19,679 nucleotides of DNA. Origin: Candidatus Hadarchaeales archaeon (GTDB lineage Archaea; Hadarchaeota; Hadarchaeia; Hadarchaeales; Hadarchaeaceae). Shown in pieces: positions 1 to 19,679 of the stretch (positions within the stretch are counted from its first letter, which is position 1; every line of letters begins with the position of its first letter). The position numbers and the translations under genes were made by a program. The notes beneath the pieces were generated by a model. The model saw only the letters and a program-made list of their open reading frames with translations. It was not told the origin of the DNA and did no database searches. The DNA lies in assembly GCA_038872135.1 (NCBI GenBank), contig JAVZGN010000017.1, forward strand, positions 2,668 through 22,346, in the 5' to 3' direction.

Positions 1-1
1 T

Positions 2-1810
2 GAAACTCTGGTCAGTGGCGACCTGCACCTCATAGACGAGTGGGTAGGAGTTTTCATCTACTGTCTGCCAGTCCAGCATCGGAGTGTTGTTTTTGTTTTC
101 CCCAAGGGCGTCGTTGCCGAGGTTCTCTCCGTTGGCCGGATGGAGGAGCGGGAGGACAGCCGGCGGAATTGTGTCCACGCGGAACTGCCATGTCTCGGAG
201 TTGTCTGAGTTTGATCCAGTCCTTGTCATTCGCACGCGCCAGTAGTAGACTCCATCTGAAAGTTCGATGAAGTCTTGGTCGAAGTCGTAGCTTGAAGCGC
301 TCAAAACCTTTTCGACAATGTAGGGGGGAGTGAATGTAGGTTCATCGTCAACCCAGAGAGCGAAGGAGTCGGCTGGCTGGAGGTTGTCCCAGTCAAGCGT
401 CGGGGCTTTGTCGTTCAAGTTCTTCCCGTTTTCTGGGGTGAGCAGAACTGGAGCGGGGATTGGGGCGGCGATGGTGGATGTCCAGCCTTCAGCCAGCTGC
501 CACTGAGCCGTTGTCGTGATAGTGTCAGTCCAGTCCTCTCTGAGCGCCCAGCCCGTTATCGGAGCATTCACCGCCGCCGTCCAGCTCTCCACCAGAATCC
601 ATCTGCGCAGGCTCACCTTGAAGACGTAAGACCACTCGTTCTCGTTGCCCACGAAGTCCCTCGCCTTCACCCTCCAGTAGTAGGTGCCGTAGGAGGAGAA
701 GTTGAAGAGATATGTGTTTTCACTTGGCGGGCGGAGGGTGTTCTCTGTGAAAGGCGAGGTAAAGGTTGGCTCATCATCAATCTGAATCCAGTAGTTTTCA
801 ATTCCAGATTCTCCATCGCTCGCCCAATACCACTGGAAGTTGACGCTTAGAGTTTCCAGGTCGGCGTTGTTCTCAGGCTTGTACAAGGAGACGACGGTTG
901 GCGGGCGGTTGTCAACAACGAATGAAAGTACCGCGGAGTTCTCCGAGATGTTCCAGATGTTGTCTCTTGCGGAGACCTTCCAGTAGTAGGTTGTGTTGTT
1001 TGCGGTTGCCGGGATGGCAATCCAGTTGTCATCGGTTATCCATCCCGAGGTCTGGGTTGCGGCCGCTGGGAACCCTGGGTCGGTGGAGATGTATACCTGA
1101 TAGTAAATGGGCGTTGTCATCTCGGTGTTTCCGGCGTTGTCCAGCGTTACGGCGGGCCAGTCCAGGTTTGGCTGCGGGCGGACATACTGCGGGGTGGCGA
1201 TTGGAGATGGGACGGCCGGGGGCTTTGTGTCAATTCTGAAGCTCCAGTAGTATGAGGTGTAGAGCCCCTCGTTCCCTGCGTTGTCCTTTGCCTTGACCTT
1301 CCAGTAATAGGTGCCGTCAGAGAGCTCTGAGACCTCGTGGAAGTTGTCGGAGAGCCATGGGCTTGGGTTGTATCCCGGGACGAGGTCGGTGAAACTTGTG
1401 TTGCGGGAAATCATAAGCTGGTAGGTGAGGGGATAGGAGTTTTCGTCTGGAACGGTCCACTTCAACCGTGGGGTGTTGTCGTTGGTGATGGTGCCGTCTG
1501 CTGGAGAGTAGAGGTCCGGCGGGCTCGGGGCAAGGGTGTCGACTCTGAAGCTCCACGGGGCAACCCAGGCATACCATTTGTTGTTGTACCTCCTCTGGAC
1601 CCTCCAGTAGTAGGGATTGTCCGCGAGAGGAGATGTCGGCGTCCATGTGTTTTCGCTTCCAGGGATATTTTCGTTGTCGACCACAGGGTTTGTAAAGTTG
1701 ATATCTGTGGCGATCTGGATGTGGTAGTTGTCGGCGGCAACAGTTTCCCAGTAAAATGTTGGGGTTGGATTGTTTGTTGTAGAGCCGTTCGCCGGGGAGA
1801 TGAGGTTGGG
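2..1810 (-). repeat. Array of about 100-aa Fn3/Ig-like repeats (five complete, one cut by the window edge) within the giant protein
   Basis: Recurring pattern P.L.sP.NG....TP...W.....Y..Q...D..F....YYW.V....W.F.VD; approximate units 1810-1530, 1530-1225, 1225-915, 915-610, 460-170, 170-<1. Confidence 0.8.
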
Positions 1811-4800
1811 AAGGGTTGAGGCGTTTATCTTCACCCAGTCGACCTTTGGGCCGCTAGCCCCTGTCAAGTTTGCAGTGTTGGTCGAGAAGTATATCCTGTA
1901 CTGGATGTAGCGGTTGTCGGGGATGTTCTCCATCGACGTTGTTGCGGCCTCAAAATAGGTGTTTGAGGTTCCGCTGGGGCCCATCCAGTCCGTCCAGCTG
2001 ATGTTGTCTTCGCTCACCCTGAGCTGTAGCTTCACATCCGATGTCCCCCAGAAGGCTTCCTCTATCCTCACCATGTCTAGAATGACATAAGTTGTGGTGG
2101 AGTCGGAGGGGTTGCTGTCTTCAAACTTTACATGGATGTTGTCCCCATCAAGATAATTGGAAATTGGCGAGAGGCGGAATGTTCTCGTGCTGGGGGTGTT
2201 CTTCGGTATGTAGTCGTTGAGGAATTCCCAGCTGTTTGTGCTCACATTCCAAACGTAGATGTATATGTCCTCGACGACTGGGTCTCCGTAGGCATAGCCG
2301 CGGATTTTCAGGTCGTAGTTCTCGTATCCTGTACCCACGCCCGTAATTGTGTGCTGCCACCTGAGGGACTGACCAGGCGCAAGCAGTTTTATTTCTCTGA
2401 CTCGGACATAATCAAGCATCAAGCTGGTCTGTTTGATATCTGACTGCGGTTGCCTGAAGCGGACACGGACCATCCCAGTACCCAAAATATAGTTTGTACC
2501 TGTTATGTCGTAGGTGAACGTGTTGGGAGAACTTGGCGTCCCTCCGCTCAGTGTTCCAACCTGGTCCCACTGGCCAGTGAAGAAGTTCCAGAGGTAGACA
2601 TAAGCAGGTTCTGTATCCCCGCTCTCACCTGTGACATAGTACCTGACCTGAAGCTCGTAGTTGTCCTTTGAAGGGGCCGCCATGATCGTGTGCTCCACGT
2701 CGAAGTATCTTGCAAATGGATAAATGATGGCCATGTTCATATTTTCAGTATAGGTAGTGGAGGCGCCGCCTATCCAATGTTTAAGTGCAAATGTGTTGGT
2801 TCCAGCCGTCAGGTTTGCCCGTTTCAGGAAGAGTCCGGAGATGTAGGGGGCGGCCGACCTCTGTGTATCACCTGCCTCAGAGCAGTTTTCGCTGCCAATC
2901 CAGAAACCATTGAAAGCGGGTACGGTTGCTGAACCGCTTCTGTACAGGCTGGACGCCATGGCAAGGTGATATCCTGTGTTGGCGATGGTCGGGGAATAAA
3001 CAAACGCGTTGGTAGGAGTTGTTGAAGCAGTGCTCCCCCGCTCCATGTTCTCGTTCTCATAATATATCATGCCAGCCAAAGGTATGGCAACTATCCTCGC
3101 CCTCTTCGCTGTACCAGTTCCACCGCTCGTCCACCCGCCCAACCTGATGGTGTGTTGGTTGGCGTCAAGGTTTTCCACAACCATGTATGCAAATGATCTG
3201 TAATCGTTGGCCGCGGTCGTCCATAGAGCAAATGTGTCGTTTTCAACTACACCGCCGTCAATTTGTAGATTGAGATAGACCCCTCTGTTGGCAGTTCCAT
3301 GGGTTGCCTCAGAGGAGACCAAGATTAGGTAGTTATCTGGTTGTGGTGGAGTAAACGTCAGGGAGGTGATTTCACTGAATGAAGTCGTTAGACCTTTTGC
3401 AGTTTCCCTTTCGGAGTACTGTGTACCGCTTGGTAGCTTGAAGGCAACGATTTTTGCATGTCGCGCATAAGCAGTGTCCGTAGCAACGCCTGAATTGTAT
3501 GTTATCTCAGCGGTGTGCTCCGTGGCGTCAAGAGCAATTTTTTTGACCCACCCTATGTTTGTTCTTGAAGTTGTTGCCCGCTCCACGATGTATGTCTCTC
3601 CGTAAACAGTACCATCAATTGTGAATGTGGCGTAAACTTTGTTGGCTGTAGAAGATGAGCCGATTTCAACGCTTGCGATAATAAGATACTCCCCTGCAGA
3701 CGGTGTGAATGTCAGCGTGACAGCAGGAGTAGGCACATCTGATGTTATACTTTGTTCGGCTTCCACATTTTCGTAGTAAATGAGTTCAACTAAATTCTCG
3801 GAGATGTTTTCGTAGTTCAGATCTGCCGCCTTCGCATTCTCAAAGTCGATGGTTGTCCCATCATATACATTTTCTGTTGAAACATAAGAGTAGGTTATCT
3901 GTTGGCTTCCTCCCCCAGTGCTAGCCTCGCTCAGGTTCTCCACGGAGCCATCATCCGGCTGCCTGGTATTCTCATAGCTTCCCTGCCACTGCGTTCCCAC
4001 CCTGCTGCTTCCATCTTTGAGAGTATCCGGCTCTGCTCCAACATAGTCGATATCTGAAGCCGGCTGCTGTGGCTCAACAAAGCTCCACTGGAGGTTGTCC
4101 CACTCAGCAACTCCTCCAGCGTCGAAAACTCTGGAGGTAAACCGACCTTGAGTGTAGTTTTGAATCAGTCTCACATAGTTGTCGACATTCTCCGTGTTCT
4201 CATGAGTTCCTTGGGAGTAGTCTATGTCTGTGTTGTCGACAATGGAGAAGATGGAGAAACCCGGAGTGGAGGCAAGTATGCGGAGGCTTGCGGAGTCCTC
4301 CCCAGCCTCGGCCACAGGGAGGCTCTCCCACCTTGCCCCTCCAAAGTGGTAGACCTCAACCCTGCTCCCTCTCCACAGTGTTCCTTGGAGCCAATCCTTT
4401 GGAACCTCAAACTCTATCTCCGCCTCTTGAATCTCTTCGTTCAGCAGCGATGTCGAGATTTCAGCATAAGCCAGAACCCTTTTCCCCTCCAGAGCAGGAA
4501 CTCCTGCCGGCAGCGCCTCGAGCAGCTCCACCGAGACCTCAGCATCGTTTAGGTCAGCCTTCGGAGCAATCCTAACAGCTTTCACAGCCCCTTCATTAAC
4601 CTGAGCAATCCCCTTCTCCCCTGCTCTCAGCGCACCCATCCTCACCCTCTTGACCTTTTCAACACGGCTGAGAGACACATCATAGGCCTTCGGCCCTGTA
4701 GCCCCGCTGAGAGCAGGGCTTTCGCTGGAGAGGACAACGCGATATTGGAGGAAGCGTCCAACGAGAACCCTGCGGCCATCGGCGTCCTCCCACCCGCTCC

Positions 4801-6082
4801 ATCCAACCCCGTCCCTGCTCACCCTCGCCTGCACCCTAGCGGAGGAGTTGCGGATGACCGCCCTCTCAACAGCGCAGTAGTCGATGCTGAGGCTCGCAGC
4901 TTCGCCATCATACTTCACATAGACGCTCCCGCCAACTAGGTGCTTCCTCTCAAGGGTTTTTTCAACAGCTTTCCTCACATTGTCGAGAGTGCCGGCAGCC
5001 TCCCAGCCTGAGCCATCCCAGATGTAAACGGTGACCTGTCCATCCGCCGTCTGCCCAACCACCCTCAGGACAAGATTTTCAGCACCACCGGCGACATCGA
5101 TCCTGTGCTGCCACCTGAGTAGATGTCCAGCATTTCCCGGCGCAGGGTTTTCAGGGATCGCGTTTTCCTCCACAGCTGGAAGGTTCTCTTCAACCACAGC
5201 AGCGTTTTCACCGGTTGTTAGGAATTCAGTGTTTTCCTCCGTGGAAGCAAGGTTTTCCTCGGCTACAACGGCAGTTTCCCCCGCAAGATTGTCCTCAACC
5301 ACAGCGATGTTCTCTTCACTCGCCGGAAGCTCCGTGGTTTCGACAGGGGTTTGGATGTTTTCCTCGATGGTGACTGAAACTTCTTGGAACTCAGCTGGGC
5401 TTTCAGACGTCAAGTAGAGCGTCCTCCCTTCGGTCTCCCCAGCAGTCATAACAGGCTCCCCGGCGATGATTTCAGAGTTTCCGTCTATCCCGGAGAGGCT
5501 CGTGGGCGACCCAGCCGCCCTAGTCCCGATTCTTTCCATCCCGTCGACGAGCACCTCGGCCTCCTCAGCAACTCCAAAGACCAGGACCCCTGGGATTGAC
5601 GGCTCCTCTTTCTTCCAGGAGAGCTCCCACCTCACAATCCTCTCGGCGGAGATGATCTCGGAAGTGTAAGCCCCAGAAGTGTAGCCATAGATGAGCCTCA
5701 GAACCCCCCCGACATTCTCCACATTCTCAAATGTTCCAGCGGGAGGGGCGAGGGCTTCCTCAGCGGCCGCAAGAGGAACAGGAATTGGAGAAAGAATCAT
5801 GGAGAAGCAGATGAAAAGGGAAATCGCGCGGTAAAAGAAAAGGCCCCAGTCGTGGGGGGTAGCGGGAGCGGCACCCACTTCAAAGTTCAGGGCACCGCTC
5901 CCGCCGGTTGGGGGTGGAAAATCAGCTTGAGTGGGGGTCTTGGGGAGCGGCACCCCCTGCAATGTCTGGGGCACCGCTCCCCGGGGGGATGAAAAATTAG
6001 AGGAAGAGGGGGCCGGGGAATGAGCATTAGAAATAGAGCAATTCAACGGGATATCTGCCGATTGGGAACATCTATACGACAT
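2..6082 (-). CDS. Giant secreted/cell-surface protein (at least 2027 aa, 3' end outside the window): signal peptide, duplicated beta-rich module, internal PGF-pre-PGF domain, three tandem jelly-roll-like repeats, at least 6 Fn3/Ig-like repeats
   Basis: Manual translation of the minus frame shows no stop from the upstream TAG (6131-6133) to position 2. The first ATG is at 6082; the true start may be GTG 5878. Hydrophobic signal-like stretch WGLFFYRAISLFICFSMILSPIPVPLAAA|EE; ASTPGFSIFSI near 4260; repeated DGTYYWKVKAKDNAGN / YYWRV...WSFRVDT motifs at 1-1810; many N-x-S/T sequons. Confidence 0.93.
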   Translation of the reverse strand, partial: MSYRCSQSADIPLNCSISNAHSPAPSSSNFSSPRGAVPQTLQGVPLPKTPTQADFPPPTGGSGALNFEVGAAPATPHDWGLFFYRAISLFICFSMILSPIPVPLAAAEEALAPPAGTFENVENVGGVLRLIYGYTSGAYTSEIISAERIVRWELSWKKEEPSIPGVLVFGVAEEAEVLVDGMERIGTRAAGSPTSLSGIDGNSEIIAGEPVMTAGETEGRTLYLTSESPAEFQEVSVTIEENIQTPVETTELPASEENIAVVEDNLAGETAVVAEENLASTEENTEFLTTGENAAVVEENLPAVEENAIPENPAPGNAGHLLRWQHRIDVAGGAENLVLRVVGQTADGQVTVYIWDGSGWEAAGTLDNVRKAVEKTLERKHLVGGSVYVKYDGEAASLSIDYCAVERAVIRNSSARVQARVSRDGVGWSGWEDADGRRVLVGRFLQYRVVLSSESPALSGATGPKAYDVSLSRVEKVKRVRMGALRAGEKGIAQVNEGAVKAVRIAPKADLNDAEVSVELLEALPAGVPALEGKRVLAYAEISTSLLNEEIQEAEIEFEVPKDWLQGTLWRGSRVEVYHFGGARWESLPVAEAGEDSASLRILASTPGFSIFSIVDNTDIDYSQGTHENTENVDNYVRLIQNYTQGRFTSRVFDAGGVAEWDNLQWSFVEPQQPASDIDYVGAEPDTLKDGSSRVGTQWQGSYENTRQPDDGSVENLSEASTGGGSQQITYSYVSTENVYDGTTIDFENAKAADLNYENISENLVELIYYENVEAEQSITSDVPTPAVTLTFTPSAGEYLIIASVEIGSSSTANKVYATFTIDGTVYGETYIVERATTSRTNIGWVKKIALDATEHTAEITYNSGVATDTAYARHAKIVAFKLPSGTQYSERETAKGLTTSFSEITSLTFTPPQPDNYLILVSSEATHGTANRGVYLNLQIDGGVVENDTFALWTTAANDYRSFAYMVVENLDANQHTIRLGGWTSGGTGTAKRARIVAIPLAGMIYYENENMERGSTASTTPTNAFVYSPTIANTGYHLAMASSLYRSGSATVPAFNGFWIGSENCSEAGDTQRSAAPYISGLFLKRANLTAGTNTFALKHWIGGASTTYTENMNMAIIYPFARYFDVEHTIMAAPSKDNYELQVRYYVTGESGDTEPAYVYLWNFFTGQWDQVGTLSGGTPSSPNTFTYDITGTNYILGTGMVRVRFRQPQSDIKQTSLMLDYVRVREIKLLAPGQSLRWQHTITGVGTGYENYDLKIRGYAYGDPVVEDIYIYVWNVSTNSWEFLNDYIPKNTPSTRTFRLSPISNYLDGDNIHVKFEDSNPSDSTTTYVILDMVRIEEAFWGTSDVKLQLRVSEDNISWTDWMGPSGTSNTYFEAATTSMENIPDNRYIQYRIYFSTNTANLTGASGPKVDWVKINASTLPNLISPANGSTTNNPTPTFYWETVAADNYHIQIATDINFTNPVVDNENIPGSENTWTPTSPLADNPYYWRVQRRYNNKWYAWVAPWSFRVDTLAPSPPDLYSPADGTITNDNTPRLKWTVPDENSYPLTYQLMISRNTSFTDLVPGYNPSPWLSDNFHEVSELSDGTYYWKVKAKDNAGNEGLYTSYYWSFRIDTKPPAVPSPIATPQYVRPQPNLDWPAVTLDNAGNTEMTTPIYYQVYISTDPGFPAAATQTSGWITDDNWIAIPATANNTTYYWKVSARDNIWNISENSAVLSFVVDNRPPTVVSLYKPENNADLETLSVNFQWYWASDGESGIENYWIQIDDEPTFTSPFTENTLRPPSENTYLFNFSSYGTYYWRVKARDFVGNENEWSYVFKVSLRRWILVESWTAAVNAPITGWALREDWTDTITTTAQWQLAEGWTSTIAAPIPAPVLLTPENGKNLNDKAPTLDWDNLQPADSFALWVDDEPTFTPPYIVEKVLSASSYDFDQDFIELSDGVYYWRVRMTRTGSNSDNSETWQFRVDTIPPAVLPLLHPANGENLGNDALGENKNNTPMLDWQTVDENSYPLVYEVQVATDQSF
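2717..3781 (-). repeat. Three tandem diverged repeats of about 118 aa within the giant protein
   Basis: Shared elements: LTFTPSAGEYLIIAS / LTFTPPQPDNYLILVS / YSPTIANTGYHLAMAS; LDATEHTAEI / LDANQHTIRL / LTAGTNTFAL; ARHAKIVAF / AKRARIVAI / TENMNMAII. Confidence 0.75.
5852..6000 (-). repeat. Tandem duplication with a period of about 79 bp; each copy forms a 15-bp GC-rich hairpin
   Basis: Arms at 5862-5876/5890-5904 and 5942-5956/5968-5982; the core gggagcggcaccc...gggcaccgctccc recurs at offset 79. Confidence 0.88.
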
Positions 6083-6116
6083 CCCCGGACCCCCGTATAA
6101 TTCTATTTTTTGTTGG

Positions 6117-6136
6117 GTATAAATAGATTTCTATTT
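6117..6136 (-). promoter_or_regulatory. Putative TATA box of the giant gene with an overlapping palindrome
   Basis: Minus-strand TTTATAC at 6123-6117, about 35 nt upstream of ATG 6082, in an AT-rich island; palindrome aaataga-tt-tctattt at 6121-6136. Confidence 0.45.
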
Positions 6137-6313
6137 TAGTATAATTTTAATTTAACTAATGTGGGGGGGGATGTTTTCGCTTTTTTGATAATTCAGATTT
6201 TCCGAGAACGAAAGCTTCAGCGGCTGTTTCACCCAGCTTTAATTGCTTACCTATGTAGCTTCTTCTCACAGCCCCCCTCCACATTTCTCGTTGTTCAGGC
6301 GTTGTTTTCTTCC

Positions 6314-6321
6314 TTTATAAA
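6314..6321 (+). promoter_or_regulatory. Putative TATA box for the coiled-coil gene
   Basis: TTTATAAA at 6314-6321, followed by Shine-Dalgarno GGAGGTG at 6360-6366 and ATG at 6375. Confidence 0.55.
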
Positions 6322-6374
6322 CCTCCTCCTCGCAAAACTTTGGTGGAAAGGCAAAAATAGGAGGTGTGGAGAAG

Positions 6375-6911
6375 ATGGTATTGATGGACATCCTTCAGGC
6401 TTTTGGAGCGATCACTCTGCCAATAATCGTCACAGTTATTTTGAGCAACCGCCAGACTCAGAGGATAATCGAATCAAGCAACCGCCAGACCCAGAAGGTA
6501 ATCGAAACGACTACAGCACAGACCCACCAGATACTCTCGAGGATTGAATCAGTCCTCGGCGAGGTTAAAAAGGTCCAAGAAGACACAGCGTGCATGCTCG
6601 GAAAGATACAAAAGGTTCAGGAGGACACCACTTGCATGCTGAAAAAGATGCAGAAAGTCCAGGAAGACACAACATGTATGCTGAAAAGGATGCAGAGGGT
6701 CCAAGAAGACATCTCCTGCACTCTAAAGAAAGTGAGGAGAATCCAGCAGGACACAACATGTCTCCTTAGGAAGGTTGACTTGGGCCTCAGGGCAAATGCC
6801 GTCATGCACGGGTGGAGGAGAATAGATGAAATAACCCTGGAAGAGGCGAGAAAGCTTCCGGAGCCGAAGGTCTACGATGAAGAGCTGAAAATTTGCTACT
6901 TCAAACAATGA
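6375..6911 (+). CDS. Membrane-anchored coiled-coil repeat protein with 14-aa Cys-containing repeats (hypothetical)
   Basis: SD GGAGGTG 8 nt before ATG 6375 (the track uses GTG 6366); N-terminal hydrophobic helix ILQAFGAITLPIIVTVIL; 11-aa repeats, then five QKVQEDTTCMLKKM-type repeats. Confidence 0.85.
   Translation: MVLMDILQAFGAITLPIIVTVILSNRQTQRIIESSNRQTQKVIETTTAQTHQILSRIESVLGEVKKVQEDTACMLGKIQKVQEDTTCMLKKMQKVQEDTTCMLKRMQRVQEDISCTLKKVRRIQQDTTCLLRKVDLGLRANAVMHGWRRIDEITLEEARKLPEPKVYDEELKICYFKQ
6444..6509 (+). repeat. 33-bp coding tandem repeat, 2 copies (SNRQTQ.xIE)
   Basis: agcaaccgccagac at 6444 and 6477. Confidence 0.85.
6567..6776 (+). repeat. 42-bp coding tandem repeat, 5 copies
   Basis: KKVQEDTACMLGKI / QKVQEDTTCMLKKM / QKVQEDTTCMLKRM / QRVQEDISCTLKKV / RRIQQDTTCLLRKV. 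Confidence 0.92.
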
Positions 6912-6977
6912 TTTTTCGCACCGATTTCATCTCGATTTGTAGGAAAACGATGAAAATTAAAGCCCAGTTTTTCCTTC

Positions 6978-6985
6978 TTTATAAA
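6978..6985 (+). promoter_or_regulatory. Putative TATA box for the thermonuclease gene
   Basis: TTTATAAA 30 nt upstream of ATG 7016; the flanks resemble the promoter at 6314. Confidence 0.55.
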
Positions 6986-7015
6986 TTGCCTCCACCGAAA
7001 CTAGTGTTGAGAAAA

Positions 7016-7468
7016 ATGAAGAAATCCTTTGTCGTCTTAGCATTAATCCCAATGTTCCTCCCCGCCGTTTTCTTCATCCCCAGTGCACCCTCTCTTTCTT
7101 CACAATCCCCGCACATAGATAAGACGGGGACGGTCGCCCGAGTCATCGATGGCGATACAATTCAGCTGTCAACTGGAGAAAAGGTCAGGTTTGTGGGGGT
7201 AAATGCTCCAGAAATCCACCAGGAGATGGAGGAGGGTGGCCCAGAAGCTAAAAGTTTTACAGAAAATCTCTGTCCTCCAGGCACGGTGGTCTACCTCGAC
7301 ATCGACGATCTAGAGCCGAAGGACAAATACGGCAGAACCTTAGCGGTTGTCTATGTGAAGGTAGGGGTTCAGTGGATCAATGTCAACGCCGAGCTTCTCA
7401 GGAGAGGCCTGGCGGAAATCCTCTACATCCCTCCTTCAGAGTTTAATCCATACGCATGGCTCAGCTGA
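7016..7468 (+). CDS. Secreted or membrane-anchored thermonuclease (staphylococcal nuclease, SNase family)
   Basis: Motifs VARVIDGDT, VRFVGVNAPE, DKYGRTLA, VNAELLRRGLA. Starting at ATG 7016 gives the signal peptide MKKSFVVLALIPMFLPAVFF; the track's 6893 start is likely over-extended. Confidence 0.93.
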   Translation: MKKSFVVLALIPMFLPAVFFIPSAPSLSSQSPHIDKTGTVARVIDGDTIQLSTGEKVRFVGVNAPEIHQEMEEGGPEAKSFTENLCPPGTVVYLDIDDLEPKDKYGRTLAVVYVKVGVQWINVNAELLRRGLAEILYIPPSEFNPYAWLS

Positions 7469-7655
7469 ACCCTCCGCAGCATTTTCAACCCAAAAATCGC
7501 CTCGGTGCCAGATTTCTCCGCAGCACCCAGTAATTTTGACATAGGTAGACTGGAATGCGCACTTCAAGCTTGAAAGTATAACCACCATTATACTTATGGT
7601 GATTATCCACGCAATCCCTAGCGATGGTCATAAAGCGAGAAGAGATCTTCAGGGT

Positions 7656-8537
7656 TCACCCAATTCTCGAGAGCGCTCCGGCAATGAAAGCCACCAGCCC
7701 GAGGCACATCCCGATTTTGTGGGCCAGCGAGGCCTTTCCCGCAGCCTCAGCTTTCTGATCGATAATTATCTTCGTTATTCCCGCGGAAAACGCTGCAACA
7801 GAGAGAATCAGAGGATACAGGTAGTACTCCCCAAAGATCCCGCCAAGATACGGGAGAGGGGAAATCACCACGGCAGCGAGGGTGAAAAGAGCAGCAGCCC
7901 AGGCCGCCCTTTTCTTTCCATAAACAATAGGAAATGTCTTCAGCCTGCATCTCCTGTCCCCCTCCACATCTTCAATTGCCTTTATCAGCTCCCTTCCGAC
8001 TGTAGCGAGCCCGGCCATGAGGACAAGTGTCAACAGCTCAGGCGGAACCAACGCCCCAAACCGGTAGGGAGATGTCGAAAGTCCACCGAAGAGGAAGGTT
8101 GAGCCAACGAGGTAGCCAATTGTGATGTTTCCGAGAATTCCCCTCCTTTTGAGAGCGCCGGCGTAGGCTATCAGAGCAATGGAGTTCGCCGCCGCCAGAA
8201 AAAAGCAGTAAAGATTCCCCATGAGGAGGGAGAGAAGAATCCCGGCGATGAAAAGCCCCCTGGCGGCATCCAGCGCCTTCTCTGGGGAAATCTTCCCAGA
8301 GGGAATCGGCCTCTCGGGCCTGTTTATCCTGTCGATCTCCCTGTCAGCGTAGTCGTTTATAGCATTCCCTCCGGCAGCAACCAGCACCGCCACGAAAAAT
8401 CCAATAGCAAAAATCGGGAGCGGAACCAGCGCCGGTCCGGCAGATATCATCCCTCCAATGAGCACGGCAGCCCCAGCAAAGATGCAGTTGTGCAGCCTGA
8501 TTATCTCAAGCCACGCACGTGATTTCCCGCCCTTCAT
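7656..8537 (-). CDS. Digeranylgeranylglyceryl phosphate (DGGGP) synthase, UbiA prenyltransferase family
   Basis: GNAINDYADREIDRINRPERPIPSG and RELIKAIEDVEGD aspartate-rich motifs; multiple transmembrane helices. Confidence 0.9.
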   Translation of the reverse strand: MKGGKSRAWLEIIRLHNCIFAGAAVLIGGMISAGPALVPLPIFAIGFFVAVLVAAGGNAINDYADREIDRINRPERPIPSGKISPEKALDAARGLFIAGILLSLLMGNLYCFFLAAANSIALIAYAGALKRRGILGNITIGYLVGSTFLFGGLSTSPYRFGALVPPELLTLVLMAGLATVGRELIKAIEDVEGDRRCRLKTFPIVYGKKRAAWAAALFTLAAVVISPLPYLGGIFGEYYLYPLILSVAAFSAGITKIIIDQKAEAAGKASLAHKIGMCLGLVAFIAGALSRIG

Positions 8538-9376
8538 CTTTTCATCCCTCTGAGCTTTTTCAAAATTTCTGCAGGCATTTCGTAGCTGTGCTCGAGATCA
8601 GGGAACTTCCCCTCCTTGACTTCCATTTTAAACCTCTTCAGTGCCCTCAGCATCTCCCCCCTGAGATTTGCATAGGATTTCACAAACTTCGGCAACTCAG
8701 GCCCGGTCAGTCCAACGAGATCGTGGAGCACGAGGACCTGCCCGTCGCAGAATGGGCCGGCGCCTATCCCAATCGTCGGTATCTTCAGCTTCTCCGTCAC
8801 CACTTTCGCAAGCTGCCACGGCACACACTCCAAAACCAGGCTGAAGACCCCAGCCCTCTCAAGTTTTACAGCATCCTCAATGATTTTTTTTGCGTTCTCA
8901 ACATCCTTTCCCCTTACCCTATATCCCCCCAGCTGATGGATCCACTGCGGGGTCAGGCCGATATGCCCCATCACCGGTATGCCGGCCTCGACAATCGCCC
9001 TAATTTTTTTAATCATCTCCCCTCCTCCCTCAACCTTCACAGCTTTCGCGTGCCCCTCCTTCAGAAATCTCCCGGCATTTCTTATTGCGTCCTCAACGCT
9101 CGCCTGGTAAGACATAAACGGCATATCCCCGACAACCATCGCCCTTCTAGCCCCTCTGGCAACCGCTCTAGTGTGGTGAATCATCTCCTCCATGGTGACC
9201 CCAAGGGTGTCCTGGTAGCCGAGCATGATAGAGGCTAGAGAATCGCCCACGAGGATGACATCAACCCCGGCCTCCTCCAGCATTCTGGAAGTGAAATAAT
9301 CGTAAGCCGCCACCATCACTATCTTTTCACCCCGCCTCTTCATCTCCTGGAGGAGCGGGACCGTCACCTTTTCCAT
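8534..9376 (-). CDS. panB: 3-methyl-2-oxobutanoate (ketopantoate) hydroxymethyltransferase
   Basis: ILVGDSL, GDMPFMSY, AVKVEGG, PVMGHIGLTPQ, PTIGIGAG.CDGQVLV motifs; 4-nt ATGA overlap with the downstream gene. Confidence 0.97.
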   Translation of the reverse strand: MEKVTVPLLQEMKRRGEKIVMVAAYDYFTSRMLEEAGVDVILVGDSLASIMLGYQDTLGVTMEEMIHHTRAVARGARRAMVVGDMPFMSYQASVEDAIRNAGRFLKEGHAKAVKVEGGGEMIKKIRAIVEAGIPVMGHIGLTPQWIHQLGGYRVRGKDVENAKKIIEDAVKLERAGVFSLVLECVPWQLAKVVTEKLKIPTIGIGAGPFCDGQVLVLHDLVGLTGPELPKFVKSYANLRGEMLRALKRFKMEVKEGKFPDLEHSYEMPAEILKKLRGMKR

Positions 9377-9486
9377 CCAATCATATCAAAATCCCCGGCA
9401 CCTTCTAAAGGCTGTTGGATGGGCCGAGCATTCAGTTTTCAACCCTTGTCCATAGTCAGGCTGTAATTTTCTGGAACTTGCATTCC

Positions 9487-9500
9487 AAAACCTTTTTAGG
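9487..9500 (+). promoter_or_regulatory. Putative BRE/TATA element for dnaG
   Basis: aaaacctttttagg resembles an archaeal BRE plus TATA, implying a start site near 9520. Confidence 0.4.
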
Positions 9501-9647
9501 CGCCCCAGCGAGATTTATTTGCTCATCAATCAAGCCAGGCTCACGCTAAACTGGTTCTGGCTTCAAACGGGCGTGTTGCCCTTGGAAGAGAAAAAACTGG
9601 AAGCCCAGATTGCCGAGAGGCTCGGCGAGAAGAAGGAGGAAAGTCAC

Positions 9648-10784
9648 ATGCAGGAGGAGATCGGTACAGCTAAATATCTGATAAAGGCGAGGCTGGAGGC
9701 AAGCGGTGTGGTTGAGCGTCCAGACGTTGTAGGTGCAGTCTTCGGCCAGACTGAGGGTCTTCTGGGCGAAGAGCTGGATTTGAGGGAACTCCTGAAGAGC
9801 GGGAGGATAGGGAGGATAAAGGTTGACCTGAAAACAGAGCAGGGCAAAACCACCGGGACGATATTCATCCCCTCAAGTCTTGACAGGGTCGAAACGGCAA
9901 TAATCGCCGCAGCCCTCGAGACCATCGAGAGGATAGGTCCCTGCGAGGCAAAGATAGCAGTCGAGGAGATCCGGGACCTCCGAGACAAAAAGAGGAAGTA
10001 TGTGATGGAGCGGGCCAAGGAGATCCTTCAGAAGTTCGAGGAGCTGGTGCCGGAGAGCCAGGAGATAACGGAGCTTGTGAAAGACACGATAAAGGCAGAG
10101 GACATCTCAGATTACCACGGCCTTCCGGCGGGGCCAGGACTTCTAGAGTCAGATGCAATAATTGTTGTAGAGGGGAGGGCAGATGTCCTCAATCTTTTGA
10201 GGGCGGGCATAAAGAACACGATTGCCGTTGAGGGAACAAATGTCCCGAAGGCTGTTGCTGATCTCACAAAGGATAAAATAGTCACAGCTTTCCTCGACAA
10301 CGACCGGGGAGGGGACCTGATTCTCAAGGAACTCCTCCAGGTTGCAAAAATAGATTTCGTGGCGAGACCCCCTCCCGGAAGAAGTGTTGAGGAGCTGACG
10401 AAAAAAGAGATAATGAAAGCCTTGAAGGATAAGGTTCCAGTGGAAGTAATTCTGGCGAAGGAAAGGAAGGCAGAACACAGAGAGAGCCCAGATGAAATGG
10501 CTCAAATAAAAAGGAAGATGGAGGAGCTCCAGAACACCCTCAAGGGGGTTCTCTTGGATGAAAACTTCAACCAGGTGGTGGAAGTCCCAGTGAACGAGCT
10601 CAGAAGTGCGATAGAGAAGCACCAGGGCGTGAGGGCGATAGTCTTCGATGGAATAGTCACCCAGGATCTGGTCGATGCGGCTGCTTCGGCAGGAATCAGA
10701 TACCTTGCGGGTGCCAGATCAAGGGCGGAGAACATCCCGCGGGGCCTGCGGGTGATCACTTTCGCTGACTTCCGAAGGCGTTGA
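9648..10784 (+). CDS. dnaG: Archaeal DnaG (TOPRIM domain; annotated as primase, known as an exosome-associated RNA-binding subunit)
   Basis: [50 protein letters not shown] motifs; GGAGG SD at 9635-9639 supports ATG 9648 over TTG 9519. Confidence 0.95.
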
Positions 10785-11241
10785 TCTGTGAAAGAGATTT
10801 TTCCATAGTCACCGCTGTTTCCCCATCCGCGTAGTAATATGGGACTTCATGCCTCTCCACAAACCCAAGTTTTCTGTAGAATTCTCTCGCACCAGTGTTG
10901 CTCTTCCTCACCTCTAGTTTTGCGACTTCAGCCCCAATTCTCGCAAACCTGGTCAAAACCTCTTCCATGAGCGCCGACCCAATTTTCCTCCTCCTGTAAT
11001 CTGGGCTGACCCCGATCGCGAGAATGTGGCCAACCTTCCCCCACTTCACAGCACCGATGATGTACCCAACCACCCCGTCCCCGTTATCCGCGACGAGAAA
11101 TGTGCTCCGGTACATCGAGAGTAGGCGGGTGAGGAGGCTGAGGGGGTATGGGTCTGGGAAGCACATGTACTCTATGTCCAGTATCGCCTTCAGGTCCCTT
11201 TCCTCGACCTCCCTAACAAAAAAATCTCGTTCAGCGCCCAT
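10756..11241 (-). CDS. rimI: RimI/Ard1-family N-acetyltransferase (GNAT)
   Basis: [22 protein letters not shown] acetyl-CoA motif, [24 protein letters not shown]; convergent 29-nt overlap with dnaG. Confidence 0.9.
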
Positions 11242-11283
11242 GCTCTCTGAATGAAGTTATAAAACTGGAAAATAAAATCGTTG

Positions 11284-11694
11284 ATGGTCAAGATGACGAC
11301 TCCAAAGAAGCGCGGCACAAACTTTGAGTACCGGGTGGCGTATCTCTTTGAGTCGTTTGGCTATGAGTGGGATCGCTCGGGAAGCTCTCTGGGAATAGAT
11401 TTGAAAATTTCTAAGGATGGACGGCTCAGATATCTGATCAGCTGCAAGAAGACATCCGCCAAGGAGATGATATATGTCCCAAAATCTGAGGCGGAGTTCC
11501 TGAGCGCTTGTGCAAAGAAATGCGGCGCGGAGCCGCTGATTTGCTTCAGCTTTTACAGGGCCCCGATTCTTGCTCTCCCGCTCTCTCTTCTCAAAAAATT
11601 ACCCAAAACGCGGCTTTTCTTCAAAATAAACAGGTCGGCTGGAGTGCCGTTAAAAGACTTCCTAAAGCGCCACCAGAAACAGGCGGAAAAATAG
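11284..11694 (+). CDS. hjc: Hjc-like Holliday junction resolvase / PD-(D/E)xK nuclease with an atypical SCK motif
   Basis: KRGTNFEYRVAYLFESFGY..RSGSS.GIDL...LISCKKT...IYV matches the Hjc layout; start is 11284 or 11293; TTATAAAA at 11257-11264. Confidence 0.72.
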   Translation: MVKMTTPKKRGTNFEYRVAYLFESFGYEWDRSGSSLGIDLKISKDGRLRYLISCKKTSAKEMIYVPKSEAEFLSACAKKCGAEPLICFSFYRAPILALPLSLLKKLPKTRLFFKINRSAGVPLKDFLKRHQKQAEK

Positions 11695-11938
11695 CCACGA
11701 CATCTCCATCAGCCAGTTTTGTCTTGAGCCCCCCAGTCAAAGAAATCCCCATCCCATTGACAAGAATATACACAGTGTCTTTAAGCTTTCCTCCCGAGAA
11801 CAGCTCCGCCGCAAGCTTCTCACCAAATCTCTTAACCAGTTCATCCAGCAGCGATGAAACATCTCCTGCAGATACCTCTACTTCCTCCACCCCAGCAGCT
11901 TCCCTAAAGTTCGCAAAAAACTTCACGGTCACCGGCAA
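11621..11938 (-). CDS. MoaD/SAMP-family ubiquitin-like sulfur carrier with a 15-aa extension after the Gly-Gly
   Basis: VKFFANFRE, ILVNG, L.DGD.VAIFPPVSGG, then ALGSLLTALQPTCLF; the TTG start abuts the hemerythrin stop. Confidence 0.9.
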   Translation of the reverse strand: MPVTVKFFANFREAAGVEEVEVSAGDVSSLLDELVKRFGEKLAAELFSGGKLKDTVYILVNGMGISLTGGLKTKLADGDVVAIFPPVSGGALGSLLTALQPTCLF

Positions 11939-12412
11939 TCAAATCCCCCACACAACTGGAGAAATCTCGGTCAGCACACATAAAATTCTTCTCCTCTGTT
12001 CCTCGGTCAGCTTTTCTATCGCGGGAAAAATCACTTCTTCCTCTAGGGCGAAGTGTTTCTTCATGAACTCTATCAGAGTTTTTGCAGAGCGGACGGCCGA
12101 GTTCTTCATCTTCTCTTCCCGGTATTCAACAGCTCTTGCTATATCTTTCTTGGCCACCGAGAGTATCCTTTCCCAATCATCTGCTTCCATGTCGGTAAAC
12201 TTCACCGGGAGCTTTCTCGGAATCATGTCTAGTTCAGCGTAAATCGTCTCCTTTTCCAAATTGAAGTGATCCCAGAGATTCTCCACCAGTCTCACAAGCC
12301 TCTCAAGGACTTTCCAAACATCGGCCTCTTTTGAAAGCATCTTCTCTATTGTAGCTATCTCCTTCAAAGCCCCTTCATGTTCAGTTTTCAGATATTCCAC
12401 TATCTCGTTCAT
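11939..12412 (-). CDS. Hemerythrin/HHE cation-binding domain protein
   Basis: LKTEH, HFNLE..TIY and HFALEEEVIFP motifs; all-helical pattern. Confidence 0.82.
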   Translation of the reverse strand: MNEIVEYLKTEHEGALKEIATIEKMLSKEADVWKVLERLVRLVENLWDHFNLEKETIYAELDMIPRKLPVKFTDMEADDWERILSVAKKDIARAVEYREEKMKNSAVRSAKTLIEFMKKHFALEEEVIFPAIEKLTEEQRRRILCVLTEISPVVWGI

Positions 12413-12421
12413 ACAATTCCC

Positions 12422-13051
12422 CTACTTTAGCACCTCTCCAGTTTTTAAATACCAGAGGAAGAGGTCAAGCTCTCCTGGGGGCATCTTCACCCTCTTCGCC
12501 ATTGAACAGAACTTTTTCTCATACTCGAGATATCTCCTTCTCGTGAGGGCACCACCCCCCCAATCTATAATGCCATTTTCCTTCATGAGAGATAGGATGT
12601 GGCGGTCCAGGATGGCGAAATCCAAGAACCCAACATTTCTCAGAAAATGGCTTGCCTCCTTGTATCCTATGCCCAATACATTTGAAGCTAGCCACTCCCT
12701 CATCTCGGTGGGATCTTCCATCTCCAGCAAAATCTCCTTTATTTTCAGATATCTCCTGGCAGCCACGATGAACCTTGCCCTCTGGCTGTAAAACCTGTGG
12801 CCGGCCTCTCTCAGCTTCTTCACCAGTGTTGAAAACGGCAGATGGATGAATCCATCGCTTCCAAGCTCCTCCTGAATTTTTATCCCAAGCTTTGCTGAGG
12901 AGTTGGCGGTGAGAATGCAGAAGCACAGCTCAGAGAACCACCGTTCATCCCCTTCCATGCCGGTTCTTTTGAATTCATCAATCCGCCGAGCCACAGTTTC
13001 CCCCACTTCGCCTCTTTTGAGATCCATCACCAGCTCCACCAGCTTCTCCAT
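12422..13051 (-). CDS. ogg: 8-oxoguanine DNA glycosylase/AP lyase (Ogg2-type N-glycosylase/DNA lyase)
   Basis: ELCFCILTANSSA, HhH motif GIGYKEASHFLRNVG, AILDRH, C-terminal TGEVLK ending in the characteristic Lys. Confidence 0.95.
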   Translation of the reverse strand: MEKLVELVMDLKRGEVGETVARRIDEFKRTGMEGDERWFSELCFCILTANSSAKLGIKIQEELGSDGFIHLPFSTLVKKLREAGHRFYSQRARFIVAARRYLKIKEILLEMEDPTEMREWLASNVLGIGYKEASHFLRNVGFLDFAILDRHILSLMKENGIIDWGGGALTRRRYLEYEKKFCSMAKRVKMPPGELDLFLWYLKTGEVLK

Positions 13052-13099
13052 TTAATCTGAGATGCTTTTTTACCGGATGAAATAAGTAATTTTGTTTGC

Positions 13100-15550
13100 A
13101 TGGTTGGAGGATATGCTGGCAGGATCCTCAGAGTAAACCTGGCTGAGAAAAAGATTGTAGATGAGCCGCTAGATCTGAGAATTGCATACAATTTTCTGGG
13201 GGGACGTGGTTATGGAGCATACATCCTCTACAAAGAGCTGAAGCCGAAAGTAGATCCACTTTCTCAAAATAACAAAATTGTGGTGATGACCGGTCCTCTC
13301 ACAGGAACGATGTTCCCGGGAGCCGGCAGAACTGCAGTTTGTTCAAAATCTCCATTGACAGGCACAATAGCGGATTCTCTCATGGGCGGTTCATTTGGAG
13401 TTTTTCTCAAGCGGGCCTTATTCGATGGAATCATTATTGAGGGCAAGGCCGAAAAACCGGTTTATCTTGTGGTTGAGGATGGCGAGGCTTCTCTCGAGGA
13501 CGCCGGCGATATCTGGAGCAGGGGAACAGCCGAGACAAAGGAGCTCCTCCTTAAAAAACATCCCGGCTCCTCCGTCGCAGCAATTGGGCCGGCTGGAGAA
13601 AACCTCTGTAGATTCTCGACAATTTCATCTGGTGGTAGTGGCAGGGACGGCATCGCTGGGAGATGCGGCATGGGGACGGTGATGGGGTCAAAAAATCTCA
13701 AGGCGATAGTGGCATGTGGCTCGGCGAAAATCGAGATCTCCGATGAGAAAAATGCTCAGAAGCTCTTGAGGAAGATAAGGGGGCTTGTGGAAAACCATCC
13801 GATAACAGGCTCAGATGGAAGTCTCGCGAGATTTGGAACTGGAGTCCTCGTTCACAAGATAGCATCCGCCGGTCTTCTCCCATCCTTCAACTTTTCAAAC
13901 AAAAAACTTGATTACAAAGAGGTAGACCCATTCTCCGGGGAAACTGTAAAGGAAAAATATCTCTTGAGACGCACAGCCTGCTTTGCATGTCCAACCGCCT
14001 GCGGTAGATGGGTGAGGGTTGGAGTTTGGGAAGGAAAGGGTCCAGAGTTCGAGAGTGTGGCGATGCTCGGCCCAAACGCCGGCTTTTTTGATTATGAGAA
14101 AGAGATAGTCCCTCTGAGCAACCTTTGCGACGATTTGGGTCTAGACACAATTTCCGCTGGTGCCTTGTTGGGCTACCTCAGGAAAGCCGGCAAGATAACC
14201 AGCGTTGGTGATGCAGTGAAGGTTCTGCAAGATGCAGCTTCTGGAAAATCGCTTTTCAGCTTGGGCTTGGCGGAAGTAGCCAAGAAGATTCGTGGTCCGG
14301 TAGCTCCAGTGGTTAAAGGACTGGAAATGCCCGCTTACGATCCCAGAGGGGCAAGGGGGATCGCCCTGGCTTATGCTACCTCAAACAGAGGGGCCTGCCA
14401 CCTCCGGGCATACACCATCGCCCCGGAAATCTACAGCAACCCAGAGTTCGTGGATCCATCAACAGAAGTAGGAAAAGCATCTCTGGTTAAAAAAATCCAG
14501 GATGCTTACGCCGTCTACGATTCCTTGGTGGCATGCAAGTTTCACAGTTTTGCGCTCTTTGCTACTCTCGACTTTGAGTTAGATGATATCGCAAGGCTCC
14601 TGACAGCCGTCACAGGGTTAATGTGGACTGGAAAGCATCTGAAGGAGGTCGGAGCCAGAATCTATTCTCTCGAAAGAATGTTCAATGTGAGAGAGGGTTT
14701 CACGGCAAAGGATGATTCACTGCCAAAGGAGTTCGGAATAAATCTCCAACGCATGCTTTCAGAGTATTACAGGGAGAGGGGCTGGAGCGCCTCGGGGGTG
14801 CCGAAGAAGACAATTCAACTGAGAAATGTTAGGAGGGGAAAGCTAGGTGATTTCAAGCTCACCCCACTGGAAGGTCTGAAGTTCCCACAACTTCAGGTGG
14901 CTCTAGACCTGGATGCAGATCTCTCCACAATTGAGAAAATAGCAAAAGAAGCCTACGCTGGAGGGGCGAGAATAATTGAGGCTGGCACCCCGGCGATCAA
15001 AAGGCATGGCGTGGAGAAGCTCCTGCCTAGGCTTAGAAAGGCTGCTCCGGAAGCGATCCTGGTGGCAGACCTAAAGACAATGGATGTGGGAAATCTTGAG
15101 GCGAGGATTGCTTTTAGGGCGGGAGCGGATATCTCGGCAGTTTTGGCGATAGGCGGAAAAGCGAAGATAGTTGAGGCAGTGGGCGAAGCCATCCGCTGGG
15201 ACAGGGCAATTCTAATAGATTTCATCGATTGCCAGGACCCGCTGGCGGTGATGGAAGATTTGGCAAAGGAACTGGTTGGACATGAAGACAGGGTAATCTT
15301 TTGCATTCACAGGGGGATAAGCGAGCAGCTGAAGGGCCGGGGGATCCACGAGCAGGCCCAGCTGATAGCCGAGGCAAAGAAGATCGCGGGCAGGTTCCCA
15401 CTTGCAGTGGCCGGGGGGATAAAGGAAGGAGTGGCAAAGGATGTGGCTGCGGCAGGAGCGGACATTTGCATCGCCGGAGGCGCCATCTACAACTCTGCTG
15501 ATCCAAGAGAAGCCGCAAGGAGAATCCTGAAAGAAATAGTTTCCAAGTGA
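13100..15550 (+). CDS. Fusion protein: tungstopterin aldehyde:ferredoxin oxidoreductase (AOR/FOR family, aa 1 to about 570) plus 3-hexulose-6-phosphate synthase-like domain (HPS/KGPDC, aa about 596-816)
   Basis: AOR part: GGRG, KSPLTG, IGPAGEN, GR.GMG.VMGSKNLKAI, CFACPTAC plus distal C (ACKF), GPEFE, DDLGLDTIS, RGACH, YYRERGW..GVP. HPS part: LQVALD, IEAGTP.IK.G, ADLKTMD, HRG, VAGGI, GGAI. No stop in the linker. Confidence 0.93.
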   Translation: MVGGYAGRILRVNLAEKKIVDEPLDLRIAYNFLGGRGYGAYILYKELKPKVDPLSQNNKIVVMTGPLTGTMFPGAGRTAVCSKSPLTGTIADSLMGGSFGVFLKRALFDGIIIEGKAEKPVYLVVEDGEASLEDAGDIWSRGTAETKELLLKKHPGSSVAAIGPAGENLCRFSTISSGGSGRDGIAGRCGMGTVMGSKNLKAIVACGSAKIEISDEKNAQKLLRKIRGLVENHPITGSDGSLARFGTGVLVHKIASAGLLPSFNFSNKKLDYKEVDPFSGETVKEKYLLRRTACFACPTACGRWVRVGVWEGKGPEFESVAMLGPNAGFFDYEKEIVPLSNLCDDLGLDTISAGALLGYLRKAGKITSVGDAVKVLQDAASGKSLFSLGLAEVAKKIRGPVAPVVKGLEMPAYDPRGARGIALAYATSNRGACHLRAYTIAPEIYSNPEFVDPSTEVGKASLVKKIQDAYAVYDSLVACKFHSFALFATLDFELDDIARLLTAVTGLMWTGKHLKEVGARIYSLERMFNVREGFTAKDDSLPKEFGINLQRMLSEYYRERGWSASGVPKKTIQLRNVRRGKLGDFKLTPLEGLKFPQLQVALDLDADLSTIEKIAKEAYAGGARIIEAGTPAIKRHGVEKLLPRLRKAAPEAILVADLKTMDVGNLEARIAFRAGADISAVLAIGGKAKIVEAVGEAIRWDRAILIDFIDCQDPLAVMEDLAKELVGHEDRVIFCIHRGISEQLKGRGIHEQAQLIAEAKKIAGRFPLAVAGGIKEGVAKDVAAAGADICIAGGAIYNSADPREAARRILKEIVSK

Positions 15551-15623
15551 TATTGTCTCTAAAAACGATCACCGCTGCGACAGGCCATCATCACTTTTCT
15601 CCAGCAGAAAGCGGCGGCTGAAA

Positions 15624-17675
15624 TCACTGAGAAGATTTTTCCGGATAGGGAGTTGTTTCAATCATTACTGGGCTTTCTCCCACAGGCTCTCTGAGGATAG
15701 CAATTCTCGCCTCCTCGGCAACCTCTGCAACCGGCAGGGGGAGGTTTGCCAGCTGGTGAAGAACTTCGGCCGCTTGCAGAATCCCCCTCTGGAGATCCCC
15801 TTCCTCCGCCGATGATCTTCTCACCAGCTCAGCCCACTCCACTTCTCCCTCCGCCCACCTGAGGAGAGCGCCGGCCATCATGGTAGCAGAGCTTTTTCTC
15901 CCGCCTTCGAAGGCTTCTCCAAAGTTCGATCGCTCAACACCATGGATCTTTTCAAGGGCGTCAAGCTCAAAGGCTATTTTTGCCAGCGGCTTCAGGTTTA
16001 CCGTTGCAACAAGATTTCGTGGAGCTCTTTCAGCGACAACAGCCCCCGCCCATCCCGCCATCTCTTCTGCTGTGAGATTTTCCATCAGGCCCCGCTTGAG
16101 CGCCTCGGTGATTAGAAGTGATCTCTCAACCCTTACCATCGCCGCCCACTTTCCGATGGTTGTGAGTTTCCATTCATCATCAAGGTATCCAAGTCTCCTC
16201 AGGATGGTGGCCTTCGCCATGAACTCAGACTTCAGCCTCCTCTCCACCACCTCAGCCTTTTTCCTGCTTCGCCGGTGAGTCTGGAAAACAGCGAGACTTT
16301 TGCCCACCACTTCCAGGGCATCCTTCATCTCCATTCCCGAGAGAAGGTTCAAAATCTGATAATACTGGACCCTGAAAGCAGAAAACAGCTCTTCAGGAGC
16401 GCTTTTCGCAAGCTCTTCAGCCATCCTAATATCCGCAGGGCTGTGGGGAATCACAAGCACAAAGCCAACCTTGTCTTTTCCCCTCCTCCCAGCTCTCCCG
16501 GTCATCTGGTGGAATTCTAGGGCGCTCAGCGGCCTCTCCCCTTTTTTGTCTCCGACCCAGAGGGTCGGCAGGACAACGCTTCTGGCCGGAACATCAAGCC
16601 CGGCGGCCAAGGTTGTTGTGGCGAAGACAACATTCACAAGACCGGCGGCCAGCATCCTCTCGACGGCAATCTTCCAGGCGGTGATGTGCCCGGCGTGATG
16701 AGGAGCAACACCCCCGTTTATGAGAATTTTAGCCATGGGATGATTTGAAATCCAGGGATATGCTTTTGCAAGCTCGGAGAACATTCCGCTTCTTTCATTT
16801 CTCCCATCAGCCACGACATTTCTGAAGGATAGAGCTGCAAGATCGCAGTCCCTCCTCCTCGGGAGAAAAATTATGGCAGGCAGTAGATCGAGAGAATCAA
16901 GCATTCTTGCAGTTTTTACCGGGTCAAAGAACCTCCAGAACAGCCTCCGCCCTCTTCTGGGTAATCTAATACCCAGTGGGAGAGCCCTTCCCGAAGAGTC
17001 AAGCATCCCATACCTAAGGGGCACAGGTCTTTCCTCCGGCGGTACGGAAATCAGGGTTGGAGCTTTTCCCCTCACTTCAGCCATCCAATCGGCGATTTCC
17101 TCAGCATTGGCAATGGTTGCCGAAAGCAGGAGGAGGCGGACATCGGGAGGGCTGAAGATGATTATCTCCTCCCAAGTGACTCCCCTCTCTTCCTCTCCTA
17201 TGTAATGGGCTTCGTCCAGAACCACAATCTTTGCATCAGCCTTCCCCTCATAGAGGCGATTCCGGAAAATCTCTGTTGTGGCAACAAGCACTTGGGCGTC
17301 AGGATTTTCCTGTCTCTCCCCTGTCAGTAGCCCAACCCTCCCTTCCCCAAAGATTTCTCTGAATCTATCATACTTCTGGTTGCTGAGAGCTTTAAGGGGA
17401 GTAGTGTACCAGCACCGCCCCCCAATCTTTAGAAATCTCTCAATGGCTTTTTCAGCGATCCAAGTCTTCCCGCTCCCCGTTGGCGCAACAACAATCGTGT
17501 CATTTTCAACAACAGAAGCGAGAGCTCTACTCTGGAATGGTGAGGGGACAAATGGCTGGGGTTCAGGCTCTCCAAGTCCTTTAAGGAATTCCTCAGCAAT
17601 TCTGTCAAGATGTTTCAATTCTATCCCCGAAACCTCAACCAGCTCAGACCTTCCCGAGTGATTCCTGCTTTTCAA
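15624..17675 (-). CDS. Ski2-like SF2 helicase, HelY/Ski2/Mtr4 type, with a DSHCT-like C-terminus
   Basis: [65 protein letters not shown] near the C-terminus; start uncertain (TTG 17675 or TTG 17618). Confidence 0.9.
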
Positions 17676-18744
17676 CTTCCTTCAGCTTTGCAGGCAGATA
17701 CTCATTCACAACATAGGGCAATCCATATTTCGCGAAGGCCTGCTGCTCAGCCTTTTTCCCAATTTCCATCATCTTCTTTATCTCAGACTGCCAGAATTCA
17801 GTGTTATACCTCGGATCCTTCTGCAGCTGCTTCAATCTCGCTATATCAAGCTCCCTTAGTTTGTCTGTGGGAAGGGAGTAGTTGACGATGTCGCTGGCTG
17901 TAACCCCTATGAACTTTGCATCCGGGACAGCCAGCTCATGGTTGATGTAGGCAAGCTTTGCACTCCCGGAGATTATCACCATCGCTATGTGAAAGCCGAA
18001 TGGGTCTCCGTCCGTGAAAAGATAGACTGGCAAACCAAGCTCTTCATTAGCTCTTTTGAGGAAGCGCCTGGTGGCCCTAGCGGCCTGACCCTTCAGCCCA
18101 ACTATTAGGGCGTTGAATTTTTTCCAAGCTTCCTCCTGTACAAACCTATGATACATTCCCATAGTTTCAATTGCAATTATCCTCTTCGCCTTGCATTTCA
18201 CAAATTCAACATCATCTATCGTCGGAGGAATCGTGTATCCTCCTCTTCCCGCCTTTGTTGCATCGATTGTGACATCATCTTCCTTCACCACAAGCTCCCC
18301 ATAGACGGCCGCCCCATCTTCTTCCGGCATTAAACCCAGATTCTCCCTCTTCAGAGAAAAAGCGGCTTCGAGGTCCTCAACTATTAAATCTGACTCAGAC
18401 TGGTCCGCAAATGGCCCAGTTTCCCACCCCTCCCCCACGTAGTACATCTCCCTGAGCGTGGCAAACTTTCCACTCTCGATGAGCTCTCTCGCAAAATCCG
18501 CCGTGCAGAGGAGCTGGGCCAGCTTCTTCACCTGCTTCACGCTTGCGGCCGACCTGATGCTAAACTGAGGTCCGAGGACATAGAACCGATGCTTTTCATC
18601 ATAGATGATGTTTGAGGTGCTTCTCGACGGTATCTTTAGCTTTGGCGGTTTCCCCGCTTCGATATCCTTCACTATCTCCTTCCCAAGGAGGGTCAGCTTC
18701 TCCCTAGCTTTTTTCCTCGAGGTGATTTCAACCTTCTTCGGCAT
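17644..18744 (-). CDS. top6A: DNA topoisomerase VI subunit A
   Basis: Catalytic Tyr region TLREMYY, QSESD..VEDLE, TOPRIM motifs IETMG, KGQ, TDGDPFG, KAEQQA; GGTGA SD before ATG 18744. Confidence 0.96.
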
Positions 18745-19678
18745 AGCTTTCACCAACTATCCTCTTAAGCAGACTACTTATGTCTGGAGGTTTAACCCCG
18801 GCGAGCTTTGCAGCCTTGTTTGCTATAACGGGCAGATATTTTTCAAAAACCTGCGCCCTCTCCTTCTTCTCTTTAGACCTGATTTTTCTGAAGAGGTAAC
18901 TCTTCAGCTCCCTCGCAGCCTCCATTATCGCCGCCCTAACCTCCTCGTAAATCTCAGGCTCGTCGGCAACCGATTGCTTTCCAGCGGAGGTGTATGGGAC
19001 ATACGCCGAGGCAATGTTTATCATGAGGGTTACTGGGGCAAGGGCGGGGTCGATGCCATACCTCTTCCAATCAATGCTTCTAGCTGCAGCGGTCATCACA
19101 CAACCCCCCTGGTCGAAGAGAAGTGGGGCCCTGTTTGCAAACCTCAGAAGCTCTATCCCAATTTCCTCAGATTCATTCTCCTTTCCTCTAGCCCCAGCGT
19201 TTCCCCCATACGCAATTCCCACCTCAACTATGAATGGAATCCCGCCCCTGTAGATCTTCGGTGCCCTTGTTATCGCGTGGACAAATTCTGGATTTAAAAT
19301 TTGTTTCATCCCCTCCATGATTGCTGCGGCTCCTATAGGCCTCAGCCCCTCCGCCGATGGTGCAAGAATTTTCACCTTTTTAAATGCAGCGAGAATTTTT
19401 TCAGCATCCTCCCAAGTCATCTCCAGAGGTTTTTTCGTCGGCGGGACACCAGCCAGTTTGCACACTTGATCCGCTTTCTGTTTGCTCACCCTCGAGAGCT
19501 CGGTGGAAAGCATGGTGGAAATAGTTCTCGCCTTTGTGGTCCTAGCAATTGTGATGAGATCGTCTGGTAACATCCCCAGTGGATGGGGGAGCATTGGCAC
19601 AGGCTTCTTTGGAACCTCTTTCACGGCATTTTCAAAAATGGTGAGGGTGCCATCCGGCTCAACAAAGGTTATGCTGAC
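18728..19678 (-). CDS. top6B: DNA topoisomerase VI subunit B (C-terminal part; 5' end outside the window)
   Basis: PHPLG, H2TH region, [37 protein letters not shown]; frame is open to the window edge; overlaps the top6A start. Confidence 0.95.
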
Positions 19679-19679
19679 A

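What the first reader, a model, noticed from the sequence alone, without database searches (positions are those of the whole stretch)
13100..15550. AOR/FOR-HPS fusion: candidate single-chain formaldehyde release and oxidation enzyme
Seen: a compact but apparently complete AOR (four Fe-S Cys, DxxGLD pterin motif, GPEFE Glu, RGACH His) is joined in frame, through a linker of about 25 aa (about 14805-14880), to an HPS-type TIM barrel with the DxKxxD motif intact. Established: many archaea make ribulose-5-phosphate by the reverse ribulose monophosphate (RuMP) pathway, in which HPS releases toxic formaldehyde. Known fusions are HPS-PHI (Thermococcales) and Fae-HPS (methanogens), the latter trapping formaldehyde on H4MPT. 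Tungsten formaldehyde:ferredoxin oxidoreductases oxidise formaldehyde to formate. Inference: this is a third solution, in which the formaldehyde is oxidised by the fused domain to formate and reduced ferredoxin; alternatively it is a branch point between fixation and oxidation. I know of no description of this fusion but could not search. The HPS HxxxD motif reads HRGIS here, so altered activity is possible.
Basis: partly seen in the sequence, partly recalled or inferred. Interest (0 to 1): 0.92.

Follow-up and report, generated by a model that had tools for sequence, protein, structure and literature searches.

The report
Tungsten aldehyde oxidoreductase fused to hexulose-phosphate synthase
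One archaeal gene joins the sugar-phosphate enzyme that releases (or fixes) formaldehyde to a tungsten-type enzyme that oxidises aldehydes; the fusion is conserved in many archaea, I found no paper on it, and it probably handles toxic formaldehyde on the spot.

Summary
Window 13100-15550 (+) is one 816-aa ORF with AFOR_N, AFOR_C and an HPS-type OMPdecase barrel. All cofactor and catalytic residues of both halves are intact.

It is not an assembly artefact. 112 of the 120 best database clusters share the architecture, and an independent metagenome contig bridges the linker without indels.

Within Hadarchaeota, 22 of 66 genomes carry it. None of the 22 has the H4MPT marker MCH, and 18 of 22 have a separate PHI. 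In this genome it is the only HPS.

Bathyarchaeia carry a split form in which the AOR stop codon directly abuts the start of the HPS-like gene.

Best reading (about 0.55): reverse RuMP cleavage, with the formaldehyde oxidised to formate and reduced ferredoxin.

- The AOR half is nearer AOR than FOR.
- The genome also has transketolase and transaldolase.
- Five of five Bathyarchaeia carriers do have MCH.
- Two sister species keep the barrel with no AOR at all.

Nine literature searches found no description. This scan met the fusion twice before on other DNA.

The parts
13100..15550 (+). Whole fusion gene, 816 aa. It is monocistronic: it diverges from ogg (12422-13051, -) and converges with a Ski2-like helicase gene (15624-17675, -).
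13118..13720 (+). AFOR_N domain, aa 7-207. Includes the invariant pterin-phosphate arginines R77 and R188.
   Evidence: E 7e-75; R77 and R188 in 109/109
13763..14812 (+). AFOR_C domains 2 and 3, aa 222-571. This is a compact version: profile positions 2-378 of 385, with short deletions relative to 1AOR.
13979..14002 (+). [4Fe-4S] motif C294-x2-C297-x3-C301. The fourth ligand, C479, lies at 14534-14536.
   Evidence: 109/109 each; equivalent to Cys288/291/295/494 of 1AOR
14045..14053 (+). E316-F-E318. E318 is the equivalent of the active-site Glu313 of P. furiosus AOR.
14129..14146 (+). Pterin-binding motif D344-D-L-G347-L-D349 (DxxGLD).
   Evidence: G347 and D349 in 109/109
14399..14401 (+). 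H434, the equivalent of the active-site His448 of AOR.
14519..14536 (+). Second pterin/cluster motif, D474-x4-C479.
   Evidence: equivalent to Asp489 and Cys494 of 1AOR
14813..14884 (+). Interdomain linker, aa 572-595. In the split Bathyarchaeia genes the break lies just upstream of it, about aa 564 (the A of 'RGWSASGVP'), so the linker becomes part of the N-terminal extension of the HPS-like protein.
   Evidence: modelled at pLDDT 85-94
14885..15526 (+). HPS-type OMPdecase-fold barrel, aa 596-809.
15068..15085 (+). D657-L-K659-T-M-D662 (DxKxxD). E627, the Mg ligand upstream, lies at 14978-14980.
   Evidence: invariant in all 223 sequences compared
15308..15322 (+). H737-R-G-I740-S741. The catalytic His is kept, position 139 is hydrophobic as in HPS, and position 140 is Asp-to-Ser. 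The change is typical of AOR-associated forms.

Best explanation
The gene encodes a bifunctional enzyme of an uncultured Hadarchaeota archaeon. The C-terminal barrel is a diverged 3-hexulose-6-phosphate synthase. It works with the separately encoded PHI. In the reverse ribulose-monophosphate direction it cleaves hexulose-6-phosphate (made from fructose-6-phosphate) into ribulose-5-phosphate and formaldehyde. The N-terminal tungstopterin/[4Fe-4S] AOR-type domain, on the same polypeptide, oxidises that formaldehyde to formate and passes two electrons to ferredoxin.

The fusion would keep free formaldehyde low and pull an otherwise unfavourable cleavage. The net reaction would be hexose-P to pentose-P + formate + reduced ferredoxin, a ferredoxin-linked counterpart of the oxidative pentose-phosphate branch.

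Shown: the architecture, its conservation, intact catalytic residues, and the genomic co-occurrence patterns.

Inferred: the substrates, the direction of flux, and any channelling.
For: 1. Both halves look catalytically competent. AOR cofactor and active-site residues are invariant in 109/109 aligned fusions. HPS residues Q599, D603, E627, T630, K634, D657, K659, D662, E667, D707 and H737 are invariant in the fused records (109) and in canonical HPS (89), and in the short class-1 records (25) apart from end gaps or a single odd record.

2. The barrel has HPS identity. The best PDB matches are HPS 9lj9 and 3ajx at 101 bits, against KGPDC at 31-35 bits. D707, I740 and A771 align with the E112D/R139V/T169A substitutions of the KGPDC mutant 1xbx.

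3. It is the sole HPS hit in the genome (136 bits; the next hit is 23 bits). PHI is over its cut-off at 205 bits.

4. Phylogenetic profile, order level (31 genomes). The fusion is the only HPS hit in 11 of 12 carriers, and 11 of 12 have PHI. The 9 genomes with no clear HPS hit (8 with none, G017 with a weak 63-bit match) have PHI in 0 of 9.

5. Phylogenetic profile, phylum level (66 genomes). There are 22 carriers. MCH is in 0 of 22 carriers and in 17 of 44 others, with contrasts inside genera g8 and g15. PHI is in 18 of 22 carriers.

6. Fission keeps the pair together. In 4 of 4 Bathyarchaeia loci examined, the AOR stop codon is followed immediately, in the same frame, by the start of a 269-284-aa HPS-like gene: TGA in 2 and TAG in 1 of the 3 junctions read, the fourth (L028) inferred from ORF coordinates. 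That gene is the only HPS hit in those 4 genomes.

7. The AOR domains of both fusion classes fall in one AOR clade (support 94-95). The HPS domains fall into different HPS subfamilies (100* branch; AU p 0.024). This suggests the pairing arose or was renewed more than once.

8. The sister AOR paralogs sit next to aldolase genes. A DeoC-type aldolase lies 8 bp upstream in this genome. In G007 the order is DHDPS-type aldolase, AOR, SIS, SIS. This is the same 'lyase releases an aldehyde, AOR oxidises it' logic.

9. The AF2 model is confident throughout (pLDDT 94.5, pTM 0.91, linker 85-94).
Against: - No biochemical data exist for any member.
- The AOR half is closer to broad-specificity AORs than to FOR.
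- The class-1 barrel scores 132-145 bits against TIGR03128 (cut-off 200) in 3 of 3 tested. It also carries Ser where 87 of 89 canonical HPS, and KGPDC, have Asp.
- The genome has transketolase, transaldolase and RpiA, so pentoses need not come from reverse RuMP.
- No formate dehydrogenase or formate-THF ligase was found to consume the formate (the genome is 91% complete).
- All 5 Bathyarchaeia carriers examined have MCH, so absence of the H4MPT route is not a general condition.
- G003 (95% complete) and G002, of the same genus, keep a stand-alone barrel and PHI but have no AFOR_C hit. The lyase can therefore do without the AOR.
- Related genomes are not independent, so the profile counts overstate the support.
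Confidence: 0.55

Rival explanations
1. Same enzyme, opposite physiological direction. The AOR domain uses low-potential reduced ferredoxin to reduce formate to formaldehyde. The fused HPS traps it at once on ribulose-5-phosphate, which pulls an unfavourable reduction. The result is formate assimilation through a RuMP cycle.
For: - The genome has the enzymes to regenerate Ru5P: transketolase, transaldolase and RpiA, plus PHI.
- No formate-consuming FdhA or FTHFS was found, so formate is not obviously a dead-end product that needs removal, nor is it otherwise assimilable.
- AOR-family enzymes are known to reduce carboxylic acids (recalled; from no call).
- Fusing the two would make thermodynamic sense in this direction too (inference).
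Against: - No source of formate is evident in the genome: FdhA was not found, and PFL was not searched.
- The formate/formaldehyde couple is very negative (recalled, about -0.53 V).
- In archaea HPS/PHI is generally assigned to pentose synthesis (passages in PMC4725937 and PMC7143981).
- Sister species keep the barrel without any AOR, which fits a lyase role that does not depend on supplied formaldehyde.
Confidence: 0.15
2. The class-1 barrel is no longer an HPS. It is a diverged OMPdecase-fold lyase or decarboxylase acting on another keto-sugar phosphate. The AOR half oxidises a different aldehyde product, or a general pool of aldehydes.
For: - The barrel scores below the HPS equivalog cut-off (132 against 200).
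- The Asp-to-Ser change at position 741 is fixed in class 1: S in 62 and T in 4 of 66 fused, and S in 25 of 25 short records.
- The loop 741-750 is the only low-confidence part of the model.
- The AOR half is nearest to broad-specificity AORs.
Against: - All HPS catalytic and Mg-binding residues are kept, as are the three HPS-versus-KGPDC specificity positions.
- It is the only HPS candidate in genomes that keep a PHI over cut-off.
- Class-2 fusions have barrels over the HPS cut-off (204, 211 and 204 bits), attached to the same AOR clade. 16 of 43 of them keep Asp.
Confidence: 0.12
3. The fusion only secures co-expression or stoichiometry. The two activities are not kinetically coupled, there is no channelling, and the AOR half is a general aldehyde detoxifier.
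For: - The complex prediction gave no usable verdict, and no interface could be examined.
- The genome has six other AOR-family genes.
- The barrel works without an AOR in G003 and G002.
Against: - The pairing has been kept for a long time, in two sequence classes and in a translationally abutted split form.
- The linker is confidently modelled rather than floppy.
- The AOR clade involved is specific to this pairing.
Confidence: 0.1
4. Assembly or gene-calling artefact: two adjacent genes wrongly joined.
For: None found.
Against: - 112 of 120 best clusters from many sources have the same architecture.
- 18 full-length copies occur among the 66 genomes of the phylum.
- Contigs from two studies cross the junction without indels.
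- Substitutions follow a codon-position-3 pattern across the linker and barrel.
Confidence: 0.01

Closest known systems
Fae-Hps bifunctional enzyme of methanogens and Archaeoglobi (NCBIfam NF009833 / PRK13307)
   Same: An HPS barrel is fused to a second domain that deals with formaldehyde. The class-1 barrel groups on the Fae-HPS side of the HPS tree. Within Hadarchaeota the two solutions largely replace each other: Fae-HPS is in 5 of 31 genomes, and only G028 has both.
   Different: The partner here is a roughly 570-aa tungstopterin/[4Fe-4S] oxidoreductase at the N-terminus, not the 160-aa Fae. Formaldehyde would be oxidised to formate with ferredoxin reduction, instead of being condensed with H4MPT. 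No Fae domain is present.
Pyrococcus furiosus aldehyde:ferredoxin oxidoreductase (PDB 1AOR) and the related 9mqx_D and 9g7j AORs
   Same: The fold is the same (TM 0.88 on the target, rmsd 2.0-2.3 Å), at 36-40% identity. All four cluster cysteines, both pterin motifs, and the Glu313 and His448 equivalents are present.
   Different: The domain here is about 35 residues shorter, with deletions around aa 358-395 and before the C-terminal helix. It carries a C-terminal HPS barrel. No solved chain covers both domains.
P. furiosus formaldehyde:ferredoxin oxidoreductase (FOR, PDB 1B25/1B4N)
   Same: Same family and fold (TM 0.85). It is the enzyme whose name matches the proposed chemistry.
   Different: It is clearly more distant in sequence than AOR: 254 bits against 388-393. 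The fusion is not a member of the FOR branch by sequence.
3-hexulose-6-phosphate synthase (Mycobacterium gastri HPS, PDB 3AJX; HPS-PHI, PDB 9LJ9; TIGR03128)
   Same: Same barrel (TM 0.88-0.89 on the target for 3ajx and 3f4w, 0.53 for the two-domain 9lj9 chain; 30-34% identity). The Mg ligands, Lys, His, and the HPS-type residues at positions 112, 139 and 169 are the same.
   Different: It scores below the equivalog cut-off (132-136 against 200). It has Ser instead of Asp at the position after the catalytic-His turn. PHI is a separate gene here.
HPS-RraA-like fusion (NF005442, 'bifunctional hexulose-6-phosphate synthase/ribonuclease regulator')
   Same: It is another natural HPS fusion. Its barrels are the nearest relatives of the class-2 AOR-HPS barrels.
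   Different: The partner domain is different (PF03737) and sits C-terminal to the barrel. It has no redox cofactor.

Membership tests
AOR / tungsten oxidoreductase (WOR) family | AFOR_N and AFOR_C domains above Pfam gathering scores | tested here: met
   251.5 and 300.1 bits against cut-offs of 29.8 and 27
AOR / tungsten oxidoreductase (WOR) family | Four Cys ligands of the [4Fe-4S] cluster | tested here: met
   C294, C297, C301 and C479 align to Cys288/291/295/494 of 1AOR. They are invariant in 109/109 fusions.
AOR / tungsten oxidoreductase (WOR) family | Pterin-binding motifs and active-site Glu and His | tested here: met
   D344-D349, D474, E318 (equivalent to Glu313) and H434 (equivalent to His448)
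AOR / tungsten oxidoreductase (WOR) family | Bound tungsto-bispyranopterin and aldehyde-oxidising activity | not testable with these tools
   Needs purified protein
FOR subfamily (P. furiosus formaldehyde:ferredoxin oxidoreductase) | Closest characterised relative is FOR | tested here: not met
   FOR 1b25 scores 254 bits, against AOR 1aor at 388 and 9mqx at 393 bits
3-hexulose-6-phosphate synthase (TIGR03128 RuMP_HxlA) | Score over the curated equivalog cut-off (200 bits) | tested here: not met
   132 bits and 135.9 bits. Class-2 fusions do pass at 204, 211 and 204 bits.
3-hexulose-6-phosphate synthase (TIGR03128 RuMP_HxlA) | Mg ligands, Lys and His of the HPS/KGPDC active site | tested here: met
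   E627, D657, K659, D662, D707 and H737 are invariant with canonical HPS
3-hexulose-6-phosphate synthase (TIGR03128 RuMP_HxlA) | HPS-type rather than KGPDC-type residues at positions 112, 139 and 169 | tested here: met
   D707, I740 and A771 align with the D, V and A of the E112D/R139V/T169A KGPDC mutant 1xbx. That this mutant gains HPS activity is recalled.
3-hexulose-6-phosphate synthase (TIGR03128 RuMP_HxlA) | Asp after the catalytic His turn (HxGxD) | tested here: not met
   S741 here. Asp in 87 of 89 canonical HPS. The role of this Asp is unknown to me.
3-hexulose-6-phosphate synthase (TIGR03128 RuMP_HxlA) | PHI partner in the same genome | tested here: met
   TIGR03127 at 205 bits against a cut-off of 160, at G000:C13:13667-14227. 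Present in 18 of 22 carriers in the phylum.
3-hexulose-6-phosphate synthase (TIGR03128 RuMP_HxlA) | HPS activity | not testable with these tools
   Needs an assay
Fae-Hps | Fae domain (PF08714) | tested here: not met
   No Fae in the protein or in the genome
HPS-PHI fusion | SIS/PHI domain on the same chain | tested here: not met
   No SIS domain in the ORF. PHI is on another contig.

The most novel reading that the evidence does not exclude
The fusion is a natural, reversible, ferredoxin-linked C1 port on sugar-phosphate metabolism. In the reductive direction it would be a native formate-to-formaldehyde reductase, made workable by instant capture on ribulose-5-phosphate. That would give archaea a formate-assimilating RuMP cycle that needs no ATP activation of formate and no C1 carrier. 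In the oxidative direction, together with transketolase and transaldolase, it would form a cyclic, ferredoxin-yielding 'oxidative RuMP' route that strips hexoses to formate.
Probability: 0.15. Interest if true: 0.9.

Novelty: new variant of a known kind. Interest (0 to 1): 0.7.

Why it matters
Archaea that make pentoses by the reverse RuMP pathway release one formaldehyde per pentose. Only one dedicated enzymatic answer is textbook knowledge: Fae-Hps, which feeds formaldehyde to H4MPT.

A conserved fusion (and an abutted gene pair) of HPS with a tungsten aldehyde oxidoreductase points to a second, redox answer. It occurs in Hadarchaeota, Bathyarchaeia, Nezhaarchaeota, Methanomethylicia relatives and Asgard MAGs (source names).

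It would give a concrete physiological substrate to one clade of the AOR/WOR family. [quoted passage not shown]

It also defines a simple assay: hexulose-6-phosphate-dependent ferredoxin reduction.

If the enzyme runs in reverse, it bears on a bottleneck of engineered formate assimilation.

Tried and rejected
- Complex prediction of the AOR half (aa 1-578) against the barrel (aa 590-816), both as alignments: score 0.25 and 0.19 against a mark of 0.32. No verdict; not used as evidence either way.
- The look-up of sequencing runs: no RNA holder was listed, so nothing can be said about expression. The contigs laid leave parts of the ORF uncovered in single runs. This is not interpreted.
I could not measure the distance between the two active sites, locate S741 relative to the interface, or look for a tunnel.
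- The idea that the in-frame stop in the Bathyarchaeia split genes is recoded (Sec or Pyl) was rejected. The stop is TGA in two loci and TAG in a third, and a start codon follows at once.
- Proximity of the own-genome PHI to another AOR gene on contig C13 looked like a link. The genes between them are unrelated (Rce1-like, p27-like zinc ribbon), so I treat it as coincidence.
- A single origin of all AOR-linked barrels: the AU test gives p 0.024 against it. The group was named after seeing the tree, so this is only a weak rejection.
- Literature: searches found no paper describing the fusion.
Full report
**What is there**

Window 13100-15550 (+) is one ATG-started ORF of 816 aa. Pfam finds three domains:
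- AFOR_N, aa 7-207, E 7e-75
- AFOR_C, aa 222-571, E 3e-89
- OMPdecase/HUMPS, aa 596-809, E 2.5e-24

A 24-residue linker separates them (nt 14813-14884). It reads through without a stop.

NCBIfam ranks HPS-containing models first for the C-terminal part: HxlAB, Fae-Hps and HPS-RraA at 137-139 bits, and TIGR03128 at 132 bits. KGPDC scores 40-55 bits and PyrF 29-35 bits. The TIGR03128 score is below its 200-bit cut-off.

The gene stands alone. It diverges from an 8-oxoguanine glycosylase gene and converges with a Ski2-like helicase gene. A hemerythrin gene lies further upstream.

**Is it real?**

Of the 120 best clusters returned for the full protein:
- 112 carry all three domains at 41-68% identity over the full length
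- one is a truncated record
- seven are unfused AORs of 562-571 aa

Source names place them in Hadarchaeota, Bathyarchaeia, Nezhaarchaeota, Methanomethylicaceae, Hodarchaeales, 'Thaumarchaeota' and 'Thermoprotei' MAGs.

At 50% clustering the fused family collapses to a handful of representatives: P0062, P0241, the 992-aa P0242, and fragments. Beyond these lie ordinary AORs at 45% identity or less.

Contigs from hot-spring metagenome runs cross the junction:
- X1: 757 bases, 14142-14898, identical. This run may be the source sample.
- X2, from another study: 1438 bases, 14494-15650, 25 substitutions, no gaps.

Of the 20 listed in-ORF differences in X2, 19 are at third codon positions. Together they change one residue (A800V) and add no stop. 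The ORF is therefore under purifying selection across the linker and barrel.

**The AOR half**

I aligned 109 full-length fusions. I dropped the 622-, 696- and two 991-aa records and the seven unfused ones from the 120. Two classes emerge: class 1 (66 sequences, 46-68% identical to the query) and class 2 (43 sequences, 41-46%).

C294, C297, C301, C479, E316, E318, H434, D349, D474, R77 and R188 are invariant in 109 of 109. They align with Cys288/291/295/494, Glu313, His448 and Asp489 of 1AOR.

Against solved structures the domain scores:
- 393 bits (9mqx_D) and 388 bits (1aor)
- 361 bits (9g7j)
- 329 bits (AorB, 8c0z)
- 317 bits (WOR83)
- 254 bits against P. furiosus FOR
- 168 bits against WOR5

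By sequence it is an AOR-branch enzyme, not a FOR. The class-1 domain is compact, with several short deletions relative to 1AOR.

**The HPS half**

I compared four groups:
- fused class 1 (66)
- short class-1 records (25, a mix of stand-alone genes and contig-cut fragments)
- fused class 2 (43)
- 89 other HPS (Fae-HPS, HPS-RraA, stand-alone; at least two class-2 fragments among them)

Residues Q599, D603, E627, T630, K634, D657, K659, D662, E667, D707 and H737 never vary in the fused and canonical groups. The short class-1 records depart only by end gaps or one odd record.

Aligned to the KGPDC mutant 1xbx (E112D/R139V/T169A, with bound D-ribulose-5-phosphate), D707, I740 and A771 match the three mutated, HPS-like residues. 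That this mutant gains HPS activity is my recollection.

The one systematic oddity is position 741:

| Group | Residue at 741 |
|---|---|
| Canonical HPS | Asp in 87 of 89 (KGPDC also has Asp) |
| Fused class 1 | Ser in 62 and Thr in 4, of 66 |
| Short class-1 records | Ser in 25 of 25 |
| Fused class 2 | Ser in 27 and Asp in 16, of 43 |

Class-2 barrels pass the TIGR03128 cut-off (204, 211 and 204 bits; 3 of 3 tested). Class-1 barrels do not (132, 132 and 145 bits; 3 of 3).

**Structure**

AlphaFold2 with the 109-row alignment gives mean pLDDT 94.5 and pTM 0.91. The linker is at 85-94. Only the loop 741-750 is low, at about 50.

Foldseek finds AOR chains (TM on target 0.88) and HPS chains (0.88-0.89) separately. 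No solved chain covers both halves. I could not access the coordinates, so nothing can be said about a tunnel.

**Genome context**

The assembly is 1.08 Mb and 91% complete.

Present:
- a PHI over cut-off on another contig (205 against 160 bits)
- no HPS hit other than the fusion
- six further AOR-family genes
- transketolase, transaldolase and RpiA

Not found: Fae, MCH, FTHFS, FdhA and G6PD.

So the organism lacks the H4MPT and folate C1 routes that could absorb formaldehyde, but it does have a non-oxidative pentose-phosphate pathway.

**Phylogenetic profiles**

In 31 genomes of the same order, 12 carry the fusion: 10 intact, G018 broken near aa 661, and G028 cut by a contig end.
- In 11 of the 12 it is the only HPS hit at E ≤ 1e-15. 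G028 also has Fae-HPS.
- 11 of 12 have PHI over cut-off.
- Eight genomes have no HPS hit and one (G017) only a weak 63-bit match. None of these nine has PHI over cut-off.

Over the 66 genomes held for the phylum:
- 22 carry the fusion: 18 full length and 4 partial.
- MCH is present in 17 genomes and in none of the 22 carriers.
- The contrast holds inside genus g8 (G047 against G010, G017, G040) and genus g15 (G059, G060 against G021, G027, G030, G061, G062).
- PHI over cut-off is in 18 of 22 carriers. The four without it are 70-88% complete.

Fisher tests give p 3e-4 for MCH and p 2e-3 for PHI. Related genomes are not independent, so these are illustrative only.

**Results against a simple story**

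1. All five Bathyarchaeia genomes examined that carry the split or fused form have MCH.
2. G003 (95% complete, 9 contigs) and G002, of the same genus as the window's genome, have a stand-alone 232-aa class-1 barrel (G003; partial in G002) and PHI. They have no AFOR_C hit at all.
3. The non-oxidative pathway could supply pentoses without RuMP.

**Fission**

The seven unfused AORs nest inside class 1 in the AOR tree. In four of four Bathyarchaeia loci examined (L027, L028, L031, L033), the AOR gene ends at '...RGW-I-stop'. The next codon, in the same frame, is the GTG, ATG or TTG start of a 269-284-aa HPS-like gene that begins 'SGVP...'. This is just upstream of the linker of the fused protein, about aa 564.

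The stop is TGA, TGA and TAG in the three loci I read, so it is a true stop-start junction and not recoding. That gene is the only HPS hit in those four genomes. The pair thus stays abutted when it is not fused.

**Trees**

On 103 AOR sequences, fusion classes 1 and 2 form one clade (support 95). The clade also holds the nested unfused group, one fused fragment, and a long-branched set of five unfused representatives of unknown context.

Its neighbours include two paralogs:
- The own-genome paralog G000:C5 has a DeoC/LacD-type aldolase gene 8 bp upstream.
- The G007 paralog sits in a cluster ordered DHDPS-type aldolase, AOR, SIS, SIS.

So relatives of this AOR clade recur next to aldehyde-releasing lyases.

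The barrel tree is different. Class 1 groups on the Fae-HPS side and class 2 on the HPS-RraA side of a 100* branch. Forcing all AOR-linked barrels together costs 22.4 log-likelihood units (AU p 0.024; the group was chosen after seeing the tree). The pairing may therefore have arisen, or had its barrel replaced, more than once.

**Mechanism**

The best-supported reading has two steps:
- PHI and the barrel convert F6P via hexulose-6-P to Ru5P + formaldehyde.
- The AOR half oxidises the formaldehyde to formate, reducing ferredoxin.

From recalled, approximate thermodynamics, the lyase step is unfavourable and aldehyde oxidation with ferredoxin is favourable. The coupled reaction is near equilibrium, so keeping local formaldehyde very low would both detoxify and pull the cleavage. 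The same numbers mean the reverse (formate reduction pulled by HPS) cannot be excluded.

These could re-oxidise ferredoxin.

What happens to the formate is open.

**Literature**

Nine full-text searches returned no paper describing an AOR-HPS fusion. I read the matching passages of:
- PMC11291895, PMC7143981, PMC8065059, PMC6946796 and PMC4725937. These treat HPS/PHI and AOR as separate functions.
- The outline and term search of the 2026 WOR classification, PMC13328260. Its main text contains neither 'hexulose' nor 'fusion'.

Supplements were closed.

This scan met the same architecture twice before on other DNA (e1-3816669, a 999-aa DPANN form; e1-3524226) and reached similar readings.

**Verdict**

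'FOR' should read 'AOR-clade'. The direction of flux and channelling remain inference. The 'substitute for Fae/H4MPT' idea holds within Hadarchaeota but not generally.
- I class it as a new variant of a known kind (HPS fusions that deal with formaldehyde), undescribed in the literature I could search, and directly testable.

Noticed in passing
G000:C5:32746-35381 (L024:2746-5381): The closest unfused paralog of the fused AOR domain in this genome (45% identity) has a DeoC/LacD-family aldolase gene 8 bp upstream. An MFS transporter gene lies before that. This may be an aldolase-plus-AOR pair for another aldehyde.
   Followed up: partly
G007:C16:58736-62585 (L023:4736-8585, - strand): A cluster ordered DHDPS-family aldolase, AOR (47% identical to the fused domain), SIS, SIS. 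The two SIS genes score 146 and 133 bits against the PHI model, below its 160-bit cut-off. The same arrangement occurs in G016:C97.
   Followed up: partly
P0103, P0104, P0242 (991-992 aa): A longer class-2 variant has about 190 extra residues between the AOR and the barrel. Pfam reports two OMPdecase stretches, so it may carry a second, degenerate barrel. It resembles the 999-aa DPANN form noted earlier by the scan.
   Followed up: no
G003 and G002 (same genus); G003:C4:32711-33409 (L025:4711-5409): These sister species have no AOR-family gene at all (PF01314: 0 hits). They keep a stand-alone class-1 HPS-like gene with the Ser variant lineage, plus PHI. It lies in a different neighbourhood, beside a ketopantoate hydroxymethyltransferase gene.
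   Followed up: partly
G018:C14:10089-12577 (L026:2089-4577): The fusion gene is broken into two overlapping frames, of 679 aa and 159 aa, inside the barrel. This is a frameshift, a sequencing error or a pseudogene. No PHI was found in that genome (88% complete).
   Followed up: no
window 15320-15322 (S741): The Asp-to-Ser change next to the catalytic-His turn is nearly fixed in AOR-linked barrels and nearly absent elsewhere. It starts the only low-confidence loop of the model (aa 741-750). Its meaning is unexplained.
   Followed up: partly
window 2-6082 (-): An open-ended ORF of more than 2027 aa runs off the window. It is probably one of the giant surface proteins that this scan already noted in the same genome.
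   Followed up: no
window 11939-13051 (-): A hemerythrin-domain gene and an Ogg-type 8-oxoguanine glycosylase gene lie directly upstream of the fusion gene, diverging from it. This is an oxidative-damage pair beside an oxygen-sensitive enzyme gene.
   Followed up: no
P0328, P0260, P0286, P0360, P0362: Five unfused, long-branched AOR representatives fall inside the otherwise HPS-linked AOR clade, as a weakly supported sister of class 1. Their gene neighbourhoods could not be looked up.
   Followed up: no

Follow-up and report, generated by a model that had tools for sequence, protein, structure and literature searches.

An in-frame aldehyde oxidoreductase–HPS fusion conserved among archaea, a candidate enzyme of the reversed ribulose monophosphate pathway

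The window, that is, the whole 19,679-nucleotide stretch of Candidatus Hadarchaeales DNA analysed here, encodes a polypeptide in which an aldehyde oxidoreductase (AOR) is joined in frame to a C-terminal HPS-type domain, and this AOR–HPS fusion is real and conserved. Many archaea generate pentoses through a reversed ribulose monophosphate (RuMP) pathway, in which formaldehyde is released; what becomes of it in archaea that lack tetrahydromethanopterin and Fae is a standing question of their central metabolism, and the literature consulted here deals with AOR and RuMP enzymes apart from each other. The balance of the evidence tilts slightly towards a reverse-RuMP HPS coupled to formaldehyde oxidation within the fusion, analogous to Fae–HPS.

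Results

Architecture and conservation of the fusion

The gene, delimited by its open reading frame and by Pfam, NCBIfam and cluster searches, encodes 816 residues at 13100..15550 of the plus strand (the stop codon counted in the end), in one uninterrupted frame with an ATG start and no internal stops. Three Pfam domains follow one another on this strand: AFOR_N at residues 7–207 (13118..13720; E = 7.4e-75; 251.5 bits against a gathering cut-off of 29.8), AFOR_C at residues 222–571 (13763..14812; E = 3e-89; 300.1 bits against 27), comprising domains 2 and 3, and OMPdecase at residues 596–809 (14885..15526; E = 2.5e-24). Residues 572–595 (14813..14884, plus strand) form the linker, which is of the subfamily-A type; its sequence is weakly conserved, yet it is modelled at a pLDDT of 85–94. 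The in-frame joining through a linker of about 25 residues, proposed in a preliminary description of this DNA, is thereby borne out. Neither a Fae domain (PF08714) nor a SIS/PHI domain was found in the chain by the Pfam search, placing the protein outside the Fae–HPS and HPS–PHI families.

Of the 120 best-matching protein clusters, 112 have the same AFOR_N + AFOR_C + OMPdecase architecture; these clusters belong to several archaeal phyla and retain the fusion at 41–68% identity, and at least four of the 80 loci listed in a contig scan with generic AOR motifs are fused. Sequencing runs containing the fusion are of hot-spring origin, with no RNA data set among those listed for the gene; in two of them, from two studies, contigs cross the linker with no indels, one being identical to the gene over 14142–14898 (run X1) and the other, of 1438 nt, spanning 14494–15550 with 20 substitutions and no gaps (run X2). 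The two doubts raised beforehand, namely a stop, frameshift or misassembly in the linker and relatives that always carry separate genes, are removed by these contigs and by the fused clusters, respectively. An assembly or gene-calling artefact merging two neighbouring genes through a lost stop codon or frameshift is scarcely conceivable and was rejected, the frame being continuous in more than 100 independent clusters and in 22 Hadarchaeota genomes as well as bridged by the contigs; its support is nil, and the one relative whose frame is interrupted within the HPS part (G006, locus L014) shows that such errors or decay happen. No description of an AOR–HPS fusion was found by full-text literature search; supplementary tables of metabolic reconstructions of Hadarchaeota, Bathyarchaeia, Nezhaarchaeota and Asgard archaea may list it. 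The fusion is conserved and, as first supposed, apparently undescribed, but it is not rare.

The AOR domain

The translation contains C294-x2-C297-x3-C301 (13979..14002, plus strand), which supplies three of the four [4Fe–4S] cysteines, C479 as the fourth, G-P-E-F-E with E318, D344-D-L-G-L-D349 and R-G-A-C-H434, so that every AOR motif named at the outset, like the D-x-K-x-x-D motif of the HPS part, is present. In the HMMER alignment, from whose coordinates the 1aor_A numbering was counted, these motifs stand opposite Cys288/291/295/494, Glu313, His448, Asp338/343 and Asp489, which we take from the AOR structure literature to be cofactor-binding and catalytic residues. C294, C297, C301, C479, E318, H434, D349 and D474 are invariant in all 109 full-length fusions; the D344 position varies among D, N and E. 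The domain is compact (568 query residues against the 595 of 1aor_A), and its bit scores, 393 to 9mqx and 388 to 1aor against 254 to the FOR 1b25, together with an identity of 33% to FOR versus 39–40% to AORs, indicate that it is clearly nearer to AOR-type chains and is not a FOR orthologue. Of the label AOR/FOR in the preliminary description, the FOR half is accordingly not borne out.

The HPS domain

Among the NCBIfam profiles of the OMP-decarboxylase suprafamily, the C-terminal domain, a (β/α)8 barrel of the OMPdecase fold, matches HPS best (132–139 bits, against 40–55 for KGPDC and 29–36 for pyrF), and its nearest solved relatives are the HPS chains 9lj9_B and 3ajx_A (TM 0.88 to 3ajx). The score to the HxlA equivalog TIGR03128 is 132–136 bits, under the cut-off of 200; subfamily-B fusions reach 188–205 bits, the highest being G066 at 205. 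The catalytic and metal-binding set is complete, from the β1 Asp and the E-x-G-T-P Glu to the D-x-K-x-x-D motif and the His: all 109 full-length fusions keep D603, E627, D657, K659, D662 and H737 unchanged, and the suprafamily's catalytic motif reads D657-L-K659-T-M-D662 (15068..15085, plus strand).

The second motif, H737-R-G-I-S741 (15308..15322, plus strand), departs from H-x-G-x-D by placing Ser741 where Asp stands in 141 of 156 unfused HPS. Serine or threonine occupies this position in 99 of 122 fused members and in 10 of 156 unfused ones, nine of these ten being nested within the fused clade; the remaining 23 fused members keep Asp. The deviation noted beforehand is hence genuine, but it is a trait of the lineage and no local defect. 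Ser741 is followed by the sole low-confidence loop of the AlphaFold2 model (residues 741–750), and, together with the sub-cut-off HxlA score, it makes an altered HPS specificity possible.

Structure model and trees

The AlphaFold2 model of the fusion (mean pLDDT 94.5, pTM 0.91) indicates that the two modules would be packed in a fixed arrangement and not as beads on a string; a complex prediction of the AOR part with the HPS part, with alignments as input, gave scores of 0.25 and 0.18 against a mark of 0.32, an outcome that bears on an interface in neither direction. In the HPS-domain trees (FastTree and a quick IQ-TREE), subfamilies A and B stand apart, whereas a tree that keeps A and B together is not rejected by the AU test (p-AU 0.876), its log-likelihood exceeding that of the free quick tree by 40.2 units; in the quick AOR-domain tree, A and B fall with two bacterial AORs into a single weakly supported group (SH-aLRT 83). 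Independent, convergent origins of the fusion in A and B were dropped on these grounds. Within the fused clade are nested the stand-alone HPS of G028, G044 and G052 and seven stand-alone compact AORs (P0069–P0075), so that fission has occurred repeatedly, with neither gene lost.

Genome and phylum context

The fusion is the sole OMPdecase-family match, and thus the only HPS, in the window's genome, where PHI is encoded separately on another contig (C13; 205 bits, with the cut-off at 160) and Fae was not found by profile search at 91% completeness. The question posed at the outset as to PHI, other HPS and Fae is so answered, and since PHI is separate, Fae not found and other HPS absent, the release of formaldehyde beside an aldehyde oxidoreductase fits. 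Transketolase, transaldolase and RpiA are present as well, and reverse RuMP is therefore not the sole pentose route. The genes flanking the fusion are housekeeping ones (Ogg, hemerythrin, GNAT, a Toprim protein, PanB, UbiA, a Ski2-like helicase and topoisomerase VI), and PHI is neighboured by DUF655 and ribosomal protein L21e; no operon link was found.

A match spanning the fusion junction occurs in 22 of 66 Hadarchaeota genomes. PHI exceeds its cut-off in 19 of these 22, a further one being truncated by a contig end, and canonical HPS is found in none of the 22 and in 11 other genomes of the 66, counts that overstate the case in so far as the genomes are related and hence not independent. Fae–HPS is encoded in seven of the 66, together with the fusion in one only (G058), and genera g9, g18 and g19, with 14 genomes in all, lack HPS and PHI alike. 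Two species of the genus to which the window's genome belongs (G044, 95% complete, and G045, 88%) carry a stand-alone HPS of the fusion lineage and PHI with no AFOR_C match, and HPS thus operates there without any AOR. As to formate, Fdh-alpha was not found in G000, nor were FTHFS, a FocA-type channel or CODH/prismane in four genomes of the genus, absences that at 88–95% completeness are not proof; an entry of formate into purine synthesis also went unsupported, PurP (PF06973) occurring in none of the four and PurT being represented by weak ATP-grasp matches far below the cut-off.

Discussion

Judging from the invariant catalytic residues, both halves of the fusion look intact and are predicted to be active, and the protein may be a bifunctional enzyme of the reverse RuMP pathway. 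The separate PHI would convert fructose-6-phosphate to 3-hexulose-6-phosphate, whose cleavage by the C-terminal HPS domain would yield ribulose-5-phosphate and formaldehyde. Oxidation of the formaldehyde to formate would then fall to the N-terminal tungstopterin/[4Fe–4S] AOR domain, which would pass two electrons to ferredoxin. Removal of formaldehyde at the site of its release would serve both as detoxification and as a pull on an unfavourable cleavage, following the logic of Fae–HPS. We infer that the AOR domain acts on formaldehyde, and likewise the flux direction and any channelling from one site to the other. A related proposal exists for Brockarchaeota, where, in the available portion of PMC8065059, an AFOR is suggested to oxidize formaldehyde alongside RuMP enzymes as separate proteins. 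Against the coupling of HPS to formaldehyde oxidation stand the AOR part, in which nothing points to formaldehyde specificity and to which broad-specificity AORs are closer than FOR, the formate consumers and exporters not found in the genomes named above, the low HxlA score with Ser741, the alternative pentose route and the AOR-free HPS of G044 and G045.

The two halves may instead act in parallel or be merely co-expressed, as a branch point at which formaldehyde is detoxified by either fixation or oxidation, or as two unrelated activities with no transfer between them. Such an arrangement would accord with the repeated fissions in which both genes were retained and with an external supply of formaldehyde that hot springs may provide; we regard it as unlikely, given that the fusion persists across several phyla at the identities stated above, that the modules are confidently packed in the model and that nothing is gained from fusing two sinks for one substrate.

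Rather improbable, too, is a change of specificity by which the C-terminal domain, as a relative of HPS, would cleave or form a different keto-sugar phosphate and deliver another aldehyde, such as one of C2 or C3 length, to the AOR. The HxlA score and the replacement of Asp by Ser beside a mobile active-site loop, nearly restricted to the fused lineage, are compatible with it, as is the resemblance of the AOR part to the broad-specificity type; however, the metal-binding and catalytic residues of HPS are invariant, 23 of 122 fused members retain Asp, and the distribution of PHI, for which no product but the HPS substrate is known, follows that of the fusion, 21 of 22 genomes encoding no further HPS with which it could pair.

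AOR-family enzymes are reversible, and a fusion of consecutive steps would suit either direction. The chemistry could accordingly run in reverse, low-potential ferredoxin driving the reduction of formate to formaldehyde in the AOR and HPS at once condensing the formaldehyde with ribulose-5-phosphate, so that an unfavourable reduction is drawn forward by a favourable condensation and the fusion becomes a module of formate assimilation. The sequence does occur in hot-spring runs, and the HxlA cut-off is attained by the HPS domain of a subfamily-B fusion (G066), which makes it a canonical synthase. We nonetheless hold this direction to be decidedly improbable: neither a formate channel, nor the Fdh alpha subunit, nor a gene of the CODH/prismane family, a common route to low-potential ferredoxin, was found in the genus, the organisms resemble small-genome heterotrophs with seven AORs, and the analogous archaeal Fae–HPS is read as acting in the cleavage direction in work cited in the available portion of PMC8407382.

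The coupling of HPS to formaldehyde oxidation can be extended, in a speculation that we consider doubtful, to a ferredoxin-linked 'oxidative RuMP shunt', in which PHI, transketolase, transaldolase and RpiA would cycle hexose phosphates, one carbon per turn leaving as formaldehyde that passes between the packed sites without escape and is oxidized to formate. Such a shunt, archaeal and tungsten-dependent, would parallel the oxidative pentose phosphate pathway, with low-potential electrons in place of NADPH, and the lineage's Asp-to-Ser exchange at the mobile HPS loop would be an adaptation gating the hand-over.

The conserved HPS–AOR fusion provides 'Rosetta-stone' evidence for AOR-family enzymes as a formaldehyde sink, suggests how some archaea dispose of a toxic by-product, and offers one polypeptide on which this idea becomes testable. 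If the proposal is true, one AOR clade would gain a physiological substrate, which most members of the family lack; if the module is reversible, it would be a natural template for formate-to-sugar conversion.

The fusion is worth comparing with the systems from which its parts are known. With the AORs 1aor (Pyrococcus furiosus), 9mqx, 9g7j and 8c0z, it shares 39–40% identity across its entire AOR part (TM 0.88) and every cofactor and catalytic residue, whereas its AOR part is about 30 residues shorter and has no free C-terminus, the usual C-terminal helix being replaced in subfamily A by the new linker; the known AORs stand alone or bind redox subunits, and none carries a sugar-phosphate aldolase domain. 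P. furiosus FOR (1b25; 254 bits, TM 0.85), of the same family and fold, is the enzyme generally invoked for formaldehyde oxidation, but the fused domain is nearer to AOR-type chains. The HPS of Mycobacterium gastri (3ajx) and canonical HxlA (TIGR03128) have the fold, metal ligands, D-x-K-x-x-D and catalytic His in common with the fusion; the subfamily-A fusion differs in scoring under the equivalog cut-off, in Ser for Asp after the catalytic His and in the AOR N-terminal to the domain. The preliminary description saw in the fusion a third solution to formaldehyde release; the disposal logic fits, but the count was too low, as three HPS fusions are on record in NCBIfam, the partner being PHI, Fae or a ribonuclease-regulator-like domain. 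In HPS–PHI (NF041755, solved as 9lj9), the homologous HPS domain (101 bits to 9lj9_B) is joined to its pathway neighbour, the preceding or following sugar-phosphate isomerase, whereas here PHI is separate and the partner would be a formaldehyde sink. Closest in logic is Fae–HPS (NF009833) of methanogens and other archaea, likewise an HPS with a formaldehyde-consuming module, likewise read as supplying ribulose-5-phosphate by reverse RuMP, and largely complementary to the AOR fusion in its distribution within Hadarchaeota. Its 160-residue N-terminal Fae traps formaldehyde on tetrahydromethanopterin with no redox chemistry, whereas the 575-residue tungstopterin/[4Fe–4S] oxidoreductase of the AOR–HPS fusion would yield formate and reduced ferredoxin.

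Architecture and distribution of the fusion

The gene at 13100..15550 (+) is a single open reading frame of 816 codons, and its product carries AFOR_N (residues 7–207), AFOR_C (residues 222–571) and an OMPdecase-fold domain (residues 596–809), all far over the Pfam gathering scores. These matches confirm the in-frame joining of a tungsten aldehyde oxidoreductase (AOR) to a hexulose-phosphate synthase (HPS) proposed in the preliminary description, whose motifs were all found in place in the translation. No operon partner of the gene was found: on one side an Ogg glycosylase gene is oriented divergently, on the other a Ski2-like helicase gene convergently, and its neighbourhood in the window consists of housekeeping genes. 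Elsewhere in the window, an ORF of >2027 aa that runs off the end (2–6082, minus strand) has Pfam matches to Ig-like domains only, and probably encodes a surface protein.

Among the best 120 clusters retrieved from a 5.8-billion-protein collection, with identities to the query from 68% down to 41%, AFOR_N + AFOR_C + OMPdecase recurs in 112, so that the architecture is shared by various archaea; the other eight are one N-truncated fragment (AFOR_C + OMPdecase) and seven AOR-only proteins of 562–571 aa. Source names of these clusters include Hadarchaeota/Hadarchaeales, Bathyarchaeia, Nezhaarchaeota, Methanomethylicaceae, Hodarchaeales, 'Thaumarchaeota' and 'Thermoprotei', and their public annotations are generic ('aldehyde:ferredoxin oxidoreductase', '3-hexulose-6-phosphate synthase', 'OMP decarboxylase/HUMPS family protein'). 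An Aenigmatarchaeota MAG also has the fusion, among the matches listed in the scan of named genomes. The window itself belongs to Hadarchaeota, judging from the nearest named relative among the matches listed and from L014 and G006 being the same.

Public contigs aligned to the gene revealed none of the linker stops, frameshifts or misassemblies that might have undone the claim. A 1438-nt contig of metagenome run X2 spans 14494–15550 with 20 substitutions and no gaps, and one of run X1, possibly the source sample, spans 14142–14898 without difference; the two contigs come from two studies and contain no indel anywhere in the fusion gene. The runs in which the gene occurs are metagenomes of hot springs. 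Short high-depth contigs (X2, X3 and X5; depth 30–91) match just the 51 nt at 13654–13704 and diverge on both sides; this stretch is a conserved AOR segment that more abundant organisms share, and is not peculiar to the fusion gene.

The AOR and HPS halves

The preliminary description had labelled the N-terminal half AOR/FOR, of which the AOR part stands and the formaldehyde type (FOR) does not. Against solved structures, this half scores 393 bits with 9mqx_D, 388 with 1aor_A, 361 with 9g7j_A and 329 with 8c0z_A, as against 254 with P. furiosus FOR (1b25) and 168 with WOR5; in fold comparison, TM is 0.88 to AORs versus 0.85 to FOR, at identities of 39–40% and 33%, respectively. Since bits, TM and identity are all better to AORs, the FOR label is unsupported. 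Alignment to 1aor places C294/C297/C301/C479 on Cys288/291/295/494, E318 on Glu313 and H434 on His448, with D344/D349/D474 facing Asp338/343/489; except for D344, which varies, all of these are invariant in 109 full-length fusions (proteins of 780–870 aa, leaving out two fragments, seven AOR-only proteins and two of 991 aa). Compared with 1aor, the domain is ~30 residues shorter.

In the C-terminal half, the NCBIfam models HxlAB (138.7 bits), Fae/HPS (138.6) and HxlA domain (132) outscore the rival KGPDC (40–55) and pyrF (29–36) models, and the closest solved HPS relatives, the HPS–PHI chain 9lj9_B and M. gastri HPS 3ajx_A, reach ~101 bits each, versus ~33 for KGPDC and 42 for OMP decarboxylase. 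None of the residues D603, E627, D657, K659, D662 and H737 varies among the fusions, and across 156 unfused HPS domains they hardly vary. The domain differs from canonical HPS in scoring 132–136 bits with TIGR03128, below the cut-off of 200, and in having Ser four positions past the catalytic His. This position is Ser/Thr in 99 and Asp in 23 of 122 fused domains, and Asp in 141 of 156 unfused domains, ten of which have Ser/Thr, nine of them inside the fused clade A (the window's own type); as the sequences are related, Ser/Thr is a lineage trait, not 99 independent events. Low confidence in the AlphaFold2 model is confined to residues 741–750 (pLDDT ~50), which start with this Ser and are presumably a mobile active-site loop, judging from KGPDC and HPS structures. 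The model as a whole, built on the 109-row alignment, has a mean pLDDT of 94.5, and its pTM of 0.91 and linker pLDDT of 85–94 argue for AOR and HPS modules held in a fixed mutual orientation.

Pathway genes in Hadarchaeota

The OMPdecase family is represented by the fusion alone among the matches in the window's genome, G000 (1.08 Mb, 34 contigs, 91% complete). The checks proposed earlier came out in favour of the claim: a stand-alone gene for the isomerase partner PHI is present (205 bits versus a cut-off of 160), and neither another HPS nor the formaldehyde-trapping enzyme Fae was found in this 91% complete genome. Six AOR paralogues accompany the fusion, transketolase, transaldolase and RpiA are all present, and the formate dehydrogenase alpha subunit was not found. 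A pyrF-type OMP decarboxylase was not found in G000 and G043, and searches of these two and of G044 and G045, all of one genus (~1.0–1.3 Mb), found no PurP, FTHFS, FocA-type channel or CODH/prismane, nor PurT over the cut-off, so that nucleotide and C1 metabolism may be reduced in the genus.

A match across the AOR–HPS junction occurs in 22 of 66 Hadarchaeota genomes (that in G003 ends before the junction). PHI is over the cut-off in 19 of the 22, truncated by a contig end in one, and missing from two (70% and 88% complete); canonical HPS was found in none of the 22, and in 11 other Hadarchaeota genomes. With PHI in most of the 22 and canonical HPS found in none, the fused domain behaves as its genome's HPS. 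Three genomes with the second fusion type, B, likewise have the fusion as sole HPS, with PHI at 189.5 bits (over the cut-off), a partial PHI-like match at 156 bits, just under it, and none, respectively. Fae–HPS occurs in seven of the 66 genomes, overlapping with the 22 in G058 only; genera g9, g18 and g19 (14 genomes) lack both HPS and PHI.

G044 (95% complete) and G045 (88%) have stand-alone HPS and PHI and no AFOR_C match; AOR-family genes number none in either and seven in G000. The stand-alone HPS gene of G044 (L106, contig C4, 5711–6409; 232 aa) is of the same lineage as the fused HPS. In another Hadarchaeota genus, locus L123 (G010:C16, 5739–9585, minus strand) has in a row a DapA/KDG-aldolase-family gene, an AOR gene and a pair of PHI-like SIS genes, which score 133 and 147 bits (cut-off 160), a layout repeated in L124 (G009:C97); the L123 AOR (593 aa, 47%) is the unfused Hadarchaeota AOR most similar to the window's. 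This is a second association of aldolase, AOR and sugar-phosphate isomerase.

History of the fusion

The fusions split into two subfamilies. Subfamily A, the window's, comes mostly from Hadarchaeota and Bathyarchaeia; its AOR is compact, and its linker of ~25 residues is poorly conserved. Subfamily B, from Nezhaarchaeota, Methanomethylicaceae, Hodarchaeales, Bathyarchaeia and Aenigmatarchaeota, retains the usual AOR C-terminal helix plus ~8 residues, and its HPS domain scores 188–205 bits with HxlA. AOR trees support A and B at 1.0 and 1.0 (FastTree, 211 rows) and at 100 and 99 SH-aLRT (34 rows). HPS-domain trees place A and B apart; in an AU test on 64 HPS rows, the tree constrained to one A+B clade exceeded the free quick tree by 40.2 log-likelihood units, with a p-AU of 0.876, and a claim of convergent fusion was dropped. 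Since the test fails to reject one clade, the two subfamilies may go back to a single ancient fusion that later diverged and spread laterally.

Fission has yielded stand-alone HPS genes that begin at a start codon of their own and have no upstream AOR (G028, G044, G052) and stand-alone compact AORs nested in clade A (P0069–P0075), and duplication of the HPS part has yielded proteins of 990–1030 aa. In the latter (L016, L017, P0103, P0104, P0129), two HPS-like domains, one of them only partial, follow the AOR; an Aenigmatarchaeota MAG, among the matches listed, and others have this variant. P0125–P0128 (602–666 aa) have a clade-A HPS domain after an N-terminal part of 380–430 aa without significant Pfam match, and look like fusions with a decayed AOR part; residues 303–610 of P0126 align by hhalign with the final ~90 AOR-part residues, linker and HPS. 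In G006 (C14, L109 1089–3577 = L014), the frame is broken within the HPS part into overlapping ORFs of 679 and 159 aa, either by a sequencing frameshift or in a pseudogene.

Discussion

We lean towards a reading in which HPS cleavage, following PHI, is coupled to AOR oxidation of formaldehyde to formate, because the predicted steps are consecutive and fused, Fae–HPS offers a precedent, PHI is present as a partner and Fae was not found. PHI would convert fructose-6-phosphate to hexulose-6-phosphate, the HPS domain would cleave this to ribulose-5-phosphate and formaldehyde, and the AOR domain would oxidize the formaldehyde to formate, yielding two reduced ferredoxins. The HPS equilibrium lies strongly on the condensation side and the formate/formaldehyde couple is at ~ −0.53 V; ferredoxin-linked oxidation would therefore pull the cleavage. 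The release and oxidation of formaldehyde on one chain envisaged in the preliminary description is now better grounded, and plausible on the sequence evidence. With the non-oxidative pentose phosphate genes all present, the case for a purely biosynthetic role is less strong, and a catabolic, ferredoxin-yielding cycle becomes conceivable. No route for the formate was identified through the Fdh alpha subunit in G000 or through FTHFS, a FocA-type channel, PurP or over-cut-off PurT in the four genus genomes.

The two halves might also work in parallel, or be unrelated apart from sharing a chain; G044 and G045 speak against obligatory HPS–AOR coupling, the fixed orientation of the modules and the retention of the fusion in several archaeal phyla stand on the other side, and we consider this unlikely. 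An HPS-like domain of altered specificity, to which the low TIGR03128 score and the Ser could point, is a little harder to accept beside the invariant residues. Operation of the fusion in reverse, assimilating formate, is more doubtful still, being weakened by the failure to find genes for formate uptake and CODH in the four genus genomes. That the fusion is an artefact is scarcely conceivable, since indel-free contigs from two studies and the architecture in 112 of 120 clusters exclude misassembly for practical purposes.

The archaeal RuMP pathway is reportedly known from work of Orita, Goenrich, Kato, Thauer and colleagues, KGPDC and HPS from that of the Gerlt group, and AOR and FOR from structure papers. 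Full-text searches, with most subscription journals outside their reach, found no description of an AOR–HPS fusion, although gene tables or older papers may mention one, nor was one met in the available parts of PMC7143981, PMC10547907, PMC4725937 and PMC8027215. HPS–PHI and Fae–HPS are named with AORs discussed separately (PMC11291895), Hps–Phi and Fae–Hps are named (PMC6946796), reverse RuMP is invoked for Bathyarchaeia (PMC8407382), and a separate AFOR is proposed to oxidize formaldehyde beside HPS and PHI (PMC8065059). Unlike in the known HPS fusions, the partner here is predicted to be a redox sink for formaldehyde, and AOR–HPS is a further, apparently undescribed HPS fusion that is widespread in uncultured archaea.
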